Below, piece by piece: positions 1-64,000 of a stretch of 64,000 bases of DNA (position 1 is its first letter; each line of letters starts with the position of its first letter). The position numbers and the translations under genes were made by a program. Where the stretch lies: assembly GCA_963790475.1 (NCBI GenBank), contig CAWBOS010000012.1, positions 320,001 to 384,000 of the forward strand, read 5' to 3'. The notes under the pieces were generated by a model. That model made no database searches. It saw nothing but the letters and a program-made list of their open reading frames with translations, and was not told where the DNA came from. This stretch comes from an uncultured delta proteobacterium. GTDB taxonomy: Bacteria > Desulfobacterota > RBG-13-43-22.

Positions 1-532
1 CGGCGGCGTATTTCATGGCGCCGTGAAAGAGAGGAGCGAATAAAAATCCGATTCCAATTTCACGTATACATCTTTCAACTTCCTGAGGGGTGATGTCGAG
101 TTTGACCCCCAGGTTTTCCAAAACATCCGCGCTTCCACATCGGCTGGAAACGGCCCTGTTCCCGTGCTTGGCGACCTTGACACCTCCTCCGGCGGCCAAA
201 AGGGCGGTAGCGGTCGAAACGTTAAAGGTGTTGGTCCCGTCTCCGCCGGTCCCGCAAGTGTCCAGTATCGTCTCCGCATCGATATTGATCTCATCACGGT
301 CAAGGCTCAATGAGGTATCGATCACGTTGATCTTAGTAGCCTTTTCCCGCATCACCCGTGCCGCGCCGACGATCTCATCCACCGTTTCTCCTTTCATCCT
401 GAGGGCCGTAATAAAGGCCCCGATCTGGGCCGGAGTCGCTTCCCCGCTCATGATTTCATTCATGACCGTTTCCATCTCCATCTGGCTCAAGTCCTCTTTG
501 TTTACGACCTTCCCGATCGCTCCCTGAATCAT
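1..532 (-). CDS. trpD: Anthranilate phosphoribosyltransferase, 5' part (runs off the window start; absent from the ORF track)
   Basis: Manual minus-strand translation from ATG at 532: [17 protein letters not shown]...[15 protein letters not shown]...DTCGTGGD...FNVST...[20 protein letters not shown]; AAGGAGG RBS 7 nt upstream; lies downstream of trpE(G). Confidence 0.95.
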
Positions 533-559
533 TTCGCATCCTCCTTTAACTAAAAATCC

Positions 560-645
560 GGTCTAAGGTCCAAGGTGTAAGGTATTCGATTTTACCTTAA
601 ACCTTAAACCGTAAACCGTGAACCTTGAACCTTAAACTTCGAACC
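560..645. repeat. Degenerate 7-bp tandem repeats arranged as an inverted pair (AAGGTNN / NNACCTT)
   Basis: ggtctaaggtccaaggtgtaaggt ... accttaaaccttaaaccgtaaaccgtgaaccttgaacc; related arrays at 6486-6554 and 9449-9502. Confidence 0.7.
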
Positions 646-2788
646 TTTTTCGTCCTAACATCCGCACCACATTAGTGAGTAGCTTTAAACCCAGATCGTC
701 CTTGAGGGTCATGATAGATTCCGGATGAAATTGCACGGCCGCCATCGGCAGCTCTTTATGGGCAATTCCCATTACCACCTGGTCATCGCTTATGGCCGTT
801 TTTTCCAAACAGGAAGGCAGGGCTTCCGTCTCCGCAAAGATAGAGTGATATCGTCCGGCCCTAAAGGTCTCCGGGAACCCTTCAAAGATCCCTTTCCGGT
901 TATTCCGGATCATCGAAGGTTTTCCGTGCATCGGATAATCCAGAAGACCGAGTTTTCCACCAAAGGCCTCGACCATCCCTTGCAGACCTAAACAGACCCC
1001 AAATACCGGCAGGTTCCGTTCAACACAGGCCTTGACCAGGTCAGCCACACCGAAATCGGAAGGGCGGCCCGGACCGGGAGAGAGAAAAATCATATCCCAC
1101 TTCTCCTTTTCCAGGATCTCCAGCGGGAAGCCGGCCCGCAAAGTAACAACCTGGGCCCCGGTCTGACGGACGTAATTGGCCAGTGTATGCACAAAGGAGT
1201 CCTGATGATCCACAAAAAGGATTTTGGGCGGCCTTCCCTCGGGAGAATGGGGAATGAATGGTATCCGCTCCGGCGGTTTTTTCCCTAAAATGGCGTCGAT
1301 AAAGGCCGAGGCCTTAATGCGGGTCTCTTTTTCTTCTTCATCCGGGTCCGAGTCTACCAGAAGGGTCGCACCGACCCTTACCTTGGCCATCCCGTCTTTC
1401 AGATGGATAGTACGAATGGTAATGCCGGTATTCAAGTTGCCGTTAAAGCTGATAAAGCCTATGGCGCCCCCATACCATTCCCGCGGCGAATTTTCCAGGT
1501 CTTCAATTCGCTGCATGGCGGCCTTTTTGGGGGCTCCGGTCAAAGTAACCGCCCACATATGGGATAAAAAGGCGTCCAGAGAATCGCAATCTTCCCGCAA
1601 GGTCCCGGTCACATGATCGACCGTATGGAAGAGACGGGAATAGGTTTCAATAAGGCGGCGGCCCTTCAAGTGCACAGTTCCGGGTTTACAGATGCGTGAT
1701 TTATCATTGCGATCCACATCCGTAACCATGGTCAGTTCGGATTCATCTTTAATTGAATTGAGCAAGGAACGAATCTGGTCCGAATCTTCCATGGCGTCCT
1801 TTCCCCGGGAGATGGTTCCGGAGATGGGACAGGTTTCCACAAAATCCCCATCCACCCGCACAAACATTTCTGGTGAGGAACCAACCAGTTGCTCGTCTCC
1901 CATATTAATTAAAAATTCGTAAGGGCTGGGGTTGACCTTCCGGACTACATTAAACAAGTCCCCCGGTGTTCCGGCATAACCGGTATAAAAAAGCTGACTG
2001 GGGACAACTTCGAAGAAATCACCCTTCCGGCAACCCTCCTGGACCTGGCGAACCTTATCGGCATATTCTCCCGGTCCGTGATCCACCTTGATTTCACCGG
2101 GTGTGCCGCGTTTAATCTCTATCACTTCTCCCTTCCGTTCTACTCCCACTGTGTCCTGTCCATTAAAAATAAAATCATAGCGTCTTCTTTCGGCAACCTC
2201 TTTACGATGATCGACCAGGATTAGTTCATCGGGCAGGAACAGGTGCGCCTCCTTATAAAAGGCTGGGCGTCTATGTTTCAATCGAATCGGTTCGAATTGA
2301 AAGGCCAGATCATAACCAAAGGCTCCGTATAACCCGAGATGAGGATCGGCATCAGAACCGAATACCTTAATCATCGTACGGATAATGGAAAAGAAACTGG
2401 GTTGTTTACTGCGCTCCTCTTCGGAGAAATGACCGGACAGGGGGACAATCTTTCCTGTTATTCCGGTATCGGTTTTTTCGATCTCCTGCAAATGGGGATT
2501 TTGGGTAAGGGGCTGGTTAAGAAAATTTATCAGGATTTTCCCCCGGTCATTCAGGGCCTCCAGACGGAATTTCCGGTCGTAACCGATGATCTGAAGCGGA
2601 GGATTTATAAAGGCGATATCCCAGCGGCTGTATCTTCCCGGATATTCATAGCCACTGGCAAAGACAGCGCCTTTGAATTGGTCGATGCCGGCCAGGGGAA
2701 TTTTAAGCGCCGATTTATAGGGCAATACTTCAACACTTCGGAGAACCTTTATCCCGGTACCGGTTACGTAGAGATCGTTCATGGTCAA
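632..2788 (-). CDS. trpE: Fused anthranilate synthase component I+II (TrpE-TrpG)
   Basis: Chorismate-binding motifs (NPSPY, SSPEMFV, PISGT, GAPKKAAM, WYGGAIG) followed by a class I glutamine amidotransferase domain (LSPGPG, GVCLGLQ, QFHPES). Confidence 0.95.
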   Translation of the reverse strand: MTMNDLYVTGTGIKVLRSVEVLPYKSALKIPLAGIDQFKGAVFASGYEYPGRYSRWDIAFINPPLQIIGYDRKFRLEALNDRGKILINFLNQPLTQNPHLQEIEKTDTGITGKIVPLSGHFSEEERSKQPSFFSIIRTMIKVFGSDADPHLGLYGAFGYDLAFQFEPIRLKHRRPAFYKEAHLFLPDELILVDHRKEVAERRRYDFIFNGQDTVGVERKGEVIEIKRGTPGEIKVDHGPGEYADKVRQVQEGCRKGDFFEVVPSQLFYTGYAGTPGDLFNVVRKVNPSPYEFLINMGDEQLVGSSPEMFVRVDGDFVETCPISGTISRGKDAMEDSDQIRSLLNSIKDESELTMVTDVDRNDKSRICKPGTVHLKGRRLIETYSRLFHTVDHVTGTLREDCDSLDAFLSHMWAVTLTGAPKKAAMQRIEDLENSPREWYGGAIGFISFNGNLNTGITIRTIHLKDGMAKVRVGATLLVDSDPDEEEKETRIKASAFIDAILGKKPPERIPFIPHSPEGRPPKILFVDHQDSFVHTLANYVRQTGAQVVTLRAGFPLEILEKEKWDMIFLSPGPGRPSDFGVADLVKACVERNLPVFGVCLGLQGMVEAFGGKLGLLDYPMHGKPSMIRNNRKGIFEGFPETFRAGRYHSIFAETEALPSCLEKTAISDDQVVMGIAHKELPMAAVQFHPESIMTLKDDLGLKLLTNVVRMLGRKRFEV

Positions 2789-2917
2789 GTTCCTTTATCT
2801 CGATATTTCCGTTCAGCGTTCAGCGTTCGGCGAAAACCTGTTTTCATGATTCGTCATTGCCCGCTTCAGGAAGCCATGAAGACTTTGTTGAACGCGGGTT
2901 TCCAAACAACTTCCTCT

Positions 2918-2956
2918 AAAAAACAAAAAAGGCCGCGATTTTTCTTCACGGCCTTT
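2918..2956 (-). terminator. Second intrinsic terminator in the trp leader
   Basis: Minus strand AAAGGCCGTGA-AGAAAAA-TCGCGGCCTTT followed by T-runs. Confidence 0.7.
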
Positions 2957-2965
2957 CGAGTGCGT

Positions 2966-3008
2966 AAATAAAAAAGCCGTGGAGACCTTGAGAGGGCCTC
3001 CACGGCTT
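2966..3008 (-). terminator. trp attenuator terminator hairpin
   Basis: Minus strand AAGCCGTGGAG-GCCCTCTCAAGGT-CTCCACGGCTT followed by TTTTATTT, just downstream of the leader ORF. Confidence 0.85.
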
Positions 3009-3025
3009 ATGATTTTTATATCAGG

Positions 3026-3100
3026 TCAGCAGCGGACGAACCCCTCTCTTGAATCCTGCCACCACCACCAATTATTGCTGACTTTTAATAAGTAATTCAT
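3026..3100 (-). CDS. trpL: trp operon leader peptide MNYLLKVSNNWWWWQDSREGFVRC (24 aa)
   Basis: ATG at 3100, four consecutive TGG codons, TGA at 3026, AAGG upstream; followed by a terminator and then trpE(G). Confidence 0.9.
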   Translation of the reverse strand: MNYLLKVSNNWWWWQDSREGFVRC

Positions 3101-3434
3101 TATTGCCTTTTCAATATTCAAAAAAATTAGGAGGTATTATATCATAGTAATCGTTGGAGTCAATACTTTTTTGCATTTTTTGGATATTTTTTGAGATTGA
3201 CTTTAACTGTTTGTTATGATGTAAATTGTTCAAAACGGGATTAATTTTCTTTAGCCTTCGACCCTTTCACGAAAGGTTGGTCCATGAATGATTCGACAAG
3301 ACCCCGTTCTTTTAAAAAAAGAAATGGGGTTTTGTTTCCGGCACAGGAAGAAATTAATAACCTATATCAATGCTTCATCTTAAAGCGTTTCGTTCTGCGA
3401 AACTTGATGTGCAAAAATCGAGAGGAGAAAGCCA

Positions 3435-5111
3435 ATGGCAGAAGTGAGAGCGGGTAAAATCCTGGTTAAAATACTTAAAGAGGCGGGTGTAAAGTTTATA
3501 TCGGGGATTCATGGCGGCCATCTGTGGCCTCTTTTGAGTGCCCTGGATGAAGACATGAGGATGCTTCATCTCCGGCATGAACAGTCAGGGCCTTATATTT
3601 CGGATGGGTGGGGCAGGACCACGGGCCGTCCCGGGGTTTGCTTCGGGACCGCCGGACCGGGGATGTACAACATGGTTCCCGGATTAGCCCACGCCTTTTT
3701 ATGCAAAAGCCCGGTGGTGGCCATCGCCGGTCAGCATGAGGCCTTTCACGATGGATGGGCCCCCTTCCAGGAAGGTTACGGTGAGGAGGTCTGCAAAAGC
3801 TTTACTAAATGGTCTAAAAGGATCGTTGATCCCCGGACTTTGACCTTTCATCTCCAGAAGGCCCTGAGGGATGCGGTGGCCTATCCTCCCGGGCCGGTAG
3901 TCCTGGAGATCCCGGTGAATGTCCTGGGTAGAAGGGAGGAGGACACCAGGCAAGTGGGGTATATCCCGACCGATCAATGCGCTGATATGAGTAAATCGGG
4001 GGCTGATCCGGTCCTGGTGGAGAAGATGGTGCGCATGTTTCTTGAGGCTAAAAGTCCGGCTATTATCGGGGGAGACGGGATCTACTGGTCAGGGGCCTCG
4101 GAAGAATTGAGGGAATTTGTTGAACTGCTCAATATCCCGGTCATCACCCGGCGGATGGGAAGGGGGGCGGTTCCTGAAGCCCATCCTCTGGCCTTTACCG
4201 GTGCTTTCCGGAGACCCATTCTCAATGGTGCCGATGTGATCGCGGTCTTTGGTCTGCGGATGAGCAATCTGGAACACTATGCCCAACCCCCGACTTATAG
4301 TCACCAGGCCAAATATATCCTGGTGTCGGAGGCCTATGAAGATCTGGAAGCCAGGGTCCCCACTGAGGTCAGGCTCATGGCCAATCCCAGGTTGGTCCTC
4401 AAACAGATGATCGATTGTGCCAAGGATCTGATGAAAGCCAAGCCCGAGCGGGTCGAATGGCTCAAACTGGTAGCCACGGCCAAAGAGGCGGCCCGGGTAA
4501 AGCGGGTCGAGATGGTCCAGGGGGTTCGCCAGGCCCGACCCATCAATCCGAATTTCTTAGCTCAGGAAGTGGTGGATTTCCTCGATGACAGTGCCACCAT
4601 TATCTTAGATTCTTATTCCATGGCCGGTTTTACCACCGACAAGATTGAAGCCAAATTCGCCGGCCAGATCCTGGACGCAGGCACGGACGGAGGGGTCGGC
4701 CACTCGGTGGGGATTGCCATCGGCGCCCAGATGGGCAGACCCGGAAAGCAGGTGCTGGCCTTGCTGGGAGACGGCGGCATAGGTATTTCCGGATTCGATA
4801 TTGAAACCGCTTCCCGGTATAAAATTCCGGCCGTGTACCTCCTTTTCAATAACAGCTCCTGGATAAGCACGGAGTTTCAGAAGGCGACTTTACCCAAGGT
4901 GGATTCCTGGGGGATGCTGCCCGATATTCGTTACGACAAGATGTTTGACGAGGTGGGCTGCCATACCGAGTTTGTTACCGAACCGGAGCAGATCCGTCCC
5001 GCACTGGAGCGGTCTTTTAATTCCGGGAAGACTTCCCTGATTAATGTTATTCCCGATAATACGGTTTTGCCTCCCCAACTGGGCGCCAGCCAGGCCCGGG
5101 CACGCGAGTAA
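3435..5111 (+). CDS. Thiamine diphosphate-dependent enzyme (acetolactate synthase-like / 2-hydroxyacyl-CoA lyase / oxalyl-CoA decarboxylase superfamily)
   Basis: RHEQ catalytic Glu motif, TAGPG, PPGPVVLEIP, ThDP motif GDGG...NNSSW. Confidence 0.85.
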   Translation: MAEVRAGKILVKILKEAGVKFISGIHGGHLWPLLSALDEDMRMLHLRHEQSGPYISDGWGRTTGRPGVCFGTAGPGMYNMVPGLAHAFLCKSPVVAIAGQHEAFHDGWAPFQEGYGEEVCKSFTKWSKRIVDPRTLTFHLQKALRDAVAYPPGPVVLEIPVNVLGRREEDTRQVGYIPTDQCADMSKSGADPVLVEKMVRMFLEAKSPAIIGGDGIYWSGASEELREFVELLNIPVITRRMGRGAVPEAHPLAFTGAFRRPILNGADVIAVFGLRMSNLEHYAQPPTYSHQAKYILVSEAYEDLEARVPTEVRLMANPRLVLKQMIDCAKDLMKAKPERVEWLKLVATAKEAARVKRVEMVQGVRQARPINPNFLAQEVVDFLDDSATIILDSYSMAGFTTDKIEAKFAGQILDAGTDGGVGHSVGIAIGAQMGRPGKQVLALLGDGGIGISGFDIETASRYKIPAVYLLFNNSSWISTEFQKATLPKVDSWGMLPDIRYDKMFDEVGCHTEFVTEPEQIRPALERSFNSGKTSLINVIPDNTVLPPQLGASQARARE

Positions 5112-5133
5112 GTCGGGAAGGAGGATAGGTTCA

Positions 5134-5859
5134 ATGAAGATCGATGAAAAGGAATGCGTGGGGTGTGAACAATGTTTGGCCTACTGCCCCATGGGGGCTA
5201 TCAGTATGGACGAGGAAACTGAAGCCGCGATGATTGACGAGGATGAGTGCGTGGAATGCGGCGTTTGTTTCAGATCCAAGGTGTGTCCGGTGGAGGCTTT
5301 CGAGGAGGAGGTCCATTCCTGGCCCCGTTCCATCCGGGCGGCCTTTTCCAATCCTCTCCTGGTCCACAAAGAAACGCGGGTACCGGGTCGAGGAACAGAG
5401 GAGGCCAAAACCAACGATGTAACCGGGCAGTTCAGAAAGGGCTTTGTCGGCGTCACCACCGAGATGGGCCGACCGGGCCTGGGGGCGAGATTCAACGATG
5501 TGGAGAAGGTGGCCCAGGCCCTGGCCAGGGCCGGCGTGGTCTTCGCTCCCAACAATCCCGTTACCCATTTGATGGTAGATCAGAAAACGGGAAAATTAAA
5601 TGAGGAGATCATCAACGAGAAGGTTTGTTCGGCCATGATAGAAAGCACCACCCCCCTTGAGAATCTCCATGAGGTAATAAAGGAGTTGAAAGGGGTCGCT
5701 CCTCAGATAGAGACCGTATTCAGTCTGACGATTTCAAGCCGGCTGGAGGATGACGGCACGGCGCCATGCGAGAAGGTATTAAAAGACCTTGAGGTGCCCT
5801 TTTACATCAACGGGAAAATCAACGTGGGCCTGGGGCGTCCCCTGTTTAAGGAGGTATAG
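5134..5859 (+). CDS. 4Fe-4S dicluster domain protein with uncharacterised C-terminal domain
   Basis: CVGCEQCLAYCP and CVECGVC...CP motifs; start moved to ATG 5134 after an AGGAGG RBS. Confidence 0.85.
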   Translation: MKIDEKECVGCEQCLAYCPMGAISMDEETEAAMIDEDECVECGVCFRSKVCPVEAFEEEVHSWPRSIRAAFSNPLLVHKETRVPGRGTEEAKTNDVTGQFRKGFVGVTTEMGRPGLGARFNDVEKVAQALARAGVVFAPNNPVTHLMVDQKTGKLNEEIINEKVCSAMIESTTPLENLHEVIKELKGVAPQIETVFSLTISSRLEDDGTAPCEKVLKDLEVPFYINGKINVGLGRPLFKEV

Positions 5860-5861
5860 TT

Positions 5862-6485
5862 ATGACCCATACATTACATAGGCGAGGATCGGAAAAAAGC
5901 TTGGGGAGGGATTACGTCTTGTTGTGCATGGCCGCCAAGGGGATTAATGAAGAAGGCTCTGCTGAAAAAATGCGGGAGTTTCTGAGGATCAACCTGCGCC
6001 ATCAACCGGTCAATGTCGGAGATATGAGAACGGGCAATATGTACAATGTGCCCATAGACGAGATAATGAAAAAAGTCACCAGTACCAGCATTGTCCATGG
6101 CGTTTTCACCGATCAGGAAACGGTGAAGAATGTCCTGAAGGACCTTAAAGAAGCCGATCTGGGCCTGTCCGTCGTGGTCAGCGGCCCTTTTGGCTGTGTG
6201 GGAGAGCTTTGCCGGGCCGCCGGGTTGAGTCCCCATTCTGTCGATTACTCAGGGGCCATCTGGGGGAGAAGGGATAAATTACCAACCGATGAGATACTGG
6301 AAGTGACCACTATGTGCGGTCATGCCATGGTGGCCTCTAACCTGGTCAAGTCCTTGATCGATGAAATAAAGGGCGGGGAGAGAAGCGCCGAAGACGCCGG
6401 TAAGGAACTGGCCAGAATCTGTGAATGTGGGATATTCAACCCGGCCCGTGCCGCAGAGCTTTTAAAGGAACTGGCCTCAAAATAA
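5862..6485 (+). CDS. Hypothetical Cys/His-motif protein (THTLHR...TMCGH...CECGIFNP)
   Basis: 207-aa ORF 2 nt after the ferredoxin gene, AAGGAGG RBS; no family name recognised. Confidence 0.75.
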   Translation: MTHTLHRRGSEKSLGRDYVLLCMAAKGINEEGSAEKMREFLRINLRHQPVNVGDMRTGNMYNVPIDEIMKKVTSTSIVHGVFTDQETVKNVLKDLKEADLGLSVVVSGPFGCVGELCRAAGLSPHSVDYSGAIWGRRDKLPTDEILEVTTMCGHAMVASNLVKSLIDEIKGGERSAEDAGKELARICECGIFNPARAAELLKELASK

Positions 6486-6554
6486 AAGGTGTAAGGTATA
6501 AGGTTTGAGGTTCAAGGTACAAGGTTTAAGGCCTTACACCTTAGACCTTGTACC
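6486..6554. repeat. 7-bp tandem repeats in inverted arrangement
   Basis: aaggtgtaaggtataaggtttgaggttcaaggtacaaggtttaagg / ccttacaccttagaccttgtacc. Confidence 0.75.
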
Positions 6555-6581
6555 GGAATTTTTTAGTTTAGGAGGACTACA

Positions 6582-7760
6582 ATGGGTTTACCATTGGAAG
6601 GAATAAAGATCGTAGATTTTACCCAGTTTCAACAGGGAACCATGTGTACCGAAATGTTGTCGGACTGGGGGGCTGAGGTGATCAAGGTGGAACCCCGCCT
6701 GGTAGGCGAGCCCGGCAGGGGAGGGAACCCCTGGGGTCCTAAGGGGGTCCCCGTTTACTTCGAAGCCTACAACCGGAATAAGAAAAGCATCACGGTCGAT
6801 CTTAAAAAAGAGAAAGGCAAGGAGATTGTCTACCGGCTGGTAAAAAAAGCCGACATCTTTGCCCAGAATTTTCGTCCGGGCGTTGCCGAACGACTGGGTT
6901 TTGGCTATAAAGCCCTCTCAGGCCTGAATCCGAGAATCATCTACCTCTCCGGTTCCGGCTTTGGTTTGAAGGGTCCTATGTGGGATCGCCCCGGGTTTGA
7001 TTCCGTGGGGCAGGCCATGGGAGGGATCATGAGCATCACCGGTCCTCCCGGTTCCCCCGATCAGACCATAGGCGCCGGAATAGGTGATCAGACCGGAGGC
7101 TTTTTACTTAGCTGGGGTGCCCTTCTGGCCATCATTGATCGGGAACGCACCGGCCAGGGCCAGGAAGTCGATGTCTCTCTCATCGGCAGTGTGGTCGCCC
7201 TCCAGGGCGCTACTCTTTTGGCCAATCCCCTGACCGGGCATATTCCTAAAAAAAGTAAAGGCCGCATCACGACCACCATCTTTGCCTGCAGCTTTATGGC
7301 CGCGGACGGGAAGTCCTTCATCATCCAGACCGTCGGCGGGGAAAAGAGGGATAAGGTCTTTGCCATCGCCGGCCTGGACAAAGATCCCAGATTCGACACC
7401 AAGGAAAAAAGGAAAAAGAATCAGGAAGAGATGATTGATGCCTTTCAGGGGGTTTTTTCCACTAAACCGCGGGAGGAGTGGCTGAAGATTCTGGTTGATG
7501 CGGATATTGTCTGCGCGCCGGTCTACAATCATGCCGAGGTCTCGGCCGATCCCCAGGTGATAGCCAACGAATATATTGTTGAAATAAATCATCCCACGGA
7601 AGGACCCATCAGGGTTCTCGGGAACCCCATTCATCTCGGTAAACATAAGGCCAGAATCGGTGTGGCTCCGCTGTTGGGACAGCATACCAATGAGGTTTTA
7701 AAAGAAGCAGGGTACTCCGGGGATGAAATCGCCCGACTGAAAGAAGAAGATGTTGTCTGA
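6582..7760 (+). CDS. CoA-transferase family III (CaiB/BaiF/Frc)
   Basis: GAEVIKVE, NRNKKSITVDLK, NFRPG, RPGFD, catalytic Asp region IGDQTGG, C-terminal APLLGQHT. Confidence 0.93.
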   Translation: MGLPLEGIKIVDFTQFQQGTMCTEMLSDWGAEVIKVEPRLVGEPGRGGNPWGPKGVPVYFEAYNRNKKSITVDLKKEKGKEIVYRLVKKADIFAQNFRPGVAERLGFGYKALSGLNPRIIYLSGSGFGLKGPMWDRPGFDSVGQAMGGIMSITGPPGSPDQTIGAGIGDQTGGFLLSWGALLAIIDRERTGQGQEVDVSLIGSVVALQGATLLANPLTGHIPKKSKGRITTTIFACSFMAADGKSFIIQTVGGEKRDKVFAIAGLDKDPRFDTKEKRKKNQEEMIDAFQGVFSTKPREEWLKILVDADIVCAPVYNHAEVSADPQVIANEYIVEINHPTEGPIRVLGNPIHLGKHKARIGVAPLLGQHTNEVLKEAGYSGDEIARLKEEDVV

Positions 7761-7888
7761 GTTCGGTTTGTAAAACAAAAAAAAGTTCAGAGTTCGGAGT
7801 TCAGAGTTCAGAAAAAGAGCTCAAAGCTGAAAGTTCAACACAAGAAAAATGGCAAAAACAACTTTTGACATAATGGACTTAAAAGAAG

Positions 7889-8138
7889 TCTTCCCCCAAG
7901 CCTGCCCCGGAAAGTTTCAATCCGGGGGTGAAAACCGGGGTCCAGGAGAAGTTTTAGTTATTAAATAATGGATTCCGGATTTCGAGGATGTGTCACAATT
8001 GCAGTTATGTCATTCCATGCAAGCGAAGCGCGACACGGAATCCAGTATTTTCAATAAATTCTGGATACCGGCTTTCGCCGGTATGACGGCTTTGAGGGAC
8101 TTTTATTAATTGCGACACAGCTTCTTCTCCGGAATGAC
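7889..8138. repeat. Nested REP-like palindromic / MITE-like elements
   Basis: GTCATTCC...GGAATCCAG / CTGGATACCGGCTTTCGCCGGTATGAC unit within GATGTGTCACAATT...AATTGCGACACAGC ends, inside an outer unit of the same family; relatives at 17039-17187 and 20844-20921. Confidence 0.75.
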
Positions 8139-8269
8139 ATAATTCGGATTTTGGCGACTTTTTACGAAGCCTTTTACTTCGAATCATCCACATATCGTTG
8201 AACGATTTTTGCATTGTCACAAGTGACCGGGATTTTTTTCACAGTTATCGTATATAAGGAGGTTGGAAG

Positions 8270-9430
8270 ATGGATCTTCCATTAAAAGGAATAAAGGTCG
8301 TTGATTTTACCCAGTATCAACAGGGAACCGTAGGGACCTTATTACTGGCCGACTGGGGGGCTGATGTCATCAAGTTGGAACCCCGGTTGGTCGGCGAACC
8401 GGGAAGGTCGGCCGGCCTGGCCTACTATCAAGCCCACAATCGGAATAAGAGAAGCGTGACCATTGATCTGAAAAAAGAAAAAGGCAAAGAGATCGTTTAT
8501 CGGTTGGTCAAGGATGCCGACATCTTTGCCCAGAATTTTCGTCCGGGAGTTGCCGAGCGTCTGGGTTTTGGCTTTGAAGCCTTATCAGCGATCAATCCAA
8601 GAATCATCTATATGACCGGCTCCGGCTTCGGGCTAAAGGGTCCCTGGAAGGACAGACCGGGTTTCGATGCCGTGGGGCAGGCTATGGGTGGAATCATGAG
8701 CCTGGCCGGACCTCCGGGATCACCCGATCTGCCGATCGGGGCCGCCGTGGCCGATCAAACCGGAGGATTCATGCTTGGGTACGGGGCCCTTTTGGCTTTG
8801 ATCGACCGTCAGCGGACCGGAAAAGGGCAGATGGTTGAAGCCTCTCTCATGGGCAGCGTTATCGGACTGATAGGCTGGGTTATGCAGGACTATCTCCTCA
8901 GCGGTCAGATCCGGGGGAAGACTCGGGCCCGTGTCGGCTCCGGCGTCTTTTCCTGCACCTTGCGGTCCGGTGACGGGAAATCATTCATCATCCAGACCTT
9001 CGGCCGAGCGGCGAAAGAAAAAGTCTTTAAAGCCGCGGGTATGAACCCCAAAGACCCGAGGTTCGAAACCGGGGAAAAGATGAGACAAAATATTGATGAG
9101 TTGATTGCTGCCCTGGAGAGTTTCTTTTCCAACAAGACCAGAGAGGAAGCCCTGGAGATTTTGGGAAAGGAAGATGTTGTCTGCGCGCCGGTTTATAACC
9201 TGGCCGAAGTCGCGGCCGAACCCCAAGTGGCAGCCAATGAATATCTGGTCGAGATAGAACATCCCCAAGAGGGGAAAATCCGCATCCTGAATAACCCGGT
9301 GACCTTAGGAAGGCAGAAGGCCCGGGTCGGGGCCGCCCCGGAACTGGGGCAGCACACCGATGAGGTCCTAAAAGAGATTGGATATTCTGAAGAAGAGATT
9401 GCCGCTTTTAGAAAGGAAGAGGTGGTTTAA
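8270..9430 (+). CDS. CoA-transferase family III, close paralogue of 6582-7760
   Basis: Same motifs; long identical stretches such as KKEKGKEIVYRLVK and DIFAQNFRPGVAERLGFG. Confidence 0.93.
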   Translation: MDLPLKGIKVVDFTQYQQGTVGTLLLADWGADVIKLEPRLVGEPGRSAGLAYYQAHNRNKRSVTIDLKKEKGKEIVYRLVKDADIFAQNFRPGVAERLGFGFEALSAINPRIIYMTGSGFGLKGPWKDRPGFDAVGQAMGGIMSLAGPPGSPDLPIGAAVADQTGGFMLGYGALLALIDRQRTGKGQMVEASLMGSVIGLIGWVMQDYLLSGQIRGKTRARVGSGVFSCTLRSGDGKSFIIQTFGRAAKEKVFKAAGMNPKDPRFETGEKMRQNIDELIAALESFFSNKTREEALEILGKEDVVCAPVYNLAEVAAEPQVAANEYLVEIEHPQEGKIRILNNPVTLGRQKARVGAAPELGQHTDEVLKEIGYSEEEIAAFRKEEVV

Positions 9431-9535
9431 CCGGTTCCCCTAGAATCAAAAGGTTTTAAGTTCAAAGAAGAAACCTAAACCCCATACCTTATACTTTAAA
9501 CCGGCTTTTTTTATCTCTGAACTTTATTTTTTAAC

Positions 9536-9581
9536 TAAAAAGCCCCCAAGCCCCTTGGCACTCCAAGGGGCTTGGGGGCTT
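9536..9581 (-). terminator. Intrinsic terminator after ilvC
   Basis: Perfect 19-bp stem AAGCCCCCAAGCCCCTTGG-CACT-CCAAGGGGCTTGGGGGCTT with a T-run on the minus strand. Confidence 0.8.
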
Positions 9582-9620
9582 AGTTTTCGCCGAACGCTTA
9601 ACGCCGAACGTTCTTTTCGA

Positions 9621-10718
9621 TCATACCTTCCGTCCTCCAACACCTTTAGTGCCCTTGGTGACGATCTTGGCTTTCTCTGCGGGGCGTAAAGCCCGAACCG
9701 CTGCCCCGGCCCGCCACATTTCGGAATTGCGCATTCCTCCCAGTTCCTTGGCCAGCACCTTCTGGTAATCCCTTCCGCCGCAGGTATTGATGACGTGTTC
9801 GGCTTCCTGACCGGAGGAGACGCGTTTGTAGAGATCTTTAAAAACAGGCGTGACCGCCTTCTTGAATTTCGGCTTCCAGTCCAGGGCTCCGCGCTGAGCG
9901 GTGACGGAGCAGTTGGAATACATCCAGTCCATTCCGTTTTCATCCACCAACCGAATCAGACTCTGGGTGAGTTCTTCAACGGTTTCGTTGAAGGCTTCGC
10001 TGGGGGAGTGACCATGCCGGCGAAGTTCGTCGTACTGGGCCTCCATGACCCCGGCCAGACAGCCCATGAGTACCCCCCGCTCGCCAACGAGATCGCTGTT
10101 GGTTTCATGCGGGAAGGTTGTCGGAAAAAGATAACCCGATCCGATGGCGATGCCGACGGCCAGACATCGTTCCTCGGCCCTTCCGGTAGCATCCTGCAAG
10201 ACCGCATAGCTGGAGTTGATTCCGGCTCCGGAAAGGAAGTTTCTCCTGACGTTAAGTCCCGACCCTTTGGGAGCGACCATAATGACGTCTACATTTTTCG
10301 GCGGGACGACGCCTGTTTTTTTCTTATAGGTAATGGAGAAGCCGTGAGAGAAATAGAGGGCATCGCCTGCCTTCAGGTTTGCTTTTACGGTAGGCCACAC
10401 CGCCCGTTGAGCGGCGTCGGAAATCAGCATCTGGATAATGGTGCCCCGTTTGACCGCTTCTCCGATGGGAAAAAGGGTTTTACCGGGAACCCAGCCATCG
10501 ACGACGGCACGGTCCCAGTCCCTCTTGAGGCCCGGTTCTTGACCGACAATGACGTTAAAACCATTGTCTTTCATGTTGAGGGCCTGGGCAGGCCCCTGAA
10601 CACCGTAACCGATGACAGCGATGACTTCCTTTTTCAACACCATGCGGGCCTTGGACAGGGGAAATTCCTTCCGGGTGATCACGGTCTCCTTGACACCGCC
10701 AAAATCAATTCTTGCCAT
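9621..10718 (-). CDS. ilvC: Ketol-acid reductoisomerase
   Basis: IAVIGYGVQGPAQALN, YFSHGF, VAPKGSG, SDLVGERGVLMG, EAFNETVEE. Confidence 0.95.
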   Translation of the reverse strand: MARIDFGGVKETVITRKEFPLSKARMVLKKEVIAVIGYGVQGPAQALNMKDNGFNVIVGQEPGLKRDWDRAVVDGWVPGKTLFPIGEAVKRGTIIQMLISDAAQRAVWPTVKANLKAGDALYFSHGFSITYKKKTGVVPPKNVDVIMVAPKGSGLNVRRNFLSGAGINSSYAVLQDATGRAEERCLAVGIAIGSGYLFPTTFPHETNSDLVGERGVLMGCLAGVMEAQYDELRRHGHSPSEAFNETVEELTQSLIRLVDENGMDWMYSNCSVTAQRGALDWKPKFKKAVTPVFKDLYKRVSSGQEAEHVINTCGGRDYQKVLAKELGGMRNSEMWRAGAAVRALRPAEKAKIVTKGTKGVGGRKV

Positions 10719-10871
10719 AACATCTTCCTCCTCTAATTTGAGTGCGGCGAGTTGTACCCGTCGTCACCTATTTTACAAACCAATTTGTAAATTTATTCTT
10801 CTCTATATCATATTGTAATGACACTGACAATACTATTTTAGATTCTTTAATTTTATGAAAACTAACTAGTT

Positions 10872-11060
10872 TTACCGCAAAGCCGCAAAGGCCGCAAAGA
10901 AGAAAATTTATCAATTGCCGGTGAGGGGCCGGCAATTGATAACCTTCGCTGCCCAATGGGCAAATATTTGATTGGAGGCCGGGCTATTTTCTTCAATCCC
11001 GCCTCTCACGGGATTGAAGAAAAATAATCCTCTCTGCGTGCTTTGCGACTTTGCGGTGAA
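10872..11060. repeat. MITE-like palindromic element
   Basis: Terminal inverted repeats ACCGCAAAG.CGCAAAG / CTTTGCGACTTTGCGGT; internal hairpins TTATCAATTGCCGG..CCGGCAATTGATAA and CTTCAATCCCG..CGGGATTGAAG. Confidence 0.7.
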
Positions 11061-11078
11061 AATTTGTCTGGCTGGATC

Positions 11079-12380
11079 TTAAAAAATCCTGGAGATCAGA
11101 AAGAAAGCCGCGGCGGCGATCATAACTGTCAGCAAGGGTTTGAAGATGGAACGGTAACTGTCGAGAAGGCCGGCCTTAAAATAATCCTTGGTCACCAGGA
11201 AACAGAGGTGGACCGGAGAAAGCATCATCCCCATAAAGCCGAACACATAGGCCAGGGCGGCATAGGAAAGAAAATTAAAAAGAGGAGTCGGGGGAAAGAG
11301 GGGAATGACCAAGGGGAAAGAAGTCCCCACAAATCCGATTCCGATCCCGGTAATGAGTCCGGAGAGAAAGGGCATAATGACGATGACCAGCAGGATTGGA
11401 ATCCGGTAAGTCATCAGTTCGGTTCTTATGTCAACCACGGCCCGGCTGTCTTTCATAATGCCCTGGAAGATCATGATGGCCGCTACCAATAATAAAATGG
11501 AGACGATATTCCGGTCATAAACCGCCTCAGCCAACTGCCTGAGAGAAATTCGGTTGACCACACCTACCCAGATCAGGGAGACCAGAAGACCGGGAAGAAT
11601 AGATACCGCCCCGGGCAGGCTGATCTTGACCCCGGCCCAATTCAGCAAAAGGGTCAACCCTTCCAGAAGGATGATGACCAGGACCACGACCAAAATAGGC
11701 ATGATCTCCCAAAAAAATGTTTTCAACTCCGAAGAGGAGAAGACCTTTTTCTCTTGAACCGATTCCCGTTGGATAGGTTTTAAAATAAAGACCACGCCGG
11801 CCAGAACCATGACCAGGGTCATAGGTATCATGACGGCTATAAATTGCCAAGTCGCCACCTTCAGCAAGGCGACGGCCAGAACCACTGCCGGATAGAGGGG
11901 CCACCAATATTCCCAGATATGTCGGAACCAATAATTGACCGCTGTCTGCTGTTCGCCGGATAAGGCGCATTTGTTGAAAGTGGTTTCGACCATGGGGGCC
12001 GAGAAGAGCGCGCCCCCGGGCATGGGCAGGAGTCCGATCAGGGCCGGCAATACCGATCCGGCGGTGCGTTCATCACCCGAAAGCCCGGCAAACCCCTCGA
12101 CGATGCGGTCCATATGGCGGGTCTCCTTCATTAGGCGGCTGATGACCAGGATTGATCCGACAATCAGGAACAAGCTGATGGTCTGGAGTTGTGACAGGCT
12201 TTGAAGGGCACTCCCGATCACGTCGCCGGGACCCAGTTTCATCCACAAACCCAGCACCAGAGAACCGATGAAGAGGCAGAGACTCAAACCAAGGCGTAAT
12301 CTGTTCAGAACAAGTATCAGGCCGAAGACGCCGAGTACCTTTATCAGAGCGGGGACGGAAAAAAACATCACAATTGCCAA
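11079..12380 (-). CDS. Multi-pass membrane protein, DUF401-like putative transporter
   Basis: PALIGLLPMPGGALFSAP, NYWFRHIWEYWWPLYP and SPVHLC motifs; about 12 hydrophobic segments. Confidence 0.8.
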   Translation of the reverse strand: MAIVMFFSVPALIKVLGVFGLILVLNRLRLGLSLCLFIGSLVLGLWMKLGPGDVIGSALQSLSQLQTISLFLIVGSILVISRLMKETRHMDRIVEGFAGLSGDERTAGSVLPALIGLLPMPGGALFSAPMVETTFNKCALSGEQQTAVNYWFRHIWEYWWPLYPAVVLAVALLKVATWQFIAVMIPMTLVMVLAGVVFILKPIQRESVQEKKVFSSSELKTFFWEIMPILVVVLVIILLEGLTLLLNWAGVKISLPGAVSILPGLLVSLIWVGVVNRISLRQLAEAVYDRNIVSILLLVAAIMIFQGIMKDSRAVVDIRTELMTYRIPILLVIVIMPFLSGLITGIGIGFVGTSFPLVIPLFPPTPLFNFLSYAALAYVFGFMGMMLSPVHLCFLVTKDYFKAGLLDSYRSIFKPLLTVMIAAAAFFLISRIF

Positions 12381-14305
12381 GCGGCCTGAGCCCCTTCTTC
12401 TACAGCCTCAAAAATCCGCCGGGGTTGGCGGGCGTCGCCGATCACTGCAAAGGGAATCTTCAATACTTCCAGGATTTCTTTTAGCTCATCCCGGGCCTTC
12501 AAACCCACGGCCAGCACCACCTGATCGATGGGAAACAGTGTTGTTTTCTCTCCTTTGGTTTCGATCTCCACGCTCCCTTCATTAATTTTCTTCAAGGTGG
12601 TATTGAAGATGAGAGGGCAGTTTTTTTCCTGAAGGCGCTGATGCAGCATATATCCGTGTGAGGTTATCTTTCGAACCGGTGACCGCTCCAGCATCTCCAC
12701 CAGGGTCACTTTTTTCCCCTTCTCACTCAGGAAATCGGCTGTTTCCATTCCGATCAGTCCACCGCCGACCACCAGAATGTTATTTTTGGGGATAACCGCA
12801 CCGCTCAAGATCTGCCAGGCATCGCAGACCTGTCCTTTATCCATTCCTTCTATCTTGGGTATTATCTTTTCTCCTCCAGCGGCGAGGATGACCTGTTCGG
12901 GCCGTTGATCTTTAAGCAAGGTCTCAGTGACCATGGTACTGCTTTTGATTGTTACCCCGGCCTTTCTGACCTGATCGATCTGCCAGTCAATCCATTCCCC
13001 GTATATTTTTTTATAAGGCGGTATCCGGGCATAGCGAAGCTGGCCGCCCAGTTCCTGATCCTGCTCGAAAAGGGTCACCCGGTGTCCCAATCGGGCGGCT
13101 TCGAAGGCTGCCGTAAGACCTCCGGGGCCTGATCCTATGACCCAGACCTTTTTGGATTTGGCCGCCGGACCTTCAGGATAAATAGTCTCCTGCCCGGTTT
13201 CGGGATTGATCGAACAGCGGATATTGCCTTCACCGAGTATCTCCCGCTCGATACATCCCTGGTTGCAGGCGATGCATTTTCGGATATCCGCTGTTCTTCC
13301 GGCTTTAGCCTTGATCAGGAAATCGGGATCGGCTAGAAATTGCCGACCGAAGGCCACTAAATCCGCATCGCCGCGGCCGATCACCTCGTCGGCCAGGGCC
13401 GGATCGCTAAATCGTCCTACCGCGATAATCGGTACGGAGACGACCTCCTTCATTTTTTTTGCCAGAGGGACATTGAATCCCGGCTCATATTCAGCTGTGG
13501 CTTGGGTTATAGCTCCGGGGCTGCCGTGGGTACCTATGGAAGCATGAATCATATCGGCCCCGGCTTTGACTATATCCGGAAGGATGGTCCGCAAGTCCTC
13601 AGCCGTGTACCCGCCCCTTATGTATTCTTCGCCAGAGACCCGGACGGAGATGGGAAAATCCGGACCAACCTGTCTTCGGACCTCGCTGATGACCTCGATT
13701 ACGAAGCGCGATCGTTCTTTTAAATTGGTCCCTCCATAAGCGTCGGTCCGCCTATTCGATATGGACGATAGAAACTGGGTCAGCAGGTAACCGTGCGCGG
13801 CATGGAGTTCCACGGCATCAAAGCCGGCCTCCCTGGCCCGGACCGCCGCAGTCCCGAAGGCCTGAATGACTTCTTTTATTTCCTCAATGGTCATCTCTCG
13901 TGGTGTCTTTCGGAAGACAATACTCGGGACCGCCGATGGCGCCACAGCCTTTCCCTGACCCAAAAGATGGAGGCTCTCCCGGCCGGCATGATGGATCTGC
14001 ATGGCGATCTTGGACCCCGCTTCGTGGGCCACGGCAACCATCCTGGAAAGTCCCGGTATGAACCGATCCTCGTAGGCCCCCAACTGGTTCGGGGTAGTGA
14101 TTCCTCCCGGGTGAGCAGCGGTTATTTCAGTGATGATCAATCCCGGTTGTCCTTTGGCCCGGCGTCTCAGATAGGCCAGATTTTCCGGGCTGACTGTCCC
14201 GTCGTCATGACCCAGGTTGGTGCCCATGGGGGGCATCACCACCCGGTTGCTTAAAGTCATAGTTTTAATGGTTATAGGTGAGAGAATGTGCCTTAATGAA
14301 TTCAT
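12368..14305 (-). CDS. NADH:flavin oxidoreductase (old yellow enzyme family, 2,4-dienoyl-CoA reductase/BaiCD-like, with Fe-S and FAD domains)
   Basis: NRVVMPPM, ELHAAHGYLL, NRRTDAYGG, CIACNQGC, GSGPGGL. Confidence 0.92.
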   Translation of the reverse strand: MNSLRHILSPITIKTMTLSNRVVMPPMGTNLGHDDGTVSPENLAYLRRRAKGQPGLIITEITAAHPGGITTPNQLGAYEDRFIPGLSRMVAVAHEAGSKIAMQIHHAGRESLHLLGQGKAVAPSAVPSIVFRKTPREMTIEEIKEVIQAFGTAAVRAREAGFDAVELHAAHGYLLTQFLSSISNRRTDAYGGTNLKERSRFVIEVISEVRRQVGPDFPISVRVSGEEYIRGGYTAEDLRTILPDIVKAGADMIHASIGTHGSPGAITQATAEYEPGFNVPLAKKMKEVVSVPIIAVGRFSDPALADEVIGRGDADLVAFGRQFLADPDFLIKAKAGRTADIRKCIACNQGCIEREILGEGNIRCSINPETGQETIYPEGPAAKSKKVWVIGSGPGGLTAAFEAARLGHRVTLFEQDQELGGQLRYARIPPYKKIYGEWIDWQIDQVRKAGVTIKSSTMVTETLLKDQRPEQVILAAGGEKIIPKIEGMDKGQVCDAWQILSGAVIPKNNILVVGGGLIGMETADFLSEKGKKVTLVEMLERSPVRKITSHGYMLHQRLQEKNCPLIFNTTLKKINEGSVEIETKGEKTTLFPIDQVVLAVGLKARDELKEILEVLKIPFAVIGDARQPRRIFEAVEEGAQAAWQL

Positions 14306-14436
14306 GTTTATCTCCTTTATAGAAATTACTCAGTTAAGAGGTGATCGTGATTTGCCAAGGCATTTTAGGAACGGCTGCTACTCTACGGTTTGGTGCTGAA
14401 CTGCTTCCGGTAAGCCTACTCCCTTACCTTTCTCAG

Positions 14437-15041
14437 CTAACGGGGAGTAATCAATTCGGCCAGATTAACATTGAGCAGACTGCCCGGCTCCTCCCCCCTG
14501 AATTCACTGTAGGCCCTGGCGCATTGAGCGATCCGAAAGAAAAAAGGAATACATAAGTGTCCGATGGGCTATGGCCAGGTCCAAGGCAAGCCAAACGGAT
14601 TTCCCTTTCATCCTGATATAGGGTGAGACTCTTTTCGAAAACCAAGTCTTGTGGCGTGTCTTTTGCACCGTCGAAATTCATGGCCGGAACTTCTTTCCTG
14701 GCTTTCTCGATCTGATCCAGGGGCATTCTCAGGGTCTCTTCCCGGCATTTGGAAGAACAAATGACGGTTGCCTCCTTGAAGAAGTGGTTGGTGTAGGTAT
14801 GGTCGCCATGAGCGTGGGTATTAATCAGAAAACGTACCGGACTATCGGTGATTTCTTTAATCCGGTTGATGAAACCCTCTATCATATATTGATTGGTCAG
14901 AGAGTCTATGACGATGGCTTCTTTTTCCCCGACGATCAAACCGGCATTGCTGCTGTAAAAAACAAAGGGTTGCAGATAAGTATACACACCCTCAATTATT
15001 TTTTTCATTTCAGCCCTCGGGGCTTTATAGGGGTTATCCAA
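14437..15041 (-). pseudogene. MBL-fold metallo-hydrolase (cyclase-like) with apparent internal deletion and frameshift
   Basis: NAG, THAHGDH and GHSPSD motifs, then an abrupt break near 14545; another frame gives a plausible native C-terminus RIAQCARAYSEFRGEEPGS ending at TAG 14437. Confidence 0.65.
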
Positions 15042-15042
15042 G

Positions 15043-15909
15043 TCAATTCCTCCAATCAGTTTCTTCTCTTTCCAATTCCGATTTCCCGATTCTCTTGGAT
15101 CGGGAATTCAGATAGTTCTCATCCCGCACCCCTTCAACCACTTGTAAAGTGTCCATGTCCGGCGGCTTGAAGTCAAGAAGAATTTCCAGGAAGGTCATGA
15201 CGATTCGGTAGGTCACCCCCCAGAGCACTTCGGATTCTTCTCCACCTTCATGGAGAAAACCCGGGAAATCCTGAATCATCTCTTCCCCGTCCAGATAGGA
15301 TTCAAAACGCATTCTGAAGCGGACGTATTTTTCGGACTTCAAAAAATCATTTAGCGGAATGGAAACAACTTTTTCCACTTCCCGGTTGGGGAAGAATCGT
15401 TTCTGATGCCTGATCCAGACCGCCATGGGGTATAGGAATCTCTGAAAGGATGCCAGGGCCTGGGGCGGCATGGGACCGAGAAATTGGGTCCGGAAGGGAT
15501 TAAGACGCATCTCTTCAAAACACTCCCTCAGACCGGTGGCCAACAGAAGGGCCAGCAGATCGGACTCTTTCCTTCTCTGAACTTTCCATTGCTTCCAATG
15601 GGGCCAGCGACCCAGAGGGAAAAAGGGCAGCCCCAGGATCCTGGCCGCCAGGGAATCGAAACGGTGGTGGATGCCTCCACCGGGGAAGCAAAGGTCGCCG
15701 GCCTGTCTCACCCACTTCGATCGTTTATTGAATACAAAACAGAGTTCGGTGCCCGGACCGTTCTCTTTTTGGCACTCACTAAAGAGGCAAAGGACTGCCG
15801 AAGATCCTGCGGGAACGATTAGATTCTCCGAGTAAAGGCAGGCATCCCGGTTCCACTTTTCAAGTGTTTCGGTAACCTGTCTAATAAATTGTCCGGAGTC
15901 CTTGGTCAA
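15043..15909 (-). CDS. NUDIX hydrolase, CoA pyrophosphatase-like, with an insertion in the Nudix box
   Basis: KRSKWVRQAGDLCFPGGG...TGLRECFEEM, NREVEKV, LWGVT. Confidence 0.8.
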   Translation of the reverse strand: MTKDSGQFIRQVTETLEKWNRDACLYSENLIVPAGSSAVLCLFSECQKENGPGTELCFVFNKRSKWVRQAGDLCFPGGGIHHRFDSLAARILGLPFFPLGRWPHWKQWKVQRRKESDLLALLLATGLRECFEEMRLNPFRTQFLGPMPPQALASFQRFLYPMAVWIRHQKRFFPNREVEKVVSIPLNDFLKSEKYVRFRMRFESYLDGEEMIQDFPGFLHEGGEESEVLWGVTYRIVMTFLEILLDFKPPDMDTLQVVEGVRDENYLNSRSKRIGKSELEREETDWRN

Positions 15910-16014
15910 CAGGGCTCTCTCTCCTTTTCCTGTTGAGATTTTTTCAGTCCTATTATATCTTTTATCAAATATTGTTTTGTTATGTCAATTTATTCAACCG
16001 AAAGGAACCGGGAT

Positions 16015-17010
16015 ATGAAAACAGAAGAATGGAACCCTGGAAAGCTTTTGGGTATTTCCGGCAATTACTGGATCGCCTGTGCCCTTCACGCCGGGGTCAA
16101 ATTGGGTATTTTCAGCCTCGTCGGTAATCAATCGCTCAGTGGACAGGAAATCGCTAATAAAGTTAATGGTGACCCAAGGGGTGTAAGCATGCTCCTGAAT
16201 GCCTTGACGGCCATGGATCTTTTAATCAAAAAGGAAGGGAGTTATTCCAACACCCCATTCAGTTCTACCTTTTTATCCAAAGAATCTCCCCAGTATATCG
16301 GTTTCATGATTATGCATCATCATCATCTGATGCCCTCCTGGGCGCAATTGGATAAGGCAGTGCTCACCGGCCAACCAATCCGGGGCCGGGCCTCTTTTGA
16401 GGATGAAACGGTTAGGGAAAGTTTCCTGATGGGCATGTTCAATATGGCCATGATGCTGGCCCCGCACCTGGCCTCGGTGATCGATCTTTCCGGCAAAAAG
16501 CATCTGCTGGACCTGGGCGGCGGTCCGGGAACATACGCTATCCATTTCTGTTTGAAAAACGCCGGACTCAAAGGCACGGTCTATGATCTTGCAACCACCC
16601 GGCCTTTCGCTGAAAAGACTATCGCCCGGTTTGGTCTGTCGGAGAGAATCACCTTTCAGGACGGGAATTATGTGCAGGAGGATATCAGGGGGACTTTCGA
16701 TGTGGCCTGGCTGTCCCAAATTCTTCACGGGGAGGGACCGGAAGAGGCCCAGCGGATAATCAAGAAGGCGGTCTCGGTCCTTGAACCGGGAGGTCAAGTT
16801 CTAATTCACGAATTCCTGTTGAACAATACCCTGGACGGCCCACTGCATCCGGCCCTGTTTTCTCTGAACATGCTTCTGGGTACGGCTCACGGCCAATCCT
16901 ATTCGGAGCAGCAGATCATGGATATGCTGGCCAGGGCCGGGGCCAGGGAAATCAGGCGCTTGCCCATGGAAACGCCCAACGATTCCGGAGTGATCCTGGG
17001 AACGGTGTAA
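16015..17010 (+). CDS. SAM-dependent O-methyltransferase (dimerisation plus methyltransferase domains)
   Basis: LLDLGGGPG, DVAWLSQILH, LEPGG; ATG 16015 after AAAGGA. Confidence 0.88.
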   Translation: MKTEEWNPGKLLGISGNYWIACALHAGVKLGIFSLVGNQSLSGQEIANKVNGDPRGVSMLLNALTAMDLLIKKEGSYSNTPFSSTFLSKESPQYIGFMIMHHHHLMPSWAQLDKAVLTGQPIRGRASFEDETVRESFLMGMFNMAMMLAPHLASVIDLSGKKHLLDLGGGPGTYAIHFCLKNAGLKGTVYDLATTRPFAEKTIARFGLSERITFQDGNYVQEDIRGTFDVAWLSQILHGEGPEEAQRIIKKAVSVLEPGGQVLIHEFLLNNTLDGPLHPALFSLNMLLGTAHGQSYSEQQIMDMLARAGAREIRRLPMETPNDSGVILGTV

Positions 17011-17038
17011 ACAGATTGGTTATTTATGACAAGCATGC

Positions 17039-17187
17039 AAAAGTCGCCAAAGGCCCATTTTTGTCATTCCGGTGAAAACCGGAATCCAGCCTTGAAAACG
17101 ATCGGATTAAAGCAGTTATAATTCTCCTGGACCCCGGCTTTCGCCCCCGGATAAATACATTCCGGGGCAGGCTTGGTGACGACTTTT
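17039..17187. repeat. REP-like palindromic element between convergent genes
   Basis: GTCATTCCGGTGAAAACCGGAATCCAG ... CTGGACCCCGGCTTTCGCC...GGTGAC, flanked by AAAAGTCG/CGACTTTT. Confidence 0.8.
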
Positions 17188-17209
17188 TACGAGTTCATCA
17201 TTCATTACC

Positions 17210-17938
17210 TCAAGCGGGCTTGACGAAAATCTCCCGGCCGATGCTTTCATCCAGGGCGATGGAGGTTTCCCCGATCTGGATAATGAAAGACGGATGGCGC
17301 TGTTTGAGTTGAATGATGACACCGGGGATCACCCCAAAAGAACCCAGGGGCCCAAGGCGGCCCTTGGCCTTTGTGGAAATAAAGACTACGCGACCTTCCT
17401 GGCCCAGGGCCAGGTCATTCAAGGGGTGGATCAGGGGTTTCATCTCCCGGGTCAGTTTTTTACAGCAGTCCCCCTGGGGAATCGGCTTCCCGTGGGGGCA
17501 GACCGGAGGGTGACCCAGAAAGGAACAGACGCTGTCGGTCACCGCCGGACTGAGGATATGTTCCAGCTTGCAGGCTTCTTTTTCGGCTTCTTCCTCGGAC
17601 ATCTCGAACAGTTCCATCAACAAGCGTTCAGTCAACCGGTGCCGGCGGACGATCCCTTCGGCCAGGGCTTCTCCCTTTTCCTTGAACCGCAGAATATCTC
17701 CATCCATTTCAAAAAGGCCTTCCCTCATCATATGATTCAAAACGGCCCTGGCCTCCGGATCCGAGGTGTTCTGAAGCAGACTGTGGATATCGGTGACCCC
17801 TTTTTCCCGGAGGGTCCAGATCAATTCCAGCAGTTCATCGATGCTTTCCTCCTGGGTTCTGGCCAAGCGGCCGTTATTCCAGGGATGGCCGGTGTGATCT
17901 CCGGAATTGTTGGTTGGATGTTCAGGGTTGGAGTTCAT
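17210..17938 (-). CDS. DtxR/MntR-family metal-dependent regulator with C-terminal FeoA domain
   Basis: RRHRLTERLL, EACKLEHILS, CPHGKPIP; FeoA-like tail (GVIPG...IQIGETSIAL). Confidence 0.88.
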   Translation of the reverse strand: MNSNPEHPTNNSGDHTGHPWNNGRLARTQEESIDELLELIWTLREKGVTDIHSLLQNTSDPEARAVLNHMMREGLFEMDGDILRFKEKGEALAEGIVRRHRLTERLLMELFEMSEEEAEKEACKLEHILSPAVTDSVCSFLGHPPVCPHGKPIPQGDCCKKLTREMKPLIHPLNDLALGQEGRVVFISTKAKGRLGPLGSFGVIPGVIIQLKQRHPSFIIQIGETSIALDESIGREIFVKPA

Positions 17939-18131
17939 TTTTTCCCCTCTTCTTTAAAAGATTTTTGATAAATTCGACGGTTCGGGAGCCTCTGGGAAAA
18001 CTGTAGCCGCAGTTGGGACAGCAGACCAGGTTGCAATGGCGGCTCATGGGACAGGACGAGGGACAGGAATGTCCGTCCAAAAGAAAGACCTGGCCGCACA
18101 AGGCGCATTTATATTTTAATTCCTCTTTCAT
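17922..18131 (-). CDS. Small Cys-rich metal-binding protein in the feo operon
   Basis: ATG overlaps the feoB stop (TGATG); CALCG...CPSSCPMSRHCNLVCCPNCGY. Confidence 0.7.
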   Translation of the reverse strand: MKEELKYKCALCGQVFLLDGHSCPSSCPMSRHCNLVCCPNCGYSFPRGSRTVEFIKNLLKKRGKNELQP

Positions 18132-20132
18132 CAAAACCAGACCTTTAAGACCCAATTCACCAATCCGCCCATTAACAGGGCGATAAAGATAACCACCCCG
18201 ACAATGGCCAAGGCCGTTTTCCAACCTCGTTCCTTGATAATTACAAAAAAGTTGGCAATACAGGGGACAAAAAGGGTGATGGTCACCAGGGCCACCAAAA
18301 TCTGATTATGGGTCAGCAGCCCTTTCTGGGCCAGGGCGAAAAAACCGGCCGCCCCGTAATCCCGCCGTAAGAACCCGATGATAAAGGAAGAGGTGGATTC
18401 GACCGGCAGACCCAGCCAGTTGACCACCAGCGGTCGGCCCCATCGTTCCAGGGAAGACAAGGCTCCGCTTTTATCCAGGGTAAAGAGGATCAAGGTCCCT
18501 AAAATGAACAGGGGAACGGCTTCCTGAAGATACCATTCGATGCGCGACAGGGTCTTAATCAAAATGTTTTTCAACTGGGGCCAGCGCAAGGGCGGGAGTT
18601 CCAGGATAAAACTGGCACACTCCCCGGGGATCAGTTTCCCGGCCAGGAAACCCACCAGGACGACCACCCCGAAGACGATCACCGCCCAGGAAATAAAGAT
18701 CCAGGCCGGGAATTTGGCCAGCATCCCGAAAACGACCGCCAATTGGGCCGAGCAGGGGACCCCCAGGGCCAGAAGCAGGGTAACGATGATCTTATCTTTG
18801 CGGCTCTCTAAAATCCTGGTGGTCATGGTGGCCATGGTATCACACCCCAGACCCAGGATCATGGGTAAAACGGCCTTGCCGTTAAGCCCCATGATTTTGA
18901 AAATCCGGTTGCTCATCACCGCCAGCCTCGGCAGGTAACCGGAGTCTTCCAGAAAGCCGAAGATAAGAAAAAAGAAACCGACAATCGGAAGAATCAAGGC
19001 CAGGGCATAGGTCAGGGCCATGGTGAAAATTCCGTAAGGTCCGACCAGAAGGTCCTGGATTATAGGGAATGGAATGCCCCACTTGATCCATCGGGTCAGA
19101 AAGGGATTGATATATCCCCCAAAGACCGTTTTTTCCATAAACCCTACGGAGATGTCGGCCCCCAGGACTCCAATGATTTCATAAGAAAGAAACAAGACCG
19201 CCAACATCCAGACGAATCCCAGGACCCGATGGGTGGACCATTCACCCAGCCGCCGGCCCCAGCCTTGAACGATGTTTTCCCTTTGGGTTTGAATGGAAAG
19301 AAGCAGTTGATCGATCTTTTCCAGGCGCTCGATATTGATCCGGTAGCCCAGAGGTTCTTGAAAATTTTTCCGGTATTGCGAACAATGGTCCTCGATCCGG
19401 GCCAGTTCCTGGGGGGTCAACCTTTCCTCCAGCCAAGCCCGGAGGCTCTCATCCCCGGCCAGAAGCATCAGGGCCAGGGACCTGCCGCTGATCGGGGCCG
19501 AAGGGAGCAGGGGGAGAAGGCAGGCGATCCCTGCTTCAATGCCTTCGGAATACTGAAAAGAGAAGGTGGATCTGGGAGAATCCTTCAAGGCCGGGGAAAG
19601 CTGCTCCAAACCTTTTTTTCGCGTGGCAATTGCGGCAATGACCGGCAGTCCGAAAAGTTTGTTTAATGGCTTTCAGGTTGATCTCCATCCCCCGGCTTTT
19701 GGCCTCATCCATCATATTCAAGACCAAAACCAGGGGCAGTCCCATCTCGATCAATTGCAGGGCGATCAACAGACCCCGGCGCAGATTTTTGGCATCCAGG
19801 ACATTGATTATCCGGTAGTCGTTTTCGGACAGAAGGATGTCCCGGGTAACTTTTTCATCCTCCGAATTGGGAATCAGATTATTCACTCCCGGTGTATCCA
19901 GAACGGTATAAGAAAATTCGCCGCTTTTGGCCGTACCGGATGAGACTTCCACGGTGGTACCGGGATAATTGGAGACCACCCGGTAACTTCCGGTCAGGTA
20001 ATTGAAGATGACGCTTTTCCCCACATTCGGATTACCGACCAGAATCACCTTGGTCGGGCTTGAAGTTTTCGAGGTATTCAATGGTTCCTGCTTCATTTCC
20101 TTTTTGATTTCTTTTCCTGCTTTTTGGAGCAC
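18131..20132 (-). CDS. feoB: Ferrous iron transporter FeoB, split by one frameshift near 19667
   Basis: G-domain GNPNVGKS, NYPGTT, DTPG, NMMDE in 19536-20132; membrane domain EDSGYLPR, GLGC, PCSAQ, ELPP, FVPCIA in 18131-19609. Confidence 0.9.
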
Positions 20133-20542
20133 GCCAGACAGTAGCCGTACAGTTCCAGGATATGGTGGGTGATGAAAAAATCATGTTCCCGGGCCACGTC
20201 CTCCTGCAGGGTCTCTATGTTTCTATTCTCAAATTCCATGATCTTTCCGCATCCAAGACAGATAAGATGATCGTGATGCTGTCCCAGTCGGGCCGGCTCA
20301 AAGGTGCTCATCTGACGGTTAAATTTCCTTTCCACCGCCAGGCCGCATTCAGTCAGAAGCTTAAGAGTCCGGTAAACGGTTGTCAGACCCACCCGCGGAT
20401 CTTTTTTGCGGACCTGGTATAGAAGAGCCTCGGCTGAAGTGTGCTCTTTTTGAGATAGAAAGGTTTCGACCACCTGGTCCCTTGGCCCGGACTGGCGCAA
20501 TCCCCGGCTTTTTAGAAAGTGAGTTAAAACCGATCGTTCCAT
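20093..20542 (-). CDS. fur: Ferric uptake regulator
   Basis: HTSAE, GLTTVYRTL, HHDHLICLGCGKIMEF, YGYCLAC. Confidence 0.93.
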   Translation of the reverse strand: MERSVLTHFLKSRGLRQSGPRDQVVETFLSQKEHTSAEALLYQVRKKDPRVGLTTVYRTLKLLTECGLAVERKFNRQMSTFEPARLGQHHDHLICLGCGKIMEFENRNIETLQEDVAREHDFFITHHILELYGYCLACSKKQEKKSKRK

Positions 20543-20554
20543 GACGGTTCCCTT

Positions 20555-20590
20555 ATAATGAAAATGATTTTCATTATCATTATAATCATT
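20555..20590. promoter_or_regulatory. Overlapping Fur boxes upstream of fur-feoB
   Basis: ATAATGAAAATGATTTTCATTATCATTATAATCATT; minus strand GATAATGAAAATCATTTTC is close to the GATAATGATAATCATTATC consensus. Confidence 0.85.
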
Positions 20591-20843
20591 TTTTGCACCC
20601 TGTCAAACAAAAAAATCCTTCGATGGGATAGAGGGACTCGAAGTAGGCGCTCGGTCAATGACCCGAGTCAGAGGTTTTTCAGCGGGGGAGGATTGAAATG
20701 AAATTCCTTAAAGGGGGAAAAGGGTTATCGGTTATGTTTTTATTTTATTAGAACGGCAATAAAATATATAAAATTGTAATTGTTAAAAAAACGAGAATTC
20801 ATCAAAGATGATCTCGGAAAAAAATCACGGAAAGCCTATCCTT

Positions 20844-20921
20844 GTCATTCCGACGAAAGTCGGAATCCAGGAACTTTAACAAGTAATAAAACTCCTGGAC
20901 CCCGGTTTTCCCCGGGGTGAC
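20844..20921. repeat. REP-like palindromic element
   Basis: GTCATTCCGACGAAAGTCGGAATCCAGG ... CCTGGACCCCGGTTTTCCCCGGGGTGAC. Confidence 0.8.
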
Positions 20922-21111
20922 GAGATACTACGAGACTGTCAGTAACAACGTAATCACGAAATTAAACTTCCTGAAGTTTCGATCCGAACTTATTTAAAAC
21001 TTTATTTGTCGGAGTAATAACATGAAAATTGAGCCCATCCCTCTTCAAACTAATTTTGTTTAGGTCACTTATTAAAGAGGGAAAAATATGACATAAAATT
21101 GGATTTAGGAC

Positions 21112-22677
21112 TCAAATCCTTCTCTCATGCCCCTTCCAGTATCTTTCTTTGAGAAGCCGTTTTAAAAGTTTCCCGGTGGGGGTTCGCGGGAGCTCTTTTT
21201 CAAAATCGATGCTCACGGGGCATTTTATTTTTGCCAGATGCTGCTGACAGTAGTGGATCAGTTCCGCTTCGAGTTCCGGTCCCGCTGCGGCCGGGTCGCT
21301 GATCTGAACCACACCTTTAACTTCCTCCCCGAACTCTTCGTTGGGTACGCCCAACACCGCTACGTCCATGACCATGGGATGGGTAATGAGGATGTTTTCG
21401 GCTTCCTGGGGGTAGATGTTGACTCCTCCGGAGATGATCATGTTGGTTTTTCTGTCCGTTAAATAAAGGTATCCCTCTTCATCCAGGTAGCCCACATCAT
21501 TGAGGGTAGTCCACCCTTTCTCGTTCCTGGAAGCCGCGGTCTTTTCCGGGTCGTTGTGATATTCGAATTCCCGGCCCTCAGAAAAATAGATGGTCCCGAC
21601 TTCACCGGGGGGAAGTTCGTTTCCCTGTTCATCCAGGATGTGGGGAATTCCGATGATGGGCAGCCCCACGGTTCCCTTGTGAGCCAGCCAATCCTGGGAG
21701 TTGACGGCGGAAAGCCCGTTTCCCTCGGTCCCCGCGTAGTATTCGACCAGGATGGGCCCCCACCAATCGATCATCTGCTCTTTTACCTGGATTGAAATAG
21801 GAGCTGCGGCATGAATGGCAACTTGGTGGGAGGAAAGGTCATACCGGGTCCTTTCCTCCTCGGGAAGTCTAAGCATGCGGACAAACATAGTCGGTACCCA
21901 CTGACTATGGGTGACTTTGTATTTTTCAATGAGTTTCAGACACTGGAGGGCATCAAATCGATCCATGATGATGGCTGTCCCGCCGCTCCGGATCGTAATC
22001 AGAACAAATCTCAGAGGGGCCGCGTGGTAGAGGGGGGCCGGGGAAAGATAAACGACCTCTTCATTAAACCCGAAAAGGAGAATCAGTCCCAGTGTTGCGG
22101 CCGGAAATTCTCCGTATGGGATATCTTCCAATTCAGCCTTGACCCCCTTGGGTCGGCCCGTTGTCCCGGATGAATAAAGCATGTCCCTGCCCGTAGCTTG
22201 ATCGGGTATGGGGTCAACGGAGTAACCCTGAACTTTTTTTTCATAAGACTCGAACCCTTCCCTGGTTCCTCCGACCATGAACCGGATTACCTTTTCCGGA
22301 ATTTTTCCGATAAGCTCGGAGGCCACTTCACTCATGGTCATGGAGGTAAAAATGACCTTGGCCCCACTGTCGTTGATGATGTACTCAATCTCCGACCGGG
22401 TCAGATGGGTGCTGATGGCGGTGTAAAAAAGCCCCGAACGGGCCGCGGCAGCGCAGATCTCCAGAAACTGGCGGTTGTTTTCCATGAAAATGGAAATATT
22501 ATCACCGGATTTCAGTCCCAGGTCTCGAAGCATATGGGCGCATTGGTTGGACCGTTGTTCGAGCTGAAGTCGAGTGACAATCTCCCCGGTTGAAGCCATA
22601 ATGTAAGCCGGCTTGTCGGGCTTCTCCTTAACCATCTCCCATGGGTGCTTGATTTCCATCGGTTCCTGCTCCTTCAA
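21112..22677 (-). CDS. Acyl-CoA synthetase (AMP-forming)
   Basis: YSSGTTGRPKG, PLYHAAP, YYAGTE, DVGYLDEEGYLYLTDR, LPRTPTGK. Confidence 0.93.
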   Translation of the reverse strand: MKEQEPMEIKHPWEMVKEKPDKPAYIMASTGEIVTRLQLEQRSNQCAHMLRDLGLKSGDNISIFMENNRQFLEICAAAARSGLFYTAISTHLTRSEIEYIINDSGAKVIFTSMTMSEVASELIGKIPEKVIRFMVGGTREGFESYEKKVQGYSVDPIPDQATGRDMLYSSGTTGRPKGVKAELEDIPYGEFPAATLGLILLFGFNEEVVYLSPAPLYHAAPLRFVLITIRSGGTAIIMDRFDALQCLKLIEKYKVTHSQWVPTMFVRMLRLPEEERTRYDLSSHQVAIHAAAPISIQVKEQMIDWWGPILVEYYAGTEGNGLSAVNSQDWLAHKGTVGLPIIGIPHILDEQGNELPPGEVGTIYFSEGREFEYHNDPEKTAASRNEKGWTTLNDVGYLDEEGYLYLTDRKTNMIISGGVNIYPQEAENILITHPMVMDVAVLGVPNEEFGEEVKGVVQISDPAAAGPELEAELIHYCQQHLAKIKCPVSIDFEKELPRTPTGKLLKRLLKERYWKGHERRI

Positions 22678-22908
22678 AGGTTAATATCTATCCTGTTGGT
22701 TTGATATTTCAAAGAAGTACAAGCGTGTCGAGGGTCTTTCCCCTCCGCTCTCCCGGCCTTCCTTTAGACCGCTTCAACTGCTCGGCCGAAGCGCTCCAAA
22801 TCCTCTCTACCGTGACCCTAGCCCTTCTACCACGTTACACCCGAGAGTGCTTTGACAAACAGGGCAGTTCTTCGTTCAACTGGTCGATCCGGAAGGCCCT
22901 TCTGGAGC

Positions 22909-24058
22909 TCAGGAATCCGAAAACCAGCTTCCGGCGATTCTATCCAGATGGAACCGGGTGTCCCCACCAATCGACAGGTTAGCCTGGGTTCTTAAATGAT
23001 ATAGCCCGATGTCCAGTTCCTCAGTGAATCCAATGGCCCCATGGAGTTTCATGCCGTCGATGCAGGTTCTCTGATAGACCTGGTTGGCCTTGGCCTTGGC
23101 CATGGAGATCAATGGGGCAGACGGGAAAGGCCGGCAACCCGGCGTCAACCCTCCAGGCCGCCTCGTACACCAGATAGCGCAACCCTTGCAGGTCATTGAA
23201 AAGCTCGACGAGGTTATGCTGAACGGCCTGAAAGGACCCGATGGCCGAACCGAACTGGATCCTTTGTTTCGAATATTCGATGGTCATCTCCAGGACGGCC
23301 TGGGCTCCTCCCAACATCTCGGCACTTTTCAGGAGGGCGGTCCTTTGATGGATGAGTTCCACCACGGGCCATCCTTTATTAAGTTCTCCCAGAATGTTGT
23401 CTTTGGGTACGCTCACCTGGGAGAAACGAATTTCACACTGTTTATCCTTGGCTGTGGTGGGGAGAAGGTTAATCTCGACACCTCGGCTTCCAGCGTCGAC
23501 AACGAACACGGTGATGCCTTCCTGGGGATTCGCTCCCTCGCTTGTCCGGGCAACAACGAGGAAAGTATCAGCCACGTGAGCGTAGGGAACGAAAAGCTTG
23601 ATCCCGTTGAGTAGATAGGTGTCTCTCTCAGGTTTTGCCACCAACCCGATGCCCGAGGCTTCGTTGGTCCCCCCTTCCTCGGTCAAGGCCAGAGACCACA
23701 AGGCCTGGCCGCTGGCCATTGGCGGCAGATATTTTTCTTTTTGTTCCGTGGTGCCGAAAGCCAGGATCGGGAAGGCACAAGCCGCGATGGTGGAGAAAAA
23801 CGGACCGGGCAGCAGACCCCGGCCCATTTCTTCCATCACCAGGGCCAGATCGATCATCCCGCCCCCCACACCGTCATATTCTTCGGGCAGGGCCAGACCC
23901 ATCCATCCCAGGTCGGCCATTTTTCGCCACATCCCCGGATCGTATCCTTTTTCCCCCAGGTTCAGCTCCCGCACCAGGTTCCGGGGACATTCGTTCTCTA
24001 TAAACTTCCTGGCCGAACTTTTGATCAACTCCTGGTCACTTGAAAGACTAAAGTCCAT
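22909..24058 (-). CDS. Acyl-CoA dehydrogenase (beta-subunit type), frameshifted near 23125
   Basis: MDFSLSSDQE start, LALTEEG, RIQFGSAIGSFQAVQH; continues in another frame as SMAKAK...LHGAIGFTEE. Confidence 0.85.
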
Positions 24059-24071
24059 AGCAGGTCTCCTT

Positions 24072-25271
24072 TTAATAGGATCTCGGCAAACCAAGGCCGA
24101 ATTGTCCGATGATATTTTTCTGGGTGAACTCGGTTCCGGCGGCTGAACTCATTCCGATGAGATTCCAATAGAGGCTGCGCACGCCTCCCAAATCCTGAAA
24201 CCACTTTAAGGCCCGGCCGGACCGATGAAGCTGTGAAAAAGGCCCCAGGATATCCATACCGACAGTGGACAGGCGTTTGAGAATCTCATCGTTTAACACC
24301 TTGTCCCGGGAAGGCTCAAAGGTCGGGGCCTTGCCCTGAGACATTTTCCAGATCGTCTCGTAGGCCAGCAGACGTTGTATTTCGATGTCGATGGCCACCT
24401 GGGCCAACTCCTGCCGAAGTTCAGACTTGTCCATCAACCCTTTGCCGTCGGCATACCTGACCAGCTCTTCCAAGACCCGCTTATTGTGACCATAGGACCC
24501 GGCCGCCACGCCGCCTCGCTCATAACCCAGGGAGCGCATGAGCTGGTACCAGCCCCGATTCTCCTCCCCGACCAGGTTTTGGACCGGGACCCTTACGTCG
24601 TCGAAAAAGACCTCATTGAAGTGATGATTGCCGATATAATTCATAATGGGGCGCACCGTCACCCCCGGGCTCTTCATATCGACGATGATGATGCTGATGC
24701 CCTCGTGTCTGTTTCGGGTGTTCGGATCGGTCCGTACCGCCAGCCAGCACCACCGGGCCCGATGGGCCGCGCTGGTCCATATTTTTTGTCCGTTGATCAC
24801 ATACTCGTCTCCGGCCCGAAGGGCCTGGGTACGGAGATTGGCGAAATCACTGCCGGCATTCGGTTCGCTGTATCCCGTACACCAGACACCGTCCGGATCG
24901 CCCGAGGCGATGAGCGGCATGTATTTTCGTCTTTGTTCTTCGGTCCCGAACAGGATCAGCGACGGACCCACCCAGGACACCCCGCTCACTCCCATGCCCG
25001 TTCCCGGGATCCCCCAATAGCCCACCTCCTCGGCGTAGACCAGGGCCTTCCAGGCCGAGGCTCCCTGCCCCCCATACTCCCGCGGCCAGGTCATAGTCAG
25101 CCACCCTTTTTCGGAGAGCTTCTTGGAGATGGACATAATAAAGGCCCACCCCTCCTCGCCTTCTCCCTCTTCAAACATACCCAGGGCCCAGTCCGACGGC
25201 AATTCTGCTTTCACGAAGTCCCGGATCTCTTTCCGAAACCGTTCTTCCTCCTCGCCAAATTGAAATTCCAT
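24072..25271 (-). CDS. Acyl-CoA dehydrogenase (alpha-subunit type)
   Basis: WCTGYSEPNAGSD, NGQKIWTS, FNEVFFDDV, AGTEFTQKNII. Confidence 0.92.
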   Translation of the reverse strand: MEFQFGEEEERFRKEIRDFVKAELPSDWALGMFEEGEGEEGWAFIMSISKKLSEKGWLTMTWPREYGGQGASAWKALVYAEEVGYWGIPGTGMGVSGVSWVGPSLILFGTEEQRRKYMPLIASGDPDGVWCTGYSEPNAGSDFANLRTQALRAGDEYVINGQKIWTSAAHRARWCWLAVRTDPNTRNRHEGISIIIVDMKSPGVTVRPIMNYIGNHHFNEVFFDDVRVPVQNLVGEENRGWYQLMRSLGYERGGVAAGSYGHNKRVLEELVRYADGKGLMDKSELRQELAQVAIDIEIQRLLAYETIWKMSQGKAPTFEPSRDKVLNDEILKRLSTVGMDILGPFSQLHRSGRALKWFQDLGGVRSLYWNLIGMSSAAGTEFTQKNIIGQFGLGLPRSY

Positions 25272-25402
25272 CTAATAAACACCTCCTTCATGATTGATAA
25301 GATGATGTGGCGGATACCTTTTCAGAGTTCTCGAGTCGCCACCCAAAATCACCTTGGTTATTTCCCAAACAAATTATTCTGGATATACTCCCGAATCGGC
25401 TG

Positions 25403-26119
25403 TCATTCCTCTTTCAAATTCGTGCTTTTTACGACCGGCGGATTCCAGCCGACGACTGATCCGCTTTTGATTTTTGATAAATAAGGCGAAACCGTAGTGT
25501 CCGGAAGCGTTCTGACATTATCCTCAATCTTTATCGGGCCGATCCCCGTCCCCGCGCCCAAAGTACAATTGTTACCGATTTCAACGAGTCCATACCGGAA
25601 TTTTCCCGCGCCTTCATAGCCATGAACAGTAAGCCGGCTGAAGGCGCCTAATAAGGTATTTTCACCAATAAAGATAAGCTCCGGGCGGAAATGGTCCAGC
25701 CAGACCATCTGCATAATCTCGGTGCCTTTTCCGATATGAACACCCATCCAACGATAGATTTTATTTTTACGCGGGGTCCCTTTCAGAAAAAACATAATGG
25801 CGATCAAAAACAATAATCGTATCCTCCGCCCGAGAGGGAGATTGAGGGCCCTCCAATTAACGGCATTGGGTTCTTCCTGAGACCCTAAACCGGAAATGGT
25901 GTAATGCCTTCGAACGGGGGATAAAAATTTCTCTAAATTGATTTTTCCTTCCTTAGTCTTTGGATTTAGGGTCTGAACGTCAACCCCTTCTCCCCCGGAG
26001 GTTTTGCTGATAAAGATGGAACGGTTCTTTCGGGTAGCAAATTTTAGGGCCCGTTCAATAATCTCGGTGGTCACCATGGCCATGACCTCTTCGGGGGTTT
26101 TGTCTCGATACTTTCTCAT
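25403..26119 (-). CDS. Hexapeptide-repeat (left-handed beta-helix) acyltransferase-like protein
   Basis: IGKGTEI...PELIFIGENTLLG...VEIGNNCTLGA...IKIEDN repeats. Confidence 0.65.
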   Translation of the reverse strand: MRKYRDKTPEEVMAMVTTEIIERALKFATRKNRSIFISKTSGGEGVDVQTLNPKTKEGKINLEKFLSPVRRHYTISGLGSQEEPNAVNWRALNLPLGRRIRLLFLIAIMFFLKGTPRKNKIYRWMGVHIGKGTEIMQMVWLDHFRPELIFIGENTLLGAFSRLTVHGYEGAGKFRYGLVEIGNNCTLGAGTGIGPIKIEDNVRTLPDTTVSPYLSKIKSGSVVGWNPPVVKSTNLKEE

Positions 26120-26340
26120 TCGGGACCAGCCGGTTGGCATTCAAAGGATCGGAGAGGCAGTCTCCTAAATTTTTTCACTGGATTCCTTTTCCGGCCCACT
26201 GGACAGGCAGGGTTTCCTAAGCATTATCAGCCAGACTGATTTTTTCCAGGGGGAATTCAGCCCGGCCTTCCCGGGTGTTTAGGCTTACATCCTGCGTTAA
26301 AGAATTTTCCTTCTTTAGATATATGGTGAGGTTCATTGGC

Positions 26341-26769
26341 CTACAACTCTGAAGTACAATGGGGACACCGGGTGGCCTTGATCGGAATCACCGAAAAACA
26401 ATGAGAGCAATCTTTGGTGGTCGGCACGGCCGGTTCCGGTTCCTTTTTAAGCTTGTTGATTTGACGGATCATCATGAAGATGACAAAGGCCACGATTAAA
26501 AAATCAATGACGGTATTGAGAAAAAGGCCATAGTTAACGGTTACTACCCCGGCTTTTTTGGCATCGGCCAGGGTGGCAAAAGATTGGCTGGAAAGGGTGA
26601 TAAAAAGGTTGTTAAAATCCACCTTGCCCAAAATCAGCCCGATGGGAGGCATCAACACATCACTGACAAAAGAGGTGATAATCTTACCAAAGGCCGCTCC
26701 GATAATGATACCCACGGCCATGTCCATCACATTTCCCCGCATGGCAAATTCCTTAAATTCTTTCCACAT
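26341..26769 (-). CDS. mscL: Large-conductance mechanosensitive channel with C-terminal zinc ribbon
   Basis: [34 protein letters not shown]; CSHC...CPHC tail. Confidence 0.95.
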
Positions 26770-26830
26770 GTTCGATCCTCCTTTTTTTAAGGTTTACTGC
26801 TCGGGTTCTATGACGGTAAAGTTGACCGGT

Positions 26831-27064
26831 TTATTTTCCGTCAAAAAGTTCTTTGAGGACGATATTCACCTGGTCCCAGGTCATCAAATCTTTTTCAAAG
26901 AGGATAGTGCCGATCAGCCGATGCTCCCTTCCGTTCAAGTCATCATCCAACTGCTCCATAAAGGCGTCTTTGATCTGATCCTTGGAAACAAATCCTTTTT
27001 TGACGGCAATCGTTCCGAAACGACGGCACAGCTTTGATACTTCTTTTTCAAACTTCGATTTCAT
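26831..27064 (-). CDS. Small stand-alone MshEN-like (putative c-di-GMP-binding) protein
   Basis: RFGTIAVKKGFVSKDQIKDAFMEQ ... RLIGTILFEKDLMTWDQVNIVL resembles the tandem RLGxxLxxxGxxxxxxLxxxLxxQ motif. Confidence 0.6.
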   Translation of the reverse strand: MKSKFEKEVSKLCRRFGTIAVKKGFVSKDQIKDAFMEQLDDDLNGREHRLIGTILFEKDLMTWDQVNIVLKELFDGK

Positions 27065-27126
27065 ATGAAGGAATCTCCTTTCCGCAGAGGTGATTGAAAC
27101 CTGCGGTAATATACCACCCTTTTTTG

Positions 27127-27675
27127 TTAAATCAACCCGGGGATAAACATCTTGGTGCCCTTTAAATAACGGGAATATTCTTCACCGAATCTGGCCAGGT
27201 TTTCCTTTTCTTCCGCCTTGGCTGTGGCTATCAGAAAAGCGGTTATGAACAGGGCTAAGGACACACTCAGTAAAGTTCTTTGTTTAAAAAAAATTCCCCA
27301 ATCGAACAATAACAAAGAAGTGTATAGAGGATGACGGATATAGTTGTAGGCTCCAATGGTCACTAAATTAGCCGTGTTTTCAAATCCAAGATCGGAGGAG
27401 CCTTGAACCGCGCCCCGGGGTTTCCCGATCACCCGGAGGAGATAAAACCCATGGATGACCAGAATAAGAGAGGCCGACAACAAGACCCATGAAATCAATT
27501 GATAAAGGGAAAAAGGATCTTGGATCCAATAGTCAATGTTGCCCAATAAAAGGATCAGTAGCAGCTCAAAGGCAAAAAAACGGTAAAACCCGTGGGAGCG
27601 GGGCCTGGGCAATGATTTCCAGGAAATAAAAATGATGCCCAAAGAAACAACTATAAAAACGATCCATTTGCGCAT
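27127..27675 (-). CDS. Isoprenylcysteine carboxyl / phospholipid methyltransferase family membrane protein
   Basis: LVTIGAYNYIRHPLY, EEKENLARFGEEYSRY. Confidence 0.85.
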   Translation of the reverse strand: MRKWIVFIVVSLGIIFISWKSLPRPRSHGFYRFFAFELLLILLLGNIDYWIQDPFSLYQLISWVLLSASLILVIHGFYLLRVIGKPRGAVQGSSDLGFENTANLVTIGAYNYIRHPLYTSLLLFDWGIFFKQRTLLSVSLALFITAFLIATAKAEEKENLARFGEEYSRYLKGTKMFIPGLI

Positions 27676-27770
27676 GATCGGCTCGCCCTTCCTCCGTAAC
27701 ACCTATCAGCCTGAATAGTCGCCCGGCGAATAACGCTCATCCTGACTCAAAACAAATGGTTCAGGTCAAT

Positions 27771-29105
27771 CTATTTAACTATCTTTTGTAATTTTAATCC
27801 TTCGATTTTATCGTCTGTGTATCCGAGCATTTTTAGAATTTCGACGGTGTTTTCCCCCAAGGCCGGGGCCCCCTTGGTGGGCTTGATGGGGGTTTTGGTA
27901 AATTTAATAGGATGGCCCATCATTTTGTAGGGGCCGGAAACCGGGTTTTCAAGGGACCAGACCATGTTTTGATCGATGGCATGGGGGTCATGATACAGGG
28001 TGACGCCGTAATTGACCGGACCGCAGGGAACACCGGCCCCTTCCAGGGTTTGAATCCATTCGTTGGTGGGTTTCTCACCCAGAATGTCTTCCATCTTTTT
28101 CATGACTTCTTTTTGATAGAAGTAGGTTTCATCATTGCCATTGCCTAAATCGAGATAGGCATACTGATCTTCAATACCTAACACTTCGCAGGTCCAAATG
28201 CGTTGTTTGGCGGTCAAGGCGGCGATACTCATGTACCCGTCTTTGGTCTGATAGATGCGGTAATAAGGGTATACCTGGCGATCCGAAGGCCTGTGGTTAC
28301 AATCCGGCACTTCTACATCCCTGGTTGATCCGGGTTGTTCGTTGCGCAACCGCAAAATAGAAAATTTATCGATGACCTGGGTATGCCGCATGTTATTATC
28401 ATGGGCGGTTCTGAGCACCTCGAGCATTTCTTTGTGCATGTCACTATCGAGTTTGTCGATTTGGATAAAACCGGGTGCCTGAAGGGCCATGCCGGTATTA
28501 AAAAGAGAGGTTTCGATTTTTTGGCCGATACCGGTCTGGGTCCGGTAGTAAAGGGCAGAAACCGCGCTCATGGCATTTAACATGGCGGTACCGATATCAA
28601 TATAGGGACTTCCTCCGGGCCCCCTGGGGTTGCCATCCTCATCGGCATACCCGGCCATGATACCGGAGGCGGCATGGGCGATGATATCAAAACCTTTTCT
28701 GAATTTATATGGACCGCTTTCGCCAAAAGCCGTACTGGACACAAAAATAATCTTGTCGTTGATTTTAGAAAAGGCTTCATAGTCAATCCCCAATTTTTTG
28801 GCAACACCGGGTGCATAATTTTGAATGACGATATCCGCTTTTTTTACCAGGTCATAGACAATTTTCTTACCTTCTTCACTTTTTAAGTCGACGCACAACC
28901 CTTTTTTGCCGCGGTTTAAGGTCAGGGACATCCGGGTATTTCCTCGATATCTTTTGGCATTCCCCATGCGTCGTTCTTCCGCGCCTTCGGGGGGTTCGAT
29001 CTTAATAACTTCCGCTCCCATGTCCGCCAAAAACAAACCGGCATAAGGGCCGGCAATCCAATGGGTAAAATCCAAAACTAAGATGCCCTCTAACAATGAT
29101 TTCAT
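27771..29105 (-). CDS. CoA-transferase family III (long variant)
   Basis: AGPYAGLFLADMGAEVIKIE, NRGKK, GFDIIAHA, APALGENT. Confidence 0.9.
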   Translation of the reverse strand: MKSLLEGILVLDFTHWIAGPYAGLFLADMGAEVIKIEPPEGAEERRMGNAKRYRGNTRMSLTLNRGKKGLCVDLKSEEGKKIVYDLVKKADIVIQNYAPGVAKKLGIDYEAFSKINDKIIFVSSTAFGESGPYKFRKGFDIIAHAASGIMAGYADEDGNPRGPGGSPYIDIGTAMLNAMSAVSALYYRTQTGIGQKIETSLFNTGMALQAPGFIQIDKLDSDMHKEMLEVLRTAHDNNMRHTQVIDKFSILRLRNEQPGSTRDVEVPDCNHRPSDRQVYPYYRIYQTKDGYMSIAALTAKQRIWTCEVLGIEDQYAYLDLGNGNDETYFYQKEVMKKMEDILGEKPTNEWIQTLEGAGVPCGPVNYGVTLYHDPHAIDQNMVWSLENPVSGPYKMMGHPIKFTKTPIKPTKGAPALGENTVEILKMLGYTDDKIEGLKLQKIVK

Positions 29106-29574
29106 CTATGATTCTCCTATTTTTATTAAGGCGCTCAGCTCAAATTGAAAGACCTATTTAATTTCCAAATTGTGAAACTATACCAAAATATTGAGTCATT
29201 ATACAAGTTATTTTCTGCCTTTTGGGATGTGCCACCTTCTTGCGGTGTCAGAAGTCATTGTCAGGGAAAACCTGGTAAGATGCCCCCAAATTCCCTGAAG
29301 TCGTGAGAAGGGCGGAGGATGATGGGGGGAAGGCAATACCTTTCTTATTGGTTAAATAAAAATGATCAATTGGCTCTTTTAGGGAACCATGGTAGGATGT
29401 ACCATAATAAAAAATTAGAAATCGAGTAACAGCTCAGGAGTTTGAAAAAATATTTTTTCTTTGCGCCCTCTGCGGCTCCGCGGTGGAAATATTTATTTCA
29501 AAGAGCTAAACTGATACGAAATTAAGTGGTCGGCTGAAACGACCAAAAGACGAAAGCAAAAGGGAAGGAACACG

Positions 29575-31710
29575 ATGGAAATCAAGGATGGCCATTATAT
29601 CTCTACCTGCGGTCTTGACTGCGGATCCCGCTGTCTTCTCAAGGTTCAGGTAGAGGGAGGAAAGGTAAAAAAGATTACCACCGATGACCAACCGGGGCCC
29701 GGCCTGAAGGCCTGTGCCAGGGGACTCTCCCAGCGGGAAGTCCTGTACGCCGAAGACCGCCTGAGATTTCCGATGAAGAGGGTGGGGGAGAGGGGCAGCG
29801 GCCGGTTCGAAGCCATATCCTGGGAAGAAGCCCTCGATCAAATCGCCAAAGAACTTCGAAGGGTCAAGGATCAACATGGGCCCGATTCCGTTTTGTTTTT
29901 AGGCCATTCCGGTTCTTCGGGCGCCCTGCACAGCACCGGGACACGTACCGGAACCGGACGCCGCTTCTTTTCCCTCTTCGGCGGGAGCACCGCTACCTGG
30001 GGCAATACCTCTCTGGAAGGGGGACTTTTTTCCTCCCAGATGACCTTCGGGACGCCCTATAACAAGAATTCCCGGGATAACCTTCTTCACTCTAAATTGA
30101 TCATCCTCTGGGGATGGAACCCCCTGGAGACGCGCTTCGGCCCGGATACGGTCCATTACCTCGATCAGGCCAAGAAGAATGGAACCCCCTTTATTTGTGT
30201 GGACCCCCGTCTTAATCCCACCGGCCGACATCTGGCTGCGCAATGGATTCCCATCCGCCCGGCCACAGATACGGCCATGCTCATCGCCATGGCCTATGTC
30301 CTGATCGAAGAAGACCTCTATGATCACCAGTTTGTTGAAAAATACACCTCCGGCTTTGATTGGTTTGAGGAATATGTTATGGGAGGTGAAGACAATCAGC
30401 CCAAGACGCCCGACTGGGCCGAAAAACGGACCGGGGTCCCTTCCGACACCATTGTCCAGCTGGCACGTGATTATGCCCTTCAAAAACCAGCCGCCCTCAT
30501 TACGGGATGGGCACCGGGACGAACGGCTTACGGGGAACAGTTTCACCGGGCCGCCTCCGTTCTGGCGGCCCTGACCGGCAACATCGGAATAAAAGGGGGA
30601 CATGTAGCCGGAGGAACCGACGCCATGACCGTGGGATATCTACCCGGTCTGCCAAAGCCCAAAACCCATTTTCCCCTGGTCCATGTCTCCGATCTATACG
30701 ACCTTCTTCTCCGGGGCAAAGCAGGCGGATTTCCCGGCGACATCAAGGTGCTTTATATTTTGGGCTGCAATCTCTTAAACCAGTGGTTGAATATCAATAA
30801 GGGGGTTAAGGCCCTGGGAAGGCCGGAACTGATTGTCGTTCACGAACTTTTCATGACGCCTACGGCACGCTTTGCCGACCTGGTACTTCCCGTAGCCCAT
30901 TTCCTGGAGAGGCAGGATATCGGCCAACCCTGGGGTGGCGGGCCGTACAATATTATCATGGAAAAGGCCGTGGCCCCCCTGCCTCAGGTGAAGTCCGATC
31001 TGGATATCTTCACCGAACTGGCCTTTCGTTTGGGCATCAAAGGATACAATGATAAAACGGAGGATGAATGGCTCCAGGAATTTTTCTCCGCCGTCCCAGG
31101 CCTCCCGGATTATACCCAATTAAAAGACAAAAAGGTCTATCACTACCGGATTCAGGAACCCTGGGTAGCTTTTCAGAAAGAGGTTGAAGATCCGGCCAAC
31201 CACCCCTTCCCGACCCCATCCGGGAAGATCGAAATTTACAGCCAAAAGATGGCCGAAATGGGTGATCCTTTGATCCCGCCCGTACCCAAATATATTGCGC
31301 CTTGGGAAGGGCCTCAGGATCCCTTGACGAAAGACTTTCCCTTCCAGTTGGTAAGTCCTCATTCCAGAGGAAGGATCAACTCTTCGCTGGACAACATCCC
31401 CCGCCTTAAAGCTTTGGCCGATGATGACCTGTGGCTCAACCCAATGGATGCGGCCGGGCTTGGGGTTCAATCGGGAGAAGAAGTCTGCGTGTATAACGAG
31501 CGGGGAAAAATGATTCGGAAAGTCAAGGTGACGGACCGGATCATGCCCGGGGTGGTGAGCCTGGATGCCGGGGCCTGGTACAGTCCCGATGAACAGGGAA
31601 TAGATCAGGGCGGTTGCGTCAATGTCCTTACGATAGATAAAAAATCACCGGCAGGGGACTTTCCCTGCAACAGTTGTCTCGTTCAAGTGAGCGGTAAAAG
31701 AAAGGAGTGA
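29575..31710 (+). CDS. Molybdopterin oxidoreductase, DMSO reductase family catalytic subunit
   Basis: CGLDCGSRC...C Fe-S motif, RLRFPMKRVGERGSG, WGWNP, TPSGKIEIYS; no twin-Arg leader. Confidence 0.9.
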   Translation: MEIKDGHYISTCGLDCGSRCLLKVQVEGGKVKKITTDDQPGPGLKACARGLSQREVLYAEDRLRFPMKRVGERGSGRFEAISWEEALDQIAKELRRVKDQHGPDSVLFLGHSGSSGALHSTGTRTGTGRRFFSLFGGSTATWGNTSLEGGLFSSQMTFGTPYNKNSRDNLLHSKLIILWGWNPLETRFGPDTVHYLDQAKKNGTPFICVDPRLNPTGRHLAAQWIPIRPATDTAMLIAMAYVLIEEDLYDHQFVEKYTSGFDWFEEYVMGGEDNQPKTPDWAEKRTGVPSDTIVQLARDYALQKPAALITGWAPGRTAYGEQFHRAASVLAALTGNIGIKGGHVAGGTDAMTVGYLPGLPKPKTHFPLVHVSDLYDLLLRGKAGGFPGDIKVLYILGCNLLNQWLNINKGVKALGRPELIVVHELFMTPTARFADLVLPVAHFLERQDIGQPWGGGPYNIIMEKAVAPLPQVKSDLDIFTELAFRLGIKGYNDKTEDEWLQEFFSAVPGLPDYTQLKDKKVYHYRIQEPWVAFQKEVEDPANHPFPTPSGKIEIYSQKMAEMGDPLIPPVPKYIAPWEGPQDPLTKDFPFQLVSPHSRGRINSSLDNIPRLKALADDDLWLNPMDAAGLGVQSGEEVCVYNERGKMIRKVKVTDRIMPGVVSLDAGAWYSPDEQGIDQGGCVNVLTIDKKSPAGDFPCNSCLVQVSGKRKE

Positions 31711-31781
31711 CATTCGAGTAAAATAAGGAACGTGCCGCCTTTTTCTTTTAGGCCAATGCATAGTCGGCTTCTTATAGTCTC

Positions 31782-32084
31782 TTATTGTTTTGAAGAAGTT
31801 ATAAGCTCTTTAATAAAATTGCGTTTGCTATGAATTAATGTGAGAACTTCGATCTTATCGGGAAATATTTCATAAATTAGACGGAATGAGTAAATGAATA
31901 ACTCTCTGATGTTGGGGTCTTCTATTTCGGGTACAATTCGTCCCGCCTTTGGGAAGGAATTTAATGTTTCAGTTTTTTCAATGATTTCCAATGAAACTTT
32001 TTTTGCATATAATTTTGAGTCCCTGGCAATGTAATCATGGATTTGCTTTAAATCGAGCTTTGCCGGTTTTGTCCATCTTACCAC
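31782..32084 (-). CDS. RelE/ParE-family toxin
   Basis: WTKPAKLDLKQIHDYIARDS...FPKAGRIVPE...RELF...RLIY. Confidence 0.85.
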   Translation of the reverse strand: MVRWTKPAKLDLKQIHDYIARDSKLYAKKVSLEIIEKTETLNSFPKAGRIVPEIEDPNIRELFIYSFRLIYEIFPDKIEVLTLIHSKRNFIKELITSSKQ

Positions 32085-32257
32085 GATTCCATCTCTCTTT
32101 TTAATTCTTCAATAGAAAGTGAATCCCCACATTCGGCTGCCGCTCTGCCTTTATTGATCTTGTCGATGACATAAAGTTCGTACATAATATCATCAATGTT
32201 TGCTGTTTCCGGCAAGTTTGAAATGACTTTGATTGCTTCTTGTTTTAAAGTTTCCAT
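32078..32257 (-). CDS. Cognate antitoxin of the RelE/ParE toxin
   Basis: Small acidic ORF (LPETANIDDIMYELYV) overlapping the toxin start. Confidence 0.75.
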   Translation of the reverse strand: METLKQEAIKVISNLPETANIDDIMYELYVIDKINKGRAAAECGDSLSIEELKREMESW

Positions 32258-32272
32258 AACCAAGACCTCCAT

Positions 32273-32443
32273 CTACTCGCTTACTTCATAAAAGGTTTCA
32301 ATATGAAAACGAATTGCAGATTTAACATCAGACAAAGCTTCTTCGTAGGTTTCTCCCTGTCCTACGACAACCCCCTTAATTCCCAATGGATAGGCAACAT
32401 AGCCGTCGGGATGTTTTTCAACAACGATCTTATATTGTTTCAT
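32273..32443 (-). CDS. HicB-like antitoxin (56 aa, absent from the ORF track)
   Basis: Manual translation MKQYKIVVEKHPDGYVAYPLGIKGVVVGQGETYEEALSDVKSAIRFHIETFYEVSE; QGETYEEAL is the HicB signature. Confidence 0.75.
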   Translation of the reverse strand: MKQYKIVVEKHPDGYVAYPLGIKGVVVGQGETYEEALSDVKSAIRFHIETFYEVSE

Positions 32444-32520
32444 AAAATCCCTTTAATAATTTTTAAATAATGATACCATGTTTTTTGAATTCTCACCAGC
32501 ATTTCCTGACGGTGGCTTTC

Positions 32521-32592
32521 AGATAACGTTAATGTCCCCAAGGAAGGGCCTAGGCTTTGGATGTTAACCACATCACTCTGTTATCGGTCCGT
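32521..32592. repeat. attC-like spacer repeat, copy A
   Basis: TAAC-N15-GAAGGGCCTAGGCTTTGG-N13-CACTCTGTTATCGGTCCGT; near-identical blocks at 35487-35556. Confidence 0.7.
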
Positions 32593-32628
32593 AGCAACAT
32601 AAATAGGGGAATGGTCCCTCGCTCTCCC

Positions 32629-33285
32629 TTAACGTATATCGTAAATTGTTTTAACAGCGTAATACAAGGCCATGAACCCAAATATTATTAAGCAAAGATT
32701 AGAAAGAAGAATCAGCCATTTTTTTAATTGATCGTTTATTCTCTTTTTTAGTTTACTGACGATAAAAATAAGGGGAACAAACCAAAGCAACACTCCCAGC
32801 ATAATAAATGATACCGTTACGATCCCGTAATTTCTGTAATTTGGAAATTTATGATTCCAGATTAAGAAGAAATTCCCGGCCACAACAATCCATCCCACTA
32901 TGGTCAACGGATTGGATAAGGTGATTACAATACCGGAAATAAATGTGGTCAGTGGATTAGATTGAAAACGGGGTTTATTTTCTTCGATTTCCTGGTTCTT
33001 TCTTATGGAACTTATCGATGACACCCCAAGAACGATCAAAATGATTCCACAGACAATCCAAAGTACGATTTTTAAATAGTGATTGGTTGAAATGAGATTG
33101 GCAACTCCAATATAAACCAGGGTTATGTAAAAGATATCTGAAAGACAGGAACCCAAAGTGAAAATAGCACTATTTCTGAATCCATATTGAAGCGCTCTTT
33201 GACAAGCGATAATAGTAACTGAGCCCGGAGGAATCGCAACAACGATACCTAACAGAACTGCCGATAATAAATATTCAATTAACAT
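32629..33285 (-). CDS. LysE/RhtB-family translocator
   Basis: GIVVAIPPGSV...G...SD...ITLSNPLTIVGW; about 6 TM segments. Confidence 0.85.
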   Translation of the reverse strand: MLIEYLLSAVLLGIVVAIPPGSVTIIACQRALQYGFRNSAIFTLGSCLSDIFYITLVYIGVANLISTNHYLKIVLWIVCGIILIVLGVSSISSIRKNQEIEENKPRFQSNPLTTFISGIVITLSNPLTIVGWIVVAGNFFLIWNHKFPNYRNYGIVTVSFIMLGVLLWFVPLIFIVSKLKKRINDQLKKWLILLSNLCLIIFGFMALYYAVKTIYDIR

Positions 33286-33541
33286 ATTTACTCAAATCTA
33301 TTTTTCCCCTTTCGTACAGAAAAATGATTGACCCCAATGAGTCCTGTAGTTTCTGTTAGGGCCTAACGAGGCACAGGGCAAAGTCATCAATTGAAAGACA
33401 TCCTGGTCAAGTCATTATTTCATTGACGTCCCCCAACTCCACTAGCTCCTCAGCCGCAGTGCGGTATGGAGCAAACTCAAAATGTGACGCCAAACTCCGA
33501 CATTGGCCTATGCGAATGTGTGAGAGTCGTTACCAACGCTG

Positions 33542-33853
33542 TTATGCGCAGTTTTCTTCGCTGCGTAGTCTATCTTCAATATCAATCAACAACTTGATAT
33601 ATTTAACCGCCGTCCTGTTTTGAATACCACAGAGTCTCGTTGGGGTTAGTCCTGGAGATATCAGATTCTTAATTGTGTCCTGTGCCAAGGACTTCAACTT
33701 GTTGAATTCCTGTCTAAAGGTAAGAGGAACCTCAGTTGTCGGAAGGAGGATTAAATTCACTGCTTCATTTGCCAACCTTCGAATGGCATCTCCCTCGTGA
33801 GTTGCCATTCGAAGGTTGATTTCGCTTAGTTTTTCTAAGAAGTACAATTTCAT
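33542..33853 (-). CDS. Hypothetical protein (cassette-like)
   Basis: Probable ATG at 33853 just after GTTCGGC; stop lies inside GCATAAC; start uncertain. Confidence 0.5.
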   Translation of the reverse strand: MKLYFLEKLSEINLRMATHEGDAIRRLANEAVNLILLPTTEVPLTFRQEFNKLKSLAQDTIKNLISPGLTPTRLCGIQNRTAVKYIKLLIDIEDRLRSEENCA

Positions 33854-33929
33854 TTTAGCCGAACAAAATTGCGCATAAATTTCCCAACACAAAAGGAGTG
33901 TTATCCAAGGCAAAATTTCGGTGAGTGCA

Positions 33930-34346
33930 TTAAGGCACAAACCTTTTAGAATCATCAAAAACTTTTTTTCGTCTTAGAATTTTCATAACCATTCCGACAA
34001 GAAACAGAATTACAATAGGGCTGATGAAAATAAGAAAAAAAGGAACTTTAGTTTTCTCTGAAATCCAATTGAGAACATTTAGCCCTGCCATATACATCCA
34101 AGAGATTCCCCAAGAACCAATGCCAAATAAAATTAGAATCCAGACAAAAGCTGAACTGATGCCCAGCGCATAAAGTAATCCTTCAATTGAAAACTTCTTT
34201 TTCTCCTTGGCAAGCTCATACAATCCTCCAAGGCAAGCAACTATTGATGCCAAAATGAAAAAGGAACCAATAAGATATAATGAATTTTTCATCCTTCCTT
34301 GAAATTGGTATAGAGATTTCCGAGTTTCAATCGTCATGTAAAACAA
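33930..34346 (-). CDS. Hypothetical membrane protein (about 3 TM)
   Basis: Three hydrophobic stretches; AT-rich. Confidence 0.55.
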   Translation of the reverse strand: MFYMTIETRKSLYQFQGRMKNSLYLIGSFFILASIVACLGGLYELAKEKKKFSIEGLLYALGISSAFVWILILFGIGSWGISWMYMAGLNVLNWISEKTKVPFFLIFISPIVILFLVGMVMKILRRKKVFDDSKRFVP

Positions 34347-34379
34347 TTTCAGATAGCGTATGCGGCACAGGCGAAAAAA

Positions 34380-35003
34380 TTAGTTTTTAAGCACTCCGTT
34401 TGTTTCGTTGTTAGGTAAAGTTTTTTGAAGGTAACCAATGTTTTTTCGAATAGATGTCTCTAAGAATTTGTAGGCTTGGTCATAATCCTGACCAAAATCG
34501 ACATAGCAAATATTTTTAAGCTCCGATGGTACTTCAACCTTCGATAATAACACTGGAAATATCCTAATCTTTCTGGACTTTGCATATTCATATTCATTGG
34601 ACACCCAGGGGGAGTTGATTGAGCTTTGAGAAATAAAGTAGATAAAGAAATTTGCTTTACTTATGGCCTGTTGGATAGTCTGTTGGATGTTATCTCCGAC
34701 GGCTAATATTTCTTCTGGAAGGTATATTCGATACCCATCCTTTTTTAAGTCATTCACAATTTTCATCGCGGTGTCTTTATCAGAAAAAGAAAACGACACA
34801 AATATGGAGGCCTTCCTTCGAATCATTCTTGAAAAAGCATAAACCATAGAAATGCCCATAATCGTAGCGACTATGGAGGATAACAATCCCAGTACAGTTT
34901 CGAAAGAGATCAGTTTTTGGAGAAAGATGGCGAATGACACAACCACGGCGCTTATGCTAACAATGATGGGCCAGTTGTCCCAAAACGATTTTGATTTTTT
35001 CAT
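34380..35003 (-). CDS. Membrane-anchored TIR-domain protein (2 TM + TIR)
   Basis: Two N-terminal hydrophobic helices, then IFVSFSFSD...VGDNI...AISKANFFIYFISQSSINSPWVSNE...IFPVLL...YVDF. Confidence 0.85.
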   Translation of the reverse strand: MKKSKSFWDNWPIIVSISAVVVSFAIFLQKLISFETVLGLLSSIVATIMGISMVYAFSRMIRRKASIFVSFSFSDKDTAMKIVNDLKKDGYRIYLPEEILAVGDNIQQTIQQAISKANFFIYFISQSSINSPWVSNEYEYAKSRKIRIFPVLLSKVEVPSELKNICYVDFGQDYDQAYKFLETSIRKNIGYLQKTLPNNETNGVLKN

Positions 35004-35007
35004 AACT

Positions 35008-35445
35008 TCATCCAATCCAATTTATGACAAAGATCAGGCATAATAAGCCATATATAAACGGAAGTGCAATACCAAAGAAAATGTTCAGATTATCTTGATC
35101 CTTCCACCCCAGCTTTCTTATGAGTGTAGAAATCCCCCAAATTCCTAATACAAACGCTGTTAAAACCCAAGGCACTACTAGAAATTTACCTTTTAGAGTC
35201 CCTACCAATCCAGGATTCAAGCCGGAGTTGGACAGGGAAACTATCTGGTCTGCCATGGTTGCACAATATGTTATGAAAATGACCAAGGCTGCTACGGCCA
35301 TCTCCAAACCAATGGCAAGATCCTCTTTCTTAAAGGCCGTATGTTGATCGTTTCTACTCACTGTCTTAAGAAAAACACTGAACCCAACAGTAAACAAGGG
35401 TACGATAAAGTATTTAAAATAGGGCGATGCTAAAATATTTTCCAT
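35008..35445 (-). CDS. Hypothetical 4-TM membrane protein immediately upstream of the TIR gene
   Basis: 145-aa ORF with four hydrophobic segments; stop 4 nt before the TIR ATG. Confidence 0.7.
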   Translation of the reverse strand: MENILASPYFKYFIVPLFTVGFSVFLKTVSRNDQHTAFKKEDLAIGLEMAVAALVIFITYCATMADQIVSLSNSGLNPGLVGTLKGKFLVVPWVLTAFVLGIWGISTLIRKLGWKDQDNLNIFFGIALPFIYGLLCLIFVINWIG

Positions 35446-35483
35446 ATGTTTATTGCGGTATCATGGCCATCGAAAGAAATTTC

Positions 35484-35556
35484 GTCTAACGGTTTGAGCG
35501 CAGGAGAAGGGCTTAGGCTTTGGGTGCCAAACTCAAGCACTCTGATATCTGTCCGT
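35484..35556. repeat. attC-like spacer repeat, copy B
   Basis: GTCTAAC-N15-GAAGGGCTTAGGCTTTGG-N14-CACTCTGATATCTGTCCGT; on the minus strand it ends GTTAGAC just before the next gene. Confidence 0.7.
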
Positions 35557-35659
35557 TGAGGGCATGCCTTGATAAAGAAAATATGGGAAGTGTCCCTCGT
35601 TCCAAAACCGGTACGAATTTTAGATCCTACGCAAAAATACGATTTTTTCGCTTGTTTTT

Positions 35660-36946
35660 TTAGATCTTTCGAACCCTTACAGCTCGCCAAGATTCACAGT
35701 TTTTCTTTTTATCAAATGAAGGTTCGGCATCGAAAAAAACGATATCACCATTTAAAACCGAGCTTGGTAATTCATTCTGAAAACAAATAGCTGAAAGTTC
35801 TTCTTTTGAGTTTATAAAGCAAATCGGTCTGTCAGAAACAATTGATATCTTTCCTCGCAACCCCTTTTTAAATTCACGTTTTGAGCCACTAAAATTAGAG
35901 CCTTCTAGCTGCTGGAGCCATAATTTTTTACAAGCTATTAGGCAAGAGGAAGTATTTTGAGGTACATTTATTGAAGAATTTTCTTTTTCAAGAGCCTGAA
36001 GTGATGAATTTATAATAGAGGGTATAGGCCAATTATTCTCCAGTCGAATCAACTTAACTAATTGGTAATGATAAAGAGCTTCTTCTTTTTGATTAAAATG
36101 AACACAAAGATCGCCAATATCTTGAAATAGTTTAACTAACATAGTTAGTTTTGAACACAATAAAGCGGCTTGACAAAATTTCTGCAAGGCATCCTTTTTA
36201 TTATCAGAATCGTTTAATACTTTACCGTATTCATGCAATAACCACCAATCCGGGCGTCTGATAGAACATAACTTTTGGTAAATTGCAATTGACTCATCAT
36301 ATTTTTTTAAGTGCCGATATGAAAGCGCTTTTAAGCGTGAAAAAAACTTAGCATTTTTTGGATATTTTCCTTCAAGTGCAATGCATTGCGACAATGCTGA
36401 ATCTGGGTCATTATGTTCTAATAGGGAATTTATTTTAAAATTATGCCATATTTCTTGGTCGCACCAACCTTCTCTGCCATCTTCAATTTTAATTGGTTTA
36501 TCAGAAAGGCTTGCGGGATCAATCTTGTCAACCCAGTCCGCTATGCAATCCCAATCGCCGTGCTTTTTTGCAAATTTAAGAACTTTGAAGACTGTTAATT
36601 TGTTTGCAAGAAAATCAGGATTTAATGCCATAATAGAATTCGCGATATTAACGACGGTGCTAAGCAGTGAATCTTCTGGAAGCTTATTAAACTGGCCTTG
36701 TATTCTTGTCCAAACAACCTCTTTTCGGCCCCATTCAAAGTCGGGAAATTTCGTTATAAGTTCATTAGCCAAAACTAACGCTTCGTCAAAAAGGTGAAGT
36801 TTCCTGAGGCAAGAAAGATAACCTGCCCCATCAAAGGAATCTTTTGTTTTTTCCCATAATGATTTATAAATTGGTAGCGCCTCATCGTGCCGTGAGTCCT
36901 TTCGAAGCTGATTAGCTTTGAATTTTAACTCTTGGATATTTTCCAC
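35660..36946 (-). CDS. TPR-repeat protein with C-terminal OB/cold-shock-like domain
   Basis: Helical repeats (ALPIYKSLWE, ALSYRHLKKYDESIAIYQKL, YGKVL...ALQKF, ALYHYQL) and a beta-rich tail (GKI...CFI...GDIVFF...SFDKKK...WRAVRV). Confidence 0.75.
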   Translation of the reverse strand: MENIQELKFKANQLRKDSRHDEALPIYKSLWEKTKDSFDGAGYLSCLRKLHLFDEALVLANELITKFPDFEWGRKEVVWTRIQGQFNKLPEDSLLSTVVNIANSIMALNPDFLANKLTVFKVLKFAKKHGDWDCIADWVDKIDPASLSDKPIKIEDGREGWCDQEIWHNFKINSLLEHNDPDSALSQCIALEGKYPKNAKFFSRLKALSYRHLKKYDESIAIYQKLCSIRRPDWWLLHEYGKVLNDSDNKKDALQKFCQAALLCSKLTMLVKLFQDIGDLCVHFNQKEEALYHYQLVKLIRLENNWPIPSIINSSLQALEKENSSINVPQNTSSCLIACKKLWLQQLEGSNFSGSKREFKKGLRGKISIVSDRPICFINSKEELSAICFQNELPSSVLNGDIVFFDAEPSFDKKKNCESWRAVRVRKI

Positions 36947-36959
36947 TTGAAAATAGCCC

Positions 36960-37886
36960 CTATGCTAAAACAGATAGAGTTGTCTTAAAGTGCAACTTGG
37001 CCACTTTATTAAGCATTTCTTTGCCATGAATTCTTACGAAATATTTTGCAGCATTAATTGTATCGTCTGAGGCACCCTTTGGTAACTGAATGCCAAATAG
37101 CTCTGAAAGCTTGGAAAGTTTTGTTAGGAACCTATCTCGGGCGAGAATCGATGCCGCAGCAACAGCAATATTTTTTTCTGCTTTTGTCATTTGAAATAAC
37201 TTTATCCGCTTTCCTCTTTCTTGAAGCTTAGATTGAATAAACTTCTTGTCAGCAAATTGATCCGCCAATACTTGATTGCAATCAACTTTTGTTAGCAATT
37301 CTTCTATTGCTTTGGCGTGACCCCAGGCAAGTAAAACATTTAGGTTTTTGTTTTCTATTTTAAATTTAGAATACAGTTCGTTATACTTTTCTGGAGCAAT
37401 CTCGATGATAGAACATTTTCCGTTGACAATAGTTGGAATTATTTTAGCAAGCTCATTTACTTTATTATCCGATAACTCTTTGCAATCTCGTACTCCACGG
37501 GCTTGAAGATCTTTCGACATTGTTGAATTCACGAAAACTGCAGAGGCGACAAGAGGCCCAAAGTAGTCACCTTTCCCAGATTCATCTGAACCAATTAGAG
37601 GGGGCCCAAGTGTAAATGCATTTTTTTGTGTACTTAAATCTTCATTTTGTCCACTGATGCATTGCTGGACAATGGTGGCGCTTTCACCTTTAAGTTGTGA
37701 GTAATCAATTTTTAATATCCCTTTTTTATTCTGAAAAATTCTTATAACACCTGACCATTGAAGATTGAATACGGAGAATTGTATTCCATAATCTATGGAT
37801 GTATAAGGACGAACTGATAATCCACCACTTTCGAGCATGGGTTTTATTTTATCAAAAAGTTCAATAGGGGTTTTGACGTTAAACAT
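36960..37886 (-). CDS. rnhC: Ribonuclease HIII
   Basis: IGSDESGKGDYFGPLV, GVRDCK, DQF, KAE, AVAAASILAR, LPKGAS, VAKLHFKTT. Confidence 0.92.
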   Translation of the reverse strand: MFNVKTPIELFDKIKPMLESGGLSVRPYTSIDYGIQFSVFNLQWSGVIRIFQNKKGILKIDYSQLKGESATIVQQCISGQNEDLSTQKNAFTLGPPLIGSDESGKGDYFGPLVASAVFVNSTMSKDLQARGVRDCKELSDNKVNELAKIIPTIVNGKCSIIEIAPEKYNELYSKFKIENKNLNVLLAWGHAKAIEELLTKVDCNQVLADQFADKKFIQSKLQERGKRIKLFQMTKAEKNIAVAAASILARDRFLTKLSKLSELFGIQLPKGASDDTINAAKYFVRIHGKEMLNKVAKLHFKTTLSVLA

Positions 37887-37902
37887 AAATCACCACCTAA
37901 AA

Positions 37903-39006
37903 TTAAAGTCTAAAAACAGTACTGAAATATGTAAAAAGTTCTTCTTCTATTTTGAAAATATCATTTACCAGTGAAAGTGCTTTATCCGGTGTTTCAACTT
38001 TTGTAACAAAACTGCTATCGCTATGCATCATGAAATTCCTATATTGGTCAAGAGAAACACGTAATTTATCAAGATATGTGCCAACGTGTTTTTCTTTTGC
38101 GCAAATGGCAACATGTTTTGGGTCACTTTTGCTGTTTAATATAGAGAAATTCGCCGTTTTTAAGGAAAAATGATTTAGCGGCAATAACCCAATTGCAATT
38201 AACAGTTTTTTGCAAAAACCCTCAAATGCCTTAGAGGATGGCATAACAAAGGCTGAGTATTCAGGTAATACCACCTCTGAAAGACATAAGCATTTTGAAG
38301 CAATGAACCAATTTTTATCATGGAGATCCAGAAAATCATAGGAACCTTTGAGGCTTTTTATAACCTCATCTTCAGCGAGATTAATGAGGTCAGGTGTAGA
38401 TCTTGAAACGAAAAAATCTAAAGCGGATTGGTCTGCAGATACAAATCGAGCTGCAACATCCTTATTTGAGGGTTGAGCCATTTTTTCGATATGGTCACAA
38501 CAATTGTCGAAAAAGTAATCTGATTTCCCTTGCAGCATCAATCTGCCATTAGTGAATTGGGTTATGGTTATATTACCTTCGAGATTGGACAATTTAGACC
38601 TATAAGAAATATATTGGGAAGGAGAGTTTGTTGTAACACAATGTGGAGCTATTTGCGTCCAAGATGCTTTAATGCGATCTCTAATATCCATAATCATGAT
38701 ATCATAGGTTGCACTACATGCCTTTACTTCTGGAGTAGAAGTAATCGATGAAAATACTGGGTGATTCTCCAAACGCGATTTAAGCTCTTCCATTTCTTTA
38801 CGAAGTAGGTTCGGTTTGCCTTGAATGGATATCGGGCCTGTGGAAAAAATATTTATAATTGTCCTATCTGCAAGATTGGAAATATCAATCCTAAGTTTAT
38901 TTGGGTCTTTAGAATTCGATACAATTGCTAGTTGATATCCCTTTTGCTGACAATAAGTCTCTATTTCTTTATGAATTGATTCTTGTGTCGCATTAATTAT
39001 TGTCAT
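37903..39006 (-). CDS. RNase LS / RnlA(LsoA)-family HEPN endoribonuclease
   Basis: Two TBP-like repeats (IFSTGPISIQGK; TQFTNGRLMLQGK), LPEYSAFVMPSSKAFEGFCKKLL and an intact HEPN R-X4-H motif (YRNFMMH); AAGGAGG RBS. Confidence 0.82.
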   Translation of the reverse strand: MTIINATQESIHKEIETYCQQKGYQLAIVSNSKDPNKLRIDISNLADRTIINIFSTGPISIQGKPNLLRKEMEELKSRLENHPVFSSITSTPEVKACSATYDIMIMDIRDRIKASWTQIAPHCVTTNSPSQYISYRSKLSNLEGNITITQFTNGRLMLQGKSDYFFDNCCDHIEKMAQPSNKDVAARFVSADQSALDFFVSRSTPDLINLAEDEVIKSLKGSYDFLDLHDKNWFIASKCLCLSEVVLPEYSAFVMPSSKAFEGFCKKLLIAIGLLPLNHFSLKTANFSILNSKSDPKHVAICAKEKHVGTYLDKLRVSLDQYRNFMMHSDSSFVTKVETPDKALSLVNDIFKIEEELFTYFSTVFRL

Positions 39007-39394
39007 TTGGATAACCTCCTTTTAGCGATTTAATATGGGAAAGGGGACGTTCTCCACTTCATTCACTTTTGTTTAATGTCTTCATCTCTTGAACATTAAT
39101 GACTATTTCAGTTGTTCCACTCCAGTCTAGGTGGCAATCTCAATCATTGGTACCATACGCTAGGTTTTGGCTGACTTGATTATCAGCGGATTCCCCCCAA
39201 TCCGAACAAGCAGACACGTTTCTCTCCCCGCTCCTACTGCGACCTCCTTGAGTTCCGTCAGAGATAACAAAGTTTCTTGATTTAAGAAATTGAATGGCCG
39301 GCAGAAAATAACGGTTGATTGCTTGGGTGGATCTTTTGAGATATGGATCCGGACCATGAATCTCCTTAAGATCGTAAAGAAAGGTATTTGAAAG

Positions 39395-39586
39395 ATTAAC
39401 AGGTTGCTGAAAAAGGCCCATCTATCCCGCCAAAGGCGGGATTGCCCTCGTCCCACGCAGCCTTTTGGCGGGGCATGCTCATTGTCACGTACTTCAATGT
39501 ACGACTCATTCCTTGGGATTTCGAGCGCTTTGTATGTGAACCTTTTTGAACAACCTGTAATTTTGAGTTTTCAGCATCCTGTTAAT
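39395..39586. mobile_element. MITE-like element (~190 bp)
   Basis: Terminal inverted repeats ATTAACAGGTTGCTGAAAA / TTTTCAGCATCCTGTTAAT (18/19 match); no transposase. Confidence 0.75.
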
Positions 39587-39652
39587 GGTGGGAGAATTGT
39601 AGAATATAACTGGCTAATTTGTAAAGGATTTTATTTTCTTATTTTTTGATGC

Positions 39653-39687
39653 TTGACAAATATTAGCAAATTTGCTAACATTCTATC
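39653..39687 (+). promoter_or_regulatory. Sigma70 promoter and palindromic operator of the HigBA-like module (probably leaderless)
   Basis: TTGACA(39653)-17 nt-TAACAT(39676), ATG 6 nt later; perfect palindrome TTAGCAAATTTGCTAA at 39663-39678. Confidence 0.75.
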
Positions 39688-40011
39688 ATGAATTATTCGA
39701 TAGAATATTTCCATGCTCGCGTCAAAGCTGAGATAGAAAAATGGCCAGATGATTTATTGGCTGATTATGCGCGGATAGTGGAATTATTAATGGAATTCGG
39801 GCCAAATTTGCGAATGCCGCACTCGCGGGCTCTGGGTGGCGGCCTTTTCGAGTTAAGGCCTCGAGGGCGAGAGGGTATTGGACGGGCATTTTACTGCTTT
39901 ATCATCGGTCAGCGCGTTGTGATACTCCACGCTTTTTTGAAAAAAACACAGGATACCCCGGAACAAGAATTACGAATTGCCCGGAGAAGAATGAAAGAGG
40001 TACAGAAATGA
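39688..40011 (+). CDS. RelE/HigB-like (Gp49/DUF891-type) toxin
   Basis: MPHSRALGGGLFELRP...GRAFYCF...ILHAFLKKTQDTP. Confidence 0.88.
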   Translation: MNYSIEYFHARVKAEIEKWPDDLLADYARIVELLMEFGPNLRMPHSRALGGGLFELRPRGREGIGRAFYCFIIGQRVVILHAFLKKTQDTPEQELRIARRRMKEVQK

Positions 40012-40367
40012 CTGATTTAAAATATCAACCCGTTTCCCATGACCATACATCTTTCCTCAAAAAAGCCCTTAAGCGGAAAGGATTCAGGAAAGTCTACGAG
40101 GAATTGGAAGAAGAGTACGCCCTTACCCGGGAAATGCTTTCCGCACGCGCCAGATTCGGCTTAACCCAGGAAGCCGTTGCGGAGCTGATGGGAACGACCA
40201 AAAGTGCGGTTTCACGTTTGGAGGCATCCCACAAACATGCGCCATCCCTCGCAACCCTCAAGAAATATGCTCAAGCCGTCGGCTGTCGCCTTGAAATCAA
40301 GCTGGTTCCCACCTCCCGCTTAACCAAAGGCAAAACGCGTGCCGTAAAAAAACAGGCTGCTGGTTAG
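40008..40367 (+). CDS. XRE-family HTH antitoxin (HigA-like)
   Basis: GLTQEAVAELMGTTKSAVSRLE...PSLATLKKYA; ATGA overlap with the toxin. Confidence 0.88.
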   Translation: MTDLKYQPVSHDHTSFLKKALKRKGFRKVYEELEEEYALTREMLSARARFGLTQEAVAELMGTTKSAVSRLEASHKHAPSLATLKKYAQAVGCRLEIKLVPTSRLTKGKTRAVKKQAAG

Positions 40368-42345
40368 CCCATCTTCCGCAGTTTGGAGAAAAAATCAAGA
40401 AAAACGTGATGAATTTTTAGGAATTGTTAAATGATTTCAAATCCTGATCTTTGAAAATTGGATGTAGTGAAGACCACCCCCTTGCCAGGTGCTGTGGGAA
40501 CGGAGATAATGGGGTTATGTATCTCCGGCGTGCAACCAAAAAGAAAGGTGGAGCGGAGTACGAGAGCTGGCTTTTAGTTGAGTCGGTCCGTACTGCCCGA
40601 GGGCCCCGTCAGCGAGTAGTGGCGACGATAGGGAAACTTCCTGGCCTTGATCGGGAAGAGCGGATAGGTTGGGAGGAGATCGGACGGATTCTTTCCGGAA
40701 AGCCTCTACCTGGACCTGAACTGTTTGAGCAGGGGGAAGACCCCCCATCTTGGGCCACGGTCAATATCCATGGCGTAAGCGTCGAGCGACTCAGAGGCTT
40801 CGGCGATGTCTATTTGGGGTTGCTTTTGTGGAACAAACTGGGGCTTGCCAGGTTCTGCCGAGATCATATTCCTTCCAACCGGGAAGAGATTCCTTGGTCG
40901 ATCATGGCGTCTATTTTAGTTCTTGGACGCTTTTGCGCCCCATCGTCGGAATTACAGATGGCCGAGTTTTGGTATGGCAAGACGGCGTTAGACGATCTGC
41001 TGGGAGTGGCCGACTATAAGATCAATGAGGATCGGCTTTATCGTGCCCTGGATGCCTTGCTTCCCCACAAGGATGCCTTAAGCCGTCACCTTCAGGAGCG
41101 TTATGGGGAACTGTTCGGCAGTAGCTTTGATTTTTTGTTTTATGACATAACCTCCACCTATTTTGAGGGGACCGCCAAGGGCAATGCCCAGGCCAAGAGG
41201 GGTTACAGCCGGGACAGTCGTCCAGATTGTCCCCAGGTCTGCATCGGCCTGGTGGCCACCCGAGAGGGCTTTCCCATAGCCTTTGAGGTTTTTGACGGCA
41301 ATCGATGTCACGACGACCCAAGAGATGGTTCAGATGATGGAGGCCAAATACGGCCAAGCCAACCGGATCTGGGTTATGGATCGCGGCATGGTGAGTGAGG
41401 AGAATCTGGAGTTTATGCGCAAAGTCGGTGCCCGCTATTTGGTCGGCACCCCAAAAGTGATGCTGAAGAAGTTTGAGCAGCAGCTTTTCGAACAGAACTG
41501 GGAAGCGGTCCAACCTGATGTTGAGGTCAAGCTCTGTTGCTCGCCGGAAGGAACGGATGAAATCTTTGTCCTGTGCCGGTCTCAAGGCCGGAAGGAGAAA
41601 GAAAACGCCATTCTAAACCGCTTTTTGACCCGACTGGAAAGCCAACTGGATCACCTGGCCCGCCAGGCCGAAACCGGCAAGCTCCGAGACAAGCAGAAAG
41701 TCGAGCGGAGAATAGGGCGACTGCTGGAACAAAATAAACGTGCGGCCTCGTTGTTCAATATTACAGTCATAGAGACCGGTACCGGAAAAGACGCACCGCT
41801 TTCCCTAGAAGTCAAGAAGAACGAACAACGGCAACAGTGGGCCTTGGAGACCGGCGGTAGCTACATCCTGCGCACCAACTGGACCGAAAGTGACCCGAAA
41901 GTCCTATGGAACACCTACATCCAACTGACGGAAGTGGAAGATTCATTCCGTACCGAGAAACATGATCTGGGAATGCGACCGATCTTCCATCAAAAACAGG
42001 AACGGACCCAGGCTCATATCCTGGTCTGCTTCTTGGCGCTGACTATGTGGCGAACGCTCCAGCAATGGATGAAAGCCTCGGGACTCGGTACCGCCCCAAG
42101 AAAGCTGTTGGAGGAGTTGCGGGATTTGAAATCTTTGGATGTGCTACTACCGGCGCGGGAGAGAACCCTCCGGCTCAGAATGGTGGCTACTCCCTCAAAG
42201 GAACTCAAAGTGCTGCTTCAGAGATTGAAAATTCTGCTCCCCAACAAACCAAAAATTATTGAAAATGTAGTGAAGAAAATGCCCTAATTCTTGTCGTAAC
42301 TATTTGATATCGCGTCTTCCATGCTTTCTAACTGCGGAAGATGGG
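40368..42345 (+). mobile_element. IS1634-family insertion sequence (1978 bp)
   Basis: Perfect 16-bp IRs CCCATCTTCCGCAGTT / AACTGCGGAAGATGGG; TTAG duplicated on both flanks (40364-40367, 42346-42349). Confidence 0.9.
40517..42287 (+). pseudogene. IS1634-family DDE transposase, frameshifted near 41305
   Basis: LVESVR...GPRQR, YDITSTYFEG, GYSRDSRPD, VFDGN | VMDRGM, VEDSFR..K..L.MRPIFH, AHILVCFLAL. Confidence 0.88.
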
Positions 42346-42436
42346 TTAGCTTTCGGAATAGTGGCGACTTGGACGGTCGGGCTACGTCGCCATCAGCATG
42401 ATGCATGTGTGAATAACTGGGACGGCCCTTTTATTT

Positions 42437-43672
42437 TTATTTCCTTATCAGGCGGCCTTCGGCCATGACGGCCTTTGGGAACGCGGAAAGATGAAACGGG
42501 CTCTTATTCCACACGGTTAAGCTGGCCAGTTTGTTTTTTTCAATGGTGCCAAGAAGATTATCAATTCCCAATATCCTGGCATTGCAATAGGTGATAAGGG
42601 ACAGGGCCTTTTCTTCGGACATGCCGGCAATCAGAAAGTATTTCAGACTCTCGCGCAACAGGGGCGTCATAATCACCGGATGATCGGTCATGAGGCCATA
42701 AAAGGCCCTGGATTTCATGAGTAGAGCTGCGTTCTTGTAATTGTCGTTCTTGAGCTCCACTTTGTAGGGCAGAGAGCCCAGTGGCCCGTACACAACTCGA
42801 ATATTGTTATCAGCCAGCGCATTAAAAATCTCCGTGTGAAACACATCGCCGAGATGGTCAGCGGTGACGGTAAGGTCGTAATTCTTCACCAGCTCAATTA
42901 GATAGAGAATGTCGTCTTCCTTGTGAACATGGACTTTAACCGGTCTTTTATTCACCAGAATATCCAGGATGGCCTTGTCTTCGGTATCGAGTTCCAATAC
43001 CTGTTCCCTGTCAATCATGGCCTTTTCCGCGTCAACATCTTTTCGCGCCAATTTCTTTTCCTTGGCGCGCGCCTCAAGTTCCTTAAGTTTCTTTTCCTTG
43101 CCCAGTTCCGCCTTCTTATGCTTGTCCAAGACTTGGGAAAACTTCTTTTCTATGAGGGAATAAATGCCCATACGTGTATTGGGCCGCGCCCCTTTCCAAT
43201 CCCTTGTGGAGCGCGGATTGTACCCGAGCGCCATTTTATAACCATAATCTTTAAAGAGCGCCTCCTGACGATTCTGGGCGTAGTTCCGGATAATCATGGC
43301 TTTTCCGCCGAGCAAATTGCCGCTGCCCGGCACAATGCAGCTGTAGAGCACGCCGAAATCCACGGCTTCCGTAAAAGCGCGATCATCGAAGTAGACGCTG
43401 TTCAGCGGATTATTGAGGGGCAGAAATTGGTCCGCATGATCATTGCTTTCTTCTTCGCTTCCGGGTTCGCCGAACCTCACCATGCCGATATGCGAATGCG
43501 CGTCAATGAAGGCCGGGGTGACAACACCGGAAAAATCGGGACTTAGTTTTTTGTTTACCACATCAACGATTTTGTCGCCCTCCACGATGATGGAGATGTT
43601 CTCTTTCCGTGTTTTGCCGTCAAAGAGTGTTTCAGCGAAAATGATGGTTTGATTTTTCAAGGGAGCCTCCAT
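42437..43672 (-). CDS. Amidohydrolase family protein (imidazolonepropionase-like)
   Basis: PAFIDAHSHIG, PGSGNLLGG, KMALGYNP, HVH, TDHPV. Confidence 0.88.
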   Translation of the reverse strand: MEAPLKNQTIIFAETLFDGKTRKENISIIVEGDKIVDVVNKKLSPDFSGVVTPAFIDAHSHIGMVRFGEPGSEEESNDHADQFLPLNNPLNSVYFDDRAFTEAVDFGVLYSCIVPGSGNLLGGKAMIIRNYAQNRQEALFKDYGYKMALGYNPRSTRDWKGARPNTRMGIYSLIEKKFSQVLDKHKKAELGKEKKLKELEARAKEKKLARKDVDAEKAMIDREQVLELDTEDKAILDILVNKRPVKVHVHKEDDILYLIELVKNYDLTVTADHLGDVFHTEIFNALADNNIRVVYGPLGSLPYKVELKNDNYKNAALLMKSRAFYGLMTDHPVIMTPLLRESLKYFLIAGMSEEKALSLITYCNARILGIDNLLGTIEKNKLASLTVWNKSPFHLSAFPKAVMAEGRLIRK

Positions 43673-43714
43673 TCAGGATAATCAGCTTGCAAAAATCCAG
43701 GCAAAGCATGCGCG

Positions 43715-43954
43715 TTAATTTTCGATCTCTTGCTCGGCAAACCGTTCTCTTGATTCTCTAACCGACTCAAGAATGTCTTTTGTGGTTGCTTTGGTCCTTA
43801 TCCCTGGAACGTCAAAGGGTGATTTTGTACTTTTCCTAAAAATAATTGAAAAGATTTCTCCGCCTCTCCGCTTAATAACCACTTCTTCAGTTTTTGCGAT
43901 ATTAAGAACATCGGATAGGCGTTGTCTCGCTTCAGAATAGGTATATACTTTCAT
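43715..43954 (-). CDS. Phd/YefM-family antitoxin
   Basis: YTYSEARQRLSDVL...EEVVIKRR. Confidence 0.85.
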   Translation of the reverse strand: MKVYTYSEARQRLSDVLNIAKTEEVVIKRRGGEIFSIIFRKSTKSPFDVPGIRTKATTKDILESVRESRERFAEQEIEN

Positions 43955-43960
43955 AATAAT

Positions 43961-44350
43961 TTACTCCAAAATGGTAATTCCTATTTCCCGTGCAACTCTT
44001 TGCATCCCAAGGTCGAGGGTAAGCAGCGGGCCTCGGAGGTTAAAGGCGCATTCTAAAAAATAAGCATCATAGGCATATAAATTAAATTTTATCGTAATTT
44101 TTAAGGCCGATTTTATGTCGGTATGTCTCAAATCAACCGGTATCTGTTGCACAAGCTCCCACACTGCCAATACTTCATCTTTCTTCAAAGCGGTTTTTTT
44201 CATCATTGCTGTTAATGCATTTCCAATTTCGAAAGGCAATATATCAGGAGCAATTAAATCATGGCCTTCAGTAAGTCGAATGATTCTGCCTTTTTCGGGC
44301 TCGTTTAAGGCAACGGCTATGAAGATATTTGTGTCAGCTATTATTTTCAT
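43961..44350 (-). CDS. vapC: VapC-family PIN-domain toxin (toxin gene first)
   Basis: IIADTN...FEIGNAL...YAYDAYFL...LLTLD acidic PIN residues. Confidence 0.88.
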   Translation of the reverse strand: MKIIADTNIFIAVALNEPEKGRIIRLTEGHDLIAPDILPFEIGNALTAMMKKTALKKDEVLAVWELVQQIPVDLRHTDIKSALKITIKFNLYAYDAYFLECAFNLRGPLLTLDLGMQRVAREIGITILE

Positions 44351-44386
44351 GGGTACAATTGTACATGTTTATTTTTATTTTGTCAA
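44351..44386 (-). promoter_or_regulatory. Sigma70 promoter with palindromic operator for vapC-phd (probably leaderless)
   Basis: Minus strand TTGACA-17 nt-TACAAT-7 nt-ATG; palindrome GTACAATTGTAC at 44353-44364. Confidence 0.75.
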
Positions 44387-44413
44387 GCAGGTGGACTTTT
44401 TTCGAAACCATCA

Positions 44414-47400
44414 TTATTTGATCTCGAATTCCTTTTGTATTGCCGTAAAATATAGGAAAAGGCGGATGAGGGCCGGATCGAGGGAACGGGCGTGGGCCAG
44501 CATTTCCCGGTAGGCCAGCAATTGTTTCCGGTACAAGGCATCCTGCTCCTGAAAAAAAGATTCCACCGGCATCCTTTCCGGAAGAGGGGTGGTCTTATAA
44601 TCCACCAGGAACCACTCGTGGCCGTCAAAAATGATGCGGTCTATCACTCCGCTGCGTACCGTGCGTTCATCCAGCTGATCTTCCAGTGCCCATTCGCAGG
44701 CGGAAAAAGGTTGATCGGTGCGGAGGATATTGGCGCAGAAGGGCTCCTGTTGACAGGCGCTCACTTCTTCCAATATCGGGCCGGCCATGACTTGGGGCAC
44801 TTCCGGATCGATTCCTTCGGCAATCAGGGCCTGGACCACGGCCTTTTCCGTAGGAAGGCCCTTTCCCATCCCCAGGTGTTCCAGTATCCGATGGATAACC
44901 GTGCCTCGGGCCATTCCATAAGGCCCCTTGAATTCTTCCTGGAGGAATGTTTCGGTTTGGTCTGCTTCTTCCGGAAACAGGTCTTCTTCATGGAGTCCCG
45001 AAGGCAAAATAATTCGATAGGGAACCGGTTCGGAAACAAAGTCCAAAGGAAGGATATCTTCTTCCATCACGGGTTCACTCCCGGCCCTTGACCATCCGCG
45101 GCGGGCAAGGGTCATATTCGATTTCCAAAAATTTTTCTTTGCCGGGATGGTTTAAGAGGTACTCCATTAGGGAATGCTTCGGGGCCTTTTCCTCATCGTC
45201 CTTCCCCGAAAAAAGGCCGCTCAGGCAAAGGTTCTTTTTGGCCCTGGTCAGGGCCACATAATAGAGCCGCTTGGCCTCTCCCAGAGCGCGTTCTTTTTTT
45301 AAATCCTTCAACAATCCCAAAACCCCCGGATCATCTTGAGTCCGGCGATCCGGTCTTAACCCGATCAAATATTCTTCCCTTTCTCCGGGCAATCGCTCCA
45401 AAATATAGGGAAGCTCTTCTCTCTGGCTTCCCTCTAAGGGATTGCGGTCCAGGTGAGGCAGAAAGACGGTATCAAATTCCAGTCCTTTGGCATGATGGAC
45501 GGTCATGATGGTAACCTTGGAACGGGAAGCCAGGGGATCCGGCGGGGCATAAGCCGAAGCCAAAAGAAATTCCAGATGGGATAAGGTTTCTTCAGGCAGA
45601 CCTTTTTCGGCCTGAAACAGAAGTTGTAAAAATTGGCGGCAGTTTCGGACGCCGGACAGACCGTAACGCTCGGCCACCTGCTGTGGGCCCGATAATTCTT
45701 CCCAGATCTTCTGCACCACCCGGTTTAAGGGGAGACGGCCGACCTGGTTTTGATAATGCCTAAATACCTGTCCCAGATTTTTTACAGACTCCGGGGCTTG
45801 CGGCATTTGAGAGAAACTCACTGATTTTTTCGCCAAAGGATGACGCCGGAAGTCGGGAGATTTGAAGCAAATCATCCAATCCTACCCAACACCAGGCCGA
45901 ACGTACCAATGAGGCCCAGGCCAGATCATCCTGCGGTCGAACCAGAGATCGGGTCAGAGAAAGCAGGTCCTGAACCTCCGGCCGATCTTCAAGGTTGAGT
46001 CCTTCCTGGATCTGGACCTGTAATCCTTGCTCATAAAGGGCCTTGAGGTAAAGAGGCAGATGGGTGCGGGCAAAAAGCAGAATGCCTATAGATCCTGACC
46101 GGGGATCCTGATCGGCTTGGTTTACCGCCCCGGCTAACCAGGCCGCTTCCTTGAGCCGCGACTGATTGGAATCTTCTTCTTTACTGAAGAGGGCCAGCTT
46201 GATCTGGCCGGGATCCTTAGTCAACATTTCCGGGGCCGCTTGCGCTTCCAGGAAGGGGACCTCATCGGCTTCCAGGTTGGGAAGGGCCATAATGGTTTTG
46301 GAAAAAAGATCGTTGGTAAAGTCGATGAGTTCTTTTCGAGACCGGAAATTGGTGGTGATATAAACCGCTTTCAAAGGCAATAAACCCTGACCCGGCAGGG
46401 GAAGGCCGTTTCTGGCCTTCATGAAAAGAGAAACCTCGGCTTTACGGAATCCATAGATGGACTGTTTGGGATCACCGACGATAAAAAGGGTCCGTCCGTC
46501 ACCCCGGCTCCAGCCGGCACAAAGGTATTGGATAAGCAGCCACTGGTTCAAACTGGTGTCCTGAAATTCATCCACCAGGATATGGTTGATTCGTTGGTCG
46601 AGAATAAGCTGCAGGTCCGTGGGCGCCTCATCGCTGCCCAGGACCCGCAGGGCAGACTGTTCCAGCTCGACAAAGTCAATGACTCCGCGTTTTTGGCATA
46701 ACCGACGATAATGATCCACCACCTGACTGATCAGCAGGATCAAATCAAAAAGGAGTCCCACATCGACCGGGGATGTTTCCGGGGAGGGGAAAGTTTTGAT
46801 TTTGTGCAGCGATTCCAATATCGGTTGCGGCAGGGATTCCAGATACTCCGCCCAGGGTGTTTGTTTAAAACCGGAATAAAATCCCGTTTTGGGGCCGAAT
46901 TGTTTTCGTCCCGAACCGCTCTTGGTGGTGCACAGTTCGGCAATCCCCTGCCAGGCCGGAAGGGCTGCCCACTCGCCGCCGGGTACTTGGACAGGAATTT
47001 GAGCGGCTATGGCCGCCTCTTTGAGGATCAGATGTTGATAAAAAGAGCTCCAGTTCCGCCCGAGGTCGGTGGATTCCAGGTTCGCTTTTAAAATCTGAAG
47101 TTTCCGGTCAATCAAAAATCCCAATCGTTCTCTTAAAACCAGGTCCAGGTGTTCCGGGTCGGGATGTTCCTGGACCACCTTGAGCAGGTCGGTCAACCGA
47201 TCTCTCTGAACGGTTAATTGAGCCAGGTCGGAGGAAAGGGCCTTCCAGTTGTTATTGAAATAAAGAAGAATCCTTTCCAGGGCCTTTCGGGCTGGATCGA
47301 AAGGAGATAGGTCCATCAGAATCCGTTGAGTACGGCCGAGAGATTCCCGGATCAATTCATCCTGCTCTTCCTCGACCAGGATAACTGCTTCCAGGGGGAC

Positions 47401-47805
47401 CTGGGCTTCGACCGGGGCCTGTTTTATGATTTGGTTGCAGAAACTGTGAAAGGTCGTGATCTGCAGGCCGTCGGAGGCCTGAATCAGATGTTGATGGATT
47501 CTATGTTTCTTGAGGGCCTTCCGGGCGACTGTCAAGAGTTCGTTCATCCAGTCCGAATCAGCAACAGTTTCCTCCTCGGCCTGATGCAGGATACCCTGTA
47601 CCCTTTCCATCATCTCATTGGCTGCTTTATTGGTAAAAGTCAGGGCCAGGATTTCCCGGGGATCATTCACTTGAGCCAGCAAATGGATAAAACGGGAGGT
47701 CAACAAGGAGGTCTTCCCGGCCCCGGCCGGAGATTCCACATGGAAGCTTTCTTGGGGTGAAAGGACTTCTTTTCGTATGGAGAGATCTTGCAGTACCTCG
47801 GTCAT
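44414..47805 (-). CDS. AddA-like UvrD helicase/PD-(D/E)XK nuclease, split by two frameshifts (near 45810 and 45090)
   Basis: SPAGAGKT, LTFTNKAA, LVDEFQDT, VGDPKQSIYGFR, TNFRS | TVHHAKGLEFD, YVALTRAK | GVIDR, VDYKT, QLLAY across three consecutive ORFs. Confidence 0.88.
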
Positions 47806-47860
47806 TTTTTAATCCGAAATCTGGTCATTCGAGTCCTAAATTATCTTGAGAAAGTAATCC

Positions 47861-47939
47861 AAAGCTCACAGCTCGTAGCTCAAAGCTCATACTTCAAAGA
47901 AAAGGTTTTTGCTATCGGCTATGAGCTATCAGCTTTGAG
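47861..47939. repeat. 7-bp tandem repeats (AGCTCNN) in inverted arrangement
   Basis: aagctcacagctcgtagctcaaagctca ... gctatcggctatgagctatcagctttgag. Confidence 0.7.
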
Positions 47940-50676
47940 ACGAGTTCCAGTATGTGCACAGGCTTTTATAGGCACAATAGGTGCAGGCCCCTTGATTCTT
48001 TCCTCTGGGTTCCGGCCTGGGGTCGGGCGGAAATTCACCCCCCTTTAATTTTTCCCCGATCCGGGCGATTTCTTTTTCCCAGTCCGGCAGACAAGCCTCC
48101 CAGGCCGAGGCCTCCGCCCATGGTTCCCTTATGGCAAATTCACCCTCTGATTTTAGGCCGATATATCCGGCCCGAAAACCTTCCGGGGATTTCTTTTGCA
48201 GTTCGGCCAGGGATCTCAATGCCAGGAGATACAAGGGTAACTGAGGGGCCAGGAAATTTTTGCTGATGTCGTGGGAAGCGGGGAGACTGCCGGTCTTGTA
48301 ATCCCAGCAGCAGACCTCGGCCAGGGTTTCGTTAAAGTCGATACGGTCAATGCGGCCTCGGACGGAAAACGACCAGGACGGAAAGAGGAGATCGTCAAAG
48401 GATATCTCCTCCTTTTCCCAGCGCCAGCCCTTTTCCCAGCGCTCCCTTTCAGTTTCCAGCCAGGTTCCCAAAAGCCCGCCCAGAGCTTCCTCTTCACCGA
48501 TAAGTCGCACCTTTTCCACGAGCCAGTGAGGATTGTTGGATTTATTGCTGATCACTTTATGAACACAGTGAGTGATTGTCTTTTCAACAGCCTTCTGATC
48601 GCCAAGCGGGATTTTCTGCGACCGCAAGGTGTTGGTTATCAAAGCCAGGATCTTGTGCAAGGCCTCTCCCCTTTCCAGAGGGGAAATCCCAATGGTTATT
48701 TCCTCCAGAGGGGCAATTCGCAGCAATTGCTCGGCGAAAAATTTAAAGGGGCAGGATAGAAGCGTTTCCACTGCGGTCACGGAAAGGGTTGAATCGAAAG
48801 AGGGTCCTTCCCCGACCCTCGGCCGAGAGGAAAAAGTTTCCAAGGCGGTTTCTGGTATCCGGGAAATTGCCGGGAATGGAGTGAGGGAATAGTCAAGGGG
48901 TGGATGGGGCAGAGGATAATTGTGCATCCCCTGAAGGGTTTGTTTAAGCCATTCGGCCCGGGTCCAAACTTTTCCAGGGACCGTCCAATAATTTCGCACA
49001 CCCTTTTCTGCCTGGGCCGGCCAAAAAGGGGATGGAGGAACAGGATCTCCCTTTTCTTCTTCCGGCCGGGTCAGGGTAATCTTTGGGGAAACGGTTTTGA
49101 GATGAGAAAAAGCACTCCGGGCAAAATCAAACTGGCTTTTCAAAGTCGCCCCTTGAACCAGCCGGCGTTCTTCCGGGCTTAAGAAAGGAAAGGTTCGAAC
49201 CGGCTGAGGCAGACTGCCTTTGGATAGACCGGCCAGAAAGAGGCGATCAAAGGCCAGTCCCCTGGCCTCGATCAGACCCAGGACCTGTATCCCGGATTGT
49301 TCATAACCGGGTTCATTAACCAGGGTTTGACTGAGCAGATATTTTAACCAGACGAAAAAATGAGGACCATCCAGCGTTCCGGCCTTTAAATCGCGGGTCA
49401 AATTCTTCAGAGTCTGCGCCAGGTGTTTGTAAATTCCTTCTTCGCCCGGCAAGGCTATGGCCGGAAAACCGAGGAGCCGCCAGCAATGTGACAAAGATTC
49501 CACCCATTGGGCCACGCTTTGGCGTGGTTGATTCAATGTTTTTAACAGAGACTCCAGGGTTTCTTCCGAAGGGTTTAAATAGGATAAACCAGAAAAGTTG
49601 TGATGAATAAGGCCTTGAAGAAGGGCGTCCAGTCCAGAATCTACAGAATAATTCCGCCAGAGCAAGTCCGCCTGAGCCAGTTGATGGTGATGCGCTCCCC
49701 ATATTCGATAATAAGGGGACAGGAGCAAAGATAGGAGCAAGGTCCGTGATTCCCCTTCCAGGAAAAAGCGCAAGGGCAAGAGCCCGGCCTGGGTCAAGGG
49801 GTGGTCCCACAAGGACTGACCCAGGGAAATGTTGTAATTTCCTGCTTCCTCGTTAATCGAAGGGCCGATGAGTTCCCGGAAAGCGGAATTGATTAAAGGC
49901 GCATATTGGGACAGGTTAGGTACTACAATCCCGATTCGATGCAAAGGAGACTGTTGGGCGGCCAATAAAAGCTGCTCTCCCAGCCAGACTACTTCTTCTT
50001 CCAGATTAGGCAGACTGACGGCGGAAAGGACCGGTTCTTGTTTCGTCTTGGTTAAACAGGAAACCGCCCCCAAGTGGTTTTTTAAAACCCTCAGCAGGTC
50101 CGATTCGATAGGGGCCGGGAATTCAAACCCCATGAGTAAAATTTTTTCCGGTAGAATTCGAGCCCCAATGATCTTTTCGTCAAGCATTTTTATCGGGAGC
50201 AACGAGGGGTGGACGAACCCTTGTTCGAAAAGCCCTTCTTCAAATCGCCGGAAGACCTTTTCCCGCCAGACCAGGAGAGGGGTTGCGTACCCGTTTCCCA
50301 GGGGAGGTACCTTATCTCTAATCCTTACCCGATAGTTTTCATCCAGGATTTGATAAAGCTGGATATCCGCTGAAAGTCCATCGGGCAGATCGAGACCTTG
50401 AACGGCTTGTTCCCAAATTTGGAGAGTCTTTATGGCAGAGGCCAGGGTTTCTTCCGGCCAGGAATCTCGCCAGGTTTCCTGGAGCCAAGCGTTCAAGCTC
50501 AGGACCTTAGGGAGCAACCAACCGGAATAACCTTTTTTCATCCGGGCCAGGCGGAAGGCATGACGCAACTGCCTGGCCAGCCGCCCGCCGGAGGTCAGGA
50601 TCAATGTCCTTTCATCGGCCTGGTCAACAACCCTGGCCTGCATGGCTGCGGTGGTGGGGGTTATCCAATCAGGCAT
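47929..50676 (-). CDS. AddB-like DNA repair protein with C-terminal PD-(D/E)XK nuclease and Fe-S cysteines
   Basis: LSVTAVE..LSCPFKFF, RGRIDRID, DYKTG, QLPLY, CTYCAYKSLC; directly upstream of the AddA-like gene. Confidence 0.85.
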   Translation of the reverse strand: MPDWITPTTAAMQARVVDQADERTLILTSGGRLARQLRHAFRLARMKKGYSGWLLPKVLSLNAWLQETWRDSWPEETLASAIKTLQIWEQAVQGLDLPDGLSADIQLYQILDENYRVRIRDKVPPLGNGYATPLLVWREKVFRRFEEGLFEQGFVHPSLLPIKMLDEKIIGARILPEKILLMGFEFPAPIESDLLRVLKNHLGAVSCLTKTKQEPVLSAVSLPNLEEEVVWLGEQLLLAAQQSPLHRIGIVVPNLSQYAPLINSAFRELIGPSINEEAGNYNISLGQSLWDHPLTQAGLLPLRFFLEGESRTLLLSLLLSPYYRIWGAHHHQLAQADLLWRNYSVDSGLDALLQGLIHHNFSGLSYLNPSEETLESLLKTLNQPRQSVAQWVESLSHCWRLLGFPAIALPGEEGIYKHLAQTLKNLTRDLKAGTLDGPHFFVWLKYLLSQTLVNEPGYEQSGIQVLGLIEARGLAFDRLFLAGLSKGSLPQPVRTFPFLSPEERRLVQGATLKSQFDFARSAFSHLKTVSPKITLTRPEEEKGDPVPPSPFWPAQAEKGVRNYWTVPGKVWTRAEWLKQTLQGMHNYPLPHPPLDYSLTPFPAISRIPETALETFSSRPRVGEGPSFDSTLSVTAVETLLSCPFKFFAEQLLRIAPLEEITIGISPLERGEALHKILALITNTLRSQKIPLGDQKAVEKTITHCVHKVISNKSNNPHWLVEKVRLIGEEEALGGLLGTWLETERERWEKGWRWEKEEISFDDLLFPSWSFSVRGRIDRIDFNETLAEVCCWDYKTGSLPASHDISKNFLAPQLPLYLLALRSLAELQKKSPEGFRAGYIGLKSEGEFAIREPWAEASAWEACLPDWEKEIARIGEKLKGGEFPPDPRPEPRGKNQGACTYCAYKSLCTYWNSSQS

Positions 50677-50796
50677 GGTTTTTGGATCGTGATTTTCATA
50701 AAATACGCGGGCAGTTCGGAAGACCTAAAGACAAATCATAAATTTTTCTTAAGGCTCAATGGCCGCCATTTTTATGGATAGGAAGAAACCTGGCGG

Positions 50797-51435
50797 TCAA
50801 TAAGATTTCAATTGGTCCGTCAAATCCTTTTCAATTTTTCTTTCTTCCAGGGTAGACCGTTCCAGTTCGATTTTTACTACCTTTTCCAGGACCAAGGGTT
50901 CATAATAAAACACGCCTCTTTCCGTCGAAAAAATATATAATTGATCTGATTTATACTCAAAGGAAGGAACACTTGGGGGCGTGCTGAAGTTCCGAATTAT
51001 CTTTCCCTGGGGGTATTGTTTTTTCAAGTTCCCGATCACCGTTTCCGGAAATATCTCCGGATGATCCTTAAAGAAAATCGCCCTCCCGAAAATTTTTCCT
51101 TCAAAAGCGTATCCGTAAAGCCGTCCTGGCGTTGAGGGATCAGTCGAACTGAGCAGGGCCACCAGCTTTCCCTTTCTAGCCTTTAAGGACTTGACCGGTG
51201 AATATTGGAGTACAATTTCTGATCGATACTTGTCTTCACTGATCTGCCCGGTTTGATTTTTTTCTTTGAAGGTCCGGTTTAATTCTTCCAGATTCAGTCC
51301 CCAGGGAAGGAGGGTCCAGTGATTTCCCTGGCTAAAACCGGTTTCACATAAAAAAAGAAATAAACCCATAGTAACGATCACGCGGATTCTTTTGATGCCG
51401 ATCTTTCGATCCTTACCCTCGTTTTCTCTCTTCAT
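50797..51435 (-). CDS. Hypothetical exported protein
   Basis: 212-aa ORF with a basic then hydrophobic N-terminal signal-like segment. Confidence 0.6.
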   Translation of the reverse strand: MKRENEGKDRKIGIKRIRVIVTMGLFLFLCETGFSQGNHWTLLPWGLNLEELNRTFKEKNQTGQISEDKYRSEIVLQYSPVKSLKARKGKLVALLSSTDPSTPGRLYGYAFEGKIFGRAIFFKDHPEIFPETVIGNLKKQYPQGKIIRNFSTPPSVPSFEYKSDQLYIFSTERGVFYYEPLVLEKVVKIELERSTLEERKIEKDLTDQLKSY

Positions 51436-51693
51436 GACTTACCTCAGGCTGTACTTGATTATTCTGCCCTGGTAGGAGCAGGGCCTGCTTTCTGACCTCT
51501 TTAACCATAAACATACTGCATTCTTTTTGTCCATGCAACAGGCAAGTTGACCAGTGGCCCAAGCAGTCCATCGGAAATGTGTGAAAGACGGTGAGTCTGT
51601 CTTCTCGAGCATGGGTTGAAAATTAGATTGGACTTGAGAAAAAACAATTTTTCGATTATAATATCATTTTACCATTTTTAGAGTGAAGCCAAA

Positions 51694-52701
51694 ATGAAAA
51701 GACCCCTTATTGCAGTTACCATGGGAGATCCGGCGGGGATAGGACCGGAGATTATTCTCAAGGCCCTGGATGACCCTCGGATCAAGAAAGCCAGCCGTCT
51801 ATTGATCTTCGGGGACCGGCAGGTTCTGGAATCAACCGCCCGGAGATTGGGTAAATCCTTTTCAATTAATTCGATCCCCCGATTAGACCGGACAGAAGGC
51901 TATCAAGAAACCGTCGCTTTGTATGAGGCTTCCAGTTTGCCTGTAGATCAGGTACTCCCCGGCCGGCCTGATCCCCAATGGGGGGCACCGGCCTTGGAAT
52001 ATATCCGTCTGGCGGCCAGATTGGCTTTAAAAGGCGAAGTGGCGGCCATGGTCACCTGTCCCATCAGCAAGGAAATAATCCGCTACGAAAGACCTTCCTT
52101 TACCGGTCATACCGAATTTCTGGCCTGCCAATCCAAAACCCGGTCCTTTGGCATGATGCTGGCCGGGCAGCGGCTAAAGGTCAGCCTGGTGACGATTCAC
52201 CTTTCCCTTAAAAAGGCCCTTCGGGTATTGGATAGGGAAAAAATTCTCAGGACCATCGAATTGACTCATCAAACGTTAATCAACTGGTATGGTGTGAAAG
52301 ATCCTCATATAGCCGTCGCCGGTCTTAATCCCCATGCCGGGGAACAGGGGGCCTTCGGTTCGGAAGAAGAAAAGATTATCGTCCCGGCAGTCCAGGCTGC
52401 TCAAGGACAGGGAATTCATGTCTCCGGGCCGTACCCGCCGGATACCCTTTTCTATTGGGCCGCTCAAGGCCGTTACGATGCTGTTGTGGCCTTATATCAC
52501 GATCAGGGGCTCATCCCTTTAAAGCTTCTCCATTTTGATAATGCCGTTAATATCACCATGGGACTGCCTTTTATCCGCACCTCGGTGGATCACGGCACGG
52601 CCTTTGATATCGCCGGTAAAGGCATCGCCAATCCGGACAGTCTGACCCAGGCCATCCTTTTGGCTGTTTCTTTTGCCGGGAGGAAAAAGTCATGGCTTTA
52701 A
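51694..52701 (+). CDS. pdxA: 4-hydroxythreonine-4-phosphate dehydrogenase
   Basis: [46 protein letters not shown]. Confidence 0.95.
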
Positions 52702-55529
52702 ACCAAATCCTGGTCAAGGGGGCCAGACAACATAACCTTAAAAATATTGATGTGACCTTCCCCCGGGATAAATTGGTGGTAATCACGGGCCTTTCCGGGT
52801 CCGGGAAATCCACCTTGGCCTTCGATACCATTTATGCCGAAGGCCAGCGGCGTTATGTGGAATCTCTTTCGGCCTATGCCCGTCAGTTCTTAGAACAGAT
52901 GGACAAGCCGGATGTGGATTTTATTGAGGGGCTTTCCCCGGCCATCGCCATAGAGCAGAAAACGACCAGTAAGAATCCGCGTTCTACCGTGGGTACGGTG
53001 ACCGAAATTTATGATTTTCTCCGGGTCCTCTTTGCCCGGATAGGAGAACCGTATTGCTGGCAGTGCGGTCAAAAGATCTCCTCCCAATCGGTCCAGGAAA
53101 TCGTCGACCAGTTGTTGGCTTTTCCGCCCGGCACCCGCATTCAACTCCTGTCTCCATTGGTCACCGGCCGCAAAGGGGAGCATCAAAAACTGCTGGAGCA
53201 GTTGAAAAGGGAAGGGTTCGTACGGGTCCGGGTCAATGGCGAGTTCAGGGAACTGGAAGAAGACATTGTCCTGGACAAAAAAAAGAAACACACCATTGAG
53301 GTCGTAGTGGACCGCCTGGTGGTCAAGGAGGGATTGCAGCGCCGGCTGACCGATTCGGTGGAACTGGCCCTGAAACTCTCCCAGGGATTCCTGCGGGTCA
53401 TTTTACCCGGTGGAGAAGAGAGCCTCTTCAGCGAACGTTTTTCCTGCGACCGATGTGATATCAGTCTGCCGGAGTTGACCCCGCAACTCTTTTCTTTCAA
53501 TAACCCTCAAGGGGCCTGCCCGACCTGCGACGGTTTGGGGACCAAAATGTACTTCGATCCCGACCTGATTGTGCCCAATCCCAATCTGAATCTTCGCGAA
53601 GGGGCAATAGTCCCCTGGGAGAATCGGGCCTCGGTCTATTTCCAGCAGATGCTTGAATCCTTATTCAGCCATTACCATTTTGATCTCTACACCCCTTTTA
53701 AAGACCTGCCGGCCAAGGTCAGGGAGGTCCTGCTGCATGGTTCCGGGAATGAAGCCATCCGTTTTTATTTTGAAAGAGACGGGCGAAGACATTTTTACGA
53801 ACGGCCTTTCGAAGGGGTTATCCCCAATCTGGACCGGCGTTACCGGGAAACAGACTCCACCATGATCCGGGAGGAGTTGGAGCGATTCATGAACGTTCGC
53901 CCCTGTCCCACCTGTAAGGGGACCCGGTTAAGAAAGGAAAGCCTGGCCGTCAAGATTCAGGGACTTTCCATCCATCAGGTCACGGCCTTTTCGGTGAAAG
54001 AAGCCGGCGTTTGGTTTAACAACCTGCAGTTTAATGCCAGGGAAACTCAGATCGCCCGTCGAATATTGAAAGAGATCAATGACCGCCTCGAATTTCTAGC
54101 CAATGTAGGACTGGATTACCTGACCATCAATCGAACCTCGGCCACCCTGTCCGGAGGAGAAGGACAGCGTATCCGGCTGGCCACCCAGATCGGCTCTCAT
54201 TTGATGGGGGTCCTTTACGTCCTGGATGAACCCAGTATCGGACTCCACCCTAGGGACAATCTCCGGCTCCTGCAGACCTTGAAAACCCTGCGGGATATCG
54301 GGAATACGGTCCTAGTCGTCGAACATGATGCCAATACCATTCTTTCCTCCGATTATGTTATCGATATGGGCCCGGGGGCGGGAGAACATGGAGGGCAGGT
54401 GATCTTCAGCGGTACTCCAGAGGACTTGCTCAAAGACCCCGGGTCCCTGACCGGACAATATCTGTCCGGACGACGAACTATTCCGGTTCCTTCCCGCCGC
54501 CGCCCCCAGAAGAAAGGGCATATCCAGATCAAAGGGGCCTCGGAAAATAATCTTAAGCAAATTGATGTCTCCATACCCCTGGGGGTCTTTACCTGCGTGA
54601 CCGGTGTGTCCGGTTCGGGGAAAAGCACTTTAATTATCGACACCCTCTATCAGACTTTGGCCCAGCGGCTTTATCGTTCCAAACACCGGGCCGGCCGGGT
54701 CCAGGAAATGAAAGGGGTCCGGCTGATCGACAAGGTCATCAATATCGATCAATCGCCGATCGGCCGGACGCCCAGATCCAATCCGGCCACCTACACCGGG
54801 CTTTTTACCACCATTCGGGATCTTTTTGCCAGGACGCCGGAGGCCCGTTCCCGAGGCTATAAACCCGGTCGATTCAGTTTTAATGTCCGCGGCGGCCGTT
54901 GCCCGGCCTGTAACGGAGACGGCCTGATGAAGATTGAAATGCATTTCCTCCCGGATGTCTATGTGACCTGTGAGGTCTGTCAGGGAAGCCGGTATAACCG
55001 GGACACCCTGGAGGTCCTTTATAAAGGGATGAACATCGCCCAGGTCCTGGACCTGACGGTTGATCAAGCCCTGGTGGTTTTCGAGGCCATACCGACCATT
55101 CGGGAAAAGTTGGAAACCTTAAGTCAGGTGGGCCTGGGATACATCCGGGTGGGACAACCGGCCACCACCCTTTCCGGGGGAGAGGCCCAAAGGATCAAAC
55201 TATCTCGGGAATTGAGCAAGCGATCCACTGGGAAGACGCTCTATATTCTTGACGAACCAACCACCGGCCTGCATTTTTCAGACATACAAAAATTATTGGA
55301 AGTCCTCGAAAGTCTAGTAGATATGGGCAATACCGTAGTCGTTATAGAGCACAATCTGGATGTCATCAAGACCGCCGATCATATCATTGACCTGGGGCCG
55401 GAGGGGGGAGATGGAGGGGGACAACTCATCGGGTGTGGAATCCCTGAGGCCATGGCGGAAAATCCCAAATCCTATACCGGTCGATTTCTAAAGCAGGTGC
55501 TTGGAAATCCAGGGGTTTCTGTCGGTTAA
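52692..55529 (+). CDS. uvrA: Excinuclease ABC subunit A
   Basis: [56 protein letters not shown], zinc-finger cysteines. Confidence 0.98.
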
Positions 55530-56177
55530 AGGCTTTGAGGATTCCGGGGTCAGATTGGCCAACCGATAAGCCAGCCTGTCTAATTTTACCGTAAAGTCGA
55601 TATGATGAACAATAATTCCTTCCGGGACATGCAATTGAACCGGGGCAAAATTCAAGATCCCCCGTATTGGGGTCCTGGTCACCATATCAGCTACCTCCTG
55701 GGCTTTGCCGGCCGGGGTGGTGATCACGGCGATCTCGATATCCCGTTCTAAGGCAATTTTTTCCAGATCCGACATGGGAGAGATGGAAAATCTCTGAGAT
55801 AACATCCGGCCGATTTTCTGAGGATCATTATCAAAAGCTGCCACGAAGTGATAGCCCTGCCGAGGGAAATTACTGTGGTCGATCAAAGCATAGCCCATAT
55901 TCCCCATGCCGATAATCCCCATATGCCAGGTTTTGTTCAGGCCCAGGATCTTTTTGATTTCAAAAAGGAGTTCCTTAATCACATAACCGACACCCCGGAC
56001 CCCAAATTCACCGAAGTAAGCAAGATCTTTTCGGATTTGGGCCGAGTTGACTTCACAGTACTGGGCCAGTTTTTCAGAAGATATCACGCTGAGACCCTGC
56101 TCGTCCAATTCTTCAAGGGCACGAGAATAACGGGAAAGACGGGTTATGGTTGCAGTGGGTATTTTCGAGAATTTCAC
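55488..56177 (-). CDS. rex: Redox-sensing transcriptional repressor Rex
   Basis: [47 protein letters not shown]. Confidence 0.95.
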
Positions 56178-56196
56178 AACTGGTTCCTTAAGGTAA

Positions 56197-56214
56197 ATGT
56201 GAATTAAAACACAT
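56197..56214. promoter_or_regulatory. Putative Rex operator upstream of rex
   Basis: ATGTGAATTAAAACACAT, a 5-8-5 palindrome resembling TTGTGAAnnnnTTCACAA, 19 nt upstream of the start codon. Confidence 0.55.
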
Positions 56215-56222
56215 GACTGAGG

Positions 56223-56260
56223 AAAAAAAGGGGCCGTCAGCGATAAACCAACAGCCCCCT
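56223..56260 (-). terminator. Intrinsic terminator after atpE
   Basis: Minus strand GGGGCTGTT...GACGGCCCC followed by TTTTTTT. Confidence 0.7.
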
Positions 56261-56271
56261 ATTTTAATCAA

Positions 56272-56640
56272 TTACAAAGGTAAGCCGATCATCTTGGCAA
56301 TCGGCGTCGCCATAGGATAGGCATACAAAAGGATCAAAGCAACGACCAGGGCGTAGATACAAAGGGACTCGATCATGGCCAAACCGATAATCATGGTCGT
56401 CATGATCTTCCCGGAGGCTTCCGGGTTCCGTGCTACCCCTTCCACTGCGCTCTTTAATCCCAGACCTTGACCAATACCAGTTCCCAATGCGGCAATCGCG
56501 ATACCCAAGCCGGCGGCCAAAACCACGCCGAAATAAACGTTCAATCCGGCGGCGGCCACCTGGGGATTGGCTTCGGCAAAGGCCAAAGCCACCATGCTGA
56601 ACAAAGCGGCCATTGTCAATAGAGCTACTCTTTTTACCAT
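56272..56640 (-). CDS. atpE: F0F1 ATP synthase subunit c with N-terminal extension
   Basis: [27 protein letters not shown]; start MVKRVALL after GGAGG. Confidence 0.93.
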
Positions 56641-56692
56641 TAAATCATCCTCCTTTCTTATGAAGATTCGCCTTCTTCCAAAGATTTTAAAA

Positions 56693-56763
56693 AACAGGGT
56701 TCGAGGGTTCAAGGTGTATTGTTTTTGTTTTTCCCTCGAACCCTGGAACCCTCGAACCCTGTT
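56693..56763. repeat. 8-bp tandem repeats forming a hairpin between atpB and atpE
   Basis: aacagggttcgagggttcaagg ... ccctcgaaccctggaaccctcgaaccctgtt. Confidence 0.7.
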
Positions 56764-56770
56764 TTATTAC

Positions 56771-57460
56771 TTAATGTGCTTCCTCCATGGCGGTAGAAAT
56801 ATAGATCATGGACAGCAGGGCAAAGACAAAAGCCTGGATGAAACTGGTGAACAAGGCCAGAAACATCATCGGCAAAGGGGCCAGGAATTTTCCGGCCAGA
56901 AAAATGAGGATAATCACAACCAGATCCTCGCCCATGATGTTTCCGAACAAACGAAGCGTCAAAGAGAGCACCCGCGAAAGGTGGCTGATGATCTCAATGG
57001 GCAGCATCAACGGGGCCAACCACCAGACTGGTCCAAGATATTGTTTGATGTATTTGAACCCGTGCGTTTTAATGCCGATGATTTCGGTTGTAAAGAAAAC
57101 GATCAAGGCACAAGCCAGGGTCGTGTTGATGCTGGCCGTGGGTGAATAGAAACCCGGGATCAAGCCCAGGACATTGGAGAGAAAGATAAAAAGGCCCAAG
57201 GTAGCGATCAAAGGAAAGACCGACCGGCCATGCTCTCCCATAGTTTCCACTTGAAAGCTTTCAATGCCCGAGATGATCATTTCAAATAAATTCTGCCCTC
57301 CGGCCGGGATCATTTTTACCGACTTTGCGGCCAGAAGGGATAAAACGATCAGAATAAGCATGATCAGCCAGGTATTAGTGACTTGGGGATAGGCATGGGC
57401 GAAATGACCTAACCCAATGGATTCCAAAAGTTTGGTAATAAAAAAAATCGGGTGCTCCAT
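56771..57460 (-). CDS. atpB: F0F1 ATP synthase subunit a
   Basis: SPTASIN, PIEIISHLSRVLSLTLRLFGNIMG, IQAFVF. Confidence 0.95.
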   Translation of the reverse strand: MEHPIFFITKLLESIGLGHFAHAYPQVTNTWLIMLILIVLSLLAAKSVKMIPAGGQNLFEMIISGIESFQVETMGEHGRSVFPLIATLGLFIFLSNVLGLIPGFYSPTASINTTLACALIVFFTTEIIGIKTHGFKYIKQYLGPVWWLAPLMLPIEIISHLSRVLSLTLRLFGNIMGEDLVVIILIFLAGKFLAPLPMMFLALFTSFIQAFVFALLSMIYISTAMEEAH

Positions 57461-57463
57461 GAA

Positions 57464-57880
57464 TTAATTGGCCTCCTTAAAAAGGATTTTTCTCATTTCA
57501 TTACAACCCACAAGGGTCAGGTTGATGACGACTACCGACAAACCGACTATCAGTCCCAAAGGATCAACAAATCGTTTGGAAATCAGTATATACAAAATCA
57601 TGCCGGTACCCAGCAACCGCAAATAATATTTAATGATCACCGCCTTGGGGCTGGAGAGGCGATCGGGGATAAAGGCCTTTTTTAAAATCCGGTACAGTAG
57701 GTGAAAATTGATCAGAACGATCAGACCTCCCATAGTCACTCCAAAAGAAAATAGGGGGGACATCCAGATCAGGCTGCCCAGAAGCAACAGAGCGAAAACG
57801 ACCCCGTTCATCAACCGGATTTTGGTAAGAAATGGGTCTTCAATTGGCCTAATCCTCCACTTAGACACCCCCCCGGTCAT
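57464..57880 (-). CDS. atpI: ATP synthase protein I
   Basis: 4-TM protein between atpZ and atpB; KYYLR and GLIVGLS motifs. Confidence 0.8.
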   Translation of the reverse strand: MTGGVSKWRIRPIEDPFLTKIRLMNGVVFALLLLGSLIWMSPLFSFGVTMGGLIVLINFHLLYRILKKAFIPDRLSSPKAVIIKYYLRLLGTGMILYILISKRFVDPLGLIVGLSVVVINLTLVGCNEMRKILFKEAN

Positions 57881-58101
57881 TTCATGTCCTTTTCAGTCCT
57901 TTTCATAATTACATAGATATTTCTAAACCCGGCAATGATCCCTAAGACCATAAAAATAAGAAAAAACACCGGGCTGGTCTTAAACCATTTGTCCAGATAG
58001 TAACCGACGACAATGGCGATCACTAAGGCCAGGACCATGGATATCCCCATGGTGCTGGCCATACCGATTAACTTCATGTATTTTCTGGTATCTTCTTGCA
58101 C
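57877..58101 (-). CDS. AtpZ/AtpI-family small membrane protein
   Basis: GYYLDKWFKTSP...LGIIAGFRN; first gene of the F0 block. Confidence 0.8.
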   Translation of the reverse strand: MQEDTRKYMKLIGMASTMGISMVLALVIAIVVGYYLDKWFKTSPVFFLIFMVLGIIAGFRNIYVIMKRTEKDMK

Positions 58102-58361
58102 GAAGCCTCATCCCGCTTTAAAAATGATACGGCAGGCTTCCCAACCCATCTAATTTTTTGACAATCCCTGGGTCGTTTAAAATACCAAAATCCTCTAACA
58201 CGGGCAAGGTACAAAGTCAACTTTTTTTTGCCCAATGTTTAATCTGTCCGTCTCACCTTTTTCTGTTTGACTCTTGTTCCCTCATTTTATACTTTGATCT
58301 CTTAGAAGGGGACTCAATCGATACAATGACCAATTCATTCTTATAAAAAGGAGGACGAACG

Positions 58362-59648
58362 ATGATTAAAACAGTCGAACAATATCTGGAAAGCTTGAAC
58401 GACGGACGGCAGATCTGGTGTCTGGGAGAAAAGGTTTCCGATGTTCGAACCCATCCCACCCTCAGCAGTATCATTAAAACCGCCTGCATGGACTATGTCT
58501 TGCCCAATCATCCTGATTTTCGGGACTTGTTTGTGACCAAGAATGAAGAAGGAGAAGATATTAATTTCCTGCTGACCTCTCCCAGATCGCCTGAAGATCT
58601 ATTAAGAAGGAGGGAATGTTACATCAATGGGGTCCGATCAGGAGGTGGGGTGATGGTCCATTGCATGGGGGCCGATGCCCTGGCCGCCTTTACCGTGGCC
58701 GCCGAGGTCATGGATAAGGAAATCAAGACTAACTACATGGAGCGGGTGGAAAATTATCGGAAACTGCTGCAAAGGCAGGACTTGGCCATCACCGGGGCCA
58801 TCACCGACGTCAAAGGGGATAGGAGTCTCCATGCCTCAAAACAAAAACAACACCCGGACTATTATCTGAGAATCTTAGATAAACAAAAAGACGGGATCGT
58901 GGTCAGGGGGGCTAAGGTGCACATCAGCGCCACTCCCTGCGCCAATGAAGCCCTCTGTCTGCCCTGCCGGACCCACGGCGAGGAAGACAAGGACTATGCC
59001 CTGGCCTTTGCCATCCCCCTCAATGCCCCGGGCATCAAACTGCTGGCTGTAGAACCGGTGTCGAGAACCTACGGGGAGGAAGGGGAGTTTGATTATCCCA
59101 AGACCAGCGCCACGCAGCCGACGGAGTGCCTTATTGTATTCGATGATGTCTTTGTGCCCTGGGAACGGGTCTTCATGTGCGGCGAATGGCAGTACACACG
59201 CAACCTGGCCTATGCCTTTGCCAGTAATTTTCACCAGATGTGCCAATACCTGCAGGATATTGCCGGAGGACTTTCGGCCACGGTCCCGACCTTCCGGAAT
59301 TGGAACAATACTGAGATACGTCCTTATATTGAAAAATATCTCAGTGGAAAGGATGGTATTTCCACGGAAGACCGTCTTCGTGTCGTGCGTCTGGCCAAGG
59401 ATATGACCTGTAATTTTTATCAGATCGACACTATTCATGGGGAAGGGTCCATGGCCGCTCAAGAGATGTTCTTATATGGAAGTGCCGATTGGAATAAACT
59501 CAAATCAGCGGCCAAACGGGCCGCCCATGTGGACGGCTGGCAGGATAATCCTATCTACGGGAGACTGTTATCGGCCAAAGAACAGGTAAAAATGCCGGTA
59601 ATTAACGAATCGTATGAAAGTATACCCAAAACAGCCCGGAAAAAATAA
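58362..59648 (+). CDS. 4-hydroxyphenylacetate 3-hydroxylase / 4-hydroxybutyryl-CoA dehydratase family protein, possibly with an internal in-frame deletion
   Basis: YLESLNDGR, TDVKGDRS, GIVVRGAKVHIS, FDDVFVPWERVF, HGEGS; the segment after LAYAF looks short. Confidence 0.82.
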   Translation: MIKTVEQYLESLNDGRQIWCLGEKVSDVRTHPTLSSIIKTACMDYVLPNHPDFRDLFVTKNEEGEDINFLLTSPRSPEDLLRRRECYINGVRSGGGVMVHCMGADALAAFTVAAEVMDKEIKTNYMERVENYRKLLQRQDLAITGAITDVKGDRSLHASKQKQHPDYYLRILDKQKDGIVVRGAKVHISATPCANEALCLPCRTHGEEDKDYALAFAIPLNAPGIKLLAVEPVSRTYGEEGEFDYPKTSATQPTECLIVFDDVFVPWERVFMCGEWQYTRNLAYAFASNFHQMCQYLQDIAGGLSATVPTFRNWNNTEIRPYIEKYLSGKDGISTEDRLRVVRLAKDMTCNFYQIDTIHGEGSMAAQEMFLYGSADWNKLKSAAKRAAHVDGWQDNPIYGRLLSAKEQVKMPVINESYESIPKTARKK

Positions 59649-59661
59649 GGGGAGTTTCTCC

Positions 59662-61323
59662 ATGATTATTAAGCCTATTCCTACCCGGTATTCACTGGGC
59701 TTTCTACTGGTCCTATCCTTGATTTTGCCGATCACTTCTTTTCCGATTTTCGGCAACGCCTGGGGAGAACCCGCCAATACCACGGAAATTATTGACCTGG
59801 ACAGCGGGAAGATTTCCGGTCTGCTGGTCGGCCGAGATCCGGAAATTCGTGTCTTTAAGGGGATTCCCTATGCCGCCCCCCCTGTCGGCGACTTGCGCTG
59901 GAGACCGCCGCAGTCAGTTAAGTCCTGGAAGGGCGTTCTTGAATGCACCTCCTTCGGACCGGTCTGTCCGCAGCCGCAAGGTCGGACTCGCCTCACCCAG
60001 ATGACCTTTGACAAAATCAGTGAGGATTGTCTTTACCTGAATGTCTGGACAAAGGCCAAAGACAACCAGGCCCTTCTTCCGGTCATGGTCTGGATTCACG
60101 GGGGCGGAAACATTTCGGGCGCAGGTTCCTTACCGTATTATGACGGCGAGGCCCTGGCCCGACAGGGTGTGATCTTAGTAAGCATCAATTATCGTCTGGG
60201 CCCCTTTGGATTTTTCGCCCATCCCCTGTTGTCCAAGGAATCCGGGAAAGGGGTATCCGGAAATTACGGTCTCCTCGATCAAATCGCCGCTCTTCAGTGG
60301 GTGCAGAAAAACATTCGGGCCTTCGGGGGCAATCCGAATCGAGTGACCATTTTCGGGGAATCGGCCGGTGGATTGAATGTCTGCTGTCTGATGGCCTCTC
60401 CCTTGGCCAAAGGTTTGTTTCACCGGGCCATTGCCGAGAGCGGCCATGCCTTCGGCAAGACCCAGCACCTGAAGGAAACTTGGTATGGGCAGGAGTCCAT
60501 GGAGAAACAGGGGGAGCAGATCGCCAAAGATTTGGGGGTAGCCGGAGCGGCCGACCCTCTGGCCGCTCTCCGGTCCCTTAGTGCCGACAAGATACTGGAA
60601 GGCTCCAAACCCTCCCTGGGGATCGGGGCAGAAGCGGGGCTGGGGAATCGTTTCCGCCCGGTGACAGACGGGTGGGTGATCCCGGATGATATCAATACCA
60701 TCTTCGACCAGGGCAGGCAAAATGATGTTCCCTTAATTGCCGGGACAAATGCCAATGAAGGGATTATTTTCATGGCCAATACGCCTGTTAAAACGGTTGT
60801 GCAATATCGCTCGGCAGTCAAGGTCTTGTATGGAAAGTTCGCCGATGAAATCCTGGCCCTGTATCCGGTCAAAGAACCTTCGGAGATACGGAAGGCCTTA
60901 AGCGATGTACTCGGCGACTTTGGGTTTATCGCCGGGATCCGGCATTTTGTCCGTGCTATGGGAAACGTGAAATCCAAGGCCTATCTTTACCATTTCACGA
61001 TGAAACCTCAGGGGCCTCTGGGAGAAACCCTGGGGGCCTTTCATGGGTCTGAAATCCCCTATGTGTTTGATAATCTCGGTCGGGGAATTTTAACTCCTGA
61101 TGAAAAACGCCTTAATCTGGCAAAAATGATGAGCGGTTACTGGGTGCAATTCGCCAAAACAGGAGATCCCAATAAAGAAGGTTTGACGTCTTGGCCTGCA
61201 TACGAGGCCAAAGGGGATCAGTACCTTGAATTTGGCGAGAACGTCCATGTGGGAAATGGGCTTCGCCAGCAGGCCTGTGACCTCGTTGAGAAAATCCTGG
61301 CTGAGGAGAGGAAAAGGCGCTAA
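59662..61323 (+). CDS. Type-B carboxylesterase/lipase with signal-like N-terminus
   Basis: FKGIPYAAPPVGDLRWRPP, SEDCLYLNVW, WIHGGG, FGESAGG, AFHGSE. Confidence 0.93.
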   Translation: MIIKPIPTRYSLGFLLVLSLILPITSFPIFGNAWGEPANTTEIIDLDSGKISGLLVGRDPEIRVFKGIPYAAPPVGDLRWRPPQSVKSWKGVLECTSFGPVCPQPQGRTRLTQMTFDKISEDCLYLNVWTKAKDNQALLPVMVWIHGGGNISGAGSLPYYDGEALARQGVILVSINYRLGPFGFFAHPLLSKESGKGVSGNYGLLDQIAALQWVQKNIRAFGGNPNRVTIFGESAGGLNVCCLMASPLAKGLFHRAIAESGHAFGKTQHLKETWYGQESMEKQGEQIAKDLGVAGAADPLAALRSLSADKILEGSKPSLGIGAEAGLGNRFRPVTDGWVIPDDINTIFDQGRQNDVPLIAGTNANEGIIFMANTPVKTVVQYRSAVKVLYGKFADEILALYPVKEPSEIRKALSDVLGDFGFIAGIRHFVRAMGNVKSKAYLYHFTMKPQGPLGETLGAFHGSEIPYVFDNLGRGILTPDEKRLNLAKMMSGYWVQFAKTGDPNKEGLTSWPAYEAKGDQYLEFGENVHVGNGLRQQACDLVEKILAEERKRR

Positions 61324-61431
61324 TCGGAGGGAGAGATATTGGGAGGCCAGGCGGACTGACTTCGGGTTTTTCCTGTTTCTCTGCCTCTGGCTGCCGCAGG
61401 AAAAGTGCCGATGATCGATATTTTTTAGGAA

Positions 61432-62526
61432 TCAGAATTCTAAAATCGCGCGACCTTGGATATGTCCCGCTTCCAAGGCCGCGACCGCCTCGTTCACCTG
61501 GTCAAGGGTGAACCGAACAGTAACCAGAGCATTCAGATCGAGCAGGCCGCTTTTGTACCACTCGAGAAATAAGGGGAAGTCGCGGTCCGGGTGACAGGAA
61601 CCCCCCATACTTCCAATGTACTTTTTCTCGTTGATCATGATATCCAGGGCATCTAATTCCACTTTTGTCTGCGGCACACCGACCAAGACAGCCGTCCCCC
61701 CGGCCGACTCCCCAAATGAACCTGTCCGTGCGGCAAGGAGGATCTGTTCCATAGTTATTTTTTTCCCAATGCAGTCAAAGGCATAGTCTACGCCCATTAC
61801 CGGCCTCTTCCAGCAATCGTAGGCCCCTTCGTTCCGGGTCATCTTTTGGATCGCCTTGACCGGGTCCTCCTGAGAGGCATTCACGGTTTCAGTGGCGCCA
61901 AACTGCCGGGCAAATTCCAGCTTCTTATCATCCAGATCCACTACGATGATCGGGGAGGCTCCGACCACTTTGGCAGCAGCTATTGCCGCGAGTCCGACTC
62001 CTCCTACACCAAAGACGGCCACGCTTTCTCCTTTCCTTACACCGGCGGTATAGAGGACCGCCCCCGCTCCGGTCATCACGGCACAGGGGATCACCGCGGT
62101 TACGTCTTTGGCCGTGTCCTCAGGTACCCGGACCACGTACTGCTCATCAGCAATCGTACGGTCCGCCCAGGTAAAAACATTTTGAGATACCGCTAAAGAC
62201 CCATCAGGTAATTTTAAAGTAGCCGCCTGGGTGATCCGCGGATTGACTGCTTTGTTCCTGGGAACCCAGGTTACCATCACCGAATCGCCCTCCTTCACAT
62301 GAGAGACATTGCTCCCCTTGGCTATGACGACACCTCTTGACTCGTGGCCAAGAACAACCGGGGTGGTCCTCGGATTGTGGATCTGGTGGAGCTGGCTATG
62401 GCAAACACCACTTGAGAACTGCTTGATCACCACCTCGTGGGGACCGGGGTCAGGGAGAAGTACCTGGACAATGGAGAGAGGACCTTTGTCCTTTGGTAAT
62501 ACAGCAACGCGGGCTGGGGTTGGCAT
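61432..62526 (-). CDS. Zn-dependent alcohol dehydrogenase (MDR family)
   Basis: GVCHSQLH, LGHE, PCAVMTG, FGVGGVG. Confidence 0.9.
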   Translation of the reverse strand: MPTPARVAVLPKDKGPLSIVQVLLPDPGPHEVVIKQFSSGVCHSQLHQIHNPRTTPVVLGHESRGVVIAKGSNVSHVKEGDSVMVTWVPRNKAVNPRITQAATLKLPDGSLAVSQNVFTWADRTIADEQYVVRVPEDTAKDVTAVIPCAVMTGAGAVLYTAGVRKGESVAVFGVGGVGLAAIAAAKVVGASPIIVVDLDDKKLEFARQFGATETVNASQEDPVKAIQKMTRNEGAYDCWKRPVMGVDYAFDCIGKKITMEQILLAARTGSFGESAGGTAVLVGVPQTKVELDALDIMINEKKYIGSMGGSCHPDRDFPLFLEWYKSGLLDLNALVTVRFTLDQVNEAVAALEAGHIQGRAILEF

Positions 62527-62670
62527 GAAGAAAGGCTCCTGTCGATAAATTCTTTTTCCAATTATTTGACATATAAAAATAGACCCAATAAGTCAAGATA
62601 ATATAACTGCTTTTCTCCTTGATCTATCCATCTGGCGTGTTTTATAACACCAAAATTGAGGAAGAATACC

Positions 62671-63660
62671 ATGTTTAATAAAATATTATTCCCTACTGAT
62701 TTTTTCCGATGTGGCGGCCAGGGGAGTGGCTCTGAGTATTAAATGGTATTCTCCGGCGCTTCAGGGGCGGTGGTTTTGCCTTTGATCGCCTGGCTTATTT
62801 GTGGTAGTAGGCTGGCGATCGGCCTGTCTGATAGGGGGCCTGGTCATGGGACTCATCGGATTGCCTCTGGTCCTTCTTTGTTTTAAGTCTCACCCACCGG
62901 AGTATTATGGGCTTTTACCCGACGGGGCCAAGGTTACCGATAAAAAGACAGCGAATCACGATTTTTCCACCGCCGGAAACAAGAATGCTTCCCAAGAGGA
63001 AGATGAGATGATTCGCAAAGGCATTGAATATGCCGCCGAGGTCGACGAGATCGAATTTACCATCTGGCAGGCTTTAAAAACACCCGCCTACTGGCTTTTG
63101 GTTTGCGTCCAGGCCGTTAACGGTTTGGTGGCCCGGCTATCAACATCCACTGCATATCTTTTCTGACGGATCGGGGGATCAGTCCTATTATCGCCGCGGG
63201 CATGTTCTCCATTATGCTCATCTGCAGTATTCCGGCCCGCTTTGTCGGCGGTTTTGTAGCCGATCGCCTTAAAAAAGGGACCTTTAGATTTATAGTTGCC
63301 GGGGCCTATAGTCTTCAGGCGCTGGGCATCGGCATTTTTCTGATACACCAGACCGTCTTGACGATTTTTATCTGGTTTGTCCTTTGCGGAATTGGTCAGG
63401 GGGCCGCCATAACGCTGAACCCTTCCATGCGGGCCCGTTATTTCGGACGGAAGGCCTTCGGCACCATACAGGGGACTTCCATGATGCTCCTGACACCGGT
63501 GGGAATCGCGGCCCCCATCTATGTCGGTTGGATCTATGATAACACCGGCAGTTACCTGACGGCTTTCAGTTTGTTTACGGTATTGCTGGCAGTGGCCTCG
63601 TCGTTGCTGCTATTTGTCAAACCCCCCAACCCCCCTGCGGCATTGGAAAAAGCGGCCTAG
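62671..63660 (+). pseudogene. Disrupted locus: universal stress protein N-terminus joined to a truncated, frameshifted MFS transporter
   Basis: ATG 62671 gives MFNKILFPTDF/SDVAA (USP-like), then MFS fragments RGVALS, PLIAWL, GWR, ARYFGRKAFGTIQG and GWIYDNTGSY in several frames. Confidence 0.7.
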
Positions 63661-63700
63661 CTCCATCGCCCCGGGTGTCTATCATTCATCTGAAATCATA

Positions 63701-63727
63701 AAAAAAGAGGCCCGAGGGCCTCTTTTT
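63701..63727. terminator. Bidirectional intrinsic terminator
   Basis: AAAAAGAGGCCC-GA-GGGCCTCTTTTT between convergent genes. Confidence 0.8.
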
Positions 63728-63769
63728 GACGGATTATTAGGTTATTTTTATCCCATTCCTGTGTCCCTA

Positions 63770-64000
63770 TCAATTAGCCAGCTTTTTGGCCTTGGTCAAA
63801 AATTCATCCAGCCGTTTCCGGATAGCGATCTTGTCGTACTTGCCCACGCTGGTTTTGGGTATGTCATCATAAAAGCCGACAAAGACGGGGAGCATCCAAC
63901 GGGTTATCTTGCCTTTGGCTACGCCTTCTTCTTCTAAAAATTTCCAGACATCTTCTGCTGTAACCTGGGCACCGGGCACCAATTTAATCATGGCCATTGG
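63770..64000 (-). CDS. Fatty-acid-CoA ligase (AlkK/FadD-like), 3' end only
   Basis: WMLP...IPKTSVGKYDK adenylate-forming enzyme C-terminal Lys motif; runs off the window end. Confidence 0.8.
   Translation of the reverse strand, partial: PMAMIKLVPGAQVTAEDVWKFLEEEGVAKGKITRWMLPVFVGFYDDIPKTSVGKYDKIAIRKRLDEFLTKAKKLAN

Follow-up and report, generated by a model that had tools for sequence, protein, structure and literature searches.

A three-gene cassette of an RnlA-like HEPN protein, an RNase HIII, and a TPR-cold-shock protein as a predicted system of the TOTE class

The anti-T4 systems RnlA-RnlB and LsoA-LsoB of Escherichia coli contain a toxin with the three-domain fold NTD-NRD-HEPN and an Rx4H motif, and E. 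coli RnlA is tied functionally to the host RNase HI. Fusions of RNase LS-type HEPN domains with RNase H-fold or TBP-like domains have also been noted and were proposed to attack RNA in RNA:DNA duplexes (Anantharaman et al., 2013, PMC3710099). In the TOTE conflict systems, named for their TPR, OB, TBP, and Effector components, RNase H domains are frequent (Bell et al., 2025, PMC12458937). In addition, the PADLOC candidate PDC-M16 includes PDC-M16A, a RecD-like SF1 helicase that ends in a TBP-TOTE domain, and the TPR protein PDC-M16B.

Here, we describe a trio of genes found in a 64-kb window, that is, the whole stretch of DNA that was analyzed. The sequence-only reading of this DNA had regarded the trio as an architecture without a name. 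That claim was not upheld: the trio fits the named, predicted TOTE class, and a sister variant corresponds to PDC-M16. The trio is a real member of this known predicted class.

Organization of the locus and domain composition of the proteins

The genes are co-directional on the minus strand, as had been claimed, in the order ORF1 (37903..39006; 367 aa, ATG start), ORF2 (36960..37886; 308 aa), and ORF3 (35660..36946; 428 aa), with gaps of 16 nt (37887..37902) and 13 nt (36947..36959) between them on the same strand. A Shine-Dalgarno-like AGGAGG, read directly in the sequence, lies on the minus strand at 39015..39020, upstream of the ORF1 ATG and separated from it by 8 nt. The GC content is 0.35–0.40 across positions ~32000–39000 versus ~0.51 in the remainder of the window, which bears out the description of the trio as AT-rich. 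The surrounding island of toxin-antitoxin (TA) and TIR genes also proved to be real and comprises ParE, a Gp49/HigB-like gene with an HTH partner, a PIN gene with Phd, and a TM-TIR protein. The translations contained the motifs quoted earlier: ORF1 has LPEYSAFVMPSSKAFEGFCKK and RNFMMH, and ORF2 has DESGKGD and ADQF.

According to its structural model, ORF1 has the RnlA fold, made up of an HEPN domain and two TBP-like domains, and its RNase activity is predicted. The two N-terminal TBP-like domains (NTD and NRD) are followed by a C-terminal HEPN domain with R323-x4-H328 (RNFMMH). The Pfam families RnlA-toxin_DBD (1.1e-6, 29.5 bits) and RnlA_toxin (1.8e-6, 28.5 bits) narrowly exceeded their curated cut-off of 27, while RnlA_toxin_N (0.0072, 17 bits; cut-off 24) and DUF3378 (0.0064) remained below theirs. 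In a Foldseek search with the AF2 model (pLDDT 87.5), the best PDB fold was E. coli RnlA 4i8o (E 4.7e-12, TM 0.51–0.56 over the full length); 7aex, covering NRD-HEPN, gave a TMt of 0.67, and LsoA 5hy3 was matched with E 3.6e-5, so the RnlA/HEPN fold proposed from the sequence was recovered. Thus, ORF1 combines the NTD-NRD-HEPN(DBD) fold of the RnlA/LsoA family with an apparently catalytic-type Rx4-6H HEPN motif. R323 and H328 were unchanged in 23/23 aligned homologues; the genome loci were retrieved via ORF1 motifs, the HEPN motif among them, so its conservation there in part reflects the way in which they were selected. In the metagenome trios, which were retrieved without using ORF1, Rx4H was present in the ORF1-type protein of 38 of 39.

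ORF2 is apparently a complete RNase HIII, predicted from its sequence to be active. It matched TIGR00716 rnhC at 6.5e-58 (196.3 bits against a cut-off of 161.2; model positions 8–284 of 284), Pfam RNase_HII at 1.2e-32, and the PDB RNase HIII 2d0a at 1.6e-26, and it consists of an N-terminal domain and an RNase HII/HIII catalytic domain. The residues D101, E102, D209, and E237, which we take to be the catalytic DEDE tetrad of RNase HIII, were unchanged in 19/19 trio homologues; the DE pair was aligned with that of 2d0a in the HMMER alignment, and the RNase HIII motifs were detected in 39/39 metagenome trios. The earlier assignment of an RNase HIII with intact catalytic motifs holds. ORF2 is the sole rnhC of the genome and is additional to the three other RNases H encoded there, one of type HII and two of type HI.

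The N-terminal domain of RNase HIII is TBP-like. The N-terminal half of ORF1 aligned to TBP chains in Foldseek with probabilities of 0.8–0.95 and E ~1e-2, ranked after RnlA and LsoA. Neither ORF1 nor ORF2 matched Pfam TBP-TOTE (PF22721) at E<=0.1, and hhalign against one TBP-TOTE domain gave non-significant probabilities of 0.3% and 7%; therefore, the label "TBP" rests on the fold and on the homology of the domains with those of RnlA and RNase HIII. The PADLOC models yielded no convincing match to either protein.

ORF3 was composed of a TPR superhelix (residues ~1–346) and a C-terminal cold-shock-type OB barrel (~360–427), and is hereafter referred to as TPR-CSD. The AF2 model (pLDDT 92.2) showed helices followed by five strands, and the profile of the C-terminal domain matched CspA at 7.8e-7, in agreement with the TPR and OB/cold-shock domains assigned at first reading. 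The PDB fold search returned generic TPR matches. Over its full length, ORF3 matched the PADLOC model PDLC01170 ([quoted passage not shown]) at 3.7e-33; matches to PDC-M16B (1.2e-11) and Pfam DUF7017 (7.1e-10) were also obtained. The ESM Atlas pointed to Pfam S1CSD-TOTE-2 with a value of 0.84, which is below the 0.9 mark and is treated as a lead only.

Conservation and spread of the cassette

The 28 loci of the genome collection were spread over at least 10 phyla, and 7 of the records were archaeal. The RNase HIII gene lay directly downstream of the RnlA-like gene in all 25 genome loci with room for it, and TPR-CSD was the third gene in 21/22, being split or truncated in 3 of the 21; in one locus (L026), TPR-CSD was absent altogether. 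A reciprocal metagenome scan seeded on TPR-CSD recovered the trio again in 39/41 close loci with room. Such an identical gene order in dozens of unrelated contigs places the trio far beyond chance, and its conservation extends across phyla in both bacteria and archaea. The trio was the commonest form among the loci retrieved, in two scans that had both started from proteins of the trio or from close relatives of these. In addition, the pairwise-identity matrices of the three proteins were correlated (Spearman 0.86–0.92), and ORF1 was absent from 40/40 relatives searched, 13 of them of the same genus. The trio is thus a conserved, horizontally moving cassette, the three genes of which are inherited together across bacteria and archaea. 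Only one plasmid record carried the cassette, and no copy was found in phage records or viral contigs. It is also present in the cultured strain Reichenbachiella agariperforans DSM 26134 (locus L024).

Fusions of the components were also detected. In 7 loci, a single ORF of 598–688 aa, directly upstream of TPR-CSD, comprised the RnlA-like part, with Rx4H near residue 320, and the RNase HIII catalytic domain. The occurrence of the two RNases as one protein fits the earlier suggestion that the RnlA-like protein has a dedicated RNase H partner. In one protein of 754 aa (P0049), RNase HIII was fused to TPR-CSD.

No further conserved gene was found beside the trio among the loci. Among the 133 ORFs beside the 28 genome loci were 3 methylases, 3 AAA_23/SMC-type ATPases, 3 PIN, 2 RhuM, and 2 nSTAND3 proteins; however, the flanks were mixed, and housekeeping families such as ABC transporter, inositol monophosphatase, short-chain dehydrogenase, and DNA polymerase A were as frequent as the defence families, so the enrichment in defence-island genes, judged by raw counts, is modest.

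Relationship to TOTE systems and to RnlA-type modules

The assignment to the TOTE class is based on TPR-CSD, in which TPR is joined to an OB domain in the AF2 model, in PDLC01170, and in the CspA profile match, and on the neighbors of its homologues. At one locus (L113), a TPR-CSD related to ORF3 (phmmer 2e-28, residues 1–425) adjoins a helicase with a TBP-TOTE domain at 5.2e-24; this TPR-CSD matched both PDLC01170 and PDC-M16B, and its neighbor matched PDC-M16A at 1e-172. At another (L060), a TPR-CSD (6e-17 to ORF3) adjoins an AEP-TOTE protein (1.6e-35), and other distant homologues adjoin Lon-RNase HIII fusions and an RNase HIII-helicase fusion. ORF3 is therefore homologous to TPR-OB proteins located beside Pfam-labelled TOTE proteins, and the trio also carries effector domains, the HEPN Rx4H and the DEDE of RNase HIII, the latter of the RNase H type that is frequent in such systems. 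ORF3 thus represents the core TPR-OB protein of the TOTE class, and TPR-CSD is the constant partner of many different effector proteins. As far as the consulted parts of the TOTE description show, the trio shares with that class the TPR-cold-shock fusion as a core, and nuclease effectors including an RNase H-type one; judged by fold, its partners apparently carry TBP-like domains as well. It differs in the nature of these TBP-like domains, which belong to an RnlA-type HEPN toxin and to RNase HIII and fall below the Pfam TBP-TOTE model. The B component of PDC-M16 is a TPR protein related to ORF3, whereas the helicase PDC-M16A is missing from the window; with PADLOC, it was not matched in ORF1, ORF2, or four neighboring ORFs, and only the B-type TPR protein was found.

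The trio resembles RnlA and LsoA in the fold, in the Rx4H motif, and in the link to an RNase H. However, it has no RnlB/LsoB partner, its RNase H is of type III and operon-encoded, its third gene is TPR-CSD, it is spread over archaea and many bacterial phyla, and ORF1 is only 12–15% identical to the solved RnlA and LsoA structures. The "two-headed" HEPN RNases and RNase LS fusions likewise link an HEPN RNase LS domain with RNase H or TBP-like domains, whereas their RNase H is of the caulimovirus-like RNase HI type, and an operon link to RNase HIII or TPR-CSD is not mentioned in the portion of the paper considered (PMC3710099). A cluster on the Bacillus sp. BR3(2024) megaplasmid NZ_CP152438.1 contains rnhC, TPR-CSD, an RnlA-family HEPN toxin, and an RnlB-family antitoxin. 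Its RNase HIII is 46% identical to ORF2, its TPR-CSD is 36% identical to ORF3, and its toxin is also 367 aa long. In contrast to the trio, the toxin comes last in the order of the three, an RnlB antitoxin is present, and the toxin is distant from ORF1 (27% over 145 aa, E 4.7e-8).

Proposed function and alternative explanations

We propose that the three genes form one horizontally mobile TOTE-class operon, which is predicted to be an anti-phage or anti-mobile-element conflict system; we assign this reading, including the following mechanism, a probability of approximately 55%. The defence role of the trio is inferred from gene content and distribution alone, and no bench work on the trio or on any TOTE system was found in the literature. 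TPR-CSD would act as a sensor or scaffold, in which the cold-shock domain may bind single-stranded nucleic acid and the TPR may contact either the partner proteins or a protein of the invader. Through their TBP-like domains, both RNases could dock on RNA:DNA hybrids, as RNase HIII does through its N-domain, or on the TPR. When replication or transcription intermediates of an invader are sensed, RNase HIII would cleave the hybridized RNA strand, with the HEPN domain cleaving RNA that is single-stranded, and the two cuts would stop the invader directly or via cell shutdown. At first reading, RNA:DNA hybrids or phage proteins had been put forward as the putative trigger of a predicted abortive infection. 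The dedicated RNase HIII would then fill the role that host RNase HI has for E. coli RnlA. More tentatively, the TPR-cold-shock protein and TBP-like domains might be a general innate sensor of the RNA:DNA hybrids or primer-like intermediates of invaders, which gates swappable effectors and, in the trio, licenses an attack by two RNases, in which RNase HIII acts on the hybrid and the HEPN domain on displaced or nearby RNA. If this sensor-gated action of two RNases is true, the trio would represent an operon-encoded version of the unexplained dependence of RnlA on RNase HI, and the need for no antitoxin would be accounted for.

The alternative that survives best, a rather unlikely one in our estimation, is a TA or addiction module, in which the RnlA-like HEPN protein is the toxin and RnlB is replaced by a proteic antitoxin, consisting of TPR-CSD by itself or together with RNase HIII. 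Such a module would mainly stabilize the island, with defence arising through decay of the antitoxin as in E. coli rnlAB. The RnlA fold of ORF1, the location of the cassette amid other TA pairs, and the short intergenic gaps, which suit co-translation at fixed ratios, are consistent with this explanation, as are three two-gene forms (L041, L058, and L059) in which the RnlA-like gene and TPR-CSD occur without RNase HIII. The reported absence of an adjacent RnlB was also corroborated: 8 small ORFs within or beside the trio had no Pfam match at E<=1, and a Bacillus RnlB query matched nothing at E<=10, either in the window or in 115 related loci. A genome-wide search with PF15933 returned nothing above the cut-off, although this search was weak, as the E. 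coli control was also silent. However, the TPR-CSD family is also the fixed partner of helicases, a primase-polymerase, and Lon fusions and occurs in a Cas1-adjacent setting, and none of these partners is a toxin that calls for an antitoxin; on the Bacillus megaplasmid, RnlB accompanies TPR-CSD and RnlA, so that RnlB and TPR-CSD are not interchangeable there. Both observations weaken the suggestion that the TPR-OB protein had replaced the antitoxin, and it is unlikely that TPR-CSD is an RnlB substitute and nothing more. Moreover, to our knowledge, labile antitoxins are unlike a 428-aa protein with a nucleic-acid-binding domain.

A housekeeping or stress operon acting on R-loops, primers, embedded ribonucleotides, or RNA turnover, with no role in conflict, appears highly improbable. 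RNase HIII has a housekeeping role in Bacillota, cold-shock domains work in RNA metabolism, and approximately half of the flanking genes elsewhere look housekeeping. Nevertheless, the RNase HII and two RNase HI already present in the host, the absence of the cassette from all relatives searched, its AT-rich island location, its sporadic occurrence with unrelated flanks in many phyla of both domains, and the toxin-type HEPN RNase aboard argue against this explanation. We give equally little credence to the view that the trio is not a stand-alone system but serves CRISPR-Cas (type III or adaptation) as an accessory module: the best PADLOC model of ORF3, PDLC01170, is grouped with cas-associated profiles, Cas1 lies directly downstream at one distant TPR-CSD locus (L054), and the AEP-TOTE protein at L060 matched cas-associated PrimPol models, but Tandem Repeats Finder detected no CRISPR-like array in the 64-kb window, cas families were absent from the 25 commonest Pfam/PADLOC families of the 133 flanking ORFs, and no conserved neighbor of any kind was found.

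So far, TOTE systems have been predicted from genomes only. The trio is a compact form, with three soluble proteins and clear catalytic residues, and, being carried by the cultured R. agariperforans strain, offers a practical entry point to this class. For annotation, the rnhC of the trio should not be taken as a housekeeping RNase H, and the label "type II toxin-antitoxin system RnlA family toxin" is misleading where RnlB is absent. The trio could reveal how the TPR-cold-shock protein senses infection and what the TBP-like domains recognize, and it could account for the link of RnlA-type toxins to RNase H, of which E. coli RnlA with its RNase HI is the known case.

The three genes and their surroundings

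The trio lies on the minus strand of the window and comprises ORF1, encoding an RnlA-like HEPN RNase (39006..37903, 367 aa), ORF2, encoding an RNase HIII (37886..36960, 308 aa), and ORF3, encoding a TPR protein with a cold-shock domain, TPR-CSD (36946..35660, 428 aa). The genes are separated by 16 and 13 nt, respectively, and AGGAGG is located 8 nt ahead of the ORF1 ATG. The GC content is 0.35–0.40 over approximately 32000–39000 around the trio vs. about 0.51 elsewhere in the window. The neighboring genes encode a ParE toxin, a Gp49/HigB-like protein paired with an HTH protein, a PIN protein paired with Phd, and a membrane/TIR set, along with a split DDE transposase. The sequence-only reading described the trio correctly in all the details checked. 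Promoter and terminator scans remained at the level of shuffled sequence (16 vs. 18.9 expected and 8 vs. 5.1 expected, respectively). No tRNA was found within 25000–48000 of the window, nor were convincing direct repeats found bounding the island. Comparison of 31000–41000 with Rfam gave only a RAGATH-20 match, which was sub-threshold (27.7 vs. 101.4 bits) and was rejected.

The island is bordered by three further pairs of the toxin-antitoxin type: ParE (2e-17), preceded by small ORFs (31782–32443), a Gp49/HigB-like protein (2.4e-26) with an HTH_3 protein (39688–40367), and a PIN protein (1.9e-11) with a Phd/YefM-like antitoxin (43715–44350). An IS-like element occupies 40365–42348, with 19-nt inverted repeats, 95% complementary, at 40365–40383 and 42330–42348. 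Between them lie two overlapping ORFs (40451–41398 and 41283–42287), the second of which matched DDE_Tnp_1 (3.3e-8); therefore, the transposase looks like one of the frameshifted or programmed-shift type. On the minus strand, 214 nt downstream of the trio, is a three-gene TM/TIR set (33930–35445). Its first gene encodes 145 aa without a convincing Pfam match, in a sequence resembling four TM helices, and overlaps by 8 nt with a 211-aa gene matching TIR_2 (8.2e-24), a number of ThsB models, and PADLOC PDC-S66 (2.2e-11); the third gene is a membrane-like ORF of 138 aa. These genes may be a separate TM/TIR defense set and may resemble the “2TM-1TM-TIR” type.

Domain identity of the trio proteins

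ORF2 encodes a full-length RNase HIII, scoring 196 bits against TIGR00716 (cut-off 161 bits) and matching PDB entry 2d0a at 1.6e-26. Its catalytic motifs, reported as intact from the sequence, are indeed so: D101, E102, D209, and E237 are invariant in 19/19 cassette homologs.

ORF1 cleared the Pfam cut-offs for RnlA_toxin and RnlA-toxin_DBD by a narrow margin. A PDB sequence search gave no match; only fold and profile searches were productive. An AlphaFold2 model built from 23 homologs (pLDDT 87.5) had Escherichia coli RnlA (4i8o) as its best solved fold, with an E-value of 4.7e-12 and a TM-score of 0.51–0.56 over the full length; the TM-score against 7aex, a fragment of RnlA comprising its second TBP-like domain (NRD) and HEPN, was 0.67. 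LsoA was the next fold (3.6e-5), and the N-terminal half of the model matched TATA-binding proteins with a probability of 0.8–0.95. R323 and H328 of the RNFMMH motif are invariant across the 23-sequence alignment.

For ORF3, the PDB sequence search also gave no match, and only fold and profile searches were informative. In its model (pLDDT 92.2), the TPR repeats form a superhelix, after which comes a barrel of five strands, and a profile of the C-terminal domain from 21 family members matched PDB cold-shock proteins (CspA, 7.8e-7), supporting the proposed TPR and OB/cold-shock-like architecture. The classic cold-shock motifs GFGFI and FFH are retained in more distant TPR-CSD members, whereas the trio subfamily has degenerate versions of them (CFI, ICF). 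The complex prediction for ORF1 and ORF3 scored 0.00 against a mark of 0.32, which counts neither for nor against an interaction.

Distribution and variants of the cassette

A genome-collection scan seeded on ORF1 motifs, including that of HEPN, recovered 28 loci from Deltaproteobacteria, Bacteroidota, Dehalococcoidia, Spirochaetia, Sumerlaeota, Nitrospirota, Planctomycetales, Ignavibacteriales, and WOR-3, as well as seven archaeal records. The RNase HIII gene adjoined the RnlA-like gene in 25/25 loci where the contig continues. The TPR-CSD gene came third in 21 of the 22 loci with enough contig, three of the 21 (L003, L028, and L018) having a split or truncated gene; in the remaining one, L026, both RNases were present and TPR-CSD was not found within reach. 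Since the HEPN motif had been part of this seed, the scan was repeated independently from the TPR-CSD end, in metagenomes, using a narrower alignment of distant TPR-CSD proteins (a broader one was too diverse as a seed). Among 47 loci with a close ORF3 homolog, 39 were full trios in the same order, six were cut by the contig start, and two were fused variants; all 39 trios had the RNase HIII motifs, and 38 of them the HEPN motif. Conservation of the trio across genomes is thus borne out by both scans.

The pairwise-identity matrices of the three proteins correlate at 0.86–0.92. No conserved flanking genes were found beyond the trio, and ORF1 was absent from 40/40 host relatives searched, 13 of them congeneric. 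We conclude that the trio is a self-contained, horizontally moving cassette that is real and widespread. Searches of phage records and viral contigs returned no cassette, and those of plasmid records only one.

In seven metagenome loci, a single ORF of 598–688 aa replaced ORF1 and ORF2, with Rx4H near residue 320 of the RnlA-like part. The exact DESGKG string is present in the RNase HIII part of six; the seventh, L050, lacks it but still has a match to the catalytic domain of RNase HIII. One search had found no ORF1 relatives longer than 643 aa, which is weak evidence; fused forms were later seen in metagenome contigs. Among the representative proteins, P0049 (754 aa) is an RNase HIII-TPR-CSD fusion; it is the sole example and might be an artifact of gene calling.

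Upstream of the RnlA-like gene, two further features were observed. In the archaeal contig L006, an extra 253-aa ORF (2235–2996) immediately precedes it and weakly resembles the N-terminal region of ORF1 (2.9e-6, residues 34–130). In L004, L008, L009, and L012 (three Dehalococcoidia and one Sumerlaeota), ORFs of 47–52 aa in the same position share MPLEVSNE(K/R)GYIIEIL, which may be a conserved leader or merely upstream DNA conserved among close relatives.

Class assignment and proposed mode of action

The TPR-CSD family exceeds the trio: a threshold of E<=1e-3 gave 657 cluster representatives, and one of E<=1e-30 gave 90. Its partners are diverse. They include an SF1 helicase ending in Pfam “TBP-TOTE” and matching PADLOC PDC-M16A at 1e-172 (L113), an “AEP-TOTE” primase-polymerase (L060), an RNase HI-like protein (L047), a NERD-UvrD helicase (L052), and a PD-(D/E)XK nuclease with a DUF7380-DUF4209 protein, PDC-S39 (L101). 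In L053 (3648–5975) and L103 (3539–5839), an approximately 770-aa fusion of a Lon-type S16 protease with an RNase HIII catalytic domain lies directly upstream of the TPR-CSD gene; no description of such a protease-RNase H effector was found in the literature searched. In L049 (7103–10828), a 1242-aa protein encoded downstream of TPR-CSD joins the N-terminal and catalytic parts of RNase HIII to a DinG/XPD-like helicase (PADLOC typeIV_DinG, 2.8e-60).

The Pfam labels of the L113 and L060 partners point to TOTE (TPR, OB, TBP, Effector), a class of predicted conflict systems whose founding paper is reportedly that of Aravind, Iyer and Burroughs from 2022. Bell et al. (2025; PMC12458937) define TOTE by TPR-CSD fusions and TBP proteins and state that RNase H domains are often part of these systems. 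The trio contains the TPR, OB, and effector elements, and the TBP element is recognizable by fold only: neither the Pfam TBP-TOTE model nor an hhalign comparison of a single TBP-TOTE domain with the profiles of ORF1 and ORF2 gave a significant match. The architecture, put forward in the sequence-only reading as a candidate novel system and not recognized there as a named one, fits a predicted class and is not categorically new. No TOTE mention beyond Bell et al. was found in the literature searched. That literature contained no description of an RnlA and RNase HIII operon and no match for a TPR, cold-shock and RnlA combination or for DUF7017, and TPR-CSD is absent from the main text of the CRISPRicity preprint. 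RNase HIII and HEPN were linked only in the 2013 HEPN survey, which describes RNase LS fusions with TBP-like and RNase H domains and proposes RNA:DNA duplexes as targets. We would class the trio as a probably new member of TOTE, a predicted class for which no experimental work was found.

TPR-CSD is constant while effectors vary, and two intact RNases are co-inherited with it, sometimes fused. We infer that TPR-CSD would be a sensing or scaffolding core rather than merely an antitoxin, with a two-RNase output; to this logic, together with the TOTE assignment, we give a probability of roughly 0.55. The TBP-like domains might anchor both RNases, either to RNA:DNA hybrids or to the TPR; RNase HIII would then cleave hybrid RNA and HEPN single-stranded RNA, resulting in direct interference or abortive infection. 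The specific hybrid-sensing model is tentative, with a rather low probability.

A toxin-antitoxin reading, with TPR-CSD as the antitoxin of the HEPN toxin, appears unlikely, given the constancy of TPR-CSD beside changing effectors. RnlB, the antitoxin of E. coli RnlA, has a family member in a Bacillus sp. BR3 megaplasmid (L116, NZ_CP152438.1 646241–650000), where rnhC, TPR(-CSD), and an RnlA-family toxin are followed directly in the row by the RnlB-family antitoxin; this four-gene relative differs from the trio in retaining RnlB, no homolog of which was found in the window or any of 115 loci. A CRISPR accessory role is very improbable, even though the name given to the TPR-CSD profile in PADLOC v2 is cas-associated and Cas1 (1.3e-92) directly follows a distant TPR-CSD gene in L054 (1941–4406), an adjacency that may account for that filing. 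The helicase variant is listed in PADLOC v2 as candidate PDC-M16, and nothing convincing was found among its models for ORF1 or ORF2. A housekeeping operon is equally hard to credit, although flanks of other trio loci mix defense-type and ordinary genes, as the host genome already has, outside the trio, one gene for RNase HII and two for RNase HI, making ORF2 an extra copy. The trio is a good experimental entry point to the predicted class.
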